From the NCBI GenBank assembly GCA_036337435.1, contig JAYZEG010000062.1, positions 96,001 to 160,000 on the forward strand: a DNA stretch of 64,000 nt. Reading direction: 5' to 3'. Within the stretch, counting starts at the first letter, position 1; each line of letters opens with the position of its first letter. The position numbers and the translations under genes are program-made. Of the stretch, positions 1-64,000 are shown piece after piece. This DNA comes from Myxococcota bacterium. Lineage in GTDB: Bacteria > Myxococcota_A > Bradymonadia > UBA7976 > UBA1532. Below the pieces are notes generated by a model. It made no database searches. It saw nothing but the letters and a program-made list of their open reading frames with translations, and was not told where the DNA came from.

Positions 1-1
1 A

Positions 2-535
2 GATTCCATGACCTGGTTTGATCAGACTTTTTGAGTCCATTCGAGGTGAGACCTCGAACACATTACAGCGGGGTAACGGCGGATCGACACAGGCGGCAAT
101 CAAGTCTTCAAGCCAGGCCCGTGTACCCCCTTTTAATTCTGTAGGAACACCTCCATCGATTTGCCCTGTATCGTCGATTCCGACAAATAGGAGTCCACCA
201 GAGCCATTGGCAAAAGCCGACGCTTGTTTCGATAGAAAAAACAGGAAATCCGGTTGAATTTCTTGGGGACTCTTCATCAGCCAGCCAGAGCCTTTGAATT
301 CTTGAAAGTCATGCTCATGGGGTTCGAGCCCCAAGAGCATTTGTTCTGTCCAAGATTCTGCGCGAGTCAGAGTCTCAGGGGTCTGTGTTGAGTCTAGATT
401 CACGGCTGATAGAATTGAGCGTGTCGACGCGCGGGTGGTTTCAACCTCCGGTGGTCTGACTGACGGTTTTGCGTCTGCCTCTGCCTTGTTTTCGGACGTT
501 TGCTGCCCGTCATCTTTGTTTGTGCTATCAGTCAA
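2..535 (-). CDS. Partial AlbA_2 (Schlafen-like) domain protein, 3' end runs off the window
   Basis: Absent from the ORF track; translated by hand from TTG at 535: ...LEPHEHDFQEFKGSGW...SKQASAFANGSGGLLFVGIDDTGQIDGG... The E-x4-E-x-K and SAFAN-x2-GG-x4-GI-x-D motifs are characteristic of AlbA_2. Start codon uncertain. Confidence 0.8.
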   Translation of the reverse strand, partial: MTDSTNKDDGQQTSENKAEADAKPSVRPPEVETTRASTRSILSAVNLDSTQTPETLTRAESWTEQMLLGLEPHEHDFQEFKGSGWLMKSPQEIQPDFLFFLSKQASAFANGSGGLLFVGIDDTGQIDGGVPTELKGGTRAWLEDLIAACVDPPLPRCNVFEVSPRMDSKSLIKPGHGI

Positions 536-642
536 AAAAAACTCGGCCTGTTTGGTTCATTTCGGTCGCTTTGATCGTGACCGCATTGCGGCTCATTGGC
601 AAAGGTAAATTTATTGGCCGGCCGCTCGCTTAGGGTCTACGG

Positions 643-1461
643 ATGACAGATTTGCTACTGAAGGAAAAATTTGACAGCGAGGGGTATGTTGTCCTCCCGT
701 CCGTCATTGACCCCGATTTGTGTCGAGAGGCGAGGACACGGTCGTGGAACATCGTCAATGATTTTGCGCCAGACAACGTCACCGCACCCTTTACGACGGA
801 TCCAAATAAACGATACGTCGACCGTTATTTTCTGGATTCAGCTCGAGCAATTTCAGTCTTCTATGAAGATCCAGACATCGTGGGTGGCGAAATCCGGCGA
901 CCCAACAAAATTGGACACGCACTTCATGAACGAGATGATTTTTTCTCTCGTTTTGCTCGGTTACCGGCGATTCAAGGTGCGGTTGCCAGTCTCGGTATAC
1001 AGAGTCCCAAGTTAATTCAATCAATGGTGGTCTTTAAGACAGCTGATGGGGGTGGGTCAGTCAATTGGCATCGTGATGCCACATTCTTGTATGCAGAACC
1101 GTATCCAATTCTCGGCATCTGGATCGCGTTGGAGCCAGCGGCTCTCGAGAATGGTTGCCTCCAAGTCTATCCACGGTCCCACTTAGGCGAGTTGGACACC
1201 CGATATATCAGGCAGTCCGATGACTCGTGCCTGTTTAAAAAGCTGTCGGACTCCTCGCCGTCTTCTCATCAAGCGTCGGCCATCGAAGTCGACACAGGTT
1301 CAATGGTTCTCATGCATGGCCATCTTGCCCATGCGAGCATGCCTAATCGTTCATCACGTTCGAGATTGGCCTTTACGCTTCATGTTCTCGATGGACGAAG
1401 CCATTACGCATCAGACAATTGGTTGCGTTCATCTGCTGACGCCCCATTCAATGGCTTCTAG
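643..1461 (+). CDS. Phytanoyl-CoA dioxygenase family (PhyH/PHYHD1-like) Fe(II)/2-oxoglutarate oxygenase
   Basis: FDSEGYVVL start, NKIGHALH, WHRD (HxD iron ligands), WIALE-x5-NGCL, distal His in LAHAS, and Arg in SRLAFTLH. Confidence 0.9.
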   Translation: MTDLLLKEKFDSEGYVVLPSVIDPDLCREARTRSWNIVNDFAPDNVTAPFTTDPNKRYVDRYFLDSARAISVFYEDPDIVGGEIRRPNKIGHALHERDDFFSRFARLPAIQGAVASLGIQSPKLIQSMVVFKTADGGGSVNWHRDATFLYAEPYPILGIWIALEPAALENGCLQVYPRSHLGELDTRYIRQSDDSCLFKKLSDSSPSSHQASAIEVDTGSMVLMHGHLAHASMPNRSSRSRLAFTLHVLDGRSHYASDNWLRSSADAPFNGF

Positions 1462-1505
1462 GTCTATTTGAACCATGGTCTGGGTATTTGAGGCCATCGT
1501 TCAAT

Positions 1506-4500
1506 TTAAGGCGTGCTGGCTTTCGGTATTCGGTATCGTTTGAATAGACTGATATTGTCCCTCAGTGACGATTCATACGGTCTGACATTGGCCCGCGGAG
1601 TCGAGTACTCTAAGAGATGGTTATTGTCGCTTGAGATCAAGTCCAATGCATTGATACCGGCCTCACTCATACCCATAAGAAACCTGTCGAGTTCGCGTGG
1701 GTTGAGCAATAAATTCTGGCTGAGTTCGGGCAGTTTTCCTCCAAATAAATCGAGAAGCGGTTTCAAATTTGGAACTCGAGTCAACGCTTCGCCAATCTTC
1801 GGGTTGGGTGGACATGGCTCGGTACAAGCGACCATCATGCCTTGACCGCCGACCATATACAGCCAGACATCATCAAATTCATTTCTCATTGTCGCAATGA
1901 TTGAAACGAGGTCTGTCGCACTGAGTCGGTGTAATTGAATCCACTGTTGGAATACTCCTTTTGGACGCAGCCTCTTTTTTGCGAGCTGATAGAATTCTGA
2001 GTTGTATAGCGACGCAGCCCCAGCAAACCAGATACTGCTGACTTCGATGCTGATGAGGTCGTATTTATTTTCTGTCAGCATCAAATAATTTCGACCATCG
2101 GTGACGTAGGTGTTTACGCCTTCGCGTGACAAGACCTTGCCATTTTTTCGAGCAAAATAGGTTTTGGCCAGACGCAACAAATCTTCACTAAGTTCGACGA
2201 TGTCGACAGTTGCATAACCACCATCATGCAGGGTTCTGGCCGTGACTCCCGTCCCAAAACCGACAACCAAACTACGCGCTCTCTTATCCGTATGCATCAT
2301 GGGGACTAATCCGAAACCAACTTGGGCACGCATTTCACGTTTATTTGATGAATCGCCCTGGAATTTTCCGTTGGTCAACAGCGTGTAAATCACCTCGCCT
2401 TGTTCATCTTCCGAGCGTTGAACTGTGGTGAGTCCACCGTCTAGACTCTCTGCATAATCAATGACGTCTCCATAGCCCTGACCATGGAAGTAAACATTCG
2501 CACCGGTGGCCAACTGATTCATGTTAAACCCGTCAGGCAGACATGGGAAAAGGGCCATGCAAAGGAGCAGTGGGAGGACCAAGCGTCGCCGTTCTACAGG
2601 CGGCAAACTCCAAGCAACCAGGACGCTCAACCCAAGTGCGATTCCGGCGATGAGCTCAAGGGTCGAGAAAGAACCCAAACCGGGTATAAGTACGAATCCG
2701 CCGATCAACGCACCAATAATGTTGCCTAGCGTATTACTCGCGGACGCACGTCCGAGTGCCAGGAGCCGAATTTTAGGCCAAGCCTGTCCGACAAGCTCCA
2801 TTGAGAACGGGTAAGCCATGCCGATCAAAGTGCTCACAGGAAGCATGGTCAAAGCACAGGTTACGAAGCGCACGAACTCGCGTTTCTCAAAGGTCTTTGT
2901 GTCGCCATATTGCGAGAAGCTTTCAAAATAGCCCGGAATTTGATCCCACCAGAACAAGCCCAAAACGATGACGAAAGCCATACCAAGGTAGCTGTACGCC
3001 AATCCGATGCCGGCGGAGATATCTTTATCGAGCAGGCGCTTGCTCACGCTTGCACCTCCGCCCAGGCCGACGAGAAAACAGAAAAGCATGAGCGCAAAGG
3101 CATAGACGCTATTGCCGGCGACTACAGCCAACAGATGGATGTATGTTGACTCTAACGCGAGAGTCAGGATGCCGCCGATCATCAGGACAAAAACAGCGAC
3201 TTTACCTCGACTCAATTGTGCGGAGCTGGCCCCGTCTACGTTGACTTGCCTCGTGTCTGTGGTCGCGGATAGCAAAGGGAACTGATCGTCGTCTCGATCG
3301 CTTTGTTGTCGCAGCAGGATTTTGCTTATCCAAAGGGCGGCCAGAGCAGCGATGAGGTTCATGGCCACAGCGAGACCTGTGGCCCCCTGACTGCCCAACG
3401 TGGGTAACAGGAGGTATCCCGTGGCGAGTGCACCGACTGCAGCCCCCAACGTGTTGGCACTGTATAGGCGCCCGACCGAGCTGCCGAAATGCTCATTCTT
3501 CTCTTCAAAATACGCTGTCAAAACCGGCAGGGTCATGCCCATTAAAATCGTGGGTGGTGTTAGAATGAGCAGCCCAAATACAAGTTGAATAGCGACAAAT
3601 TTTGGTTCTGAGGGGTCGCCGCCAGCGGCGACGGTGATGTACATATCTTTGATCAGCTCAAAGAGCCATGGTGTGAGAATGCACCATATTGCAATGCCAA
3701 CCTCGCAGACCATGTAGACTCTAATTGGGTCATGCTTGGCATTGGCAACCCGGCCACCGACCCAAGACCCAATTGCAATGCCCGCCATGAAAGCTGTCAG
3801 AACGGTCGCGGACGCAGTTCCCATGCTGCCAAAGGTCAGTGCCAAAGCCTTTGCAAACACGACTTGATACACCAATGCGGCAAATCCAGATGCAAAGAAC
3901 ATGCTGCCGATCCACGGTGCAAATCGATCTCGTTTTGGCGGGATGGCATCTGTTGGGGCCATCCTGATATCGAGACTGTTAACAGACGGCCTAAGTTCGT
4001 TTAGTGACATGACGAAATGGACGATGGTGATACCGGCAAACAGCCAGGTCAACCAGCTTTGATCCCTCATGATGACAGGGGCGTAGATGACCGCGGCACA
4101 CCAGGCCACGAATAGGATCGCCGCGTATCGTACTTTTGCAATTCGTCTCGGTCCAGGATGGATCAAACTCAAAATGCCAATGACAAGGGGACCTGCTGCG
4201 AGTAGGTCAACGATGTAATGGAGACCTAAGGCAATGGTTGCGAGGAGAGTAAGCCCGAGGAAAATCGCTGCCAGAGAAAAAACCAGGCGTCCGAGTGGCC
4301 TCGCGTAAGCCAGTACCACTAAGGCCCAGGCCGTGTGAAGGGATGGAAAACAATTTCGATACTCCGGTATCGCCAAATAGCGAATTGCTTTCATCTTCTC
4401 TGCATTCGGCGGGTCACCTGGAAATCCCGATCTGAAGAAGTAGGTGGGTCCGACCACTGGAATGATGTGATAGAGGGCGAATCCAGCCACGCCGACCCAT

Positions 4501-5249
4501 AGAAATGCGGATAAGATGCCGCTTTCATTTTGCCCTTTTAGACGCTTCGATATGACAAAAACAGCAGCAGCAGCAGCCGGCAAATGCATGTAAATGAGGA
4601 CAAGCAAGCCGCGGAGTATAGGCATGGACGCCACGCCAGCGGCGATCTGAAATGAGGGAGCGTCGAAAAATGCAGAGTCGATCATGTAGACCGATGCATC
4701 GAACACCCGTGGGTGTAAGATACGAGTGAGGCCAACAAAACTGATACTTGCCGCGATGAAGCCGGGGAGAAGGTACATTTTTCCGAGGACGTTGGCTTTT
4801 CGATTCGACCCAAGTGTTTGCAGACCGAACTGGGTCACAATGGCCGTTAAACCAAGGCCGGTGCCCAGGTTGAGCAGGACTTGGTACAGCGTATGAGAGC
4901 CACCAGGGCGGTACCGGCTAAGAGCAATATCGACGCTTAAGCCCACAACGGTAACCAGTATGCACGTCTTGATGCCGGGTTTTTGGCTCAGGAAAATTAA
5001 AAATGAGCCGAGTAGTGCTGAACTTAGAAAAGGAGAACCGTTACCAAACAAACCAAGAACATGCTTGTGCGGTGGATCGACGACAGCCGCCAGACCGAGG
5101 ATTTCACCAACCAAGATCAAGGCGATGAGGGTGATGGTCCAACCGCCAATAGACTGTTCATAAAGACTCGCATTTGAGTCCAGCTGTGTCTCTGTTGATT
5201 CTGTGGCGGACGGACTAGACATTGATCTCGGTTGACCTTGGTCGTTCAC
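1506..5249 (-). CDS. Fusion: PAP2 (IPC-synthase/PAP2_3-like) domain + multi-TM domain + spermidine synthase-like SAM-fold domain
   Basis: NCFPSLHTAW and LGLHYIVDL (PAP2 motifs). FFASGFAALVYQVVF and LYSANTLGAAVG are typical of fused MFS/spermidine synthases. NGKFQG, VVGFGTGVT, VDIVEL and DGRNYL..YDLI mark the C-terminal domain. Confidence 0.85.
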   Translation of the reverse strand: MNDQGQPRSMSSPSATESTETQLDSNASLYEQSIGGWTITLIALILVGEILGLAAVVDPPHKHVLGLFGNGSPFLSSALLGSFLIFLSQKPGIKTCILVTVVGLSVDIALSRYRPGGSHTLYQVLLNLGTGLGLTAIVTQFGLQTLGSNRKANVLGKMYLLPGFIAASISFVGLTRILHPRVFDASVYMIDSAFFDAPSFQIAAGVASMPILRGLLVLIYMHLPAAAAAVFVISKRLKGQNESGILSAFLWVGVAGFALYHIIPVVGPTYFFRSGFPGDPPNAEKMKAIRYLAIPEYRNCFPSLHTAWALVVLAYARPLGRLVFSLAAIFLGLTLLATIALGLHYIVDLLAAGPLVIGILSLIHPGPRRIAKVRYAAILFVAWCAAVIYAPVIMRDQSWLTWLFAGITIVHFVMSLNELRPSVNSLDIRMAPTDAIPPKRDRFAPWIGSMFFASGFAALVYQVVFAKALALTFGSMGTASATVLTAFMAGIAIGSWVGGRVANAKHDPIRVYMVCEVGIAIWCILTPWLFELIKDMYITVAAGGDPSEPKFVAIQLVFGLLILTPPTILMGMTLPVLTAYFEEKNEHFGSSVGRLYSANTLGAAVGALATGYLLLPTLGSQGATGLAVAMNLIAALAALWISKILLRQQSDRDDDQFPLLSATTDTRQVNVDGASSAQLSRGKVAVFVLMIGGILTLALESTYIHLLAVVAGNSVYAFALMLFCFLVGLGGGASVSKRLLDKDISAGIGLAYSYLGMAFVIVLGLFWWDQIPGYFESFSQYGDTKTFEKREFVRFVTCALTMLPVSTLIGMAYPFSMELVGQAWPKIRLLALGRASASNTLGNIIGALIGGFVLIPGLGSFSTLELIAGIALGLSVLVAWSLPPVERRRLVLPLLLCMALFPCLPDGFNMNQLATGANVYFHGQGYGDVIDYAESLDGGLTTVQRSEDEQGEVIYTLLTNGKFQGDSSNKREMRAQVGFGLVPMMHTDKRARSLVVGFGTGVTARTLHDGGYATVDIVELSEDLLRLAKTYFARKNGKVLSREGVNTYVTDGRNYLMLTENKYDLISIEVSSIWFAGAASLYNSEFYQLAKKRLRPKGVFQQWIQLHRLSATDLVSIIATMRNEFDDVWLYMVGGQGMMVACTEPCPPNPKIGEALTRVPNLKPLLDLFGGKLPELSQNLLLNPRELDRFLMGMSEAGINALDLISSDNNHLLEYSTPRANVRPYESSLRDNISLFKRYRIPKASTP

Positions 5250-5311
5250 ATTGCAAATGCAGACCCTTATTGCACCTTTGGGACGCCATGTCGATCAGCA
5301 GAAACGTAGCC

Positions 5312-5548
5312 CTATCTGATCGGCTGTCCTCGTCCAACCAATTCAGTCAGGAGGCTTTGAAACCGTTCCTTGGAGATCGATATTTTTTCGCAGACGCGTC
5401 CGTAGAGCATTAAGGTCGGAATGGAGCGACCGGGCCTCTCTTTTTGTGCTTCGTGCAAGGTGTACAAAATGACCCGTTGTTCTCGCGTAAGGCCATCTCG
5501 CACATCTGGCAGTTGATGGGGATTCACATAAGCCCGATTATCATTCAC
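5312..5548 (-). CDS. Small (78 aa) protein resembling the GyrA/ParC N-terminal helical segment
   Basis: Likely GTG start at 5548 after AAAGG; the ORF track extends it to 5728, overlapping the next gene. Sequence LPDVRDGLTREQRVILYTLHE...PTLMLYGRV. Confidence 0.75.
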   Translation of the reverse strand: MNDNRAYVNPHQLPDVRDGLTREQRVILYTLHEAQKERPGRSIPTLMLYGRVCEKISISKERFQSLLTELVGRGQPIR

Positions 5549-5699
5549 GTGTGGGCCTTTCAAAAAACAGAGATTGACTTTGTTGCGATCTTTGGGTGTT
5601 TGATGGGGTGAGTGTACACATTTCTGCACTGGGAGTATTCTGTATTCGAAACCGGAAACACTCCGTATCCGAACCTGACCGACGAGTGGATTTATTGAT

Positions 5700-7742
5700 T
5701 TGTTTTGGTTCTTAATCGCTATCACCATCGCTTTGGGCGCCGTCTACGGAGGGTGGAGATGGTCGATTTTGCTCGGGTGTGCTGCGGCCGTTCTCGCATT
5801 GGCTCGACAGGGTGAACCAACCACTCAACCCCCGTCGGTCGTTCGAATCAAAGCTAATGAAACAGGCACGGGGCAGAAAACATGTCGGCGATGTCACCCA
5901 GCTGAATGGAAAACCTGGAATGCCAGTTACCACAAGACCATGACTCAGCTGCCATCCGACGAGACAGTTCTCGCGCCATTCAAGCAGGACTTGAATGGAT
6001 TGTCCGGACGTTGGCGCCTATTTCAGGATGAGGGTCTCTACAAGGCGGAACACACGGAACCCAATGGCCGCGTGAAGACGGCGACGGTGGCGCTGCTGAC
6101 CGGGTCTCATCACATGCAGAACTACTGGTTATCGGTTGGAGACGGCTGGTTGATACAGCTTCCTTGGGTCTGGTGGATTAAAGGGCAGCGATGGATTCCC
6201 GTCGAAATGTCTTTTCTGAGGCCAGCGCCTACAGGCCCGGAGCCGCCATCAGTTTGGAACGATGAATGCGTATACTGTCATACGACGAGTGGATTTCGCG
6301 GGGCGGACCGTGCTGCAAATACAACCCAAAGCCAAGTCGATGAGTTAGGCATATCGTGTGAGTCTTGTCATGGGTCCGCAACCGCTCATGTTGCTCATTA
6401 TCAAAGTCCCATCAATCGCTATTTGGGTTGGCTGAATCGGCCGGTAGAAAAGATTACGGCACCGCTCAAGCCAACCGATGACAGCATCAATGTTTGTGGT
6501 CAGTGCCATGGTTTGTTTGCCCACCTAAATGGGCGAGCGCGGGATCTCGCAGGCGATTCCCATAAGCCTGGAGACGACCTTGCCAAAACCAGAAAGTTTC
6601 TGCGCTTAACTCCGTCTCCTCTGGTCGGTAAACGCCCTATTTTAAAATCAAAAGAAGGCCGAGGGCCAACGGTGATTCGCGGCTCGAGCGGGCCCCTTCA
6701 TCTGGTCGGTTTAAGCACCGATGGATTACACCTGGTGGGTGGTCCGAAAACCCCACAAAATCTATCTGTTTTCGTTGGTGAGCTTGCATTGAATGGGGAA
6801 TTTGAGCCGTACTCAGGTGGTGGATTTCTGAGTGTGCCTACGTGGACCGACCGACAATGGTATGGGATTCTTGATGCCCTTGGATATTCAGGCGTTGCAT
6901 TCAAACCTTATGATTGGAATGCATTTTGGGATGACGGAACCATGCGCACGGCGGGCCGAGCCCTCAACGGTATGCTTGATTCGGCCTGTGCATCCGCGGG
7001 CAGCATGACCTGTTCGACTTGTCACACCATGCATGGTCATGAGCCTGATGATCAGCTCAAAGCTGGCTATCGAGGGAATAAAGCCTGTGAATCCTGTCAC
7101 AAAGCCTACGTAGACGATCCCGTTAGCCATAGTAATCACCCGCTGAGTGGTGGCGGAAGCGATTGCCAAAACTGCCATATGCCGCACACAACCTATGGCC
7201 TCTTGGGGGCATCTCGGACACATCGTGTGGAAAATCCTAGGCCGTTTTTAATGCAGCAGCGCGGCCGGCCCAATGCATGTAATTTATGTCACATGGATAA
7301 GTCGGTTCGTTGGGCTCAAAGTTGGACGGACAAATGGTATGGTAAAAAAGGCAAAGACATGCCTCTTGACCGCCGTCCGGCTTTGGATGAACCCGCGGGT
7401 TTAGTTTGGCTGCTCTCCGGTGACGCAGCCCAGAGAGCAATTGCCCTTTGGCATCTGGGGTGGGGATACACACGTGAGATAGCTGGCACTGATCGCTGGT
7501 TGGACCAATTGAAGCCGATCTTGAAATCTGACCCGTATGCAGCTGTGAGGGCCATTTTTGAACAAGTCCTAAAGACCGTACAGCCAGATGAAAAATACGA
7601 CTTTACGCAGTGGCCTGCAGACGGTCATCATCCTATGGAAAGAGCCGACCAAGGTAAGGCTGTTCCGACGGTACACACCGAATCCTTATACCAATCATTG
7701 CTTGAGGATCGGATCGACAGGCCCATCATCATCGCAGAGTAG
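5700..7742 (+). CDS. Membrane-anchored multiheme c-type cytochrome (8 CxxCH)
   Basis: CRRCH, CVYCH, CESCH, CGQCH, CSTCH, CESCH, CQNCH and CNLCH motifs; hydrophobic N-terminus; C-terminal HEAT-like segment (DPYAAVR). Confidence 0.9.
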   Translation: MFWFLIAITIALGAVYGGWRWSILLGCAAAVLALARQGEPTTQPPSVVRIKANETGTGQKTCRRCHPAEWKTWNASYHKTMTQLPSDETVLAPFKQDLNGLSGRWRLFQDEGLYKAEHTEPNGRVKTATVALLTGSHHMQNYWLSVGDGWLIQLPWVWWIKGQRWIPVEMSFLRPAPTGPEPPSVWNDECVYCHTTSGFRGADRAANTTQSQVDELGISCESCHGSATAHVAHYQSPINRYLGWLNRPVEKITAPLKPTDDSINVCGQCHGLFAHLNGRARDLAGDSHKPGDDLAKTRKFLRLTPSPLVGKRPILKSKEGRGPTVIRGSSGPLHLVGLSTDGLHLVGGPKTPQNLSVFVGELALNGEFEPYSGGGFLSVPTWTDRQWYGILDALGYSGVAFKPYDWNAFWDDGTMRTAGRALNGMLDSACASAGSMTCSTCHTMHGHEPDDQLKAGYRGNKACESCHKAYVDDPVSHSNHPLSGGGSDCQNCHMPHTTYGLLGASRTHRVENPRPFLMQQRGRPNACNLCHMDKSVRWAQSWTDKWYGKKGKDMPLDRRPALDEPAGLVWLLSGDAAQRAIALWHLGWGYTREIAGTDRWLDQLKPILKSDPYAAVRAIFEQVLKTVQPDEKYDFTQWPADGHHPMERADQGKAVPTVHTESLYQSLLEDRIDRPIIIAE

Positions 7743-7776
7743 GTCTTTGCCAGCAAAAAATTGAAGTCTGGCTCGT

Positions 7777-8481
7777 TTATTTGACGATGTATTTGCTCTT
7801 ATCGGGACTTGGTTCGACGCTTGGGCTCGTTTTCTTTGGGCAGCCTTCTGCGTCCGGGTGGTCCTTGCAAAAATAGGCGACTGTGATGCCGAGATTACAC
7901 GCAACGCATTGGGCTTTCGCCTCGCGACAGCATGGATGATTAATCGCCCCGCTACACCCAGGCAGCTTTGGGTTATCTCGGCATATGACATTGATTGTTG
8001 TGCCCTTCTGACAGGCTAGGCACGTCGCGAATTCGTCTTTACAACAGTCGGGCTTTTCCTTTTCGGGTGGTGCACAGCCACTGGTCTCCGGTCTCTGAGC
8101 ACAATAATCCGCGATCGATACTTTTGCTTGGCATGCCAGGCATCGGACAGCAGGAATCTTGCAACATTCTTTAGATTTTATTTTCGTCATTAGCCGTTTA
8201 CGACAACGGTCTTTACACGCCCGTCTATTTGGTACACGTCGACACTTCGAGATGCACTTTTTGACGATTCTCAGAGTATGGCTGCTTTTCGTAGCACCAT
8301 CTGTTTTTGGTGTTCGAACTCGGATTTCAGCCTGCGAGAGACAGGTCAGCAGTGCAATAAAGAATAGAGATGTGGTGGCTAATAAAAACGGTCTTAATCT
8401 ACGGGAGTTCATGCTCTTTGAAATCCTATTCAGTCGTTGGCTGCTCCAGATTGAAAACGAACCTTTCGTATTCATATTCAT
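7777..8481 (-). CDS. Secreted cysteine-rich repeat protein
   Basis: Signal-like segment (RRLRPFLLATTSLFFIALLTCLSQA) followed by three CC-x6-C-x2-C-x9-C-x8-C repeats. Confidence 0.75.
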   Translation of the reverse strand: MNMNTKGSFSIWSSQRLNRISKSMNSRRLRPFLLATTSLFFIALLTCLSQAEIRVRTPKTDGATKSSHTLRIVKKCISKCRRVPNRRACKDRCRKRLMTKIKSKECCKIPAVRCLACQAKVSIADYCAQRPETSGCAPPEKEKPDCCKDEFATCLACQKGTTINVICRDNPKLPGCSGAINHPCCREAKAQCVACNLGITVAYFCKDHPDAEGCPKKTSPSVEPSPDKSKYIVK

Positions 8482-8563
8482 TGTCCATTCGGTTGAAGGT
8501 CAAGAGAAACTACAGTGTAGACGTGCCCAGACTGCTCCGACGCATCAGAGACCCTGTCTCCGT

Positions 8564-11500
8564 TTAAAGCGTGTAGAAAATATTGAGGTGAACGCGGAGG
8601 TTTTGATCACTGAATTGAGTCCGATTGAGTGGATAGGCTAAATCGAGCCTCAGTGGAATTTGTCCGCTTACGAGCCATCTCAATCCGCCACCGACACTGG
8701 ACCGAACCCGATCGGTGGACATCTCGGACCAAGACGGGGCGATCGCTCCAATGTCTGTAAAAGTTGCAAACCATAAGTCATCGATCACAAAGGTTGGGAA
8801 GCGGAGTTCAAGACCACCCAAGAACATTGAGCGTCCCCCAATGGTTGATGCAACTGCAAATGAGTCTTCTGCCGATAGACCCGGTGGATAGACATCTTCG
8901 CAATAATTACCTCGCCCATTGGTCTCTAAGCCGTTACACGCATCGACCGCCGCATCTTCATAGCCCCTGATCGGCAGCGCAACCCCATCGCCGCCGGCCT
9001 TGAAGAAGAAATCAGATTGCAAGTCACTCTCTTTTAAGTCGGTCCAGACCGCACCGACTCTGAGATTAGGCACGATAATGAATTGCCGTTTGAAAAACGA
9101 TTTGATGTACTGGCCGGTCAGCGTGGCTTTGATGGGCAGTTCATTGAGCTCCGTTAACTCTGGAAAAACAAATTCTGCTTGAGCTGATACCAGCCAACCA
9201 AGCGTTGGATGTAAGGGACTATCGCGTCGATCCCAGGACAATGAGGGCGAGAGAGTGACTTGTTTGGTCGGTTCTTCGAAAAGGGGTCGTTCGCCTGCCC
9301 GAGTCAGGGGTCTGAGTCGTTCCTGGACGAACTCGGTTTTCAAGGTTGCTCTCAATCCACGACCCCACCGTGCTGGGTACGATAGATTGTAGAAATCAAA
9401 ACCAATGGTCGCTTTTGCATTTAACTCTTCTTGATAGGCATCGCGTTGACTCGTTCGGCCTCGTTCGAACAAAGTCTCAATTGCAAGGTCGAGTCGAGTT
9501 CCAAACAGCCTTCGATTCTTAAAGAATGGACCGGTCCTCCACACGGAATCATCGTTTTGTACATCAGTGGCCGCATCGATTCGGTTACTGTGGGAAAATC
9601 CAAGACCAACTTCGAGCGCGCGACCCAAAAAATTACGGTGTCTAATGGTGGTGCCAACTGCGTAGAGAACGGGGAGTTCTTCTTCAAGTGGTGTCGAATC
9701 GATTTGCAGGCCCAGATACGCTTCCAGCAACTTTGACCGTGATTCTTCAACCGTGACCACCACAGTGGCATCTCGATCTTTAATTAATCCTTCGTTCGTA
9801 GCCACCCAATCTTCAGATTGTCGCCCAATGTATTCGATGTTGACAGCGGAGAAAACGCCCAGTGAGCGCAGGTTTGCTTGACTTAGAAATAGACCATCAC
9901 TGCCAAGGGGTTGGCCCGGCTTGAGAAGCAATTCGTCACGGAGGATTGAATCTTTTGTTGAGAGATTCCCCCTCAATAAAATGCCCGATACAAGGGTTTG
10001 AGGGCCCGGATCAATTTCGAAGAAAACGCGTTTTAACCGCATTCCGTATAGCCGGTCCTCTGAACATGAATCGCCCTTTAAAACCAGTCCAGATGCGAGC
10101 TCACACGCTGAGTCAACTCGGGCACTCAGGTAGCCGTTTTGGTGGTAATATCGGAGGACAAACCCGCGAAGGGCCTTGAGTCTGGCTTGAGTAAATCCAA
10201 GTTGTCGAATCCACCGACCGAATTCATCCATGACCCCCTGTTCTTGAAGCAGGGCTCTTGCCTCAGTCTGCATTTGAGCGTCCATTTGGCCGATGATTTT
10301 TGAGAATTCGATTTTGTCGATCAGGGTTCGCAGGCCTTCATCAACATCGATTTGGATATTCACAAAGCGGGGATCGTCATCGGGAATAATTTGGAAACAA
10401 TTATGAGTCAGTGGGTTGTCGCTCCAAACATCAAACTGACCACTAAACATGGACTCGTCAATGGCTGGACCCTCGCTCGTCTGCTCTTGTTCTCGTAATT
10501 GCCTCAGAACGCTCCATTCCTGCGCACCGACCTTCGGGTTTGCGCACCGAAACTTTAATCCGGGCATTCCATTGCGTTTATAGAGCTCGCGGATTCGGTT
10601 GAGATCATTAATGAGTTTTTCATCCTGAACGATCCCAGCAGACTTTGTCAGTGCATTAACGACGCCATCAGGCGCGATCCCTTTCGTTTCCATTTCCCCC
10701 AAGATGTCTTGTTCAGGGAGTGTCTGATTGCCACGAATTGTGATTCGTCTGGCATAAACTGAAGGGCCTTCATCGATTCTGAATGTGATGATGAAGCGCC
10801 CATCGCCAATCGCCTCTCGAGAGCTCTTAATGGATACGAAGTAACGCGCGGATGCTTGGTACAAACCCTTCATTTTTCGGATACTTTCGATGACCTCTGT
10901 TTCATCGAAAGTTCCTGATTCACTGAAGGTTAGAACCTGCTTTAATTCTCCGTCGGAGAGGGTTTCATTGCCTTCAAATCGGGTCCTTAAATGCTTGCCC
11001 TCGACGATCCGAACTTTCGGATATACGCGACCATTTTTCTCGGCTAGATCCGGTTCTAAACGCACCCTGGCTGACACCCAGCCAGCGCGTCGATAAAGGT
11101 CCTCGACAGCGGTAAGCTCCTCTTTTAGAGTCCGTCTTGCATATCGTCCTACACCGAAAAGACCGAAAAGACCTCGCCAAAAATCGGTCCGTTCACCAGT
11201 TGAAATCTGGTTGATGATTTTCCAGTAGGGCATGCCTTTGGCACCCTTAATGAGAATCTGCCCAATCTTTGGTTGTTCACCTTCCTTGATGCGGACCTCT
11301 ACCCTCACTTTTTTCCCATTGGGACCAGAGTATGAAGGCGTAATCTTGACCTCGGTACCCAAATAACCCTGGCGCCTGTAAAGGTCTAAAACGCGTGTTT
11401 CATACTGTTCGATAAGCGTCTTATCTCGTTGAGCGAATGTTCCATCAGACTTCATCGGTGGGAAACTGCCACCCCTGCGTAAAGGTAATCTTTTTCGAAT

Positions 11501-11935
11501 TTCAGCTACGAATTGCTTTGGATAGAACCAACTGGCCCAGCTTGCGTAGACAACATCAAGGTCTTGGATAATCACGTGTCCGACACAGTCGAACACGATT
11601 CGAGTATAGCGGCCGCCCTTAACGGGCTTCCAACGGATTGTGATGCGCCTGAAGTAACCGGTTCGCATCAAGCGGCTCCATGACTCAGCCACGCCTTTTC
11701 CCGTGATCTTACTGCCTTGTTTCAAATTGATTAAATCGATGAACTTTTGTCGATTTCGATCAGCATTACAAATTGGAATATCGCATCGAAGCTCCACATT
11801 TTGAGCGAGGACCCAGTTTTCCCAGCGTGCTGCTTGCGACCGGATGTCACTCATGGTCAGCGCGTCGTCCGGGCTGGCGGCCAGGGCTGTTATGGCATGC
11901 CCCATCAACAGACCTATGGTCAGACAATATCTCAA
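8564..11935 (-). CDS. Omp85 family (BamA/TamA-like) outer membrane protein with multiple POTRA domains
   Basis: POTRA-like units (YRRQGY..V, FEGNETLSD, IRGNQTL, LRGNLSTKDSIL). Barrel motifs WDRRDSPLHPTLG, IRGY, GGRSMFLGGLELRFP, GGGLRW and PLRLDLAY. Confidence 0.9.
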   Translation of the reverse strand: MRYCLTIGLLMGHAITALAASPDDALTMSDIRSQAARWENWVLAQNVELRCDIPICNADRNRQKFIDLINLKQGSKITGKGVAESWSRLMRTGYFRRITIRWKPVKGGRYTRIVFDCVGHVIIQDLDVVYASWASWFYPKQFVAEIRKRLPLRRGGSFPPMKSDGTFAQRDKTLIEQYETRVLDLYRRQGYLGTEVKITPSYSGPNGKKVRVEVRIKEGEQPKIGQILIKGAKGMPYWKIINQISTGERTDFWRGLFGLFGVGRYARRTLKEELTAVEDLYRRAGWVSARVRLEPDLAEKNGRVYPKVRIVEGKHLRTRFEGNETLSDGELKQVLTFSESGTFDETEVIESIRKMKGLYQASARYFVSIKSSREAIGDGRFIITFRIDEGPSVYARRITIRGNQTLPEQDILGEMETKGIAPDGVVNALTKSAGIVQDEKLINDLNRIRELYKRNGMPGLKFRCANPKVGAQEWSVLRQLREQEQTSEGPAIDESMFSGQFDVWSDNPLTHNCFQIIPDDDPRFVNIQIDVDEGLRTLIDKIEFSKIIGQMDAQMQTEARALLQEQGVMDEFGRWIRQLGFTQARLKALRGFVLRYYHQNGYLSARVDSACELASGLVLKGDSCSEDRLYGMRLKRVFFEIDPGPQTLVSGILLRGNLSTKDSILRDELLLKPGQPLGSDGLFLSQANLRSLGVFSAVNIEYIGRQSEDWVATNEGLIKDRDATVVVTVEESRSKLLEAYLGLQIDSTPLEEELPVLYAVGTTIRHRNFLGRALEVGLGFSHSNRIDAATDVQNDDSVWRTGPFFKNRRLFGTRLDLAIETLFERGRTSQRDAYQEELNAKATIGFDFYNLSYPARWGRGLRATLKTEFVQERLRPLTRAGERPLFEEPTKQVTLSPSLSWDRRDSPLHPTLGWLVSAQAEFVFPELTELNELPIKATLTGQYIKSFFKRQFIIVPNLRVGAVWTDLKESDLQSDFFFKAGGDGVALPIRGYEDAAVDACNGLETNGRGNYCEDVYPPGLSAEDSFAVASTIGGRSMFLGGLELRFPTFVIDDLWFATFTDIGAIAPSWSEMSTDRVRSSVGGGLRWLVSGQIPLRLDLAYPLNRTQFSDQNLRVHLNIFYTL

Positions 11936-14900
11936 TTCAAATTAACCCTTAATTTGAGTCGACCTGTCGTCGAGATATTACTGCCAAGTCGTTCATTGGA
12001 GAGCTCGCCAAATGCCACATTATTGATTTGATATCGCAACCCAAATTGTTGTGGATTCCCGTCTTGTTCTTCGCCTACGAGAACACGTGAATAGAGGTAT
12101 AGCCGTCTGGAAAGCACCTTGTTTGCATCGATATATAGCGTGCCGGTTGACAGCGGAGTGAGGGTTAAGTCGACTTTAAAAGTGTCTTCCAGTGGCCGTT
12201 CGACCAGACTCAGCAGTGGTGCTAAAACCACTTCCGTTGCTGGTTGTGCGCCAGCCGCACCGCTGAGATTTTCTGGATAACTGCCCGTGAGTACCAGCAT
12301 GACTACTTCGAACTTACTTGCACCGCTATTACTCGATAGGTCAAAGGCAAAACTGGGTGGCGATTCACGGGTTGGAAAGGCCAAACGAGCTGATAAGACG
12401 ACTTCTTCAAGTCTGATGTCTCCCGAACCTGAATCGAAGCTGGTTGATGCTGTTGAGACACTTTGACCAGTTCTGAGCGTGAACGTCCGATTCGCTTCAA
12501 TTTGTGCATCGAGGAAATTACGGCCACCAAAATTGACCACTCCATTTGAGACATCAAATTCACGCCTCGCGTAGGTAATGGTTGAATCCGGTAACACGCT
12601 GATCGTACCCAAGATGGCCAATCGTTCATCGGCTGTATCGTGCGGCATGTTGTACAAAAAACCTTTAATTTCTTCTAAATCTAAACCGATTTCGAGATTG
12701 TTAGTCAGGGTCAGAACTCGGTTCCGGATGTAGAATCCCCCTTCACCGACAACGCTTAAGTCGAGCATCAGTCTTTTTAAGGACGGAATGCGTTCAAAAA
12801 CACTCACGGTCCGAGTTTGTGTCCGACCACTGAGGCGGTTTCTAAACCCCTGGTTGAGTTCTGCAACGCCAGTTAAATCTGCCAGGTATTCGCCTTGAAT
12901 CACGTCGATCTCTCCAGAGACCTTCATTCGCCGCTCATCCCGTCTGTCGTCGAACTCCTTTATCCAAGATTCGTAAACAAGGTTGGGTGTATCAAAAGTG
13001 CCCCGAACCACCCGCGGCACATTGAGTCCGATTTCACTGCCTGAAAGGCCAACTCGGATACGGTCAAGAGTAAACCCCTTTGTCGTCACAAGGACGTCAT
13101 TAATACGAATGACTGAATCGTCTCGCATGAGACGCATTTCGCCCGCAGTCTCGGGGGCGTTTGTCCCTTTTATGAGGCTGATTTTCAAATCTCCGGCACC
13201 GTTTACTTCATCGGATGTAGAGTCAGTTCGATGTGCCTCGATGGCAAACCGTGCAGGCGCAAGCAGATCGAGTTGTGAACCGATGATGGCGGCTCGCGGC
13301 ACAAATTCACCTTGGGTCACGACCAGTTTCAAATCCGGTTCTGGTGCTTGGATAAACCCTTTTAAAGACCCATCCAGGTTCAGTTCGCCACTCGCTTCGC
13401 TAAACACACTGTTTAAGAAGGGCATTGCGAGACCGAGGTTGATCTTGCCCCTGGTGGTCATCTCTAATCGGCCGTCAGAATAAACATCTCCGTCGAGCCG
13501 AATTGTAGATTCATACTGGTCATTTTTCTGATCAAAGCCTTCGAGATTTAATATCCTGAGTCGCAGTGCCAATTGCTGAGTGTTTAGCTTTGTTCCATCC
13601 CATTTGAATTGCACTGGATTGGTGAGGTCAGCAGAGTAGCTGACTGCGTCTTCGAAAGCATATTTTGTCTGCAGTTGCTTTAGGTTTGCAGTTGCTTCTA
13701 GGAGGGCTGGTTTGAACGGGTCAAATTTAAGTTCGATGCGACCGGTCATTTTAGATTTTAGTGCACTCTCCGACAGTTGTGGCAAATGGTCTTCGACACC
13801 AAAACCATCAAATTCGATAAGCGCGCTACCCGGGCCTGATCGTTTGACCAGTGGTGTAGATGCACTGATGCGTAGGTCATCCAAGATTTGACCGGTCAAT
13901 TGCATTTGTTTTTTATCGGCCCGGATTTCAAATTCTGTTCGGCCCAACTTGTAATCTCCATATTCGCCTTCGACAATGCTCAATTGGCCTTGTCCCGACG
14001 GGGTCTTCAAGTTGCCCGATAGGGTCACATCGGCCACGAGACGACCAGCGATTGGTAGTGGCTCTTTGACGAAATGATTGATCCAGTCCAAAGGGACTCC
14101 ATTGATCTTCAGCTGGCCAGAGAAATTCAATCGCTTGATATGTCCATTTCCGCTGAGATCGACCAAAGTTTTACGGCGGTCCTCGATTTTCAAAGTCTCT
14201 ATTTTGACTTTCTCTCCGGACCAATCACCCACGACTTCGACCCGCCGGAAGCAGAGTGGTTTATCGCCATACGGCGTTTTCCAGCATGGTCGTGCGATCC
14301 GGCCTCGCCCGGTGACGCGGGGATTGCTCAGGGGTCCGCGAAGTCGCACATCGACGGCTGTTCGTCCTGAGAAACGATCGATGAACGGTAATGATGCCAA
14401 TTCAAATTGTCTTGCGTTCAGACGAAAGTCCATTGGTTTTCCGGGCTTAGACAAGGACAGACGGCCTTTGAAGCCAATGGATCCATTGTCGGATTTCAAG
14501 GACACTTGGTCGAAATCCAATAAGCCGGCCTGGTAGGCGACTTTGCCCTTGATGGCTGACTTCGGCAGCTCGCCATAACGCACCCGTGTGGCGTTGATAT
14601 CAGCGTGAAACCGTGGATTTAAGGCGAACCCTTTGACGCCGAAGTCGATACGGGCCCGTCCCTTGGTCGGATATCCAAACGAGGCCGTCAGTGGGCTGAG
14701 TTTGCCAATCACGGCTTGACCCTGAATGTTGATGAGAAAGGTATCCAAATCAAATTTGCCTTTTAGACCCAATCTTTTGGTTCTGTCCGAGAGCTTGAAA
14801 GACTGAATATCGAATGTGTTGTCTTGCAATTCTAGATAACCATCGACGGCTAAATTTCGGCCAAGGCCGAATGGTCGATTTTTAGCCGACAGTGTTTCGA

Positions 14901-16242
14901 GCTGAGTCTTAATGGAGAACAACGGAGTATCGCCGATAAGATGTCTCGCCTCAGCAAAGATATGGCCTGTTAATCGACCCCCGAGACTGGCCCCTACGTT
15001 CGTGGGCATAGACACAGGCAACGCGTCGAGTGGGACGTCGTCCATGAATACACTGAGGTGTGCGTAGTCGTCGTCTGTACGCCACTCTCCGTGCGCAATC
15101 ATTCGCCCTTTTTCAAGGTCTGCATCCACGTAGTTGACCTTCATAGCGTCGTTCTTCGTTTTCTCGATTTGTGCCTGAAGGCTTTGAATCTTCACGCCCT
15201 GACAGTTCAAGTCCGTGCCGCCGATTTGGATAATTCCGTCTAAGTCATCTGCTTCTCCTGAGACCTGTGCATCAATGGTCGCTGGACCTGAGATGGGCGA
15301 CTCAACAAATGTATTTATGTGTTTGTCGATCTGGTCTGTATCGAGCCGAAGTCGCGTATTTAGATAGGGCACCTCTGGCCTGTCTAACTCCATTTTGAAG
15401 CCTTCGAGGAAGAATGGGTCGCCTCGCAATAGGCCCCGTAACTTGCTGAAATTAAAATCCTCATCATTCCAGTTGAAGTCGTCGATTTTCACCTGTCGGA
15501 GAGACCAAGACCAAACATCTTCAGGATCCGCATACAGCGGTTTTTTCAGTGCAGTATCTTTTGCGACTCGCACTTGAATACTGCCGACTTTGAGGCCTTC
15601 AATTTCGATGGCCATCAAGCTGTCCGTCGCGGTTGAGTAACTTCGAAAACGCCCGGCTGGAATTTGAATACCATGAGCAATGATTGACGTGCTTGGATGG
15701 TCGAGAATAAAGATGGCATTCCGAATTTTGATGCGCGTCAGGTCGAGGTCCAATGGTTTTGAATCACCGGTGTCGATTTGTGTACCGATAGACCAAAACA
15801 TTTCGGCGATGTTCATCACTCGATCATCTTTTGGATCAGAACCAGATTCCGAACGAACGAGACTGACTAGGCGTGTGACCGGTGCATCGATATGGACACC
15901 TTGTGCTGACAAACGGTTGTCGAAAAGGCCAAGAATATCGAGCTCTCGAATCGTCAAGCTCTTGGCTTCGATGACGGTTCGCCCGGTTGAATCAACCAGC
16001 ACCGGCTCTAAGAGCTTGAGGTCAGAAGGCCATGGCCCCCAAGCCAGTCGAGTCCAGGCCACTTGGCCCCTGATCTTTGAATTAACCAGTACGTCAAATG
16101 CTTGGTTTGTAAACCGCGAATTGAGTGCGAAATAGCCGAGAAAATACACCAGACAGACAAATGCGCCGGCGAGTATCACAAAAGCGCTCACCCGCTGATA
16201 CATGCTTACGCTCTTACGAACGAGTGTCTGTACGGTGTCCAT
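11932..16242 (-). CDS. Translocation/assembly module TamB-like (AsmA superfamily) protein
   Basis: 1436 aa with an N-terminal TM anchor and repeated beta-taco-like strands (L-x-G-x-L-x-x-P-x-x-x-G). 4-nt overlap with the Omp85 gene. Confidence 0.8.
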   Translation of the reverse strand: MDTVQTLVRKSVSMYQRVSAFVILAGAFVCLVYFLGYFALNSRFTNQAFDVLVNSKIRGQVAWTRLAWGPWPSDLKLLEPVLVDSTGRTVIEAKSLTIRELDILGLFDNRLSAQGVHIDAPVTRLVSLVRSESGSDPKDDRVMNIAEMFWSIGTQIDTGDSKPLDLDLTRIKIRNAIFILDHPSTSIIAHGIQIPAGRFRSYSTATDSLMAIEIEGLKVGSIQVRVAKDTALKKPLYADPEDVWSWSLRQVKIDDFNWNDEDFNFSKLRGLLRGDPFFLEGFKMELDRPEVPYLNTRLRLDTDQIDKHINTFVESPISGPATIDAQVSGEADDLDGIIQIGGTDLNCQGVKIQSLQAQIEKTKNDAMKVNYVDADLEKGRMIAHGEWRTDDDYAHLSVFMDDVPLDALPVSMPTNVGASLGGRLTGHIFAEARHLIGDTPLFSIKTQLETLSAKNRPFGLGRNLAVDGYLELQDNTFDIQSFKLSDRTKRLGLKGKFDLDTFLINIQGQAVIGKLSPLTASFGYPTKGRARIDFGVKGFALNPRFHADINATRVRYGELPKSAIKGKVAYQAGLLDFDQVSLKSDNGSIGFKGRLSLSKPGKPMDFRLNARQFELASLPFIDRFSGRTAVDVRLRGPLSNPRVTGRGRIARPCWKTPYGDKPLCFRRVEVVGDWSGEKVKIETLKIEDRRKTLVDLSGNGHIKRLNFSGQLKINGVPLDWINHFVKEPLPIAGRLVADVTLSGNLKTPSGQGQLSIVEGEYGDYKLGRTEFEIRADKKQMQLTGQILDDLRISASTPLVKRSGPGSALIEFDGFGVEDHLPQLSESALKSKMTGRIELKFDPFKPALLEATANLKQLQTKYAFEDAVSYSADLTNPVQFKWDGTKLNTQQLALRLRILNLEGFDQKNDQYESTIRLDGDVYSDGRLEMTTRGKINLGLAMPFLNSVFSEASGELNLDGSLKGFIQAPEPDLKLVVTQGEFVPRAAIIGSQLDLLAPARFAIEAHRTDSTSDEVNGAGDLKISLIKGTNAPETAGEMRLMRDDSVIRINDVLVTTKGFTLDRIRVGLSGSEIGLNVPRVVRGTFDTPNLVYESWIKEFDDRRDERRMKVSGEIDVIQGEYLADLTGVAELNQGFRNRLSGRTQTRTVSVFERIPSLKRLMLDLSVVGEGGFYIRNRVLTLTNNLEIGLDLEEIKGFLYNMPHDTADERLAILGTISVLPDSTITYARREFDVSNGVVNFGGRNFLDAQIEANRTFTLRTGQSVSTASTSFDSGSGDIRLEEVVLSARLAFPTRESPPSFAFDLSSNSGASKFEVVMLVLTGSYPENLSGAAGAQPATEVVLAPLLSLVERPLEDTFKVDLTLTPLSTGTLYIDANKVLSRRLYLYSRVLVGEEQDGNPQQFGLRYQINNVAFGELSNERLGSNISTTGRLKLRVNLN

Positions 16243-16276
16243 CCGGGCAGCTTATCAGGGAATCCTAGTTTACGCG

Positions 16277-16302
16277 AAAAGCCCTATCACTATGTGATAG
16301 GG
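16277..16302 (-). terminator. Probable intrinsic terminator after dapB
   Basis: Perfect 9-bp inverted repeat CCCTATCAC-tat-GTGATAGGG (16282-16302), followed on the minus strand by CTTTT. Confidence 0.55.
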
Positions 16303-16342
16303 GGTCTCGGGATGAGGGTCTAGATGGGCCGTCCTCGCTGGA

Positions 16343-17104
16343 TCAGGTGCCCCGAAAAATCGACGTCTCATCCGACGAGTCGACTAAATGTTTCATGCCA
16401 TAGAGGCCTGGTTGTTGATCCTTTAGCCAGATGGCAGCCCGAATCGCCCCCAGGGCAAAGATATCTCGATTGGCAGCGCGATGTGTGAGCTCTAATCGCT
16501 CTGATTCGCCAAACAGAAATACTGTATGCTCACCCGGGACAGCGCCGCCCCTTAAGGCGGCTGTTCCGACCTCGTTTTCACTCCGAGGTCCCGTGATTCC
16601 ATCTCGGTTTCGCCGAGCGTCTGGCCAATCCAAACCACGGCTTTCAGCAGCGGTTTTTCCAAGCAATAGCGCGGTTCCACTTGGTGCATCAGCTTTCATT
16701 CGGTGATGAATTTCAAAAATTTCAGCATCAAATTCACGACCAAGACTTCGGACGGCTGCCTCCACGAGTTTGTTCAATACGGCAACACCAATACTGAAAT
16801 TGGCCGCTGAGAAAATGGGTTGGATTTCTGATGCTTCAGCGATGTCTTCGAGTTGCTTTTTGGATCGGCCTGTTACCCCTGTCACAAGGGGTATAGAATT
16901 CTTGCCTACAAGCTCTAAGACTGCATCGGTGGCTTTTGCGACGCTAAAGTCGACGATGACATCGCAGGTGCTCAAGTCGCCGGTTATTTCCGATTCATCG
17001 ATGGTGCAGACGACGCGGACATCATGTCGCTCTGCAGCACATTTAATGACACGCCGACCCATACGTCCACCGGCACCATAAACGGCGATTTTACAAACAC
17101 TCAT
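16343..17104 (-). CDS. dapB: 4-hydroxy-tetrahydrodipicolinate reductase
   Basis: GAGGRMG, VIVDFS, NFSIGV, EIHHRMKADAPSGTA, LRGGAVPGEH. Confidence 0.97.
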   Translation of the reverse strand: MSVCKIAVYGAGGRMGRRVIKCAAERHDVRVVCTIDESEITGDLSTCDVIVDFSVAKATDAVLELVGKNSIPLVTGVTGRSKKQLEDIAEASEIQPIFSAANFSIGVAVLNKLVEAAVRSLGREFDAEIFEIHHRMKADAPSGTALLLGKTAAESRGLDWPDARRNRDGITGPRSENEVGTAALRGGAVPGEHTVFLFGESERLELTHRAANRDIFALGAIRAAIWLKDQQPGLYGMKHLVDSSDETSIFRGT

Positions 17105-17991
17105 GGCGATTCAGGCCCAATTTCGAGTCGCTGGCAAATCCCATCTAAAATCGATTCTGACTCGGCAGAAAGTGGGGTCATCGGAAGACGTAAGTCTCGG
17201 GTGCAGCAGCCCAGATGCTTGGCCACTAAGGTCTTGATTGGAATGGGGTTTGATTCGATGAAGAGACCGTCGAAGAGTGGCAACAAAGCGTGATGATTGC
17301 GGCGGGCTGCATCACCTTCTCCTCGCTGATATTGTCGCCATATTTCAACCATTCGGTCAGGCACGAGATTACTCGTAACGGACACGACGCCGTTCCCTCC
17401 AATACTCCACAATGGCAGGGCTGTGATGTCGTCGCCGGACAGCACATTGAGATCACTGCCACATGCAGAGAGAATTCGCGCTGCGAATGCCATATCCCCT
17501 GTTGCTTCCTTGAGCGCCACGATATTTGGGATGCGCGCCAATTCTCTTATGGAGTCAACACTCAAACTAACACCCGTTCGACCGGGTACGTTGTAGAGCA
17601 TGATTGGTGCGTCCGGAATCGCATCACTGACGGCTTTGAAGTGATGAATCAGCCCGCGTTGAGTGGGCTTGTTATAGTAAGGCGTGATCACCAGGAGTCC
17701 GTCTGCTCCAAGTTTGCTGGCACGCGCGCCGAGCCGGATTGTCTTCGCCGTGTCATTGGATCCAATCCCTGCGACAACGTTAACTCGTCCGTTCGCAAAC
17801 TCGATGGTCTTTGCAATGACAGCAGCGGTCTCGTCTTCCCCGAGCGTCGCTGATTCGCCTGTTGTGCCACATGGAATAATGCCATCGACGCCCGCAGAAA
17901 TTTGCCGCTCTATCAGCTCATTGAGTGCCTCGAAATCAACTGAATCATTTCGAAAAGGCGTGATGAGAGCGGTATAGACCCCTTGAAACAT
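17101..17991 (-). CDS. dapA: 4-hydroxy-tetrahydrodipicolinate synthase
   Basis: TALITPF, GTTGES, PYYNKP, LYNVPGRT, LKEA, SNPIPIK. Confidence 0.97.
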   Translation of the reverse strand: MFQGVYTALITPFRNDSVDFEALNELIERQISAGVDGIIPCGTTGESATLGEDETAAVIAKTIEFANGRVNVVAGIGSNDTAKTIRLGARASKLGADGLLVITPYYNKPTQRGLIHHFKAVSDAIPDAPIMLYNVPGRTGVSLSVDSIRELARIPNIVALKEATGDMAFAARILSACGSDLNVLSGDDITALPLWSIGGNGVVSVTSNLVPDRMVEIWRQYQRGEGDAARRNHHALLPLFDGLFIESNPIPIKTLVAKHLGCCTRDLRLPMTPLSAESESILDGICQRLEIGPESP

Positions 17992-18248
17992 TTCGAAACC
18001 CTTTCAATTAGAGCAGAATGCGCGCATCGCTTTTGCACATTCAACGGCAAATGTTCTTCCCCATGTCGCAAAAGCTGGCAGACATTTTCCATTCGGGATC
18101 GCGGAATACCCGAAAACAGGGATCAGATGCAATGAACACAAGAGCAAAAGACAAAAAAATTATGTCGAGTAATGATTGTAAGCTGTCAGAATTGTTAAAT
18201 GAACTGGGCTCTCGATGGGTGTCTTGGGTTTTGTCTTAAAGCTGATGA

Positions 18249-18277
18249 TTGACAAACACAGATCGAGCCTGTAGTTT
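18249..18277 (+). promoter_or_regulatory. Sigma70-type promoter upstream of a small ORF
   Basis: TTGACA (18249-18254), 17-nt spacer, TAGTTT (18272-18277). Confidence 0.65.
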
Positions 18278-18311
18278 CCGCCCGCTCGACTCTTCACTCG
18301 ACGGAGGTTTC

Positions 18312-18416
18312 ATGTCGATTTTGATGACTTTAAGCCTGACGGCAATCGCCGGAATCTTGGCAACAGCGGCTATGTGCAAGCTCGTTCTCGAGATTATGCC
18401 AAAGATCGACGCATAA
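18312..18416 (+). CDS. 34-aa single-pass small membrane protein (not in ORF track)
   Basis: GGAGG at 18303-18307, then ATG. Translation MSILMTLSLTAIAGILATAAMCKLVLEIMPKIDA*. Canonical promoter directly upstream. Confidence 0.7.
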   Translation: MSILMTLSLTAIAGILATAAMCKLVLEIMPKIDA

Positions 18417-18655
18417 ACGCGCCTGGTCTCCCATCCTAATTTTTATTCTGCTCTGCGACCAGATCGCCATTCGTCGCGTCGACTGTAACGAAACCGAGTG
18501 CGATTGATCTAAGCTGGACGAGAAACCTATCTCTCCTGTAGGCTATACGATAGCGATCAAGCCTCGATAAGTTTTACGCCGCGTGAGCCTGGTGTACCCT
18601 GATTGGGAACACCATGCTGTGTCGACTTTGGTCAATTGAGTTACAAGGAGCAGTT

Positions 18656-19903
18656 GTGGGCGAAAAAATAATCTCAAAAGAGTTTATCAAGGCATTGCCG
18701 AAAACCGACCTTCACGTCCACTTAGATGGGTCCATCAGGCCGGCGACGCTGATTTCGCTCGCCCGTGAGTACGGAGTGGAGCTTCCAAGTTATACGGAGC
18801 AGGGTTTACGGGAGACCGTTTTTAAAGACCGCTATGAGAATCTGGGTGAGTACCTTTCTGGTTTCGGTTACACCGTGGCTGTCCTCCAGAGCGAATTGGC
18901 ACTTGAGCGTGTGGCCTACGAATTAGCGGTCGATAATCAGGAAGAAGGCGTTCGCTATCTGGAGGTCCGATTTGCACCACAGCTCCATGTCCATTCACAC
19001 CTTCATGCATTGATGGTCTTAAAAGCTGTCAATCGAGGGCTTGAGAGAGCGCAAGCCGAGTTTAACTCAAGTGCGGCCGTTATCGAAAATGGAGAACCGC
19101 CGTTTCATTATGGCATTATTGTCTGTGCCATGCGCATGTTCAGACGGAATTTCAGCGAGTATTTCAAGTCGCTTATCAACGCCCATCGGCATGCACCGCA
19201 GAAAGAAATTTACAGCATGGCATCTCTGGAATTGGCGCGAGCGGCTGTGATTGCCCGAGATGTACACGGATTGCCGGTGGTGGGTTTTGATCTCGCCGGT
19301 GAAGAGGCAGGCTATCCTGCGGGTGACCATGCTGCTGCGTTTGAATACGCACATAAACATTTTATGAAGAAAACGGTGCATGCTGGTGAGGCATATGGGC
19401 CTGAAAGTATTTTCCAAGCGATTACCGACCTCTATGCAGATCGAATAGGGCACGGTACTTACTTACTCCAGTCGGACATGATCACAGATCCGGAAATTGA
19501 AGATAGGCAGCATTATGTCAGGCAGCTCAGCCAGTACATTGCTGATCGACGAATTACCTTAGAAGTCTGTTTGACAAGTAATTTACAGACCAATCCGAAT
19601 ATGAAGTCTCTGGCAGAGCATACCTTTCGTAATCTTCGAGAAGCGCGATTGTCCACGACCATATGCACCGATAATCGAACGGTCAGTAACACGACCGTCA
19701 CGAATGAGATTATGCTCGCCGTAAAGCATCTCAACCTTGATTTCTACGACTTGAAGTCAATTATCATTTACGGTTTTAAGCGCAGCTTCATGCCCATTTC
19801 ATATCTCGACAAACGGGCTTATGTCAGAAAAATAATCGATTTTTATGAGTCCGTTGAACGCCAATTCTTCCACACCGACAAAGACGACTCCAAGCGAGCG
19901 TAG
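18656..19903 (+). CDS. add: Adenosine deaminase
   Basis: LPKTDLHVHLDGS, GFDLAGEE, TVHAGEA, RIGHG, EVCLTSN, TDN. GTG start at 18656 after AAGGAG (track start 18614). Confidence 0.92.
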   Translation: MGEKIISKEFIKALPKTDLHVHLDGSIRPATLISLAREYGVELPSYTEQGLRETVFKDRYENLGEYLSGFGYTVAVLQSELALERVAYELAVDNQEEGVRYLEVRFAPQLHVHSHLHALMVLKAVNRGLERAQAEFNSSAAVIENGEPPFHYGIIVCAMRMFRRNFSEYFKSLINAHRHAPQKEIYSMASLELARAAVIARDVHGLPVVGFDLAGEEAGYPAGDHAAAFEYAHKHFMKKTVHAGEAYGPESIFQAITDLYADRIGHGTYLLQSDMITDPEIEDRQHYVRQLSQYIADRRITLEVCLTSNLQTNPNMKSLAEHTFRNLREARLSTTICTDNRTVSNTTVTNEIMLAVKHLNLDFYDLKSIIIYGFKRSFMPISYLDKRAYVRKIIDFYESVERQFFHTDKDDSKRA

Positions 19904-19904
19904 C

Positions 19905-21161
19905 GTGATTCGCCGCCTCTGTATCGGGTTGTGCGTCTGGACATCTTTTGCATGTTCACCCGCCCCGACTGTCCGAGCAGGTGATGGGGGTGATCGGCAG
20001 CAGGTGTATTTCTCTGATGCGGGTTCCGCTCGCTTGGGCATCGAAGTGTATCGCGATGCAACGGCGGAGCTGCCGGATGTGATTTCACTCTCGGAGACCG
20101 GCGCGTGTCGAACTGGGCGCACCGCGGGTACGGTTTGCGCACCGAACGGCCGCTATATTGCCGGTGCGCGGGTCAGTGCCGAGACCAGAACCTGTCGAGG
20201 TGAACCCCGAGTTGTCGAGACAACAGCCGACGTGAGGGGCTACTTCGTTTTAGCCGATCTCGCCCCCGGTCCCGTCAATATCACCATTACCAGCGGCAAT
20301 TTTGTTGGGCGATTCTCAGTGGATATCGTTGCGGGTCGAGAAGTGCCTGTGTCCAATGAGGGGTCGGCAAAGGTTTGCCTGCCGCCGGATAATGCTCGAC
20401 TCGCTGTTCTCACGGGTGACTACGACGATATCGGTGCTGTCATCGATGATTTAGGTTTTGACCATGATGTTATCTGTGGCAGTTGGAGCAACGCCCGACC
20501 CGCACTCGGCTTTTTAGCAGATTTGGAGAGACTGACCCAATACGCGATTCTATTCATCAATTGTGCGAGTGGCGTCAACTTTCGAGCCACCAATCCTGAA
20601 ATGGAGACCATCTCGGACAATATCCGAGAATATGTCCGGCGGGGCGGCTCTCTTTATGTGTCGGACCTCGCTGTTGACTGGGTACAGCGTTTATGGCCTG
20701 ACAAGATCCAATTCTTAACAAGCAATCCTCAGGACCGTGAGATCGACCCATGTTGTGTCTGTACAACCGATTGCGACCTAAGTTGCTATGTTGAGCCCCC
20801 TGACGAACCGACGTACAGCTGCTCTCTTCCCAATGATTTGCCGCAAGTCTGTCGGGAACCATCGGGGCCCACCGGTTTTGGTCAGTTGGGTGAATTAACC
20901 GGTGATATTGTATCGCCATTTTTGAGGCAGTTTGTGTCCGATGGCCAAATTCCAGTGGCGTTCGACGCGGGGGGGTGGGTTGAGATTGATTCTGTGGCAG
21001 CCGACGTTGAAGTGTTGGTCAGAACGGAGGCCCGTCCGCTGATGGTCCTGTTTGAACCGTATCCTGGTGGTGGTCGGGTCGCTTACACGAGTTTTCACAA
21101 TCATGGTCAGGCCACGGAAGCGATGCTTGAGATCCTTCGCGCCTTAATTTTTAGGCTCTAA
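19905..21161 (+). CDS. Lipoprotein with a carboxypeptidase-regulatory-like beta domain and a myxobacterial-type C-terminal domain
   Basis: GTG start just after the add stop; lipobox SFAC; TTADVRGYFVLADLAPG; AVLTGDYD, FINC, GGSLYVSD and GRVAYTSFH motifs. Confidence 0.7.
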   Translation: MIRRLCIGLCVWTSFACSPAPTVRAGDGGDRQQVYFSDAGSARLGIEVYRDATAELPDVISLSETGACRTGRTAGTVCAPNGRYIAGARVSAETRTCRGEPRVVETTADVRGYFVLADLAPGPVNITITSGNFVGRFSVDIVAGREVPVSNEGSAKVCLPPDNARLAVLTGDYDDIGAVIDDLGFDHDVICGSWSNARPALGFLADLERLTQYAILFINCASGVNFRATNPEMETISDNIREYVRRGGSLYVSDLAVDWVQRLWPDKIQFLTSNPQDREIDPCCVCTTDCDLSCYVEPPDEPTYSCSLPNDLPQVCREPSGPTGFGQLGELTGDIVSPFLRQFVSDGQIPVAFDAGGWVEIDSVAADVEVLVRTEARPLMVLFEPYPGGGRVAYTSFHNHGQATEAMLEILRALIFRL

Positions 21162-21177
21162 TAGGATTTGTCCCGTT

Positions 21178-22752
21178 ATGCAAGAGCGCACAAACCTACT
21201 CCTTCCAAATGCGACAAGATGGTCGAGCACAGACCCCATCATCGAGCTAAGAAATGTGTCGAAAGTATACGATAACGTCGCTGTCATCGATGGTTTGTCT
21301 CTGGCCATAGAGCCCGGTAAGACGACTGTGATCTCCGGACAATCGGGGAGTGGGAAAAGTGTTCTGTTAAGGATGATGAATGGCCTAACTCTTCCCGATG
21401 AAGGGGACGTTTTTCTTTTCGGACAAGAGCTCAGGACAGCCACTGAGCAGGTGCGTACCGAGTTGCGAAAGCGGTGCACAATGGTCTTTCAGAATTACGC
21501 ATTAATCGATTCGATGACGGTGGCACAGAATATCGGATTCCCCCTCGCCGAAAACACAAAAATGTCAAAAAAAGACATTCGAGAACTTGTCCATTCTTTG
21601 CTGGAAATGCTCGAATTAAGTCATGCAATTGACCTCTTGCCGGCAAGTTTATCTGGTGGCATGAAAAAACGTGTGGCTCTTGCGAGAGCCGTGATTACCA
21701 ATCCTGAGGTCGTTCTCTTCGATGAACCAACGACGGGCCTCGACCCTGTAATGATCGAGTTTGTTGATCAACTGATTTTAAGAACCCAGCAGGAATATGG
21801 AATCACGTCCGTCATTATATCTCATGACATGGCGTCGAATCGTCGTCTGGCCGACCGAATGGCGATGCTTTCTGACGGTCAGATTATCGCATCGGGCACC
21901 TTCGACGACATCATGTCCAGTTCGATTCCAGCTGTGCGCGAATTCATGCAAGATGTCTCTGAAACACGCTCGATTCATGCTGACGAAGCAGAACAAATCG
22001 ACGGTAACACCGAGGATGACGATTTTGTGGTTGAGGTCGAAGAGTTGCATAAGTCATTCGGTGAAAATCATGTACTCAAAGGGATTTCGTGTCGAATCCC
22101 CAAACGCAAAATCACTGTCGTTATAGGGGGGTCTGGCTCAGGTAAATCGGTTCTGATTAAACATATGATCGGCCTTTTCGAACCGACATCTGGTCGCGTG
22201 CGGGTGTTTGGCCAAGATTTGTCTGAGTTGACCAGTCGGGACATGCAGGGTGTCCAAGCGAAGATTGGCATGCTCTTTCAGGGCGCGGCTTTGTTCGACT
22301 CCATGAGTGTCCAGGAAAACATCGCATTTCCCCTCGTCGAAGAGCGGCGAAAAACCAAAAAAGAGATTCAAAAGTTGGTGCATGAAGTTGCCGGGCGACT
22401 GTCCGTTGATTCCATCCTGGACCAAATGCCGAGCGAAATTAGCAATGGTCAGAAAAAGCGAGTTGCCCTTGCTAGGGCACTCATCACTGAACCAGAAATC
22501 ATGATTTATGATGAACCAACGACCGGCCAAGACCCAATCATGATGAAGCGAGTTGACGATATGATTGTCGAAGCTGCGGAGAAATTTGATATCACGAGTA
22601 TTGTGATCAGTCATGATATGAAATCGACGTTTCGCATCGCTGACCAGGTTATTATGATTAAAAATGGTGACCTTGTGATTGCCGATTCACCCCAGGCCTT
22701 ACGGATATCGACAGACAGTCGTGTAAAAGAGTTTATCTTTGCTGGATCCTAA
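21178..22752 (+). CDS. ABC ATPase with two tandem MlaF/Mkl-like nucleotide-binding domains
   Basis: Two Walker A motifs (GQSGSGKS, GGSGSGKS), signatures LSGGMKKRV and ISNGQKKRV, two DEPT Walker B motifs and two ISHD motifs. MLFQGAALFDSM is typical of MlaF. Confidence 0.9.
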   Translation: MQERTNLLLPNATRWSSTDPIIELRNVSKVYDNVAVIDGLSLAIEPGKTTVISGQSGSGKSVLLRMMNGLTLPDEGDVFLFGQELRTATEQVRTELRKRCTMVFQNYALIDSMTVAQNIGFPLAENTKMSKKDIRELVHSLLEMLELSHAIDLLPASLSGGMKKRVALARAVITNPEVVLFDEPTTGLDPVMIEFVDQLILRTQQEYGITSVIISHDMASNRRLADRMAMLSDGQIIASGTFDDIMSSSIPAVREFMQDVSETRSIHADEAEQIDGNTEDDDFVVEVEELHKSFGENHVLKGISCRIPKRKITVVIGGSGSGKSVLIKHMIGLFEPTSGRVRVFGQDLSELTSRDMQGVQAKIGMLFQGAALFDSMSVQENIAFPLVEERRKTKKEIQKLVHEVAGRLSVDSILDQMPSEISNGQKKRVALARALITEPEIMIYDEPTTGQDPIMMKRVDDMIVEAAEKFDITSIVISHDMKSTFRIADQVIMIKNGDLVIADSPQALRISTDSRVKEFIFAGS

Positions 22753-22762
22753 TTCGGCCAGT

Positions 22763-23404
22763 CTAAGGCTGTTTTTCTTCGGTACGCTCTGAACTCGCGT
22801 CATCTTCAAAGGTCAGGGCCACGGAATTTACACAATGTCTCAACCCCGTGGGTCTCGGACCATCTCGAAAAACATGGCCTAAATGACCATTGCATCGTGC
22901 GCAGACAATTTCCATGCGGAGCCTGCCGTGACTTCGGTCAGGAACCCGCTTCACTCGATGTTTCAAACTTCGATAAAAACTGGGCCAACCTGTGCCAGAC
23001 TTAAATTTTGTTTTTGATGAAAATAAGGGGGCACCACAACCAGCGCAACGGTAGGTTCCCGTACGAGTGTTATGCAGCAGGGCACCGCTATGTGCACGCT
23101 CGGTTCCTTGTTGGCGTAAAATGTAGAATTGTTTTTCTGACAATCTACTTTTCCATTCTGCTTCGCTCAAAATGAAAGGTTCGTAAGAATCGGGGTCTAC
23201 CTGACCCTGTTTAGTGCTCTGCTTTCCATCGCGTGCTTCTGATTGTTCTTTGGGAGCGGATGCTGGCTTCGATGTGGGTTGTGACGTCGAGTGTGACGCC
23301 CCGTTGTCTGGCTCGGTCGCTGCGGCATCTTGTGCATTTGCCCGATCGAATGGCATGAGCAGCGCAGAGATGAGCCATGCTGTCTGATGGAATCGTTGGA
23401 CCAT
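22763..23404 (-). CDS. msrB: Peptide-methionine (R)-S-oxide reductase with an N-terminal export signal and linker
   Basis: GTERAHSG, CAGC, KFKSGTGWPSF, CARCNGHLGHVF, GLRHCVNS. Confidence 0.95.
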   Translation of the reverse strand: MVQRFHQTAWLISALLMPFDRANAQDAAATEPDNGASHSTSQPTSKPASAPKEQSEARDGKQSTKQGQVDPDSYEPFILSEAEWKSRLSEKQFYILRQQGTERAHSGALLHNTRTGTYRCAGCGAPLFSSKTKFKSGTGWPSFYRSLKHRVKRVPDRSHGRLRMEIVCARCNGHLGHVFRDGPRPTGLRHCVNSVALTFEDDASSERTEEKQP

Positions 23405-23456
23405 GTCAAAGCCTCCTTTAGACGGTCTCCCCCTTAAATAAACCGAGCGTCTAATC

Positions 23457-24656
23457 TCAGAATTTCTCCAAGATCTCTTTTACGACGATGACGACCATGA
23501 GAATCATCAATAAAAGCATGCCAATGCCATGGATTACACTCTCGACCAATGGCGGAACAGCCTTTCGGGAAACAGCCTCAATACCGACGAATAAAAGACG
23601 ACCGCCATCCAAGGCGGGTAATGGAAAGAGATTAATCACGCCTAGGTTGATGCTGAGTATGGCCATAAAACTGATAAACCATTCCAGGCCCATTTTAAGC
23701 GTATCGGCACCCGTGTCTGCCATCTTTACGACACTTGCGAGCTGAACGGCTTCGGTTCCTTCAAACCATCGCCCCACGATTCTCATCATTCCACGCACAA
23801 CAGCCCAGGTCTCTACGCATCCAAGTCGGATGGCATCGGTCCATGATTGTGCGCCGAATCTGACCACATCCGGCGAGATACCGAGGACGTAACCCTTGGG
23901 GGTCTTCTCTGCCTTCATCTCGATGACGTGACTTGGCCACTCATTGGGAATTTTGGGAAAGGATAAGGCGACGCCCGTTTTATCATCGACCTTCGTTTGC
24001 ATAGGCGGCGGCGTGCCGTCGGGAGATCGCCTGATGGTGACTCTCAAGGTCTGGCCTGCTGTTTTTCCGACAACTTTCTTGAGCTCTGAGAAACTTCGGA
24101 CTGGATAGCCGTTGATGGACTCGATTGAATCGTATGGTTTGAGTCCTGCAGCCAAAGCTGCACCGCTCACATCTCGGATGACCTGCGTGCCTTCATGCCG
24201 CCAGTCATAGGTCACCGCTGTCGATGACCCAAACAAGAAACTATAGGTTACGATGGCCAGCAGAAAGTTCGCCATGGGACCGGCTATCATCACAATCGCA
24301 CGCTGCCAGGGTGGGTATTCCCGAAGAGCATGGGTGCTGCTGTCGGATATATGTCCGTCGCGCCGCCTGTGGCTTGTGCGCGTGAGACCCTCTAATTGTA
24401 CGTAGCCACCAAACGGGATAAGCGCGAATTGAAAAGTGGTCTCTCTGCCGTGAATCCGGATCAATGCGGGCCCAAAACCAATGGAAAAGCGAGTCGCTTT
24501 CATTCCGAAAAAACGGGCTGCAAGAAAATGCCCTAACTCATGGACGAGGATGAGTATATTGAATCCGATGATAAAGAGAATTAACGACACACCGTAAACC
24601 AATTGAAACGAAAGGGCTGATTGGTCGAGGATAACGCGGACGGTCGAGTACGTCAT
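23457..24656 (-). CDS. rseP: RIP metalloprotease (M50 family) with PDZ domain
   Basis: HELGH, FSIGFGP, IPFGGYV, AGPMAN, NLFPLPALDGG. Confidence 0.93.
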   Translation of the reverse strand: MTYSTVRVILDQSALSFQLVYGVSLILFIIGFNILILVHELGHFLAARFFGMKATRFSIGFGPALIRIHGRETTFQFALIPFGGYVQLEGLTRTSHRRRDGHISDSSTHALREYPPWQRAIVMIAGPMANFLLAIVTYSFLFGSSTAVTYDWRHEGTQVIRDVSGAALAAGLKPYDSIESINGYPVRSFSELKKVVGKTAGQTLRVTIRRSPDGTPPPMQTKVDDKTGVALSFPKIPNEWPSHVIEMKAEKTPKGYVLGISPDVVRFGAQSWTDAIRLGCVETWAVVRGMMRIVGRWFEGTEAVQLASVVKMADTGADTLKMGLEWFISFMAILSINLGVINLFPLPALDGGRLLFVGIEAVSRKAVPPLVESVIHGIGMLLLMILMVVIVVKEILEKF

Positions 24657-24705
24657 GGTAATTTGTCGTTAAAAGAAACCGAACAGGAGATCGCATCTGG
24701 TTACT

Positions 24706-25905
24706 TTGTCACCTATTTTGATGTTGGTTGCTTTGAATCTCGGCGGCGCGGGCGTCGAACTCGGCGGTGGCCTCTTGAATGAACGGATGGTCTTGTCGGC
24801 TCAACCATGGGTCTCCATCCGCTATTCAGTGGCAGAGATATCTATTGGACCAAAGCTAAACTTTGATCTTCGGGATGGCCAACTGCGTCAGCAAGATTGG
24901 GATGAACCAGGAGATTATGGACTCATCGTTCACAAGTTCAGTTGGGGCAAATGGCTGCGTGGAGGTGCCATTGCACACAAGAGCTTTGGCAATGGCACCC
25001 TGGTCAACCGATACCATAACCGAGTCGACAGAGATCACGGTCGATTGGGTCTCGAACTCAAAATCCTCACTGAAAAACAACGCTTTTGGCGGCCCAATCG
25101 CTATGAACTAATGGTCGACCAAGTTCTGGATAGTCCTGTAATGGCTGGTGGTTTTGGTTGGTGGTCAAAAAATGGAGAGCTCAACGTGCTCTATGCAGCC
25201 GACCATGCTGCGCCTACGCAGATTGAACCGGCTGTACAAGCCGATGGGTGGCTCAAACATTCACCTCGCTCGCGCTGGGCATTGGGTCTATCCAGCCGGT
25301 GGCAATTAATCCCCCGCGGTGGGCAAATGGAACTGGCCTTCATCGGGGATATCAACACGATACGAACCAGGGGCTGGGGGATTCACTCCGGTCTTGAAAT
25401 TGCGTTCCAAGATCGGGATGACTGGCGTGTTCAGCTGCGGGTTCTTGGAATGCGTTCTGGACGCGATTACACATGGAGTCTTTTTGACACGAGCTATTTG
25501 ATCGACCGATGGCGCGGTATTGAATCCGAACTAGAAAACGCTGACGCCGTATGGGGGCTTCAAGGGCTCTTTCAATTGACCGTGCAAAAAGCTCTGATCA
25601 TCGGTTTTGAATATACGGATGTCGAGCAGTCCGATAGAACGGATTTTGGAGCCTGGATGAGGATCCCTCTGGACCGGTTTACTCTGGGTGCATTTTGGAA
25701 GGTGAGGCGAGTCAATGGGTTTCTTGAAACGTTCGACTGGGATAAGTTGCTCGCTGCGCTATCAGGACGATATCGGGTCAACCATTGGTTTACAGTCACT
25801 GGTGTGTTGAGTCGAGATTGGTTCGTTGATCGAGATAATGCGACTTATGCACCGAGAACAACCGCTTTAATCATGGCTGGTTTTGACTGGATTAACCCCC
25901 GCTAG
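24706..25905 (+). CDS. Hypothetical protein, probable outer-membrane beta-barrel
   Basis: Signal-like N-terminus, alternating amphipathic Trp/Tyr/Gly-rich strands, terminal aromatic strand. Confidence 0.55.
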   Translation: MSPILMLVALNLGGAGVELGGGLLNERMVLSAQPWVSIRYSVAEISIGPKLNFDLRDGQLRQQDWDEPGDYGLIVHKFSWGKWLRGGAIAHKSFGNGTLVNRYHNRVDRDHGRLGLELKILTEKQRFWRPNRYELMVDQVLDSPVMAGGFGWWSKNGELNVLYAADHAAPTQIEPAVQADGWLKHSPRSRWALGLSSRWQLIPRGGQMELAFIGDINTIRTRGWGIHSGLEIAFQDRDDWRVQLRVLGMRSGRDYTWSLFDTSYLIDRWRGIESELENADAVWGLQGLFQLTVQKALIIGFEYTDVEQSDRTDFGAWMRIPLDRFTLGAFWKVRRVNGFLETFDWDKLLAALSGRYRVNHWFTVTGVLSRDWFVDRDNATYAPRTTALIMAGFDWINPR

Positions 25906-26626
25906 CAGCCAATAAAATACCGGCTGCGACCGAAACATTTAATGACTCCACGCCGCCAGGCCCCGCGATTTTAATCGTCCGATTGCACTCGTTTAAAACG
26001 GATTGGGAAATCCCCCGGTTTTCATTACCAAGAACAAAGCAAACGGGCTTTGGGAATGCTGCTTGAGTCAAGGTGTCTTTGGCTCGGTGGTCAGCGGCGA
26101 TGACGTCGAAACCCAGCTCACGAAGTTCGCGGAGGCCGCCAGAAAGCGTTGAGCATCTGATGATAGGAATGTGCTCTGCCCCGCCTTGTGAGACGCGCAG
26201 TGCCGCTGGATTAACGGCTGTTCTACTTTCGTCGGTTAAGTAGGCATCGGCACCGAACCAGGCCATGCTTCTTAAAATCGCACCCATATTATGGGGATTC
26301 GTGATCCCATCGGCAGCGATGATGCATTTGGCTTTCTTGAGCGTCTTTTTTGTTGTTCCAAAGGCTTTTGTCAGGAGCGGTTGAGCGATGGCGACAACGC
26401 CTTCGTGGTGGGGCGTACCCGCCACTCTTGTTAAGTCGTCTATCTCGACTTCTCGATAGGGTTTTCGGTTTTTTGCCGTGGCCTTCAATACCGGACCAAT
26501 TTCTTTCCGAATTTGTTTTAAATAGAGTACGCGGCGGAGATCCTGAGGGCGGTGCTTCGCGAGGGCGGTTACGGCTCGGAGCCCATAAATGACACTTTCC
26601 TTTTGGCTCACGACTTCATCTCCCAT
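25892..26626 (-). CDS. TrmH/SpoU family (RlmB-like) RNA 2'-O-methyltransferase
   Basis: IYGLRAV, HHEGVVA, PHNMGAILRS, VLGNENRGIS, VESLNVSVAAGI. Likely ATG start at 26626. Confidence 0.92.
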   Translation of the reverse strand: MGDEVVSQKESVIYGLRAVTALAKHRPQDLRRVLYLKQIRKEIGPVLKATAKNRKPYREVEIDDLTRVAGTPHHEGVVAIAQPLLTKAFGTTKKTLKKAKCIIAADGITNPHNMGAILRSMAWFGADAYLTDESRTAVNPAALRVSQGGAEHIPIIRCSTLSGGLRELRELGFDVIAADHRAKDTLTQAAFPKPVCFVLGNENRGISQSVLNECNRTIKIAGPGGVESLNVSVAAGILLAASGG

Positions 26627-26707
26627 TCGAATCTGGCCTACCAACCAAGTAGACAAGACTCTATCACAGAGTCAGAATGGAGGCCTGTTTGTACTGAATT
26701 GAAGCAC

Positions 26708-27391
26708 ATGGATACGTCTCAAGGCCAATTTGGACACGCGATCTCAACGGCGTTTGGCTTGTTGATTTTGTCGAGTTTTACTCTCTTAGCTGGTTCACAG
26801 CTCATCGCATTGGCTGAACTTCCAGGCAACTGGCCCAAATTATCCATCATGATGTGGACACCCACATGTCTCCTTTTAATCGCAATCGCCATTCGTCGAT
26901 TGAGTCCAGTGCAGGTGCGCTCGTGGGCCGCAACAAACGAGAGCATAAAGTTAGCAATCGCTGGGTTTTCTATCGGCGTTTTATCCGCGCCATTACTCGC
27001 CATTGTCACCAATGTAATCCGCCTCATGGTTCAAGGGGATGAAGTCAATCATCAAGTCGCTTTGGTGACGCTGAACAACCCAACCCCTTTCGAGTCAAGT
27101 CTGGTCGCGATGATGATCATTATTTTCATTCCGGTCGCCGAAGAGATTTTGTATCGAGGCGTCTTGTTTGATGCATTGCGTGCCCTGATCAGCGACCGGG
27201 CGGTGGTTGTTTTGACCGCGATCACCTTTGGAATTGCACATTTTGATGTCGCCAACTCCATCGGTACTGGCCTTCTTGGACTCGGGTTAGGCTGGCTGCG
27301 GTTAAAAAGTACGACCATTTGGCCTTGCATTTTACTGCACGCAGGCTTCAATCTAGTCGGCTATTCTGTCATCCTGCTCACGAGCAGCTAA
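26708..27391 (+). CDS. CPBP (Abi/CAAX) family intramembrane metalloprotease
   Basis: PVAEEILYRG, FGIAH, LHAGFN motifs; multiple TM helices; likely ATG start at 26708. Confidence 0.9.
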   Translation: MDTSQGQFGHAISTAFGLLILSSFTLLAGSQLIALAELPGNWPKLSIMMWTPTCLLLIAIAIRRLSPVQVRSWAATNESIKLAIAGFSIGVLSAPLLAIVTNVIRLMVQGDEVNHQVALVTLNNPTPFESSLVAMMIIIFIPVAEEILYRGVLFDALRALISDRAVVVLTAITFGIAHFDVANSIGTGLLGLGLGWLRLKSTTIWPCILLHAGFNLVGYSVILLTSS

Positions 27392-27509
27392 TTGGGGCTT
27401 TGGTTCAACTTGACGAAACCCGATCTGTGTTTAAATGCTCTTGGTGGTAGGTGGCAGACCCGTTCCTGTCAGTCTCATGGGTCAAATTTGAAGCGAGGAG
27501 AGGTGGAAG

Positions 27510-27863
27510 TTGAGTAATCAACGCGACGATGAACGGCGGTCCGACCGCCAAGGTCAAACAGAAACACTGACCCGTCGGCGTTTAAAACGGCCTCCGCTTT
27601 ATCGAGTTATCTTTCACAATGATGATTACACAACGCGGGATTTTGTGGTGATGGCGCTCATGCGGTATTTTCACAAAACACACGCTGAATCGACGACACT
27701 CATGCTGCAAATTCATACCCAAGGAAAAGGCATTGCTGGCCTCTATCCTTTGGATATTGCGCGTTCGAAGCAACTGCAGGTTGAATCCCTCGCCAGAGAC
27801 TACGAAATGCCACTCAAACTCACCATCGAGGCCGATGATGACGGTCAGGAGGAAGATGAGTAA
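27510..27863 (+). CDS. clpS: ATP-dependent Clp protease adaptor
   Basis: YRVIFHNDDYTTRDFV, MLQIHTQGKG, PLKLTIE; 1-nt overlap with clpA. Confidence 0.95.
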   Translation: MSNQRDDERRSDRQGQTETLTRRRLKRPPLYRVIFHNDDYTTRDFVVMALMRYFHKTHAESTTLMLQIHTQGKGIAGLYPLDIARSKQLQVESLARDYEMPLKLTIEADDDGQEEDE

Positions 27864-30124
27864 TGGCGGAGTTAACACCCGAACTGCAAATCGCGATCCG
27901 AACGGCACTGGACGAAGCTCAGCACAGACATCATGAATTTGCTGGCACGGAACACCTATTGTTGGCGCTCCTGTGCGACACTGTATCCGCGCGAGCAGTT
28001 CGCCGTTGCGGTGGCAGTGTTGATTGGCTCAAAAATGAGCTGGAGCAGTTCCTTGCTGAGAGCATACCAAGACTGCCTGCTCACATGGATGTTGAGGCTG
28101 CTGCCTCCGTTGGATTCCATGCCGCCATACAGCGGGCGGTCATTAACGCACAAACCTCTGAGAGAGAGCTCGTCGCAGGCCCTCATGTGCTGATCGCCAT
28201 GTACGCTTTAGAAGATTGTCATGCCGTCTATCTGCTCAAATCCCAAGGTATCACGCGCATCGCACTCATGGAGTATGTCTCCCACGGAGGCGGTGATGGC
28301 GATTACGAATCTCAAGATTCGTCTGTCGGTGGGGGTATGTTCGCTGTCGACGGTGAAGAAAATTCCGATACCTTGGAGCCTGAACAGGCTCTTGAGAAAT
28401 TTACGGTTAATTTGAATGAAGAAGCATCGGAGGGTCGAATCGATCCGATGATTGGTCGTGGTGACGAGTTAGAACGCTGTGTCCATGTCCTCAGTCGAAG
28501 ACGTAAAAATAACCCGATTTTTGTCGGTGAGGCTGGTGTTGGTAAGACGGCAATTGTTGAAGGACTCGCTCGTTCGATTGAAAACGGGTCGGTACCCGAC
28601 GCGCTCCAGGGAGCGACGGTCTATTCACTCGACGTCGGTGCTCTCATTGCGGGCACCCGGTATCGAGGTGACTTCGAAAATCGAATGAAAGCGGTCGTGA
28701 AGCAGCTGGAATCGATGCCCGATGCTGTTTTATTTGTCGATGAAATCCACACGCTGATTGGGGCGGGTGCCGCGAGTGGTGGTGCCATGGATGCATCGAG
28801 TATTCTAAAGCCCCTCCTGGCGCGTGGTAAAATCCGATGTGTGGGTGCCACCACTTGGCGCGAATATCGAAATATTTTCGAACGCGACCAAGCGCTGGCG
28901 CGCCGCTTTCAAAAAATCGAAGTAGGCGAACCGTCCATCGAAGAAACCGAAGCCATTCTCAAGGGATTAAAACCCGAATATGAAGCGTATCACGGTGTGA
29001 AATTCGATGATGAGGCCCTGAAAGAAGCAGCGGTGCTTGCCGGCCGCTACCTAAACGATCGCTTTCTTCCCGATAAAGCCATCGATATCATCGATGAAGC
29101 GGCAGCCTCGGTGAAGTTGGCGACTCGTAAGGCCGTGACTGTTGAAGACATCGAAAATACCATTGCGCGAATGGCAAGCATTCCTGCGAAATCGGTCGCA
29201 GGCGATGATCGGCAGCGTTTGGCCGAACTCGAGAGTGCCCTTGCCGGGTCAATCTATGGTCAAGACGAGGCGGTTAAACAACTGGCCTCGGCGGTCAAAA
29301 TGGGTCGGTCAGGCCTCGCGCATCCTGACAAACCCATCGGATCTTTTCTGTTCACCGGTCCCACAGGCGTCGGTAAAACCGAGGTCTGTCGGCAGTTGGC
29401 CCGAATACTGAATCTCGAACTGATTCGGTTTGATATGAGTGAATATATGGAGCGACATACGGTCAGCCGCTTAATCGGTGCACCGCCGGGTTACGTCGGC
29501 TACGACCAAGGTGGTTTACTCACTGACGCTGTGGCGAAGACACCCCACGCGGTGCTCTTGCTCGATGAGATTGAAAAGGCCCACCCAGACGTCTTCAACC
29601 TACTTCTGCAGGTTATGGATCACGGGTCTTTGACCGATAACAATGGGAAGAAAACCGATTTTCGGAACGTCATTGTAATCATGACCAGTAACATCGGTGC
29701 GCGCGACCTTCAGCGTAATCGGCCCGGGTTCTCCGCCGACCTGGATGAGCTCAAAGGTGATGATGATCCGGCGTACAAACGGCTATTCAGCCCCGAGTTT
29801 CGAAATCGTCTCGATGCGCGCATTCGATTCGAGCCCTTGAAACCCGATGTCATGCGTTTGATCGCCCGAAAATTCATCGATGAATTGGCTGAACAATTGG
29901 CGGATCGAAACGTGACACTCACCTGCAGTGAGGCGGCTATCGACCGCCTCATGGAGCTCGGTTTCGATGCCCAGAATGGGGCGCGTCCCATGACACGGGC
30001 CATCCGAGACCATATTCGGCAACCCCTTGCCGACGAACTTCTCTTTGGTCAGCTCGCTGATGGCGGTAACCTTGCCATCGATGTCAGAGACGGGGATTTT
30101 GTCTTCGAGTTTCCGGATAAATAA
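27863..30124 (+). CDS. clpA: ATP-dependent Clp protease ATP-binding subunit
   Basis: [51 protein letters not shown]. No ClpB middle domain; directly follows clpS. Confidence 0.96.
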
Positions 30125-30155
30125 AGGCCAATTTGAGTGGGCCACCGGCACACGT

Positions 30156-30893
30156 TTACGTGGTCTGCGATTCTTGGGTCAATTGGAGAAAGACCTCCTC
30201 CAAGCGTTGGCCCTGTGTTCCTGTTCGTTGCCGCAGCTCATCCGTCGTGCCGCTGGCGACTAATTGGCCATGGTTGATCACGGCGACTCGGTCGCAGACT
30301 TCGTCAGCCACGTCAAGCGTATGGGTGCTCAGCAGTACAGTCATACCATTTTCATGGGCCTGATTTTGTAATACGTCCTTCAACAGCCTCGCCCCCTTCG
30401 GGTCGAGGCCGACCATGGGTTCGTCGACCACCATAAGGCGAGGTTCATGAAGAAGGACGGATGCCATGACAAGGCGTTGTTTCATCCCGTGGCTAAAACT
30501 CTCAACCAGTTTATGGCGGACATGTCCCAATCCAAAGAGCTCGATGAGTTCCTTTGCTTTTTTTCGTCCATGAATTGCCTCGATTCCGTAAAGCCCAGCT
30601 ATAAAATACATGTACTCTTCGGCTGTGAGTTTTTCATACAGGTGAGGTCTATCCGGCACATAACCGATTCGTTTCTTTACTTCGATCGGTGATTTGACGA
30701 CGTCGAAACCGTCAACTGTAATCGTGCCTTCAGTGGGTCGAATTAAACCACAGATCATTTTCATAGTTGTTGTTTTACCGGCTCCATTGGGACCGAGAAA
30801 ACCAAAAATAGTGCCCCCATCCACGTCTAGATCGAGTTCTCGAACAGCGATGAAATCTCCGTATCGCCGAGTGACATTCCGTATGTTTAGCAT
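30156..30893 (-). CDS. ABC exporter ATP-binding protein
   Basis: GPNGAGKTT, FSHGMKQR, VDEPMVGLDP, STH. Confidence 0.93.
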   Translation of the reverse strand: MLNIRNVTRRYGDFIAVRELDLDVDGGTIFGFLGPNGAGKTTTMKMICGLIRPTEGTITVDGFDVVKSPIEVKKRIGYVPDRPHLYEKLTAEEYMYFIAGLYGIEAIHGRKKAKELIELFGLGHVRHKLVESFSHGMKQRLVMASVLLHEPRLMVVDEPMVGLDPKGARLLKDVLQNQAHENGMTVLLSTHTLDVADEVCDRVAVINHGQLVASGTTDELRQRTGTQGQRLEEVFLQLTQESQTT

Positions 30894-32074
30894 GGCAAAG
30901 CCTTCTTGATGGCATCTGCTAGCACTATGTAATCATCTGAATCATTGTGTAAAGCCGCAGAGATTCTAAGTAGGCGATCCGATGAATTAGGCCAAGGGAT
31001 GACTGGCACCTCAATGCCAAATTGCTCGAGTAGTGTCCGTTGGTACTCGGTCCCGAATAGGGGAGATATAGGTCGCGTTGAACTGGGTAGTCGAACTGCA
31101 GCCAAATGCCCGATCATGGAGTCAGGGACTGGTTTTTCTAGACCAAGCGTAGTCGACAAAAGTTCCTGAGCTTCCAAGGCGAGCATCCGGTTCCTACACC
31201 TGATGACGTCCCAGCCGCCGTCGACCATGTCGTCCAAAACGTCGATTGCTTTGGGCACCGATAACCAAGCCGTCGGATCATGTGTACCGATCCAGTCGAA
31301 CTCAAGGTGATGCCATGGGCGGCCCAAGTCGTCGGCGTTGAGTCCGAAACCGTGGCTGATGACGGCTGGTCGTGTCGTCGATTGAACGTCCTCGCGTATC
31401 CACATGAATGCAGCCCCTTTCGGTGCGCAGACCCACTTGTGCAAATTGCCAACGTACCAAGAGGCAGCGAGGTCGCCTATTGATAGGTCAAGCATGCCTG
31501 GTCCATGAGCACCATCGACCAAGACTCGAACGCCGGATGCCTCGAGCATCTCCGAGAGCTGCTCGACGGGCAAAACAAGGCCTGTTGGGCTGGTGACATG
31601 GTCGAGAATGGCCAGACGCGTTTTTGAACTGATGGAGTCTAGGATGGTCTCAATGACAGTCGTTGGGTTGATTCCTTCGAAGCCAAATTCAGCGGTCACG
31701 ACCTGGGCGCCTGTTTTTTGCGCCACGAAGTCGACGATATTTTTGCAAGCATTATACCCGTGATTGGTCACCAGAATTTCATCACCTGGTTTTAATCCAA
31801 AACTTCTGATGATGGCATTGACCCCTTCTGTCGTGTTTCGGATGAAAACCAGATCCCGAGGACGGGCCTGGATGAAGGCTGCAAGTCTGGCTCTGGCTTC
31901 ATCTATACGGTCGTAGATGTCGCGCATGAAGAATTGAACGGGTTGCTCTTCAATGGTTTGTCTGAGCGTCTGTTGATAGTCCAAGACATCCTTGGGACAT
32001 GCACCGTACGAACCATGATTTAAAAATGTGATGTTTGGGCTCAGAGTCCAGTGGCGCGCGTAGCGAGATGGCAT
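30887..32074 (-). CDS. Class V PLP-dependent enzyme (isopenicillin N epimerase / L-cysteine desulfhydrase-like)
   Basis: FLNHGSYGA, DHVTSPTG, VDGAH, GNLHKW (PLP lysine), PKG. Confidence 0.9.
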   Translation of the reverse strand: MPSRYARHWTLSPNITFLNHGSYGACPKDVLDYQQTLRQTIEEQPVQFFMRDIYDRIDEARARLAAFIQARPRDLVFIRNTTEGVNAIIRSFGLKPGDEILVTNHGYNACKNIVDFVAQKTGAQVVTAEFGFEGINPTTVIETILDSISSKTRLAILDHVTSPTGLVLPVEQLSEMLEASGVRVLVDGAHGPGMLDLSIGDLAASWYVGNLHKWVCAPKGAAFMWIREDVQSTTRPAVISHGFGLNADDLGRPWHHLEFDWIGTHDPTAWLSVPKAIDVLDDMVDGGWDVIRCRNRMLALEAQELLSTTLGLEKPVPDSMIGHLAAVRLPSSTRPISPLFGTEYQRTLLEQFGIEVPVIPWPNSSDRLLRISAALHNDSDDYIVLADAIKKALPC

Positions 32075-32331
32075 ATGGTCCTGCTTTCAACGGTCGTAAA
32101 CATTTAAGCACTCAGCAGTCGACGTTTGACCCTCAACAGGGCATCGCGCGGGAGCATGGCTCGTTTCAATTGGCTTATGACGTCAGCGCGCTCCGATAAA
32201 CGGGCTCTAGGAGACAACGAGACCAAGCCGAGAGAACTATACCCCGGCGATATGATAACTCAATCGACCTTTTTCAAGTGCCACTCAGTCTCCGTCGAGT
32301 TGAATTGGCTAGAGTGGGCTGTTGAATGGCT

Positions 32332-32964
32332 TCACATCAGTCGAAAAAGACCGGCACCCATGCCGACAAGTGCAATCATTAATGTACTATTACTCACCAA
32401 ATCTCGCTTATACACATCAAATCTCCCGAGGACGGCACCGCTGCTCAACCCGGCAATGTGTGCAATTGGATCGCCTTTGCTCAGCACAGACAACAGAACG
32501 GAAACCGCGCTAACGAATAGAAGTCGTTGACCCGCTAGAGTGTGTCGATTGGCCGAGATGGTCGCCCCTAAAAGACCGAACATGGCTCCAGACGCTCCGA
32601 GAAACCACCCTGGTTGCATCAGTACCCCCGCTACTGTTGCAAACCACCCAGACATGAAAAATATGCTGAGCGTCGAGCGTGCCGAGCGGTTTACGCTACA
32701 TACGATGCCAAGCAGTCCACAAAAAAGTAGATTGGTGGTTAAATGAACAGCGTGAAGGTGGAGGAGGGGGGCGCAGACAACCCTCCAGGGCTCCCGAAAT
32801 AGATGATCCCGACTCAAAGCCCCGCCGGCAATGGCTTGATGCAAAACATCCTCCTCGTTGCTCATTCCAAAGAGAAGCCACCAACTGAGCAACAACACGG
32901 CAATTGCTAAGCTGGCACCTGAAAGCCGAACAATGTCTATTGATTTGAAATCTACCACCAGCAC
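32332..32964 (-). CDS. Rhomboid family intramembrane serine protease
   Basis: EPWR..PLLH, HLTTN, GASGAMFG (catalytic Ser), AHIAG (catalytic His). Start uncertain; track start 33090 overlaps the next gene. Confidence 0.85.
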   Translation of the reverse strand: MLVVDFKSIDIVRLSGASLAIAVLLLSWWLLFGMSNEEDVLHQAIAGGALSRDHLFREPWRVVCAPLLHLHAVHLTTNLLFCGLLGIVCSVNRSARSTLSIFFMSGWFATVAGVLMQPGWFLGASGAMFGLLGATISANRHTLAGQRLLFVSAVSVLLSVLSKGDPIAHIAGLSSGAVLGRFDVYKRDLVSNSTLMIALVGMGAGLFRLM

Positions 32965-33059
32965 TCTAGGAAGACTTTGGACGTACAGGATAAAACTATC
33001 GCCCTTCGGTTGGGAATGGAATACTCGACGTGTAAACAGCGAAAAGGCATGCTCAGGGC

Positions 33060-33683
33060 ATGGGTAACAGCAGCGATAAATCAGATTCAAAGATAACGGA
33101 ACTCACCCAAAGGGGATTTAAATCCATTTTGATGGTGGGCCCTCGTGGTATCCGAGGCCTCTTTGGTTGGACATTTTTTGATCCGGCCAATTTGGTCACG
33201 ATTGTGTTCATGGGCACCGCTGCCCTGCTCGCGATTCTATCCATGCGCGAACGCGGCGCGGCCGATTGGTACATGCCCATCGGTCTCTATGTTGCTCTCG
33301 CTGCGTTTTTGAGGGGCTACTTCTTTAGCTATTATCACGGATCATCCATATCACGTGTCACCACCCTTTTGATTTTCGTGTTAGGTACTCTAGCGACAGC
33401 AGCGCTTTGGGAAGAACGCGTGAGTGCTCGAGAGGTCTTACGAGCGGGCGGTGTGTTTACGGTATCCGAAGCACCAGGATTTCATTTTGCTGCGCTTCTA
33501 CACGTCGCTGCATCCAGTGCGGTCTTCATTCACTTTTTGTTGCCGCGTCACTGGTTGATCAGAATGACCGACCAAGTCGTCGAGACCACAGGGCTTGATC
33601 GATCTCTTGAGAGAGAATCGGCAAAAATTCTGGAGACTAGGGCACCAAAACCCGTTCCACCTGATGAGAGTGACGACGCTTGA
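33060..33683 (+). CDS. Hypothetical membrane protein (about 4 TM)
   Basis: Four hydrophobic segments; AAGG upstream; fills the gap between oppositely oriented genes. Confidence 0.65.
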   Translation: MGNSSDKSDSKITELTQRGFKSILMVGPRGIRGLFGWTFFDPANLVTIVFMGTAALLAILSMRERGAADWYMPIGLYVALAAFLRGYFFSYYHGSSISRVTTLLIFVLGTLATAALWEERVSAREVLRAGGVFTVSEAPGFHFAALLHVAASSAVFIHFLLPRHWLIRMTDQVVETTGLDRSLERESAKILETRAPKPVPPDESDDA

Positions 33684-33690
33684 TCGTCTA

Positions 33691-36399
33691 TCAAAATCCC
33701 CTGCATTGCAGTTCCAGGGCACCCACCTCGAATTCAGTACCAGCGTCGTTGGTCTGGACAATTTGAACCATGGGTCGCATATAATCGCTTGGCATCGATT
33801 TCCAGGCCACGACGTGACCTGCCTCGACATGGATTGGTTGCGTCGCCCACAAATTAAACGCACCCCCGTCTCCCGCTGTATCGATGGCCCAAAACCCGCG
33901 AGCCGCTTGGCCAGATTCAGGGTTGGGGATGGGCGCGCTTGTAAATAGTTGGTGAGACAAACCGGACAACGATGAGCCGTCTACTCGGTCTGATGTCAAC
34001 ACGTCGCGCCAAGCCAGTACGCGCTCTCCCTCATCATCACGTTCGCTAAACAATGCTTGAATTCTGCCATTGTCTTTGCGGACCGATGGACCTCCCAATT
34101 GAGCACTGAGATAGATTGGATCCGTAAGATCATCATCGTCTGCAAAGTTTAAGATGTCTGGATATTCGACGCTGAGCGGTGCCGCCAGAGAGCCAGCCAC
34201 AAAATCATATAATTTGAGTCTCATATTGCCAAGGCTTGACCGAAAGCCGACGAGGACATCAAACGCCGTATCGTGTCGGTCGGCGACGAGTCTGCGTCGG
34301 ATGGTCGCCCATTCAATCGGTTGAATCCGCCCAAGCTCAGCACTGCTGAAAAGCCATTGGAAATTTGTTTGCTGGTTGGGTCCAAACAGCCTCAAAATCC
34401 GATCTCGGCACACGACGACAACCGACTCACCATCTTGCAAGCGGAGTGCATCAACAGCGAAGATTTCATCGCATTCTTCAGGCAAAAGCACAGGCTCTGC
34501 GTCTGTTCCCTGTAAATCCCTCTGTCGATGTATCCAGTGTACACCCCAACGCCCGGGCTGGCCCTCAGCATTGAGATGTCTCGCGATAAAAACCCGAGCA
34601 CCTCCCACACCATTGAAGTAGCGACCTTCACCAGCACGCCGATTGAAAGGGCTGGACCCGTCATTGGGGAATGTCAGACATTGCGAATCGATTTGATTGC
34701 AGTCACCGACGGCTTCAACATCTAAATCGATGGCTGTGCGTGTCGGTGAGAGGGCGTTGTCGTATTCGTAGCGAGCCCGAATGGCGGCCCATCGAGACCG
34801 ATCATCGGCATCACGATATCGGTAGGCGATCAAATAGGCATCACGCCATTCATTATCACCGATCAAAAATTGTTCGACTGGCCCCAATGTTTGGAACCGG
34901 CTTCTCAATATTTTGGTTTCATCAGCTGTGCTGCAGCAGAGTCCATCGTCAATTAAGCCATCACAGTCTTGGTCCTGGCGATCGCATGATTCTGGTTTTG
35001 GTGAACATGCAATATCTACATCGAAAATGGTTGCCGTCGAGCGAAGCCTTCGCTCGATGAGCGGAACATATTCAATGACAGGCGTGGGCTCTTGTGTAAA
35101 CCGAACGACAAGTGCATGCCGCGTTTGCGCGGCATCATTACAAACCGCATTTTCACCGCAATCACTGTCGCTCGAACAGGCTGTTTGGCCGTCCTCGCAT
35201 AGCCCATCAACGCGTCTGTCTGGTAAATCCGCGAATCCGATTGAACGGGTATCGGCCCAGGGCCAGCCTCCATCCCATGTGACCATGGATTCCCAGAGGC
35301 TCTGTGTTCCAACGAAATAGAGTTGCATATCACCTTGGCGCGGTTGGGGTGTCGTCATTGTTCGACGTCCAATGAGTGGCTTTTGGCCCCGGTAGACTTG
35401 AGATGAGATCAGCTCTGTGATGTCAAACTTGCCGACTCTGAGTACCCCGTCGCGATCGTAGAGGGATCTAAGGCTCATAAATTGTTCTGCTCCGAGCTGC
35501 TCTAGATGCCACAGGAGTGTTTGACCGCCATCCGATATGAGCTCTCCCCGTTCGGTTCGACAGGGTAAATTCCCCTGCGCAAGCCAAGTACTTGAATTGA
35601 TGAACACGCATTGACCCGACTCTCCGAACCGAAGCAACACACCGCCCGTCGTCGTGGCAACGCTGTCTGGCTTTGGCAGTCCGGAACTGTCAACAGTTGT
35701 TGGACCCAGGACACTCAGATCTGACTGAAATACGTGCCAGGAGACAGCGCCGTCCACTGTTTCGCCAACAACGACCAGCTGACCGTCTGCCTCAGCAAGC
35801 ATGGGTTGGCCCACTAAGGTTGCATCGGGATTACTCAGACTCATCAGACTCTCCGATGGTCTGTGTGCCTGGTAAATTCGGATCGGCACCTCGGGTCCAC
35901 CATAGGCAACCCATGTTGTTCCGCCTGCCCTGAGCGTCGTGACCCATTGGATTCCGGTCAGTGACTCTACGAGAAGACGGGGGGAATCGAAGGCGGCATC
36001 GCGACCCATTCGGCATTGGTTTAGGCCTGATTCGTCTGCCCAGACCAGGTACGATGCTTGGCCACCGTAGGCCATGGCAACTTGTTGATAGGACGGGACG
36101 CTAAAGGCACCCGATTGCGTCTCAGTTCTCAAGCAATTGGTGGTTGCCAAACCCATGTCTGAATTCATATCGATCGCGGACCCGTCGGCCGAGTTCATGT
36201 CAAGCAGTTGTGATGCGTCAGCCGCGTCGACCGGCTGAGTCATATCTCGGCCCACATCGGGGAGCGCATCATTGACTCGAACATCCATCGTGCCTGAATC
36301 CGTGATGGGCAGTTGCGAGTCCTCGGCGGCGAGGGGAAGAGTTTCGGGGGTAGTACACCCTCCAATAGAAAAAATGAGTACCGTTAGCAGACCGCGCAT
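33691..36399 (-). CDS. Large myxobacterial-type lipoprotein with Cys-rich putative metal-binding motif
   Basis: Lipobox-like IGGC; Asp/Met-rich linker; CSSDSDCGENAVC; PESCDRQDQDCDGLIDDG (MopE-like repeat). Confidence 0.7.
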   Translation of the reverse strand: MRGLLTVLIFSIGGCTTPETLPLAAEDSQLPITDSGTMDVRVNDALPDVGRDMTQPVDAADASQLLDMNSADGSAIDMNSDMGLATTNCLRTETQSGAFSVPSYQQVAMAYGGQASYLVWADESGLNQCRMGRDAAFDSPRLLVESLTGIQWVTTLRAGGTTWVAYGGPEVPIRIYQAHRPSESLMSLSNPDATLVGQPMLAEADGQLVVVGETVDGAVSWHVFQSDLSVLGPTTVDSSGLPKPDSVATTTGGVLLRFGESGQCVFINSSTWLAQGNLPCRTERGELISDGGQTLLWHLEQLGAEQFMSLRSLYDRDGVLRVGKFDITELISSQVYRGQKPLIGRRTMTTPQPRQGDMQLYFVGTQSLWESMVTWDGGWPWADTRSIGFADLPDRRVDGLCEDGQTACSSDSDCGENAVCNDAAQTRHALVVRFTQEPTPVIEYVPLIERRLRSTATIFDVDIACSPKPESCDRQDQDCDGLIDDGLCCSTADETKILRSRFQTLGPVEQFLIGDNEWRDAYLIAYRYRDADDRSRWAAIRARYEYDNALSPTRTAIDLDVEAVGDCNQIDSQCLTFPNDGSSPFNRRAGEGRYFNGVGGARVFIARHLNAEGQPGRWGVHWIHRQRDLQGTDAEPVLLPEECDEIFAVDALRLQDGESVVVVCRDRILRLFGPNQQTNFQWLFSSAELGRIQPIEWATIRRRLVADRHDTAFDVLVGFRSSLGNMRLKLYDFVAGSLAAPLSVEYPDILNFADDDDLTDPIYLSAQLGGPSVRKDNGRIQALFSERDDEGERVLAWRDVLTSDRVDGSSLSGLSHQLFTSAPIPNPESGQAARGFWAIDTAGDGGAFNLWATQPIHVEAGHVVAWKSMPSDYMRPMVQIVQTNDAGTEFEVGALELQCRGF

Positions 36400-36535
36400 A
36401 AGTCAGAAAAGCTCTGTAGCCAAGTTAATCACGTCCACAGAGTATTACAGACAACGCCATCATTGCATCTTCGTTTTGTCTCTTTGAACGATTATCTTTC
36501 CATCGGTTTGCTCAGAACACTTACTTGACAGGCGG

Positions 36536-38131
36536 ATGGGCAGGTCGTACCTGACCACTATGATTTTTAGGAATCGATACCAAACCCAAACATCTGTCGT
36601 CTTGTTAGGACTCGTCTCATTCGCGGTATGGTTGCGCTGGCCGGCATTGGGGACAGCCGGATTTCATAATGAAGATGTTGCCGGTATCACATTAAATGCA
36701 GATCTCATCTTGCGCGGCGAGCTGCCTTTGATCGACAACCTAGAGTACAAAGCACCGGGTACTTTCTATTTGACGGCGATGCTTTGGACACTCCTCGATC
36801 GTTCGATGTTTACGTTGCAATGTTTCGGCATTGGTATGGCCTGTTTTGCATTGCTCGGCGTCTTCTGCCTTGGTCGAATTCTTTATGGGCGAGACTGCGG
36901 ACTGGTCGCAGCCACACTCTACGCAGCGCTATCGCCAATTACCGACAGCATCGACGTCAACTACGGGTCGTGGATGATCGGCCCCTACATCTGGGCAACG
37001 GTCTGTTGTCTGTTAGCGGTGAAAAGTGGTCGGCTTCGATGGTTTTTTTGGACCGGGGTGATTCTTGCCATCGCGGGTGTCTTAAAGCGTCAGGCAGCGG
37101 TTTTATTTCCGCTGTTTGCGTTGATGCCCTTGATCGGTCAGCGATTGAGTTGGCCCGATGACTGGGTGGGCATTCTCGAGCCCAAGAAGGCTTTGGGCCT
37201 ATTCTTTGTTGGCCTCGGAGCCGGCTTTGCGCCGATTCTTTTTTGGTATGCACTAAACGGGGAACTGTTTAGTTTCATGGGCAGCTATTTTTTCTCGGAA
37301 AGTGGTTGGAAATACGTCCGAGGTCAGACGTCGTGGACTGATCGAGGCTTGCGTCTTGGCGATGGCTTTCTTGGTTTCGCGATGTATGCAGCGACCCCCA
37401 GTTTACTTGCAATATTGGCCATATTCCGAAATGTCACACCGGGAACTCCGTGGACCGGACGCGGGCTTTTTATTTCGCTGCACCTCATTCTCAGTTTTTT
37501 GGGTGCCGCCCTCGGTCTTCGTTTTTTCAAAGGCTATTACCTCCAGCTGCTGCCCATATTGGTGATTATTGCAGCTCACCCCAACGGGGTTCTCATGCCT
37601 TGGATTCGTCGTTCAAGTTGGACTCGATTGGGGTCTCGTGTGCGCCCGTTAATCGTTCTGCTTTGCTCGACTCTTCTCATCTCTCCGGCGTTGATTCATG
37701 ATGCCGATCAAGTCGCTAAGATTCGAAAACGGCGGCAGCATGCACGTGATCCAGTGGCTCAAAAAATTGGACGATACATCCGAGATAACAGTCGAGCAGA
37801 CGAGCCAATTTGGGTATGGGGTCGATGGGCTTGGCCAGTCTACTTCCACGCCAATCGCCCAATCGCGACGCACTTCCCGAAATCTCTGGGTGTTTTTACA
37901 TCTACCTTAACCAATACTTGGCGTCGCCCAACGAAGAATACGGCTTTCGATCCGAAAAGCCCTTGGCCAACCCTGATTAAGCAGCTCAAGGCTGAAAAAC
38001 CGAAGTTTTTGGTCTTATCTCACAATGAAAGTTATCGAAAATTTAGAGCTCTCAATGCCTTATTGCGCTCTGACTATAAAGCCGTCAAGACCATCAAGAC
38101 GGCTGGATTTTCTTTCTATCAAAAGAAATAA
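36536..38131 (+). CDS. GT-C fold glycosyltransferase (family 39/ArnT-like)
   Basis: N-terminal loop HNED...YKAPG, about 10 TM helices, LKRQ, YYLQLLP, C-terminal periplasmic domain (IWVWG..YFHA). Alternative ATG at 36560. Confidence 0.8.
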   Translation: MGRSYLTTMIFRNRYQTQTSVVLLGLVSFAVWLRWPALGTAGFHNEDVAGITLNADLILRGELPLIDNLEYKAPGTFYLTAMLWTLLDRSMFTLQCFGIGMACFALLGVFCLGRILYGRDCGLVAATLYAALSPITDSIDVNYGSWMIGPYIWATVCCLLAVKSGRLRWFFWTGVILAIAGVLKRQAAVLFPLFALMPLIGQRLSWPDDWVGILEPKKALGLFFVGLGAGFAPILFWYALNGELFSFMGSYFFSESGWKYVRGQTSWTDRGLRLGDGFLGFAMYAATPSLLAILAIFRNVTPGTPWTGRGLFISLHLILSFLGAALGLRFFKGYYLQLLPILVIIAAHPNGVLMPWIRRSSWTRLGSRVRPLIVLLCSTLLISPALIHDADQVAKIRKRRQHARDPVAQKIGRYIRDNSRADEPIWVWGRWAWPVYFHANRPIATHFPKSLGVFTSTLTNTWRRPTKNTAFDPKSPWPTLIKQLKAEKPKFLVLSHNESYRKFRALNALLRSDYKAVKTIKTAGFSFYQKK

Positions 38132-38208
38132 ATGACCGAAAACAGGTCGACTTATACTTTTCCAAGTCCGTGTGTATTCAACCAAATTGACTGCTTTGTC
38201 GACATCAT

Positions 38209-39231
38209 TCAGGCAGACTGTTCCACGTCGCTGCCCATCTTTATAGCCTCGCTGTTTTCGTGTCCGGACGGTCCATTTGGTTTAGATCCAGGGCCGATCA
38301 CCGTCTGTCGAATTGTATAAGTCCGTTTTCCTTGTGACTCATGATAGGTGCGCGTCAAAAGGTCGGCCAATAATCCAAACGACAGAAGCTGCACGCCGAC
38401 GATGATCAAGAGGACGCCTAGGAGTAGGAGTGGTCGGCTGGCAAGGGGGGTTCCTAAAATCAGTTTCTCTGCCGCAAGCCACCCACAGATTCCAAATCCA
38501 CTGAGTCCGCTCACCAGACCAGCAAGGCCGAACACCTGCATCGGCTTCACTAAGAAACCTTGTATGAACAAGATGACCATCAGATCGAGGATGACTCGGA
38601 CGGTGCGGCTAATTCCATATTTTGAAATGCCGAATTGTCGAGCTCGATGGTTGACTTTCATTTCGTGAATTCGAGCACCAGACCAATTGGCGATAGCAGG
38701 AATGAACCGGTGCATTTCTCCATAGAGCCTGAGTGCCTTTGCGACATCCCGCGTCATCACTTTCAACGTGCATCCATAATCGTGTAGATGAACTTTTGTG
38801 GTCACGCTGATGAGCTTGTTGGCGATAATCGATGGCAGTCTGCGGTTGATAAATGTGTCTTTTCTGTCGGCCCGCCAGCCCGCCACCAGGTCATAACCCT
38901 CCTGCAGCTTACTCACCATGGCAGGAATATCGCTCGGGTCATTTTGCAAGTCCGCATCCATCAGGGCGATCATATCTCCACGAGCGTGGTCTAGGCCGGC
39001 CTGCATGGCAGCGGTCTGACCGAAATTTCTGCGAAAACTGACGATTACGAGCGATGGATCAGACTCGGCGAGCCCCGATAAGACTTGGAGGCTCGCATCG
39101 CTCGAGCCGTCGTCGACCAAAACAATCTCATAGGCCAGTTCGGCTGGTTTCATTGCCGAATGAATTTCCGAGATGAGAAGCGGGAGGCTCTCTTCCTCAT
39201 TAAAGACAGGTACTACGATTGACAAGTGCAC
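38209..39231 (-). CDS. GT2 polyprenol-phosphate glycosyltransferase (ArnC/DPM-synthase-like)
   Basis: SIVVPVFNEE, VDDGSSD, RNFGQTAA, MDADLQNDP, DYGCTLK, EMHRFIP; two C-terminal TM helices. Confidence 0.93.
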   Translation of the reverse strand: MHLSIVVPVFNEEESLPLLISEIHSAMKPAELAYEIVLVDDGSSDASLQVLSGLAESDPSLVIVSFRRNFGQTAAMQAGLDHARGDMIALMDADLQNDPSDIPAMVSKLQEGYDLVAGWRADRKDTFINRRLPSIIANKLISVTTKVHLHDYGCTLKVMTRDVAKALRLYGEMHRFIPAIANWSGARIHEMKVNHRARQFGISKYGISRTVRVILDLMVILFIQGFLVKPMQVFGLAGLVSGLSGFGICGWLAAEKLILGTPLASRPLLLLGVLLIIVGVQLLSFGLLADLLTRTYHESQGKRTYTIRQTVIGPGSKPNGPSGHENSEAIKMGSDVEQSA

Positions 39232-39321
39232 GTTTAAGATCCTCGCATGGGCGCCGCACCATATCCTTTTCGCGTAGAAAAAAACAAGAATGGTCAGACG
39301 ATCCGTACAGCACTTATTGAA

Positions 39322-40041
39322 TTAACGGTCTAAATACACCGGGATTCGAGTCTTTAATTCTAATGTTGGAAGGTCGATCTCGAGCCGATATGCGATGACC
39401 TCGACCCCGGTTTTATGGGCTTCTATTAATGTGTTTGCATAGATTGGGTCGATGTCTGCGGCTGGTTCAAATTCGGTTGCACCCGTTCTGGCAATACAGA
39501 AGACCAGCACGGATCGGTGGCCATCTTTGACCATAGTCATCAATTCTCTCAGGTGCTTCGTCCCCCTTGACGTGACTGAATCGGGAAAGCGGACCAATCC
39601 ATTTTCACCGGGCAGCGTTACATTTTTTACCTCAACATAGCAGGTCGAGTTGTCCGTCGAGAGCAACAAGTCGATACGAGAATTTTCGTCTCCGTATCGA
39701 ACCTCTCGTTTTATGTTCTCATAGCCTTTGAGTTCTTCGATAACACCATTGAGGACCGCCTCTTCGACCAGGCTGTTGGGACGCTGGGTGTTTACGCAGA
39801 TCTTTTCGTCATTATGTTCAATAATTTCGAGTGTATGCCTGAGTTTCCGCTTTGGGTTCTCGGAGTCGCTTACCCAGGCCCATGCGCCCTCGATAGCGCA
39901 GCCTTTCATCGACCCACTATTCGGGCAATGAACGGTGAGTATATCACCGGATTCTAACTCTATGTCTGCAAAGAAGCGTTTGTAACGACGCACAAAACGT
40001 CCACGGATTAGGGGGCGATTGATCTTCACGACGAGTCTCAC
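39322..40041 (-). CDS. sfsA: Sugar fermentation stimulation protein / DNA-RNA nuclease SfsA
   Basis: RRYKRFFAD, HCPNSGSM, SRIDLLL, YVEVKNVTL, FPDSVTSRGTKHL. Confidence 0.96.
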   Translation of the reverse strand: MRLVVKINRPLIRGRFVRRYKRFFADIELESGDILTVHCPNSGSMKGCAIEGAWAWVSDSENPKRKLRHTLEIIEHNDEKICVNTQRPNSLVEEAVLNGVIEELKGYENIKREVRYGDENSRIDLLLSTDNSTCYVEVKNVTLPGENGLVRFPDSVTSRGTKHLRELMTMVKDGHRSVLVFCIARTGATEFEPAADIDPIYANTLIEAHKTGVEVIAYRLEIDLPTLELKTRIPVYLDR

Positions 40042-40055
40042 TTTTCCAACAGGGC

Positions 40056-40084
40056 TTGAGAATTGGCCGAGTTCGCATCATAAT
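40056..40084 (+). promoter_or_regulatory. Candidate sigma70-type promoter of the flagellin gene
   Basis: TTGAGA (40056-40061), 17-nt spacer, CATAAT (40079-40084); GGAGG RBS before ATG 40130. Confidence 0.45.
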
Positions 40085-40129
40085 ACGGAGTGATAAGACT
40101 TCCAAGAGTCGCACCACGGAGGGTGAATA

Positions 40130-41545
40130 ATGGGTATCAAGGTAAACGACCGAACGCGTGCGCTTCAGGCGCAGCGCAACCTCAATCTCAACAAGCTACT
40201 TCTTTCCAAGAACTTCGAACGGTTGAGTAGCGGCTTGCGTATCAACCGGGCAAGCGACGATGCGGCCGGGCTGTCCATTAGCAGTCGAATCGACAGTCAG
40301 GTTCGCGGTATCGGTCAAGCGATGCGCAACGCGAGCGATGGGGTCTCTGCAGCGCAAACAGCGGACGCTGGTCTCAATAGTGTGACCGAGAACTTACAAC
40401 GTATGAGAGAGTTGGCCGTCCAAGCATCCAACGGCACACTTACATCGTCCGACCGGAAGGCGATCCAGAGTGAAATCAATCAGCTCGGCGATGAAATCGG
40501 TTCCATCGGTGAACGAACAACCTTCAATGGTCGAAAATTGATTGGAGGACAGGCAAGCCCCTTCCGTTTGCAGGTGGGCGCTAATTCAAGTGAATCGGTC
40601 GACCTGCCCAACGCGGATGTACGAACCAATCAATTGGGGTCGACACCTGAGGTGACCTCTGCATCCATTGGCGGTAATGGGGTCCAGGCGGGTGACCTGT
40701 CCATAAATGGGGTCAGCATTAGAGCAACTCAGGCTGTCGATGATCAAGTATCGACGGTTCAATCGAGCGGGAGTGCCATTGCTGTCGCGGCAGCCATCAA
40801 TGACTCAACGCCGAACACGGGTGTCTCTGCAATCGTTAATGAAACGGTGACCGCGGGCGGGCAAGTCGCTGGTGGTGGACTCGACTCTCAAAACCAGTTA
40901 ACCATAAACGGGACTGCCATTACTGGAGTTCAGGTCGCAGCTGGCGACGCTGGAAATTCCCTGATTTCTGCAATCAACGCTCAATCCGACCTAACGGGTG
41001 TCACCGCATCGAGAGATCGTTCGGGGGGCGTTGAATTGTTGGCTCAAGACGGCCGAAATATAGATGTTCAGGCGACCGGAAATGCGGAGGCCATCACGGG
41101 CCTTTCGGCGGGCACTACCCAGGGCACGGTTACGCTCCGCGGAGATGCTCAATTCGATATTGCTGGTGCCGATCCGGCCGCCGCAGGACTTTCCGCCGGT
41201 ACGGTCGGGTCGACGCAGGGCACCGCTGTAGCTGCAATTGATGTGACTACGCAAGCGGGTGCGAATGACGCTCTGGAGACCATTGATCGAGCACTCGAGC
41301 AGGTGACGAGTCAGCGTGCTCGATTCGGAGCGACCCAAAATCGATTGGAATCGACCATCAACAATTTGGCGAATACATCGGTGAACTTACAAGAATCCAA
41401 TAGCCGCATTCGAGATGCTGATTTTGCAAAAGAAGCATCGGAACTTCTTCGACGCCAAATACTGGAGCAGGCACAAATTTCTATCCTCGGGCAGTCGAAC
41501 AATCTGTCAAAACAAAGTGCGATCAAGCTCCTTGGTGGAGCCTGA
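40130..41545 (+). CDS. fliC: Flagellin
   Basis: ERLSSGLRINRASDDAAGL, LQRMRELAVQASNGT, QVGAN, RARFGATQNRLE, SRIRDADFA; two internal INGxxI (Flagellin_IN-like) units. Confidence 0.95.
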   Translation: MGIKVNDRTRALQAQRNLNLNKLLLSKNFERLSSGLRINRASDDAAGLSISSRIDSQVRGIGQAMRNASDGVSAAQTADAGLNSVTENLQRMRELAVQASNGTLTSSDRKAIQSEINQLGDEIGSIGERTTFNGRKLIGGQASPFRLQVGANSSESVDLPNADVRTNQLGSTPEVTSASIGGNGVQAGDLSINGVSIRATQAVDDQVSTVQSSGSAIAVAAAINDSTPNTGVSAIVNETVTAGGQVAGGGLDSQNQLTINGTAITGVQVAAGDAGNSLISAINAQSDLTGVTASRDRSGGVELLAQDGRNIDVQATGNAEAITGLSAGTTQGTVTLRGDAQFDIAGADPAAAGLSAGTVGSTQGTAVAAIDVTTQAGANDALETIDRALEQVTSQRARFGATQNRLESTINNLANTSVNLQESNSRIRDADFAKEASELLRRQILEQAQISILGQSNNLSKQSAIKLLGGA

Positions 41546-41558
41546 TGGCGTATTTGAT

Positions 41559-42848
41559 CTAGTGAGATGAGGGACGCCGCCGATTCTGATGGCGGCTGGA
41601 CCGTTGGCCTTTGTTTTTTCGATTGTTTGAACGGGGTTTAGGTTCGAAAAGCGGCGGTGGAACAAACTCTTGTTCCAATTCGTGCCATTTCCTCGCACTG
41701 TCAGGAGAGAGATGCCCTGCATGGGCCCGAATCTGCGCAAACAGGACCGCTGACGCATAATTTGGACTCTTAGCAAAAGAGTGTCGCGAATTTTTTTTAT
41801 TGACCAAACGGGCAAATCGCAATTGCGACAGCAAAACCATGATGGTTGATTCCATGACCTTTCTCGGAATGCAAACTCGGATGGCCAGTGGTCTCGTCAG
41901 CTCTTCGACCAAGTACCGAAGTCGCGAGTTTTGAATTGGTTCAGACAGAGAACCGATGACGGCTTCAACCACAGGCCACATAAGAACGGCGATGATAATG
42001 CCATTGGGCATCCGCGGAATCTTCGCCATCTGAGTATCCAGTGCGTGGAACAAACGATCGATTCGCTCGCGCTCTGACTGGCTCAGTCTAGACAATGTTG
42101 CGGCGAGCTCTGGAATTAAAATTTCGAGTAAGCGCAGTTCGTCAAGCAATCTAACCGTCTCGACACAGGCTCCACCGCCAGCGAGTCTGAGTAGTTCTTC
42201 GTAGAGTCGTGGCAGCGCAGCTTTCCCGATCTCTGCTCGCTCATTGAGAATGGCTGTCCGGGTTTCTGATTCAATTTCGAAATCAAGTCGAGCCGCGAAC
42301 TTAACCGCCCGCAACATTCTCACAGGGTCTTCTCTAAACCGCGTTGTTGGATCGCCAATGGTTCTCAAAAGGCCGGCTTCGAGATCCGTCAACCCATTCA
42401 CGTAGTCGATGACCTCATCTCGATGCGCGTCATAGAAAAGTGCGTTGACAGTGAAATCCCGTCTCAACGCGTCAGATTTTGGCGTGCCAAACTGGTTATC
42501 ATCAAAAATGATTTGTCCATGCTCTAGGTTCTTCGGTTTAGCCCGGAAGGTCGCTGTCTCAATAATTTTTCCGCCCTCTCCAAGGATGTGTGCGAGTCGG
42601 AATCGTCGGCCAATTAGGCGACAGCGCCTAAACAATCGCTTTATTTCCCTTGGCTGCGCGGATGTGACCACATCAAAATCTTTTGGTTTTCGACCGATCA
42701 GCAGGTCCCGAACGCTTCCACCCACCAGATACGCATAGAAACCGTAGTCATGGAGTCGCCTTAGTACGCGAAGCGCATCACGGTCAATGTTCTTTTGCCG
42801 GATGCAATGGTCACTCATTCGGTTGGGTTCGATTTCTAACATGGCCAC
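41559..42848 (-). CDS. pcnB: Poly(A) polymerase I
   Basis: VGGSVRDLL, KDFDV, the PAP-specific LIGRRFRLAHI, RRDFTVNAL, EDPVRMLRA; basic C-terminal tail. Confidence 0.93.
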   Translation of the reverse strand: MAMLEIEPNRMSDHCIRQKNIDRDALRVLRRLHDYGFYAYLVGGSVRDLLIGRKPKDFDVVTSAQPREIKRLFRRCRLIGRRFRLAHILGEGGKIIETATFRAKPKNLEHGQIIFDDNQFGTPKSDALRRDFTVNALFYDAHRDEVIDYVNGLTDLEAGLLRTIGDPTTRFREDPVRMLRAVKFAARLDFEIESETRTAILNERAEIGKAALPRLYEELLRLAGGGACVETVRLLDELRLLEILIPELAATLSRLSQSERERIDRLFHALDTQMAKIPRMPNGIIIAVLMWPVVEAVIGSLSEPIQNSRLRYLVEELTRPLAIRVCIPRKVMESTIMVLLSQLRFARLVNKKNSRHSFAKSPNYASAVLFAQIRAHAGHLSPDSARKWHELEQEFVPPPLFEPKPRSNNRKNKGQRSSRHQNRRRPSSH

Positions 42849-43057
42849 GAAAAAATCCTAAATGGAACGGAATTGCAACGCAAACATCAGTCATTTTTGT
42901 TCAACGCCTACAAAATCTACAAAAAACGACCTAAACCGCAACATGCACTGTCAATGCTCGATTGACACATGAGCAGGGAGTTGAAATGCTGCCCAGCAAG
43001 TTTTTACCGTGACCAACGAATTACCGTTATTTCAGAATCAGATGAGGGAGGCAGAAA

Positions 43058-43699
43058 ATGTCTAGTGTCAATAAAGTGATCTTGGTTGGGAATCTAGGAG
43101 CTGATCCAGAGATTAGATACACACAGGGTGGGCAAGCCGTGTGCAATTTGAGAATTGCAACCTCTGAGAACTGGAATGATCGAGATGGTAACCGCCAGGA
43201 ACGTACAGAATGGCATAGCGTTTCAGTTTGGGGCAAACAGGCTGAAATCTGTGGTCAGTATTTAGCCAAGGGTCGGAAGGTCTATTTAGAAGGTCGATTG
43301 CAAAGTCGCGAATATACAGACCGAGAAGGCGTAAACCGACGCGCTTGGGATGTTGTGGCAAACAATGTTGTTTTCTTAAGCGGTCGAGATGATGGCGGCG
43401 GCGGTGGCGGCGGCTGGGGTGGAAATAAGAATCAAAGCGGCGGCGGCTGGGGCGGCGGTCAGAATCAGGGCGGCGGAGGCGGCGGCGGGGGCGGCGGTCA
43501 GAACCACGGCAGCGGAGGCGGCGGCGGCTGGGGCGGCGGTCAGAATCAGGGCGGCGGCGGCGGCTGGGGCGGCGGTCAGAATCAGGGCGGCGGAGGCGGC
43601 GGCTGGGGCGGCGGTCAGAGCAGCCAACCGCCGAGCCAAGGGACACCTCAACCATCGGGATCTAACGATTCAGATGGTGATGACCCTATTCCATTCTAA
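43058..43699 (+). CDS. ssb: Single-stranded DNA-binding protein
   Basis: [32 protein letters not shown]; acidic tip DDPIPF. Confidence 0.98.
43394..43620 (+). repeat. Imperfect tandem repeats in the ssb linker encoding (G)nWGGGQNQ
   Basis: Recurring ggctggggcggcggtcagaatcagggcggc units; five Trp-containing copies plus one Trp-less copy. Confidence 0.9.
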
Positions 43700-43726
43700 A
43701 CGGAGCTCCTACCAGACATTCTGTGC

Positions 43727-44176
43727 CTATGGCCACTTCACCTTCTTTTCCGTATCGGGAACGGGGCTCGGTTTAAGGTCCGGCTTGGAGGGCACTTGCT
43801 TCTCTTCGTCGACAAGGCGCCATCCCATCCGAGAGTGGTGCCATGTTTGGAGCCAGTTCGCTTGCTGAACTCTCATATCTGACGTTCGATACCAAGTAAT
43901 GGAGATCATGACTTTTGCTTTTGTCGCACGAGGCCCATCGCTCACCACTTGGACTAATCGGACATCACTCAGCTTTAGATTCTGGGCGTTTGCGATTCGT
44001 TGAGTCAGCCATTTTTCTCGTTTCTCTTTGGAAACATGAGACGATGCAGCAGGCCACATCCCCCATCGCACCTGCTGATTAAATGTACGCAATGTATCCC
44101 TTAAATGGGTCATTCGATTTGGCGTTGAACACGCGAGGACGCCCAATAAGCTTAGACAGATCACAGTGATTCGCAT
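43727..44176 (-). CDS. Hypothetical lipoprotein (possible NTF2-like fold)
   Basis: MRITVICLSLLGVLAC lipobox; FNQQVRWG, WYR and W-x5-W pattern seen in small myxobacterial lipoproteins. Confidence 0.7.
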   Translation of the reverse strand: MRITVICLSLLGVLACSTPNRMTHLRDTLRTFNQQVRWGMWPAASSHVSKEKREKWLTQRIANAQNLKLSDVRLVQVVSDGPRATKAKVMISITWYRTSDMRVQQANWLQTWHHSRMGWRLVDEEKQVPSKPDLKPSPVPDTEKKVKWP

Positions 44177-44220
44177 GATTTTTTTCTTTCTCCAAATCTG
44201 GACCGATCCCGAGATACAAT

Positions 44221-45756
44221 TCACTTCTTACCCCTGAGGACTTGCGTAAATCGAGCTTTGTCTTCAGCCCCAAACTCTCCGGTTATAACCAGCCCTACGA
44301 AGAACAGTAATCCGGCTACGACAGAGACGGTAAGAGCCATTACTTTGCCCATATCGGGTAGTTGCCGTCCGACCAGCGTAATGACAATACCAACCGATAA
44401 GACGCGAATGACCGTTGCCATTGGCATCGGCGAACCAAATCGCTTCCAAAGGGCAGCCAAGCCAAGGGCTAATCCGATTGTAAATGTTGCAAAGGTTCCA
44501 ATTGCTGATAGGCGGATTAAACTCTCTTTCGACGTAATTACATCAGAACCTAACTGCTGCATGACGACGAAGTAAATGATTGTCAGGGCAATGGTGACAC
44601 ACCCGACAACCAAAGCTTGTCCCGCCCTGTTCGATGACATAAGGAGTGTATTTACGATATTGAATAAACTGAATGAAAAGTAGGCTGGGGCCAACCAAAC
44701 CAACGCGATGGCACCAGCTTCATAACCCTTCGGAAGGATGGAAAAAATGGCATCAGGCATCGCCATCAATACGACGACGGCGGAGCCAACCAGAATTGTT
44801 GAATATCTGAGTGTTTGGCGAATGTAGACTCGAGCTCGGCTCAAATCTTGAGTAAAAGTCGCTTCGCTCATCATCGGAAAAATGACGAACGTAATCGCGA
44901 TCGTAGCTTGCCATGGCAAACGACTGACATTGACAGCCATCCCATAGTCGGCCATGACACCGTCTGCATTTCCAAAAAGGTTTGCGGCTATTGGCTTTAG
45001 AAACAGTGCGTCCAATTTGAAGATCAGATTAAAAACGAGTGTGTACAACATGACCTTTGCTGCAAATAAATACAGTTCAGAAATTGGTTCGCCGGGCTTG
45101 AGTGAACGTCTAACATAGAGAATTGCGATAACCATGATGATGACCGCAGCACTCGCGAAACCATAGAACGCGCCTAAGACACCGAGTCCAGCAGCAGCCA
45201 TCCCGAGAACAAGGGTCGCTTTTAGAGTGGTAAAGCCGATGTCAAACATGGCTTGATTCAAAAATCGTTTCTGCCCGTTAAGGGCCCCTATGTATACGGT
45301 ATAAATTCCATAGCAAAATAGAATAACACCGGCTGCCCGATAGCCATTACCCAAATCTGGATTGTTTCGACTTTCGGCTAGAAAATCGCCGCTTAGAATG
45401 AAGCCAAGACCAACAATTCCGCCAACGACAAGCATCATTTTCTGAGCTTGAGCGACAACCCCAGCCGCTGACTCAGGGCGTTCGGCCACAAATCGAGAGA
45501 CCGTTTGCATAACTCCAGTGACCATCATCATGCTGAATATGCTCAGAATGTTATTCAAGTCGTAGTATTGTCCATACAGCTTACGGCCATCACCACTAAA
45601 TGCTTGAAAGATGAACGGCAGGCCAAATGTTATGAGTGCGCCGCCCACCATGAACCATAATTTTGCTCCGGTGATTAATAAGAAGCCTCGACCGGCGACA
45701 GTCGCGTCGTTTTTCCTCGACGGGGCAGGTTTCTCCTGTTGTGAGATCGGTTCCAT
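44221..45756 (-). CDS. MOP superfamily oligosaccharide flippase (Wzx/MurJ-like)
   Basis: About 14 TM helices; YGQY, QTVSRFVAE, FVIFPMMS. Likely ATG start at 45756. Confidence 0.8.
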   Translation of the reverse strand: MEPISQQEKPAPSRKNDATVAGRGFLLITGAKLWFMVGGALITFGLPFIFQAFSGDGRKLYGQYYDLNNILSIFSMMMVTGVMQTVSRFVAERPESAAGVVAQAQKMMLVVGGIVGLGFILSGDFLAESRNNPDLGNGYRAAGVILFCYGIYTVYIGALNGQKRFLNQAMFDIGFTTLKATLVLGMAAAGLGVLGAFYGFASAAVIIMVIAILYVRRSLKPGEPISELYLFAAKVMLYTLVFNLIFKLDALFLKPIAANLFGNADGVMADYGMAVNVSRLPWQATIAITFVIFPMMSEATFTQDLSRARVYIRQTLRYSTILVGSAVVVLMAMPDAIFSILPKGYEAGAIALVWLAPAYFSFSLFNIVNTLLMSSNRAGQALVVGCVTIALTIIYFVVMQQLGSDVITSKESLIRLSAIGTFATFTIGLALGLAALWKRFGSPMPMATVIRVLSVGIVITLVGRQLPDMGKVMALTVSVVAGLLFFVGLVITGEFGAEDKARFTQVLRGKK

Positions 45757-45829
45757 TTTCGCTCGTTTGTCGTTTCTCGGGCGGACGATAGAAAATCGAT
45801 ACCTCCAGTGCAAGCACCCATTCAGAACT

Positions 45830-46972
45830 TTGTCCATTTCCAATCAATTAAAACGGGGCTTATCATTTCTTCTTCTCTCTTTCTCTCTGTCTGCCTGCTC
45901 GACGCCAAAGCAATCCGACATAATCGCAATCAACATCGTTCCACAGGGCTTCGACCAGTGGTCAGTGAGGGCTACGGGACCATCTAAACTGGTCATCGAT
46001 GGAGTCGAACAGAAAGACAATTATCAACGCGTTAATGGGTCGACAACTCGGGTTGTTCAGTTTGCTGAGAAGGTGTATCGGCTGCCACCGCGTCGTTCAG
46101 ATGGTTGTGGACGCGTCCGGTTTGTTGCCTTGGGTGACGGGCGCGCACACGTTGACCATATTGGCCCGTCCGCGTACTGGCCAGGTCTGCTCCAAGAGGT
46201 GTACCAGAGAACGCCCGCATTCATATTAAATACGGGCGACCTCGTTAAGCGTGGCCATCGAATTCATGAGTGGGCCAACTTTTTTCGTCAGACCAAGGTC
46301 ATTCCACCCATGGTATCTGTTCGAGGTAATCACGACCGAGGTGGTCTTTTTGAAGAGCTCATCGCTGTGGATCGCTTTGTTCATTGGTTTAGATGGGAAT
46401 CAGTTGGCATTATTGGTTTCGATACTGAGGTCTTGGACAATGAACTGGACCACGCACTCACTTTGCTTGACAGAAGCCTTGCGTCTCTCGACAGTCATTG
46501 GAAAGTTTTGTTTCTTCATCGACCGATTTGGTCCAGGGGCAATCATGGTTCAAATGAACGAGGATGGAACGAAAAACTGATTCCGATTATCGACCGACAT
46601 TCGATCGATCTTGTGCTCGCCGGTCACGACCATAATTATGAGCGGTTTTGTGCGAGCCGTGGTGCTAAAGCATCCAGCCGTTGCTCGGGTCCGGGTCTTG
46701 GGACCACGTATGTCGTGACCGGCGGCGCAGCGACGTTCACTAACCCAGTACCCGGTGTATCAAGAAAAGTAGACCGTGCGGTAAAAAATGCCGATGCCAG
46801 TGCCAGCAGAATTTTTTCAGGCGCGCACCATTTTATCGAATTGTCAGTGTCCGCACATCGGCTTAGTGCAATCGTTCATCGGACGCGAACGGGTAATCTT
46901 TTTGGTGCGAGTATCATGGATAAATTTACGTTGAACAAGAAGAACGAACGATGCCAAAAGACGTCGAGATAA
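45830..46972 (+). CDS. Metallophosphoesterase lipoprotein (calcineurin-like)
   Basis: Lipobox LSAC; LGDG, TGDLV, GNHD, LHRP, GHDHNYER, YVVTGG. TTG start at 45830 avoids overlap with the flippase. Confidence 0.88.
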   Translation: MSISNQLKRGLSFLLLSFSLSACSTPKQSDIIAINIVPQGFDQWSVRATGPSKLVIDGVEQKDNYQRVNGSTTRVVQFAEKVYRLPPRRSDGCGRVRFVALGDGRAHVDHIGPSAYWPGLLQEVYQRTPAFILNTGDLVKRGHRIHEWANFFRQTKVIPPMVSVRGNHDRGGLFEELIAVDRFVHWFRWESVGIIGFDTEVLDNELDHALTLLDRSLASLDSHWKVLFLHRPIWSRGNHGSNERGWNEKLIPIIDRHSIDLVLAGHDHNYERFCASRGAKASSRCSGPGLGTTYVVTGGAATFTNPVPGVSRKVDRAVKNADASASRIFSGAHHFIELSVSAHRLSAIVHRTRTGNLFGASIMDKFTLNKKNERCQKTSR

Positions 46973-47253
46973 GTTTCATACCCTTTGGCACAAAACTAAA
47001 TGTGCCGAGGGGACTATCGATTCTAAAGGCGATTCAGCGGGCTGGATATCCCGTAGGTTATTCTTGTCGTGGCCAAGGCGTTTGCGTCGCATGTTCTGTG
47101 TGGGTGAAGGGTGATGTCTCTGAGCAAACCCCTAGAGAGATACAGCTCCTTCAGGAGCGGGCTGACACTCAAAAACGAGGCGACTTTAGCTTGAGACTAT
47201 CGTGTTTGACTCAAGTGACGGGGCCAGTTTGTGTAACAACCGATTACTGGTAA
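46951..47253 (+). CDS. 2Fe-2S ferredoxin
   Basis: CRGQGVCVAC ... RLSC cluster ligands. Confidence 0.88.
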   Translation: MPKDVEISFIPFGTKLNVPRGLSILKAIQRAGYPVGYSCRGQGVCVACSVWVKGDVSEQTPREIQLLQERADTQKRGDFSLRLSCLTQVTGPVCVTTDYW

Positions 47254-47666
47254 TTTAACGTCCGAGCTGCTCGCATAGTTTTCTCGGCTGAAGAGCAAAA
47301 ATTTATTTGTCAAAATCTTGACAGAATTATGGGTGTTTTTTCCTGCAAAAACTTCATGTTCGCGATCTAAATGTCGTGGTTATGGATTGTTTAATCCCGC
47401 GAAAGACAGAAAAGACTGCCTGAACTGATGGACGGTTTGAGTTTACTGAACGCGGTCACACCCTTACATAAATCATTTGTTAGCCTATTTCTTTTTCTAA
47501 GAAAGTCTGTTTGATTTCAGCACTTTGTACGTCTAGTTAATACATAGAAACGTAAGCTGCTTCCCGCTCATACATGTAAATCACTCGATGCTAGAAGCCT
47601 GAATCTATGTGCCTGGTGTTTCTTGAAGGGGTCGATGTGTGAAATTAAGTCACCCGATGGAAAATA

Positions 47667-47683
47667 TTGGCATGGCAATCGCA
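47667..47683 (+). promoter_or_regulatory. Candidate sigma54 (-24/-12) promoter
   Basis: TTGGCATGGCAATCGCA, with GG (47669-70) and GC (47681-82) separated by exactly 10 nt, about 100 nt upstream of the ECF start. Confidence 0.55.
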
Positions 47684-47783
47684 TGCTTATACTCCCTGTA
47701 AGAACGGAGGCTTAAAAAGATTGGTTTCGGGGAATGATTTAATTCGCTCGATCTATTGCAGTATTACAGATGGAGGGTCCGCC

Positions 47784-48383
47784 ATGGTCACTAAAAAACA
47801 AGAAATGGAGCTCGTAGACAGAGCCTTGCTGGGAGATGAGCAGGCCTTTACCAACCTCATCAAACCGCTCAGGGATAAAATCTATTGGCGTGCAGTGAAG
47901 GCTCTACGCGACCTCGATCAGGCCGAAGATGTGACGCAAGAAACGATGATTCGAGCGTTCACTCGTCTGAGCACCTTCCGCGGAGAATCACGATTCAGTT
48001 CTTGGCTTTATATGGTCGCCAGCAATTGTATTCGAATGCATATCAGGTCGGCCAAACGTAAAGGGGCACTCCGCCTTGACGATAATATCACCCAAGTTGA
48101 GACACAGAGCCACAATGTCCTTCTGCTCCCTTCCAAATTGCCTGATGAAGCCGCTGAAGATACTCAAATCTTCACGGCCATCGAGGAAGCCATAGACACG
48201 CTTCCCGAACAATATGGTGCCATCTTGAGGCTATGGGTTGAAGATGGACTTGATCTGCGCGAGATTCATGAGGAGTCAGGTCTTTCCATCGCAGCGATCA
48301 AGTCACGCTTGCATCGGGCTAGACGGCGTTTGAAAGAGCAACTTGATGCTCGGTATGGAGAGGGTACGCTGCTCGCCGCATAG
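47784..48383 (+). CDS. ECF (sigma70 group 4) RNA polymerase sigma factor
   Basis: GDEQAF, AEDVTQE, FRGESRFSSWLY, IKSRLHRARRRL. ATG at 47784 after GGAGG. Confidence 0.93.
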   Translation: MVTKKQEMELVDRALLGDEQAFTNLIKPLRDKIYWRAVKALRDLDQAEDVTQETMIRAFTRLSTFRGESRFSSWLYMVASNCIRMHIRSAKRKGALRLDDNITQVETQSHNVLLLPSKLPDEAAEDTQIFTAIEEAIDTLPEQYGAILRLWVEDGLDLREIHEESGLSIAAIKSRLHRARRRLKEQLDARYGEGTLLAA

Positions 48384-48413
48384 CGACGCGCTGCCCTCCG
48401 AGGAGGCAGCCTT

Positions 48414-49205
48414 TTGGTCGCGACAAAAACTACTCTACTCGTTCCGCTCACATTCGTGCTTGCCGTTTTTCTATTCTGGTTTAGGCCAGGTGGAATAGAC
48501 GGCCCACGAGTTGACCCGATCCCTATGAAGGGAAAAGGGTTCGATCATTCGTTATTGAGCAAAGTGTATGCCCAGGTTGTGGATGAGGCGGGGGAAGTTG
48601 ACTATGCAGCACTCAAGGCTCAACCAGATACGCTCGATCGATACCTTGGTCATATTGCAGCAACGAGTCCGAAAAATGCACCTCATCGTTTTCGCAGCAT
48701 AGACGATAGGCTGGCTTACTACCTGAATGCTTACAATGCGTTCGTGCTTGCCGCGGTCAGGGACCACTGTCCCATCGAAAATGTTGATGACGAATATATC
48801 GGGGGTGGTTTTTTTTGGCGGGTATCGTTTCTTATGGGTGGCGAATCAATCACGCTAACGCGGTTACAGTCAGAACGTATTCGTCCGGTTATGCAGAGAA
48901 ATCCATCTGTTCATTTTGCCCTTGTCGGTGGTGCTAAGGGACATCTGAGTCCATCGGGTTACGCATTTACAGGACCCTCGCTAAAACAGCAGCTCAACTC
49001 TCTTGAACAGCGGGTTATTATGGATTCACGTTTCGTAGAAAAACAGAATGGCGTGCTTAATTTAAGCAAGATTTTCGAATGGTATAAGTCCGATTTTATT
49101 GATCCTAAACAGTGGGTTGGGCGATTGGCACCCGATAAGATAGACGGCGTTGAATCGGTTCGATTTAGACCATTCGACTGGAATCTCAATGGACGCTGCC
49201 CCTAG
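48414..49205 (+). CDS. DUF547 domain protein
   Basis: GEVDYAAL, LAYYLNAYNA, PSVHFALV, LSKIFEWYKSDF, FDWNLN. Confidence 0.85.
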   Translation: MVATKTTLLVPLTFVLAVFLFWFRPGGIDGPRVDPIPMKGKGFDHSLLSKVYAQVVDEAGEVDYAALKAQPDTLDRYLGHIAATSPKNAPHRFRSIDDRLAYYLNAYNAFVLAAVRDHCPIENVDDEYIGGGFFWRVSFLMGGESITLTRLQSERIRPVMQRNPSVHFALVGGAKGHLSPSGYAFTGPSLKQQLNSLEQRVIMDSRFVEKQNGVLNLSKIFEWYKSDFIDPKQWVGRLAPDKIDGVESVRFRPFDWNLNGRCP

Positions 49206-49283
49206 GTGTGACAAGTCGATTCTTGCATTTCCAGGGTGTCGGTGCATTAATTCGATGGTTCGAGTCCCTATCGGTTTTCAGGA

Positions 49284-50417
49284 GTGAAAATAATGACCCA
49301 GCGAATTGCTCTGGCTGAGCATAGTGTCACGATTCGACATGCCGTTCGGGTTTCGTTGAGTAGCCTGGGTTTCGACTTAATTGAGGTGGCGACAGCACCT
49401 GAACTCTTGGATGTATTACGCAGCGATACGATCACATTATGTATTTTGAACAGCTGCCTGCCCGAGATAGATGCGAACTCCCTGAGGGATTTGATAGACG
49501 AACTAAAGGTTCCGATTTTATGCCTTGAGGACGGTGAGAGTGATGCACTGGTTGCTGTATTTGGCTCTCAACAAACTCAGCTTCAGATTCCTTTTGAATC
49601 CCAAGTTTTGGTAGAAGCTGTTTGCGCCATGCTCAATCTCGATGTGCCAGATCAAGACTTATATGCCCCCTATCGAATTGATGTACCGTTGGCTCATAAA
49701 GGCGATGAGGGAGCCAAAAATGAAGATGGACAGACCGTAGAACTGACTCCGATTTCAGACGAAGCTGAATCGGTCGATGCAAGTGCGGACTTTGACGAAA
49801 GCGTTCATACGGACACGATGTCCGAACGAGAAGAGTCCAAGTCAACTGTCGGGATAGTCGATCAAACGCTTGTCGGAGAAAATGAGTCACAATCCCATGG
49901 AATAGTTCGAACTGAGACATATGAGGTATCACCCGAGCAGGTTCTTGATGCGATGGCGGAGTCGGCAGACTTTGACGAAGCGGATTCAGTCACAAACCCC
50001 ATCGACGCCCTCGATGCGGAAGCAGCGGTTCTTCCCATTTTGGAAGATCCTCAAAATGAACCGCTGGCCATTGATGAGAGTAGACCTCCGACTCTTAAGA
50101 TAGATGAAGCCGATGATGAATCACCTGGCGATTCACTGACCCCGGAGTTAGTCCATGATCACGACTCAGATTTGGTCTCTGATCTCGAACGGAGCCCGCA
50201 TCAGAGTGCGTCTGTAGCGGAGTCGCAATCGGCAACCAGCCTAGTTAAGCTGCCCGAGAGATTAGCGGACTTAGAGACGCTTCAAGCCCTCAATGTATCG
50301 AAAGAAGTCGTTGAGAGGGTTGCCTGGGCAGTTGTTCCCGTGCTCGCTGAAGCCATCATCAAAGAAGAGGTCAGAAAACTTTTGGATTCGAAGGCCTCGG
50401 ACGACAACTCCATCTAA
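49284..50417 (+). CDS. romR: RomR-like polarity protein (degenerate receiver, acidic linker, conserved C-terminal helix)
   Basis: N-terminal receiver-like domain (SVTIRHAV...PFESQVL). C-terminal SKEVVERVAWAVVPVLAEAIIKEE resembles the RomR C-terminal motif (recalled as SREVIEKIAWEVVPQLAETIIREE). Confidence 0.75.
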   Translation: MKIMTQRIALAEHSVTIRHAVRVSLSSLGFDLIEVATAPELLDVLRSDTITLCILNSCLPEIDANSLRDLIDELKVPILCLEDGESDALVAVFGSQQTQLQIPFESQVLVEAVCAMLNLDVPDQDLYAPYRIDVPLAHKGDEGAKNEDGQTVELTPISDEAESVDASADFDESVHTDTMSEREESKSTVGIVDQTLVGENESQSHGIVRTETYEVSPEQVLDAMAESADFDEADSVTNPIDALDAEAAVLPILEDPQNEPLAIDESRPPTLKIDEADDESPGDSLTPELVHDHDSDLVSDLERSPHQSASVAESQSATSLVKLPERLADLETLQALNVSKEVVERVAWAVVPVLAEAIIKEEVRKLLDSKASDDNSI

Positions 50418-50466
50418 CGCAAGCTGCCCTCCAGTGAGTTGAGTGATACCAAAACGCGTATTGGAG

Positions 50467-50492
50467 ACCACTGCGCTTTCCGGCGCAGTGGT
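50467..50492. terminator. Hairpin between convergent genes (probable bidirectional terminator)
   Basis: ACCACTGCGC-tttccg-GCGCAGTGGT, a perfect 10-bp stem. Confidence 0.6.
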
Positions 50493-50519
50493 GGATTTGA
50501 ATCACCTTATTTCGACAAA

Positions 50520-52577
50520 TTAGCGAGGCTGTGCTGCGCCGCAGCTATTCTGAGGGTTTCTTGGTGCGCAGACGAAGTTGATGTTACTGACAGCACCGCC
50601 CTCACCCACGTGGGCTGAACATTCAAATCCATCGCCACAGGTGGCGTCACCAGGGCCATCACATGGCTGCAGACAGGCATTGCCTGTTCCGGCACTCCCG
50701 TATTGGACTTCGCTGCAGACGAGATCACCGCCACAGACAGCAGTTCTGTCGAAGGCGCATGGTGTGCAAACAGCGGTCGGCCGACAAACTTTCGCTTCAG
50801 CACCGCTTGCTGCGTCCATGACTTGGCGACTACAGGAGTATCCTTCGCCACCGCAGTCATCAGCCGACCGACAGGTGGCAAGACAGTAGCCTGCGACAGC
50901 ACTATCCGTAGACAGTGGCAGGCATGTTTCTGATTGGCAGTCCATATCTGAGCTGCATTCGCTGCCCGCACTGCCCGCCCCTTCGTTGGTCATGCATAGT
51001 GTTTCTACTACCGGTGGGTCTGAGCCAATGATGTTAATGCCACAATGTTCACCTTCGCCGCAGTCCGCATCTCTGCGACAGGAGGTGAGGCTTGCCTCCG
51101 GCATGCCCAAAAGCCGATTCTCAACGCAGGAGCCGCCTTCTAGGTCAGCTGTCAGGCCAATTCCGAAACATAGACTTCCTTCGGCGCAATCCCGGCTGTT
51201 ACGGCATGGTTCTCCGCAGAAGCCAGAGCCGCCGGCATTCAGGCAAAGGGATGGGTTTGTACATTCACCAGACAATCCACCGCACTCTTCACCGTAGCCA
51301 ACAGCATTGATCGGAATGGTTGCACAACGGCCAGACGCTGTAATTTCGCTTACTGTTCGACCGGCTTCAATCTCGCCCCTGATGACGTAGTCACACGCTT
51401 CATCGGGGATATCGCCCTCGGCCGCACAGTCTGCATTTGTCTGGCATGGACGCCCAGATCCTGATCCTTTTCGACAAATCTGAGCTGGTGCTGAACCCGG
51501 CTCAGCACTGATACCGAAGTTAATAATTGTGCAGTAGTCTTCGTCTGGGCAATCGTCGTCTGTGTTGCACATGCCTGAGCAATAGCCGTTGCCATTCTCG
51601 TCGTCAAAGCATGTGGCACCTTGGCATGCAACTTCCGGAAATTGGGCAGTACACTCGTCTGTTACGCAGCATTCGCCGCCGGCGGTCACCGATCCATCTT
51701 CCTTTGGAAGACAAATGCCCCGCAGGATATTGTTTCTATTGAATTCGAATCCGAGCACGCATGCGAAGTCATCCGGGCAGTCCGTATCCGTTTCGCAATA
51801 TTGAGGCATGCAAATATCGACGTTGTAACTGCTGTCGGTCCCAAATGGATACCATTCTTCAAAGCATCTATAGCCCGTTGGACAAGGTGATTCGGCTGCA
51901 TCTGGGTCGCAAAACGAAGTGCAGACATCGTATAGGCACATGTCGTTCGCGCAGAAGACACCAGCTTCTTCGTCACAGGACTCACCAATCTCGCGGCCGT
52001 CGGGTGTGCGCGGCTGGCAAACAGCACCGTAGAATGTGTCAGGCGCAAAGATCAGTTGGTACTTGCAGGCTTCTTCCGGATCGTCACACTGGCCGTTTCG
52101 TGAATAATCGCATCGGTCGTTGGATCCTGGCGCGCAGGTTCCACTCACGCCGTCTGTCAAGCACTTAAACTCCGTGCCATAGGGTCCATTAGGCACAGCA
52201 TTTTCGCACTGCGTATCATCGATACAACTTCGTGTGCAGAATCCGTACTGAGTTGTAAACACCGGGTATGAACAATCGCCTGTATTGCATTCGATGTTCA
52301 AACAGTCTGGCCAGTCAGCTGAGTCTGAATCGCAATTATCTGGTCGGTAACATGCATCCCCGAAATCGTATTCATCGCCGGGCGCGACAGGCATGTAGGG
52401 CTTCGTATTTTCACCCTCGATTCGTTCTGGCCAATCGTTGGTTGGCCAGTCGAGTGTTTCAGTCCTTGATTGGTCTACATGTTGGACTGCGCGTGCACCC
52501 GTCGGCACCGCCTTTCTGTCTGCGCATCCTGTGAAGACCAATGTCACCGCCAAGAGTGTAAAAAATGTAAGACGCAT
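50520..52577 (-). CDS. Cysteine-rich repeat lipoprotein (myxobacterial type)
   Basis: MRLTFFTLLAVTLVFTGC lipobox; many G(Y/F)C-x3-C-x4-C-x3..4-C and GEEC-type repeats. Confidence 0.8.
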   Translation of the reverse strand: MRLTFFTLLAVTLVFTGCADRKAVPTGARAVQHVDQSRTETLDWPTNDWPERIEGENTKPYMPVAPGDEYDFGDACYRPDNCDSDSADWPDCLNIECNTGDCSYPVFTTQYGFCTRSCIDDTQCENAVPNGPYGTEFKCLTDGVSGTCAPGSNDRCDYSRNGQCDDPEEACKYQLIFAPDTFYGAVCQPRTPDGREIGESCDEEAGVFCANDMCLYDVCTSFCDPDAAESPCPTGYRCFEEWYPFGTDSSYNVDICMPQYCETDTDCPDDFACVLGFEFNRNNILRGICLPKEDGSVTAGGECCVTDECTAQFPEVACQGATCFDDENGNGYCSGMCNTDDDCPDEDYCTIINFGISAEPGSAPAQICRKGSGSGRPCQTNADCAAEGDIPDEACDYVIRGEIEAGRTVSEITASGRCATIPINAVGYGEECGGLSGECTNPSLCLNAGGSGFCGEPCRNSRDCAEGSLCFGIGLTADLEGGSCVENRLLGMPEASLTSCRRDADCGEGEHCGINIIGSDPPVVETLCMTNEGAGSAGSECSSDMDCQSETCLPLSTDSAVAGYCLATCRSADDCGGEGYSCSRQVMDAASGAEAKVCRPTAVCTPCAFDRTAVCGGDLVCSEVQYGSAGTGNACLQPCDGPGDATCGDGFECSAHVGEGGAVSNINFVCAPRNPQNSCGAAQPR

Positions 52578-52808
52578 GCGGATCCCCTTCGAGTCGAGCA
52601 ACTGCCAATTCTGAAAGCCAGAAGTCCGGCGAATCCTAGTGATCAGTTGCCCTCTTCGTCAAGGAGATCCTGTTATGTTGCATAAAGATCTTTTGTTGGA
52701 AGTACCTCGAAAAAGGGATATGAACATATTCCAATGATTGCCGATATTGGTAGAGGTTGATACTGTACCCCCGGCGGAATAGACGGAAAGTAGGCGTCGA
52801 CGACATCA

Positions 52809-55031
52809 ATGAAGTTCACTTGCGACCAGTGTAGTACGCGTTATTCGATCTCTGACGAGAAGGTCGATGGCAAAGTTTTGAAGATCAGATGTAAGGTCTG
52901 CGAATTTACGATGGTGGTGCGCGGAAGTGATTCTCGGACGGGCGGTTCGGTGAGTGCCGTCACAGCTGCGGCCTCGAGCATCATGGAGCCGATCTACGAG
53001 ATAGAATGGTATGCAGCACCGGATGGACAGCAGGTCGGTCCTGTTCCGCTGGAGCGGATTCGAGCCATGATTCGGTCGGGAATATTGACTGCTGAGAGCG
53101 TTGTATGGAACGAAAACCTGTCAGACTGGACGCCGGCAGCCGAGATCGACGAACTCAAAGCGATGTTCGCCAGCAAACAAAAAGCCCCGCCACCTCTACC
53201 TCCGAAGCTCCAAAAGGCTGATGTAGCAAGCCCGGTCTCGCTTACGCCAACAGAGCCCTCGGTTGCCCCGGCCGGACGAATGGTCTCGCCCGATGCTACC
53301 ATTCCAAATCAGCAGAGCGAGCGGGGAGATGCAACGACAGCCTTGTCGGTAGACAGTCCTCAAAGTGCTGTTGGACCCGTAACGGATCGGGCGACGCTTC
53401 AGTATTCGTCCCCCGATCATTCAGAGCCAGGACTTCCATCGAGTGAAAGCCTCGTACCCGCGGCTGACGCTCTGTATGTCCCGGCGGCAACCCTCGATTT
53501 ACCTGAGTCGGACGATGAGCCATCTGCTCCAAGCGACACCTTTGCATCCTTGAGCAGTGAGTCTTCGTCTGGAGCAACATCGGGACAGGCTTCGTTGGTC
53601 AGCCAGGCCGACGGTCCAGAAGACGTTGGTGATTCAACCGAGTTAATGAGTCTAGTTGGCTTGACTGATGGGGGTGGTCATTCGGGGACTCAGGAGGCTG
53701 TTCCTGAGTACGGTGGGGCGGCCTTAAAAGACCAGTCAACCAGAAAAATTGAACGGCCAGAGTCCGATAGAGAGGGCTCTGTAGCTCCATTGGCAGCCGA
53801 TCCAGTTAAACAGGCAGATGGCATAGAATCTGACTCTGTGAGCGCGCTCTCGATCCATGGATTACCGGCGATCGATGACGTGTCTGACGCGCCTGTGGCC
53901 GTCGATCAGGTCGAGGCAATGCCCGACGATGTGCCTACATTGAATATCTCGTCTCAGTCCAACGCAATAAACATTTCGAGCGAACCGTTACCCACATTCC
54001 CAACACAGCCGTCGTCTGTGGCGACAGAGCGTAGGGCTGGTCCTAAGGTTGGTAAATCATCTTCTTCGGTGTCCCCAGGGCTCGTTGTTGCTGCCTGTTT
54101 GATCGGCACTACGGCCATGATTTGTGCTGTGATCTATTTCTCGGCGTATCGGGACAAAGTGGAGAGGAAGCGGGGCGTTGTTGTTCAAACTCAGGTGGAT
54201 GCGTCGACCAGGGTCGCGTCTGCGCAAATCGTCGATGCGGGTCTGTCAGCCCCTTCGGTCAAACCGATGGTATTGCCAAGGGGTGCCGGTCAAGACGAGA
54301 CAGATTCAAAGCAACGGCTAAAAACTGAAGCGGACAAACCGGTTGTTAAGTTGAAACCATCTGAAGTCGACCGTCGAAAATCTATCGAAGGGAAGTCCAC
54401 TGCGAAAGCCGCTAAGCCAGATCGGAAAAAGTCGGACAAGGATAGGCCTAGGGGCGTGAGAAAAGGGGCGACTAAAACACGGTCCAGTAAAGCTAAGGCG
54501 TCGCGAACCCAGGAGAAAGCACGGCCAAGTGAGTCGAAAAAAAATGCTGTTGCGAGTTCGCCAAAGTCGAAATCGTCTTCAAAAGAACAGATATCATCGA
54601 AGCAAAAGAAGAAGGCAGAGCCGAGGACTCGTCGAAACTTTATGCTCGCCGGCGGTCCTTCGTCTAGTATTCCCGACCCGACGCTGAAGACACAGAAACA
54701 AGCTGCGAATCCAGGCCGCCAGACGAATGGCCTATCTCAAGGTGTCGTAAATGGTGTAGCAAGCCGGTACGTGGGTGCGATGCAGGGCTGTTACAACCGC
54801 CATTTGAAAAAGGACCCAACCTTCAATCCGGGGCGGTTGATGCTCAGGTTTCAGATTAGGCCGACAGGCTTGACGGCCAACGTACGAGTTCTGGGAAAAG
54901 GTGGCTCGTCACTGTCTAGCGGGATTTTGTCTAAGTGTTTGAAAAGACTCGTCAAGAGATGGAGGTTTCCGACGTTTCAAGGGGCTCCGTTCGATACACA
55001 CTTCCCATTGGTCTTCCAGCGGCAATTCTAG
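52809..55031 (+). CDS. AgmX/GltJ-like protein: zinc ribbon + GYF_2 + linker + TM + TonB-C-like domain
   Basis: MKFTCDQCSTRYSISDEK...IRCKVC; WY..GQQVGPV...VWNENLSDW; TM helix near aa 425-447; C-terminal CY...FQIRPTG...CL...WRFP. Confidence 0.8.
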   Translation: MKFTCDQCSTRYSISDEKVDGKVLKIRCKVCEFTMVVRGSDSRTGGSVSAVTAAASSIMEPIYEIEWYAAPDGQQVGPVPLERIRAMIRSGILTAESVVWNENLSDWTPAAEIDELKAMFASKQKAPPPLPPKLQKADVASPVSLTPTEPSVAPAGRMVSPDATIPNQQSERGDATTALSVDSPQSAVGPVTDRATLQYSSPDHSEPGLPSSESLVPAADALYVPAATLDLPESDDEPSAPSDTFASLSSESSSGATSGQASLVSQADGPEDVGDSTELMSLVGLTDGGGHSGTQEAVPEYGGAALKDQSTRKIERPESDREGSVAPLAADPVKQADGIESDSVSALSIHGLPAIDDVSDAPVAVDQVEAMPDDVPTLNISSQSNAINISSEPLPTFPTQPSSVATERRAGPKVGKSSSSVSPGLVVAACLIGTTAMICAVIYFSAYRDKVERKRGVVVQTQVDASTRVASAQIVDAGLSAPSVKPMVLPRGAGQDETDSKQRLKTEADKPVVKLKPSEVDRRKSIEGKSTAKAAKPDRKKSDKDRPRGVRKGATKTRSSKAKASRTQEKARPSESKKNAVASSPKSKSSSKEQISSKQKKKAEPRTRRNFMLAGGPSSSIPDPTLKTQKQAANPGRQTNGLSQGVVNGVASRYVGAMQGCYNRHLKKDPTFNPGRLMLRFQIRPTGLTANVRVLGKGGSSLSSGILSKCLKRLVKRWRFPTFQGAPFDTHFPLVFQRQF

Positions 55032-55092
55032 TGTGGGATAAATTGAACACCGCACTGGTTAAAATGCTCTGCGCAGGCTAGGATAGAGACCT

Positions 55093-56010
55093 ATGAACGA
55101 TGAACAACTAGTTGAGCTTATTGCGAGTCGTGTCCGTGCCAGGTTAATGGCAGGCGGTGCCGGCCAGGGTTACACTCGGACTCACGGCGATGCGCCTAGC
55201 CATTCACAGCCTGGTTACTCGCAGACGAATTTATCCGGACAGCACAACGACATGCCAGACGGTACAAACGAGTGCGGAATGTGTGCTGTCCAACGTCCTG
55301 ATGGCACTTATGGTGCCGGTCACATCGGCCATGTTGGCGAATTGACGGGTGAAATAGCGAGCTATATCGATCACACATTGCTCAAACCTGAAGCGACTAA
55401 GGATCAGCTCTTCAAACTTGCTGAAGAAGCTCGTAAACACCAATTCGCTACGGTTTGTGTCAATTCAGTCAACGTCCATATGATGGCGAGATTTCTGAAT
55501 GGTAGTGGTGTACCTGTTTGCGCGGTTGTTGGCTTTCCCCTTGGTGCCATGAGCCCTCGTTCAAAAGCGTATGAGACTCGCGAAGCGATTCGTTGTGGTG
55601 CTGGTGAAATCGACATGGTCATCAATATCGGAGCACTCAAAAGCGGTGACTACGAATTGGTTTTGAGGGACATAAAGGCCGTCGTTGAAGCCGCCAAGCC
55701 AATTGGCGTCAAAGTGATCCTGGAGACGACAAAACTCGAACATAACGAGAAAGTCATCGCCTGTGCCTTGTCCAAAGCAGCCGGTGCGGCTTTTGTTAAA
55801 ACCAGCACGGGTTTTGGCGGCGGAGGTGCAACCGTCGAAGACGTGACTCTCATGCGTGAGCTCGTTGGAACAGAAATGGGCGTGAAAGCATCCGGTGGTG
55901 TTCGAAGTAAGGAAGATGTGAACGCAATGATCCGAGCGGGAGCCAATCGGATTGGTGCTTCGGCGAGTGTCGCGATCGTAACCGGTGGGAAGGCGACGGG
56001 GACCTATTAA
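55093..56010 (+). CDS. deoC: Deoxyribose-phosphate aldolase with an N-terminal extension of about 85 aa
   Basis: [52 protein letters not shown]. Confidence 0.96.
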
Positions 56011-56039
56011 AGGACTTCAGACCTCACCTTAAAACCCGT

Positions 56040-57416
56040 TTATCGAGGTCCACAATCCGCGCAATCAGTGCCGAATTCACAGACAGAAAAAGCAGCGTCA
56101 GGACCGCCATCGTCGCATGCGCCGTCGTCGGCGAATGCACATGTATTCTCGCAAAGACCGTCGACATTGGGATTGCCCGGGGCTGCTTCAGCCGACGCGA
56201 TTTCAATCATGACAGCACCTGCTGAGTTTAGTCCGTAACCGTGGACGGTGATGAAATAGATTTGTCCAGCTTGAACCTGCATTGTTAGCCTTGAGGTGGT
56301 TCCGTTCCCTCCATCATCATCGCAGGCCATTTCACTATTTGCATCGTTACACTGAGTCCGAGCCGTCAGCACGGTATCGAAACTAGAGCCGCTGGTATCG
56401 ACTGAAATGATTTGAGTGTCAGGCAGCATCAATTGAAACACCAGGTCTGGTCCTATACCGCGATTTCCACAACTGGAGGTCAGGTCGTTGGGTGCTCCAT
56501 TTGTGTTCGCCATGTAGAGACCCAGTGCATTGATTTGTTGCGGTGCTTGGCAGCTCGCACGGCCGTCTTGTGGCGGAACATCTCGACAAATGGTTAGGAT
56601 GCAGTTCGGATCGTTGGCCGGGCAAGCGCACAGTTGGTCTGCTGGGCAATCCTCATCAAAAAAACACACGCCTCGGCACGTTCCATCAGCGCAAGTTAGG
56701 CCGAGAATGCAGTCGAAAGATGAAACGCATCTCTCTCCAAGTCCGGCGCCCTCTGAGCCGCCAGGTGCTCCATTATTTCCGCCGGTGGTTGCGCCGCCAA
56801 CACATTCATTGGCGATACACTGGGCTCTTGGCGGGCAGTGATAATCTTCTGTGCAGCATCGTCGGTTTGGAAAGTCCTCGTCTGGTGTCCCGTCACAATC
56901 GTTATCTAAACCATCACACCGTTCAGGTGTCGGGGTTGTATCGGCAACCTGACATTCCACAACTCCGGTTTCCAGATTGCATGCAAGTGTTCCAATACCC
57001 GTGCAACCGTTATCGAGTCGGTCTGTACAATTCATTCCGAGTCCCAGTCCTTCATCAGTCTGTCCATCACAGTCATCGTCGTGGGCGTTGCATCTTTCTA
57101 AAGTCGACATGCAGTCACTCCATTGCCCATCAGTACAGCTTTGTTGACCGCACATTGAACCACAGGCTCGTCGCTGATCTGTTTGACACGCCTGTTCCGG
57201 TGTCGCTTCATCCGTGAGATTGCCCTGGGGGTCTGTTTGAATGGTTGGTAAGTCGGCCCCATCCATAGGCGTCGAATTGGGTGGTGGCTCCGCGTTCAAA
57301 ACCGGCCGATCTACGGGTGCTTCGATTTGAATGACGCCCCCGTTTTGCTCCTCTGCGCCACAGCCTGTGAACAACACCCACACATACAAACAACTGTGAA
57401 TTCCTAGCTTTCTCAT
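56040..57416 (-). CDS. Cys-rich lipoprotein with MopE-like repeats and a PPC-like beta domain
   Basis: Lipobox FTGC from ATG 57416; ERCNAHDDDCDGQTDE, ERCDGLDNDCDGTPDE; FDTVL...CDDDGG...SRL...YFITVHGY. Confidence 0.8.
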   Translation of the reverse strand: MRKLGIHSCLYVWVLFTGCGAEEQNGGVIQIEAPVDRPVLNAEPPPNSTPMDGADLPTIQTDPQGNLTDEATPEQACQTDQRRACGSMCGQQSCTDGQWSDCMSTLERCNAHDDDCDGQTDEGLGLGMNCTDRLDNGCTGIGTLACNLETGVVECQVADTTPTPERCDGLDNDCDGTPDEDFPNRRCCTEDYHCPPRAQCIANECVGGATTGGNNGAPGGSEGAGLGERCVSSFDCILGLTCADGTCRGVCFFDEDCPADQLCACPANDPNCILTICRDVPPQDGRASCQAPQQINALGLYMANTNGAPNDLTSSCGNRGIGPDLVFQLMLPDTQIISVDTSGSSFDTVLTARTQCNDANSEMACDDDGGNGTTSRLTMQVQAGQIYFITVHGYGLNSAGAVMIEIASAEAAPGNPNVDGLCENTCAFADDGACDDGGPDAAFSVCEFGTDCADCGPR

Positions 57417-57501
57417 CTTATCACGTGCTCTCGGTGCCTTCTTTGCCTCGGTGATATACGTCTCAGAGTTGCGCTGAGTTAACTTTATGCTGACTGATAA
57501 T

Positions 57502-59220
57502 TTAGGTGCCTTCCTCGAGATTCTTTGCGCCAAGGGACATTGAAACTCGATACGTCAGCCACAAAACGACCAATAAGATGAGCGTACAACCAACCATCCA
57601 ACTCAGCCGATTATATGAAGGCACCGTGTTGTATGCCAAGAAATCGCGAATTCCAAGGAGCATTGGTGCGCTAAGCGTCGCTGTCAGAATCAGTAAAGAA
57701 GCACCTAATAACATGAAAAAAACACCACCAATGCTGCTGGCAATTCGTGTGGGGTTGTCCAGATGAAATGCGGGCCAAAGGGCACCTAGGCCAACGGCCA
57801 TGCCGACAAGACTCAAGGTCGTTAGAGTGGCGATAACGACAGAAAATAAGAGCATCCAAGTAGGCAAATCTGTGATCCACCCGCTGCCTAAGGCCAGGAT
57901 GACACTTAAAATAACCAACGGCCCACTGCCCCAAACGACTTTTGCCCAGAGCAAAGTTTGTGCAGGAAAGGGAGCAACACGGACGGTCCAAAACGCTTTG
58001 CCCTCAAGACTGATCGCTGGAAAGAGAAATCGAACAGCCAGGGTTGTCACCACCAGGCCGCTCAACGCGTAATTGACAAAGAAGATGCCGACGGAGTTGA
58101 TTATCTTCGCATCTTGAAGTGACCGAAAATGTTTAAAATTAAACAAGTAAACGATCACTAACGCACCGATAAGTAGAAGCTGTGTCCACTGGGACGTGGT
58201 CCTGAAAAACAGTCGATTGTCTCTGGCGATCAGTGATTTTAGAGGACCGTTCGGATAGGTCATTATAAACCAAGCTGCTTTGACGGATCCATCGTCTCGC
58301 TGCTGGTTTTGCCGGCCCATTTGTGCTGTGTCGTACGCTCTCAAATAGATACTCTTCGACACCCAAGCACTCAGTGCAAGGCACGAGATCGCTCCGGAGA
58401 GCAGCGTGATTAATGGTAATAGGACTTGGTTTGATTGGCCTTTAGCGAGCGCGAGTAATGCCTCAAGTGACCAGGTTGTTGGCACAAATACGTTTTCGCC
58501 CCCACCCAGTCCGGAAATCAAGGACACGAGATCTTCAAATCCGTCAGGTTGTAGGAAACGTTCGGGCTCTGCGAGCCTGAAGGCCACGTAAAGAAAAAGA
58601 AATCCGACTACGGCCAGGACAATGAGTACATCTCGTGTCTTCTTAGCGGGAAGCCATGTTGCTAAAGAAAGAGTTGCCAAGCATCCCAACGCTGTTGCCA
58701 TCACAGTGAAGGGGAATAAGACGATTGGGATGCCCATGTAAAACCACCACGGCGCGTCTAGTACGGGGCCAACAGCCGCAAAAACAGGCACACCAAAAAC
58801 CAAAACCATCCATGATGATTGGGACCATGTGAAGACGAGGCGAGTCAGGAATAATCGACCGCTTGGTATTGGAGAAGACATCAATAATGTCAGATCATCG
58901 GCGAGCAAGAGCGTTGTAAAGCCTGCGATCAAATTTGAGAAAAGAAGCAAGCCGAAAAAGAAAACCAATATGATGTCTAGGGTGCGTCGAATCAGAATTT
59001 CAGCGAGGAATTCTGCTTGTAGAAATTGGCCAAATAACCAGTATGCACCAGCACCAGTCAGCCCCATAAATCCGATGCCCAGGATGGCAAAGAAAAAGAG
59101 TCTCAGCCGTTCTTTCGATCGGCCGGCCTTTGATTGGTTGACCAATCCACGTAATGCGGGCCAGATTAAATGCGAAAAACCCCTCAGCGGTGGAGGATAT
59201 CCTTGTGTTTCTCTCGTCAT
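57502..59220 (-). CDS. Putative ABC exporter permease (about 14 TM)
   Basis: DLTLLMSSPI, RDNRLFFR..QWTQL, RFLFPAISLEGKAFW, LLWAK motifs of long ABC-2-associated permeases. Confidence 0.85.
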   Translation of the reverse strand: MTRETQGYPPPLRGFSHLIWPALRGLVNQSKAGRSKERLRLFFFAILGIGFMGLTGAGAYWLFGQFLQAEFLAEILIRRTLDIILVFFFGLLLFSNLIAGFTTLLLADDLTLLMSSPIPSGRLFLTRLVFTWSQSSWMVLVFGVPVFAAVGPVLDAPWWFYMGIPIVLFPFTVMATALGCLATLSLATWLPAKKTRDVLIVLAVVGFLFLYVAFRLAEPERFLQPDGFEDLVSLISGLGGGENVFVPTTWSLEALLALAKGQSNQVLLPLITLLSGAISCLALSAWVSKSIYLRAYDTAQMGRQNQQRDDGSVKAAWFIMTYPNGPLKSLIARDNRLFFRTTSQWTQLLLIGALVIVYLFNFKHFRSLQDAKIINSVGIFFVNYALSGLVVTTLAVRFLFPAISLEGKAFWTVRVAPFPAQTLLWAKVVWGSGPLVILSVILALGSGWITDLPTWMLLFSVVIATLTTLSLVGMAVGLGALWPAFHLDNPTRIASSIGGVFFMLLGASLLILTATLSAPMLLGIRDFLAYNTVPSYNRLSWMVGCTLILLVVLWLTYRVSMSLGAKNLEEGT

Positions 59221-59988
59221 CTACGCTGCCGTGTATCCACCGTCAATAATGATTGATTGTCCGGTCAAATAGGCGGACTCATCGGAGGCTAGAAAAACAG
59301 CTGTACCTGCGATTTCATCGGGCTGACCAAATCGCCCAAGGGCCGCACGGTCGGTGTATGATTTGGAAAACTCTGGATTATCAGTCAACAGTGATGCCAG
59401 TTTGGTTGCAACGAGGCCAGGGCAGATTGCATTGACTCTAATGTCAGCTTGGCCGAGCTCCAAAGCGAGTGTTTTCGTCATCGATACAAGGGCTGATTTA
59501 GTGAGCCCGTACACGCCTTGTAATGGTGACCCCAGGTGACCTTGGATCGATGCAATGTTGATGATTGACCCACCTTTTCCGGCGTCTAGAAGAGATTTGG
59601 CAACGCACCGTGTCGCCCAAAAAGGGCCCTTTAGATTTACGTCGAACGTTTTGTCCCAAAGTACGTCGGGTGCATCGAGCAATGGTCCAAAGTATGGACT
59701 GGTTCCTGCGTTGTTCACCAAAATGTCAGGCGTGCCGATAGCCTCTCTCATTCGCGCGTAGGTTGTCTCGACATCCGATTGGCGACCGGTATGGCAACTG
59801 TATGCCCGAACGGGTCTTTGGTGAGACTCAGACAGTGTTTCGGCCACTTTGAGAATGGCATCGTGCTTGCGTGATGAAATAGCACATACTGCGCCTTCGG
59901 CCACAAAAGCGTCGGCGATCGCGAGGCCAATACCTCGGCTTGCGCCATTTATCCACGCGACCTTGCCGTCGAGACGACCCGCCATCAT
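59221..59988 (-). CDS. Short-chain dehydrogenase/reductase (DHRS4-like)
   Basis: GASRGIG, NNAG, YGLTK (YxxxK), VNAICPG. Confidence 0.95.
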   Translation of the reverse strand: MMAGRLDGKVAWINGASRGIGLAIADAFVAEGAVCAISSRKHDAILKVAETLSESHQRPVRAYSCHTGRQSDVETTYARMREAIGTPDILVNNAGTSPYFGPLLDAPDVLWDKTFDVNLKGPFWATRCVAKSLLDAGKGGSIINIASIQGHLGSPLQGVYGLTKSALVSMTKTLALELGQADIRVNAICPGLVATKLASLLTDNPEFSKSYTDRAALGRFGQPDEIAGTAVFLASDESAYLTGQSIIIDGGYTAA

Positions 59989-60068
59989 TTTCTCCTCAAC
60001 CCAGCTATCAGTGCTTGGGACTTGACTTAAAATCTTGTTTCGTGACCATAGAGGCGGCCGAGACGTGT

Positions 60069-60659
60069 ATGCCCGATGTCTGGTGCCGCCAAATTAAACG
60101 GAGTTCCTCTTTGTTACGATTGCCGATACGCCAAGCCTTCACCGCTTTCGCTTTTCTGTTCGTTTGTACCACATCTCAGTTAAATGCACAGAGTCCAAGC
60201 GCGACGGGCAGCGCAGACAGCCCAGCGAACCGTGGTCAACTCGATAAAGTGGCCCAGCGGGTGAGTCGGCTGTCGGACCAAATGAACAGCCCTTATTGCA
60301 AGGGCAAGACCCTCAAGACCTGTACGAGTCCCAATGCGGCGACGTTGAGGCGTGAAATAGAAGTGATGATGAGGCGTGGTCTATCCGACGACGAGGTGAT
60401 CAAACAGCTACAAGTTCGCTTTCCGGAAACAACGCTCAGCAACCCCGAACAACCCTGGTACACATTTTTTGTGCCATTTTTTCCGTATATTTTTGGCGCG
60501 AGCATCATTTTGGTCGTGCTGATGGCTTGGCGACGGGGTGATCAACCAGAACGAGTCGCGATGGCCGACGTTGACACGGAGACTTCTGGCCGAGGCACCA
60601 ATGAAGAGAGAGAAGACAGATTGGCCAGATTGCGGTCACGTGTGCATGGCGATGATTGA
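60069..60659 (+). CDS. ccmH: Cytochrome c-type biogenesis protein CcmH-like
   Basis: SPYCKGKTLKTCTS, LRREI...GLSDDEVI, then a TM helix. Start uncertain. Confidence 0.75.
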   Translation: MPDVWCRQIKRSSSLLRLPIRQAFTAFAFLFVCTTSQLNAQSPSATGSADSPANRGQLDKVAQRVSRLSDQMNSPYCKGKTLKTCTSPNAATLRREIEVMMRRGLSDDEVIKQLQVRFPETTLSNPEQPWYTFFVPFFPYIFGASIILVVLMAWRRGDQPERVAMADVDTETSGRGTNEEREDRLARLRSRVHGDD

Positions 60660-60686
60660 AGATTGCCAAAGAGAAGGAGCATAGAG

Positions 60687-61286
60687 ATGAGATCGATTTT
60701 ATTAATGAGTGTTTGTTTTGGTATCGTCGCTTGCCAAAAGAAGGCGGATGACGCGACCAAACAACCTGCTGTGAGCGCAAAAAAGGGCCAGCTGACCCAG
60801 GCTCCCGTCCAGAAAGCCACCATCAAGCCCAGACCCAATCCACATGCGCAAAAACCGACGTCGATGCCGACGTCAATGCCGACGTCAATGCCAACCTCGA
60901 TGCCATCCAAGCCAACGGGTCAGAGTGGCGCGATTGAGGGGACGATTTCCCTCGCTCCAGGCCTTGAGAAAAATGTGCGTGCGGGGCAAACCCTGTTCAT
61001 CTCTGTTCGCCAGGACGCAGGTGAAGGGAAGAAAGGAATGATGCTTGCCGCGCAGAAGGTCGACGTGACAGGTCCCCAGATCTTCCCACTCAAGTATCGG
61101 GTGAGCGGACGTGATGTTATGATGCAGGGCACTGTGCTTGCCGGTCCAATTCGCGTTTACGCCCGAATCGATCAAGACGGCGATGCGATGAGTAAGCAGC
61201 CTGGAGATCTGACTGGGTTTGTCCAAGGGGTCCGAAAAGTCGGTGACAAAGGCGTCGACATGCTCCTTGATTTCATCATTAAGTAG
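60687..61286 (+). CDS. Lipoprotein with a CcmI/CycH C-terminal Ig-like domain
   Basis: AAGGAG RBS; lipobox IVAC; TLFISVR...LAA...FPL...DVMM...VYARIDQDGDAM..PGDL. Confidence 0.8.
   Translation: MRSILLMSVCFGIVACQKKADDATKQPAVSAKKGQLTQAPVQKATIKPRPNPHAQKPTSMPTSMPTSMPTSMPSKPTGQSGAIEGTISLAPGLEKNVRAGQTLFISVRQDAGEGKKGMMLAAQKVDVTGPQIFPLKYRVSGRDVMMQGTVLAGPIRVYARIDQDGDAMSKQPGDLTGFVQGVRKVGDKGVDMLLDFIIK
60855..60902 (+). repeat. Four 12-bp in-frame tandem repeats encoding (PTSM)4
   Basis: ccgacgtcgatg / ccgacgtcaatg / ccgacgtcaatg / ccaacctcgatg. Confidence 0.92.
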
Positions 61287-61875
61287 TCTCGAATTCTTTT
61301 TTTTCGAGGTGGGCTTGGGGTGAATACCCAAGCTCTTTCGCGGACTCGATGTCGTTCATATTGTAGAACGCCGCCGGATTGTCGGCCCTCAGCCAATCTA
61401 CCCTCAAACCGCCGAGCAGTTCTTTGAAACTTACATCGTCGTTGCGAACTCGCTCAAGGAGCTCCAGTCCGATTGTGCTGCGCCATAAACTGACCAGATA
61501 TTGGGGGTGTCCATCTGCTCGGTAAAGGCGCACGTCGACTTTTGAACATGGGTGGAGTCCATCCAGTGTGTCTTTCTCAATACAGGGCAGGTCGCAGGCC
61601 AAGACCCGGACCCACTCGGTTTTAGCGGCGAGCAGTGCCGTCACCAGTGCGCCCGGCGCCCCTTTTCCAATGACTTTATCTTCGATAATCGGCAGGCCAA
61701 GCCCTAGATAAGGTGCTTTCTCATTCCCGACCAGAAAAGTGGACTCCCGATCACACAAACTGACCGTTCTCTCTATGACCGAGACGCCGTTGCGAGTGAA
61801 CAGGGCCTTTCTTAGGCCTCCCATACGCTGTGCGCGACCGCCCATCAAAATTGCCGTTGAGATCTCTTGAGCCAC
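61279..61875 (-). CDS. mobA: Molybdenum cofactor guanylyltransferase
   Basis: ILMGGRAQRMGG..KA, LACDLP, FYNMN. Confidence 0.85.
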   Translation of the reverse strand: MAQEISTAILMGGRAQRMGGLRKALFTRNGVSVIERTVSLCDRESTFLVGNEKAPYLGLGLPIIEDKVIGKGAPGALVTALLAAKTEWVRVLACDLPCIEKDTLDGLHPCSKVDVRLYRADGHPQYLVSLWRSTIGLELLERVRNDDVSFKELLGGLRVDWLRADNPAAFYNMNDIESAKELGYSPQAHLEKKEFETT

Positions 61876-61883
61876 AGTGATCG

Positions 61884-62600
61884 CTACACTTTGCCTGCAG
61901 CAAAATCGTGGAGGAAGTTTCTCATGATGAGTCGACCTGTCGATACAGGCTTAAGGGATTTCAAAAGGTGAGACGCATGACCTGGGCCAAATTCAGAATC
62001 GATCGCCTCGGCCCGAACTGTGATGTAATGCCCGATAATGTCCACATCGAATTCTGGATGCCACTGAACAGTTCTGGTTCGTTTACCGATGGCCATCGCT
62101 TGATTTTCAGTATTTTCGTTCGATGCGATAATCGTCCCAACGCTCGGCGGCTCTAGGACGGCATCAACATGGGTTTGTATGACCGGGAACGACCGTGGTA
62201 ATCCCTCAAAAATTGGGTCTTCGCCGTTCTGGGTGACGACTGAAATGCCGATCTCTCGTCCTGCTGGATTGACGCCTACAGTGCCACCGAGGCAGTCACC
62301 GATCAATTGGTGTCCATAACAGATCCCGAGAGTCGGGATTCCTGCGTTGACAACCTCTGTCATAAATCGTCCCGACGCAACGGACCAGTCCTCATAATCC
62401 ACCACGCAATGTGCACTGCCACTCACGATCAGTGCATCGACATTGTGTGGATGTGGCAGAGTCTCACCTCCAACGGCATCGACAACGTGGAAGCGGTCGG
62501 GTGACCACCCTGCCAGTTGTGCATACCAAAGGTCGAAATCACCTCGCCTTGCAGCGAGTTCGGGCATCGTATGCCCTGTCATGAGGATTACAGGTTTCAT
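61884..62600 (-). CDS. Class I glutamine amidotransferase (stand-alone)
   Basis: IVSGS, LGICYGHQL, QWHPE catalytic triad motifs. Confidence 0.92.
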   Translation of the reverse strand: MKPVILMTGHTMPELAARRGDFDLWYAQLAGWSPDRFHVVDAVGGETLPHPHNVDALIVSGSAHCVVDYEDWSVASGRFMTEVVNAGIPTLGICYGHQLIGDCLGGTVGVNPAGREIGISVVTQNGEDPIFEGLPRSFPVIQTHVDAVLEPPSVGTIIASNENTENQAMAIGKRTRTVQWHPEFDVDIIGHYITVRAEAIDSEFGPGHASHLLKSLKPVSTGRLIMRNFLHDFAAGKV

Positions 62601-62742
62601 TTCATTAGCATGAGTGAGTCTTTGCCTTTGATCAAACCGTTATCTCAATTAGACGTTTAACGCGCCGTACTTTGTAGTCGTAAATTGACGGGATATCGGT
62701 GTATTTTTGCTTCGGTCATCCACGGCCTGATGGTGAGATTAC

Positions 62743-63507
62743 GTGACTGATATCGGTCTATCGGTGGGTTTTTTGCTTGTACTCGGTGGTGTTTTTGCAG
62801 GCTACGTGAACGCAGTTGCTGGTGGTGGATCGGCGCTAACAATTCCCCTTTTCATGTATTGTGGATTAGATGCATCCCTCGCAAACGGAACCAATCGTGT
62901 CTCGGTGGGAATCCAGGCACTTTCGGCCAACTTATCCTTTAAGAAAGCGGGGGTTAAGACGGACAAAGCCGTCTTATGGCCCATTGTTTGGGTGATCATC
63001 GGTGCCACTCTTGGTGCATTCGTTGCCGTTTTGCTTCCCGCTGATTTTCTCAACATTGTGTTCTCGATCATCTTCCTCGTCTTGGCAGCCGTAATTGCCC
63101 GGGGCCCTGCACTCCTAAATCCGCCAAAGAGCACGGCCAACAGACATCCGTGGAGCACGGCCATCAGTTATACCCTTATCGGGGCTTATGGGGGGGCTTT
63201 TCAGGCTGGAGTTGGCGTTCCTTTACTCTTGGCACTCGTTCAATTGGGTGGGTTAGATGTGATCAAGGGGAATGCATTTAAAGCCCTGATCATTTTTGTT
63301 TACACAGCCATTGTTTTGTTGATTTTTAACGGCGTCGGCCAGGTCGTCTGGTTACCAGGTCTCTTGGTTGGAATGGGTGGCGTTTTTGGCAGTGTGATCG
63401 GTGCCAGTCATGTGATTTCTAAGGGGTCGAATTTAGTGAGATGGGTGGTCATTATCATCTTATCAATCTCCGGTCTCAGAGGTCTTTGGACTGGATTGAT
63501 TCACTGA
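62743..63507 (+). CDS. Sulfite exporter TauE/SafE family protein
   Basis: AGYVNAVAGGGS, ANGTNR, YGGAFQAGVG; about 8 TM helices. Confidence 0.9.
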   Translation: MTDIGLSVGFLLVLGGVFAGYVNAVAGGGSALTIPLFMYCGLDASLANGTNRVSVGIQALSANLSFKKAGVKTDKAVLWPIVWVIIGATLGAFVAVLLPADFLNIVFSIIFLVLAAVIARGPALLNPPKSTANRHPWSTAISYTLIGAYGGAFQAGVGVPLLLALVQLGGLDVIKGNAFKALIIFVYTAIVLLIFNGVGQVVWLPGLLVGMGGVFGSVIGASHVISKGSNLVRWVVIIILSISGLRGLWTGLIH

Positions 63508-63596
63508 ACCTAAGCAAGACTTAGCCGTGAACACTTGACAGGGTAGCGTTGAGCGCTTACCAATTCGGCCGCGCATATGTGGACACGGAGGCATCG

Positions 63597-63830
63597 ATGC
63601 CGATTTATAAATACCGCTGTCAGACCTGTGGAGAAGTGACCGAAGTCATTGCCAAGATGTCGGATAAACCGCCAACCGAATGCAAATCCTGCGGTTCAGC
63701 CAAGCTCGAAAAAATCGTCGCGCGCACCGCGTTCCGATTGTCTGGTGGCGGTTGGTATGCTCACGGGTATGACGGTGCGTCCAATTCTACGACAGCCGTT
63801 TCGAGCAGCGACACGTCAAGCGATGATTAG
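63597..63830 (+). CDS. FmdB family zinc-ribbon protein
   Basis: GGAGG RBS; MPIYKYRCQTCG...CKSCG...FRLSGGGWY. Confidence 0.9.
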   Translation: MPIYKYRCQTCGEVTEVIAKMSDKPPTECKSCGSAKLEKIVARTAFRLSGGGWYAHGYDGASNSTTAVSSSDTSSDD

Positions 63831-64000
63831 TCGCGTCTTAGGCGTGACTCTGGCGTTCATCATGTCCCTCGGTTGCGGCTCATCAACCCAGAGTGAACAA
63901 TCTCTTTGTGGATCTGGAGACGCACGGTTATCGATTGGGACTGGCGATCCCATGGTCGCTCTGGCCGACGAAGGGATTGCAGTCGAAGAAGGTCTACAGG
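63823..64000 (+). CDS. Partial lipoprotein, runs off the window
   Basis: Hand translation MISRVLGVTLAFIMSLGCGSSTQ...LSIGTG...EEGLQ; lipobox SLGC; overlaps the FmdB stop. Confidence 0.6.
   Translation, partial: MISRVLGVTLAFIMSLGCGSSTQSEQSLCGSGDARLSIGTGDPMVALADEGIAVEEGLQ

Follow-up and report, generated by a model that had tools for sequence, protein, structure and literature searches.

The window, by which we mean the whole 64,000-nucleotide stretch of DNA analyzed here, carries on its minus strand a small gene whose product resembles the N-terminal winged-helix segment of the type IIA topoisomerase subunits GyrA and ParC (Table 1). The surroundings described in the first-pass annotation, namely a downstream PAP2 fusion gene at a distance of 62 nt and a cytochrome gene pointing the other way, are borne out by ORF and Pfam annotation.

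Table 1. Features of the mini-protein locus, in positions of the window
Feature	Positions	Strand	Remarks
PAP2_3 + MFS_1 + Spermine_synth fusion	1506..5249	-	1247 aa; downstream of the mini gene
Spacer to the fusion gene	5250..5311	-	62 nt, 51/62 identical to closest ortholog L004
Mini-protein CDS	5312..5548	-	78 aa; start GTG 5548; stop TAG 5312-5314
Helix 3 (residues 60-71)	5336..5371	-	AF2 models and superposition; position of the GyrA recognition/quinolone helix
Helix 2 (residues 45-55)	5384..5416	-	AF2 models and alignment; preceded by conserved loop GR-x-VPT
Helix 1 (residues 22-37)	5438..5485	-	AF2 models and hhalign register; aligns with the first helix of the GyrA WHD, K42 onward
LPDVRDGL codons (residues 13-20)	5489..5512	-	Common to GyrA/ParC; most conserved part of the family
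Conserved non-coding stretch	5563..5659	-	Upstream of the mini gene and also of the divergent cytochrome gene
Multihaem cytochrome	5700..7742	+	680 aa; divergent from the mini gene

In the ORF listing, the minus-strand frame extends over 5312..5728 and would encode 138 aa if read from ATG; the 78-aa version uses the same frame and is started at GTG 5548. The latter start is supported by comparison with the closest ortholog, L004, since GTG is kept in the matching column and two 1-nt indels upstream of it disrupt the longer frame. The clean start and stop attributed to the gene at first pass hold for the stop codon and probably for the conserved GTG, although a second in-frame GTG at 5527 is a possible start that would yield 71 aa, and the NCBI cluster that contains the L004 ortholog has a 71-aa member.

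A promoter and terminator scan of the locus found no terminator-like site in the spacer, so that co-transcription of the mini gene with the PAP2-MFS-spermidine-synthase-like fusion gene is possible. Contigs from two RNA libraries overlap the gene (5276-5544 and 5161-5356), the second of which bridges the spacer; they give a weak hint of expression and co-transcription and may be carried-over DNA. The same scan, uninformative on the whole, placed only two promoter-like sites, both of them on the plus strand within the mini CDS. The conserved non-coding stretch upstream is identical to L004 at 86 of 97 positions, compared with 45 of the 78 third codon positions in the mini CDS; it is weakly shared with locus L006 and not with locus L005, and is probably a promoter or 5' leader. 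Neither an Rfam search of 5200-5800 (E ≤ 1) nor one of the whole window at gathering threshold revealed an RNA family, and a folding signal is absent from this stretch (z 0.42).

Purifying selection acts on the reading frame at 5312-5548, which is a real gene. Relative to L004, dN is 0.053 and dS 1.05, giving a dN/dS of 0.05, whereas values for more distant pairs are not low (median 0.31, maximum 1.22 among 1029 pairs with 0.1 < dS < 1.5) but are unreliable due to saturation and GC bias. The possibility raised at first pass that the frame is a pseudogene remnant of gyrA or parC, or the alternative of a spurious ORF, draws on the fact that the similarity is limited to the N-terminal end of GyrA and then stops. 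We consider it already refuted, its residual probability being close to nil: besides the low dN/dS, there are hundreds of intact stand-alone homologs, and the genome carries intact gyrA, parC-like, gyrB and parE-like genes away from the mini gene. Moreover, when the N-terminal 556 and 586 aa of GyrA and the ParC-like protein encoded by this genome were compared by tblastn with positions 3000-8000 of the window, the motif region was the sole match in any frame.

A large family of stand-alone mini-proteins

The mini-protein belongs to a large, widespread and uncharacterized family. Its homologs form 51 clusters at 90% identity; at 50% identity and E ≤ 1e-3 there are 450, 343 of which reach E ≤ 1e-10. 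A scan of species-representative genomes confirmed at least 538 of 599 candidate stretches, lying in Myxococcota and Gammaproteobacteria. The stand-alone homologs anticipated by the first-pass annotation are thus abundant; among the best 150 of the 450 representatives, they are 57-195 aa long, always stand-alone, and carry the domain C-terminally. A search for fused or longer forms gave only the 138-aa ORF call of the window itself, which is weak evidence. Members are named 'hypothetical protein' in their sources. The nearest clusters in the ESM Atlas are the family itself, auto-named either in this way or as 'DNA topoisomerase (ATP-hydrolyzing)', a misnomer for a protein of 78 aa that has no catalytic residue; restriction to named clusters gave no usable match. 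A literature text search for 'DVRDGL' found no paper, none of the listed reports on GyrA, winged helices and stand-alone small proteins concerns this family as far as their titles and abstract openings tell, and passages of PMC11381327 contain nothing on the LPDVRDGL motif.

The clades of the family tree track taxonomy, and copies from Myxococcota and Gammaproteobacteria share 55-66% identity. Carriers include the cultivable genera Myxococcus, Cystobacter, Archangium, Saccharophagus and Oceanobacter, with Cystobacter fuscus and Oceanobacter kriegii among the cultivable species, as well as Pyxidicoccus. The mini gene is nevertheless accessory and patchily distributed rather than universal: in its own phylum it was found in 10 of 201 sampled genomes (25 candidates scored per genome), and in two sampled families in 16 of 61 genomes each, about a quarter. 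Because it was not found in most of the sampled genomes that carry gyrase, the mini-protein cannot be a general gyrase factor. A mobile-element origin was rejected, since tblastn against 72,556 plasmids and 50,697 phages gave no match.

Genome context is likewise variable. After clustering of 828 ORFs from 81 loci, no neighbor was conserved across clades; the largest cluster, DUF6152 (15/81 loci), and the next, an ABC/MacB-type group (11 loci), are each confined to a single clade, by which a conserved operon was rejected. A small-ORF partner within 600 nt occurs in at most 7 of 76 loci, and no 7- or 8-mer is enriched upstream across clades relative to control regions. Control by the SOS response was also rejected, as a CTGT-N8-ACAG box with at most one mismatch precedes the gene in 4/76 loci only. 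In these upstream and small-ORF analyses, as in the tree, the dN/dS estimates and the column counts given below, five of 80 loci (L022, L047, L056, L059 and L071) were left out because a regular expression found no motif-bearing ORF in them.

The distribution bears on the first-pass suggestion of a decoy. As an immunity decoy, the mini-protein would mimic the N-terminal surface of GyrA and titrate away a toxin, an antibiotic or a phage protein aimed at GyrA. An accessory, patchy gene would suit this role, as would its presence in Cystobacter, Archangium and Pyxidicoccus, myxobacterial genera that produce topoisomerase inhibitors. Simocyclinone occupies a pocket on the DNA-binding saddle of GyrA whose walls include K42, V44 and H45, just past the motif (PMC4018983), so that the site of this inhibitor takes in residues that directly follow the motif. 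We regard an immunity function as improbable all the same, since no biosynthetic, toxin or defense gene is consistently adjacent, the family has not kept K42, H45 and the quinolone helix of GyrA, and matches are lacking among the plasmids and phages searched and, for four family members, among the PADLOC defense models. The features of a toxin-antitoxin or anti-phage module, i.e. a partner gene and a defense-model match, are thus not found. In PHROGs, weak matches were to phage topoisomerase II families alone (E 0.003-0.18).

Relationship to GyrA/ParC and other winged-helix domains

The identity to GyrA over the eight residues LPDVRDGL, noted at first pass, is confirmed and holds equally for GyrA and the ParC-like protein of this genome. 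With the latter protein, the mini-protein shares 19 of 49 positions over residues 8-55. Comparison of the longer signature LPDVRDGLKPV(H/Q)RR(I/V)LY shows the first eight residues intact and the remainder partly kept: R25 corresponds to R46 and the I/V-L-Y sequence is present in helix 1, whereas T-R stands in place of K42-P43, and V, I or A in place of R47. Single-sequence searches give weak matches to the expected families. The only Pfam match at E ≤ 1 is PF00521 (E 0.0033; residues 13-37 on profile positions 3-28), with 16.8 bits where the cut-off is 31, and the NCBIfam parC/gyrA models match at E 0.004-0.013, TIGR01061 scoring 15.6 against a cut-off of 813 and TIGR01063 13.4 against 877, so that none of these three curated cut-offs is reached.

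That the resemblance to GyrA goes beyond chance is seen also in profile comparisons. The family profile retrieves 44 PDB sequences at E ≤ 10, 40 of them GyrA/ParC proteins or GyrB-GyrA fusions, with 2inr_A as the top match (E 3.5e-4). By hhalign, the family matches the GyrA/ParC N-terminal alignment with a probability of 96.1% (E 3.1e-9, 43 columns) and a 150-row GyrA/ParC alignment with 95.5% (E 1.6e-8, 46 columns), which places residues 10-55 of the mini-protein on GyrA 31-76 and its invariant G50 in helix 2 on the invariant GyrA G71; a hydrophobic pattern in this helix is shared as well. When the motif columns are removed, the probability falls to 9.6% (E 0.0033, 33 columns) with the register unchanged, indicating that the sequence signal comes mainly from the motif.

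Two AF2 models (pLDDT 80.5 and 85.5) predict a short N-terminal strand or loop with LPDVRDGL followed by a three-helix winged-helix core, including the three-helix bundle with an H2-turn-H3 arrangement that is generic to such domains. Neither model has strands for a β-hairpin wing, about seven residues being left past helix 3. Superposition on S. aureus gyrase (2xco) aligns 73 residues at Z 6.1 and 3.9 Å rmsd with 25% identity (model 6-78 on GyrA 27-101), and on E. coli GyrA59 (1ab4) 68 residues at Z 4.3 and 2.8 Å rmsd (model 9-76 on GyrA 30-98). The sequence and structural offsets agree at 21-23 residues throughout, i.e. over 68-76 residues with at most two residues of indel. In the models, the mini-protein is thus shown as a wing-less winged-helix core that matches residues ~30 to ~100 of the GyrA/ParC WHD in constant register, well past the eight-residue motif.

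The full-length subunits exceed 800 aa, compared with 65-78 aa for the mini-protein, whose gene is accessory rather than universal and which is missing most of the functional parts of GyrA. As supposed at first pass, the protein ends before the catalytic tyrosine: its model runs out at the equivalent of GyrA ~98-101, ahead of the wing. Among the residues invariant in 20 GyrA/ParC sequences (H78, P79, H80, G81, D82, R121 and Y122), neither the HPHGD loop nor the R121-Y122 pair has a counterpart in the family alignments, and at 78 aa (57-195 aa in the family) there is no tower, coiled-coil C-gate or β-pinwheel CTD. Without HPHGD, wing, Arg-Tyr, tower and C-gate, the mini-protein cannot cleave DNA. 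The divergence proposed for the quinolone-binding helix is also evident, the helix at this position, helix 3, being unrelated to that of GyrA and variable in the family.

The fold by itself is less discriminating. Winged-helix domains fill the structural match lists (ORC/Cdc6, Fur/Mur, MarR/SarX, BlaI/MecI), Foldseek returned no match of the model at E ≤ 0.001, and the winged helices of ORC, Cdc6, MCM and YceH score Z 6.2-6.4 versus 4.3-6.1 for GyrA, a tie when differences within 1 are taken as equal. Such a picture is compatible with a generic winged-helix adaptor for protein-protein contacts, in which LPDVRDGL is a convergent structural cap unrelated to type IIA topoisomerases. The insignificant hhalign score without the motif would agree with it, as would the equal or higher Z of ORC, Cdc6, MCM, RPA32, Stn1 and cullin winged helices, many of which bind proteins, and a weak NCBIfam orc1/cdc6 match across the whole winged helix (E 0.12). 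Orc1/Cdc6, ORC, the MCM C-termini and E. coli YceH (5vyv) indeed align over 54-68 residues at Z 5.3-6.4 and share an L-T-x-x-E-R-x-x-L pattern at the opening of helix 1. However, they have no significant sequence similarity to the mini-protein, are domains of large and mostly archaeal or eukaryotic AAA+ proteins, and their matches begin around residue 14-19 and thus omit the invariant N-terminal motif; the ORC-type matches cover 54-61 residues at low rmsd, compared with the 68-76 residues in agreed register for GyrA. Chance convergence must further account for eight consecutive identical residues followed by R and L-x-x-L in the same placement relative to helix 1, for the correspondence of G50 with G71, and for the 40 type IIA enzymes among 44 PDB sequence matches. 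We therefore consider the adaptor quite unlikely.

The likeness to GyrA asserted at first pass consequently stands for the profile match and the constant-register superposition, with the reservation that the profile score depends on the motif and that the fold is shared with ORC/Cdc6. The term 'topoisomerase-derived' rests mainly on the motif and the constant register, because the fold match is no better than that to ORC/Cdc6/MCM. On this evidence, homology to the topoisomerase WHD is somewhat more probable than convergence, while the joint statement on identity and fold, that this is a GyrA-like winged-helix mini-protein, can be made with high confidence.

Possible roles of the conserved surface

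Conservation across the family is concentrated on the GyrA-like side of the protein. In column numbering, P2, D3, R5, D6, G7, L8, R13, L16, L19, T33, L36 and G38 are invariant in 76 of 76 loci, thereby including all motif residues P, D, R, D, G and L, with V kept in 75; in the numbering of the mini-protein, R25, L28 and L31 of helix 1 are invariant. Conservation peaks in the N-terminal motif and in helices 1 and 2, and the H1-H2 loop is also conserved, whereas helix 3, the 'recognition' helix, varies most of all, its exposed positions differing across the family.

This pattern has to be set against the reading of the mini-protein as an ordinary small DNA-binding protein with a winged-helix/HTH fold, either a transcription factor or a nucleoid-associated protein, that is functionally unlinked to topoisomerases and contacts DNA much like the GyrA WHD saddle. 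The three-helix core and the DNA-binding families among its top structural neighbors (ORC/Cdc6, Fur/Mur, MarR/SarX and BlaI/MecI) are consistent with such a role. The core of the window protein is basic (pI 9.8, 12 K/R versus 8 D/E), the 97-nt upstream stretch, more conserved than synonymous sites relative to L004, could hold an autoregulatory site, and GyrA K42 and H45 beside the motif sit on the DNA-binding saddle (PMC4018983). On the other hand, no part of the protein is less conserved than the surface of helix 3, the AF2 model has no wing, and the family core is near neutral, with a median net charge of +1 (range -4 to +5). No upstream motif is common to the clades, no potential target gene is conserved next to the mini gene, and identity of 55-66% between Myxococcota and Gammaproteobacteria is unusual for a local regulator. 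We rate this reading as possible and rather doubtful. A sequence-specific repressor in particular is disfavored, because the recognition helix, the neighbors and the upstream DNA vary while the GyrA-like face is invariant.

As the leading interpretation, put forward tentatively and at less than even confidence, we propose a non-catalytic modulator that docks on the DNA topology or replication machinery. The GyrA-like face, comprised of the motif, helix 1, the H1-H2 loop and helix 2, would bind a conserved partner, most likely what the same face contacts in GyrA/ParC, i.e. the TOPRIM region of GyrB/ParE and/or the saddle of the G-segment DNA; within GyrA, LPDVRDGL presumably faces TOPRIM. Docking there could tune or sequester type IIA topoisomerase subunits.

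A link to replication is suggested by one marine sister clade. Among family proteins with an N-terminal extension of at least 15 aa, 24 of 117 carry Q[LM]xL[FW] near the N-terminus, compared with 0.05 on average and never more than 2 in shuffles, and the QLDLF/QLSLF-bearing members are confined to a single clade of related sequences. The QLDLF of this clade looks like a β-clamp-binding motif, for which the forms are QL[SD]LF and QLxLxL, QLSLF being the clamp-binding motif of PolC (PMC12309361), and might tether the domain to the sliding clamp and thereby to replicating DNA. No clamp-type motif was found in the window protein or its in-frame upstream region. In a more specific version of the modulator proposal, which we think unlikely, the mini-protein would act as a subunit mimic, a stand-alone version of the GyrA/ParC WHD entry segment that takes the docking site of the A subunit on GyrB/ParE or the DNA gate and sets the active pool of gyrase or topoisomerase IV, being delivered to replication forks by its clamp-binding peptide in the marine clade.

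Gyrase and topoisomerase IV, both essential, serve as major drug targets, yet to our knowledge very few endogenous protein regulators of either have been described. A conserved family of ~65 aa in hundreds of species, some of them cultivable, therefore offers a cheap and directly testable regulator candidate. A subunit mimic, if confirmed, would be the first known endogenous topoisomerase regulator derived from part of its own target enzyme, and also the first tethered to the clamp. If the mini-protein is instead a plain DNA-binding protein, it would demonstrate that the entry segment of the type IIA WHD is able to exist and evolve alone, and would tell what LPDVRDGL does once freed from catalysis.

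Two known systems are instructive for the modulator proposal. The chromosomally encoded YacG, a small-protein inhibitor of E. coli gyrase, provides a precedent for a chromosomal protein of ~7 kDa that regulates a type IIA topoisomerase via direct binding (PMC4083091). In contrast to the mini-protein, for which gyrase binding is a hypothesis, YacG is a zinc-finger protein with a different sequence and fold, and the Pfam scan (E ≤ 1) assigned the mini-protein neither to YacG nor to the GyrI/SbmC or pentapeptide Qnr/MfpA families. A parallel in concept is Caulobacter HdaB, a short relative of DnaA (bioRxiv 10.1101/712307; PMC7049699): like the mini-protein, it resembles one domain of a large replication protein, and it modulates that machinery (PMC7049699). 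HdaB differs in its parent, DnaA rather than GyrA, in its lineage and in being experimentally supported, whereas the mini-protein is known from sequence and models. Hda-type regulators are tethered through an N-terminal clamp-binding motif (PMC5397184), an arrangement that resembles the QLDLF-bearing clade of the mini-protein family.

Coding status, selection and distribution of the mini gene

The mini gene encodes a real, selected, stand-alone and non-catalytic three-helix protein, the most conserved surface of which is the segment that it has in common with GyrA/ParC. The peptide and the open frame quoted in the first-pass annotation are both present in the ORF listing and its translation, where this frame is the shorter, GTG-initiated version of a minus-strand ORF at 5312..5728 (138 aa from ATG). 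For L004, which is the closest ortholog and comes from a Myxococcales MAG with the same gene order, nucleotide alignment revealed that GTG 5548 is kept and that the longer upstream frame is broken by two 1-nt indels, therefore the extension to 138 aa is considered non-coding. A possible alternative start is GTG 5527, giving 71 aa. The proposed dN/dS analysis gave dN 0.053 against dS 1.05 for the same pair, which is the only informative one because synonymous sites are saturated in distant pairs (median dN/dS 0.31, maximum 1.22; 1029 pairs with 0.1<dS<1.5).

Across 76 loci, with numbering starting at the L of LPDV in the LPDVRDGL motif, twelve positions are invariant (P2, D3, R5, D6, G7, L8, R13, L16, L19, T33, L36 and G38) and eight are near-invariant (V4, E25, R29, V31, P32, V40, E42 and L55). 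Helix 3 keeps only its buried F/L51, L55 and L58, its exposed positions being variable. Most members start only 4-12 residues ahead of the motif. For the family core the median pI is 8.1, and the net charge ranges from -4 to +5 with a median of +1.

Stand-alone homologs, proposed as a further check, were recovered by a word-indexed protein search in 51 clusters at 90% identity; their proteins are 71-129 aa long and 60-79% identical to the mini-protein, including one row 74% identical over less than half of the query; every named cluster is a "hypothetical protein". An exhaustive HMM search identified 450 representatives (50% clusters) at E<=1e-3, 343 of them at <=1e-10; the best 150 of the 450 are all 57-195 aa long and carry the domain at the C-terminal end. 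A search for longer or fused forms of the family found none. In one-genome-per-species contigs at least 538 candidate stretches were confirmed (538 of 599 among the matches listed).

The occurrence of the family across genomes is patchy: it was found in 10 of 201 genomes from the phylum to which the window belongs, a possible undercount with 25 candidates scored per genome, and in 16 of 61 genomes in each of the families around the Saccharophagus locus (G211) and Cystobacter fuscus. Judging from record titles, Myxococcota-type names are attached to 24 of the 80 kept loci, including Archangium, Cystobacter, Hyalangium, Myxococcus, Pyxidicoccus, Sandaracinaceae and Bradymonadia; the others are mostly from Gammaproteobacteria (Steroidobacteraceae, Cellvibrionaceae, Zhongshania, Pseudohongiella, Ketobacter and Oceanobacter). 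In a tree built from 61 columns of 76 cores, in which many forks are unresolved, the clades track taxonomy with three changes of the Myxococcota label, and the window groups with loci L004, L005 and L006 at 100/97 support. No copies of the mini gene were detected in plasmid and phage collections.

Three individual cases deserve mention. Locus L043 (contig JBQGED010000456.1), binned as Sphingobacterium griseoflavum (Bacteroidota), shares its neighbourhood with the Cellvibrionaceae loci L052 and L064, among which it nests in the tree; it is apparently a binning error rather than a copy from Bacteroidota. In genome G263, from the family of G211, the match at C11:158927-159238 (-) falls into two pieces (profile 13-44 and 43-78) ~100 nt apart, possibly an interrupted or broken copy. 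The best PHROG match to a family member (P0039) is the phage family phrog_20354 (142 positions, E 0.003), annotated "DNA topoisomerase II"; phage proteins of this short, topoisomerase-like kind may represent a distinct instance of fragments consisting of the winged-helix domain (WHD) only.

The mini gene is present in one copy in the window's genome, which also holds gyrA, parC-like, gyrB and parE-like genes (see table). A tblastn search of window 3000-8000 with the first 556/586 residues of the GyrA/ParC-like proteins matched the motif region only, all remaining matches having E>0.1; no degraded gyrA, which would have pointed to a pseudogene, was seen beyond it. The intact GyrA and ParC-like genes, together with the absence of other gyrA-like sequence nearby, make a gyrA or parC remnant barely credible.

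Features of the mini gene locus and topoisomerase genes of the same genome
Feature	Position	Strand	Length	Remarks
Mini gene CDS	5312-5548	-	78 aa	from GTG 5548
PAP2_3 + MFS_1 + Spermine_synth fusion	1506..5249	-	1247 aa	single ORF; 62 nt downstream of mini gene
Multihaem cytochrome	5700..7742	+	680 aa	Cytochrome_C7, paired CXXCH, c554-type matches; divergent from mini gene
Cys-rich protein	7777-8481	-	234 aa	secreted-looking; repeated units, C-C-K/R...C-L-A-C-type spacing
GyrA	contig C63		881 aa	intact open frame
ParC-like protein	contig C1		800 aa	
GyrB	contig C58		861 aa	
ParE-like protein	contig C1		643 aa	

Resemblance to GyrA and ParC

The single Pfam family matching the mini-protein is PF00521, which aligns its profile positions 3-28 with residues 13-37 at E 0.0033 and 16.8 bits, below the cut-off of 31, and parC/gyrA models of NCBIfam match at E 0.004-0.013. 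When the family profile was compared with all PDB sequences, 40 of the 44 matches at E<=10 were GyrA/ParC or GyrB-GyrA fusions, headed by 2inr_A (E 3.5e-4). The profile comparison to GyrA suggested by the first-pass annotation was made with 20 GyrA/ParC N-terminal sequences of the same class. It placed mini-protein residues 11-53 on GyrA 32-74 (hhalign probability 96.1%, E 3.1e-9), with the invariant G50 on the invariant GyrA G71 and R25 on R46; the 150-row family alignment gave 95.5%, E 1.6e-8 over 46 columns, in the same register. After the motif columns were cut from both alignments the register was unchanged and the probability was 9.6% (E 0.0033), therefore the sequence evidence for likeness to GyrA comes down essentially to the motif and a weak tail in a consistent register. 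A convergent adaptor, with its GyrA-like features acquired independently, is quite unlikely.

AlphaFold2 predictions with 35 and 150 aligned sequences produced the same model (pLDDT 80.5 and 85.5), comprised of an N-terminal loop that holds the motif (block pLDDT 73 and 83) and helices at 22-37, 45-55 and 60-71, strands being absent. Foldseek found no match to it at E<=0.001. The top VIA-align matches are ORC/Cdc6 winged-helix domains (Z 6.2-6.4, 54-68 residues aligned), YceH at Z 6.1 and the C-terminus of MCM at Z 5.3-5.6. They score on a par with type IIA enzymes, all these values falling in the range graded common by the tool. The type IIA matches include S. aureus gyrase 2xco (73 residues aligned at 25% identity, Z 6.1 and rmsd 3.9 A, with model 6-78 placed on GyrA 27-101), S. 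pneumoniae ParC 2nov (Z 5.3, 67 aligned) and E. coli GyrA59 1ab4 (68 residues aligned, Z 4.3 and rmsd 2.8 A, with model 9-76 placed on GyrA 30-98). The topoisomerase superpositions span the whole mini-protein, motif included, with an offset of 21-23 residues equal to that of the sequence alignment; the low-rmsd ORC-type superpositions start only at about residue 14-19. Judging from the predicted model, full-length cover including the motif and the shared offset are specific to the topoisomerase matches. Structural likeness beyond the eight motif residues was thus found, as constant-register superposition on GyrA ~27-101, tied with ORC-type domains. As had been noted from the sequence, the protein ends before the catalytic Tyr: it stops where the GyrA recognition helix does, before the wing and R121-Y122. 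Comparison with GyrA/ParC and family columns found no counterpart of the HPHGD loop.

Neighbouring genes and upstream DNA

The spacing between the mini gene and the PAP2 fusion and the divergent orientation of the cytochrome gene agree with the initial description. The 1247-aa ORF has an MFS-like membrane region and a spermidine-synthase-like methyltransferase domain, and in L004 and L006, too, the mini gene is followed by this fusion (1231-1238 aa). A cytochrome homolog adjoins the mini gene in L004, L005 and L006 only. The Cys-rich protein, which has no Pfam match at E<=1e-4, is kept beside the cytochrome in L004 and L006. The full order Omp85/POTRA, Cys-rich protein, cytochrome, mini gene and PAP2 fusion was found again in these two loci only. 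Neighbours across the family are heterogeneous, and recurrent ones (DUF6152, MacB/ABC, cupin, TetR, LigB-type dioxygenase and Ser/Thr kinase) are confined to single clades. No conserved small ORF was found within 600 nt of the mini gene. An immunity decoy, mimicking a topoisomerase target, is very improbable; four family members gave no match among PADLOC defence models.

The intergenic segment 5563-5659 between the mini and cytochrome genes is identical to L004 at 86 of 97 positions (89%), compared with 45 of 78 (58%) third codon positions, and is probably a promoter or leader. It holds GAATAC-A-GAATAC and the palindrome GTGTACAC; it has no Rfam match or folding signal, and its conservation was not seen beyond the closest relatives. 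No word is shared in upstream DNA across loci, and a LexA-type box was rejected, being present upstream of 4 of 76 loci only. Contigs from two seawater metatranscriptome libraries cover 5276-5544 and 5161-5356; they may be DNA, and are compatible with expression and read-through into the PAP2 fusion gene.

Possible function and relation to known proteins

The invariant face of the mini-protein, as we infer, is formed by the N-terminal motif with helices 1 and 2. Since the recognition helix, the upstream DNA and the neighbours vary, it is more likely that the conserved ligand is itself a conserved macromolecule than that it is a group of operators. A plain DNA-binding winged-helix protein is somewhat less likely than the modulator favoured below. 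The candidate ligand would be whatever the GyrA-like face contacts in the topoisomerase, where the motif presumably also faces the TOPRIM domain of the B subunit. According to the available part of one report, residues K42, V44 and H45 of E. coli GyrA, directly after the motif, line the simocyclinone pocket on the DNA-binding saddle (PMC4018983).

In the marine clade nearest to that of the window (P0003-P0031; L005:686-1120 (+)) the protein has a variable N-terminal extension of 25-55 aa that opens with M-(T/A)-K-QLDLF or QLSLF, the sole conserved element of an otherwise free-drifting tail. Among 223 motif-bearing family proteins, 117 have an extension of at least 15 aa, and 24 of these contain Q[LM]xL[FW], compared with 0.05 on average and at most 2 when the extensions were shuffled (1000 trials); the 24 carriers are kin, and therefore represent one or a few evolutionary events. 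QL[SD]LF is a general clamp-binding consensus, and by its sequence the element looks like a beta-clamp-binding motif. In the accessible portion of a published study, the clamp-binding motif in B. subtilis PolC reads QLSLF, and QLSLPL binds the E. coli clamp tightly (PMC12309361). The motif is absent from the window's protein, L004 and L006. In the clade that carries it, this peptide would fit action on replicating DNA. The invariant GyrA-like face, the variable recognition helix, neighbours and upstream DNA, and the clamp-type peptide of one clade lead us to favour, tentatively, a modulator of topology or replication.

Our literature search found no paper on this family, and the ESM Atlas automatically names its clusters "DNA topoisomerase (ATP-hydrolyzing)". 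Of the features that define GyrA/ParC the mini-protein has the N-terminal motif alone, and it is best described as a paralogue or mimic of the WHD entry segment. Functional precedents, as far as the available text on them goes, are the small chromosomal gyrase inhibitor YacG and the DnaA-related mini-protein HdaB.
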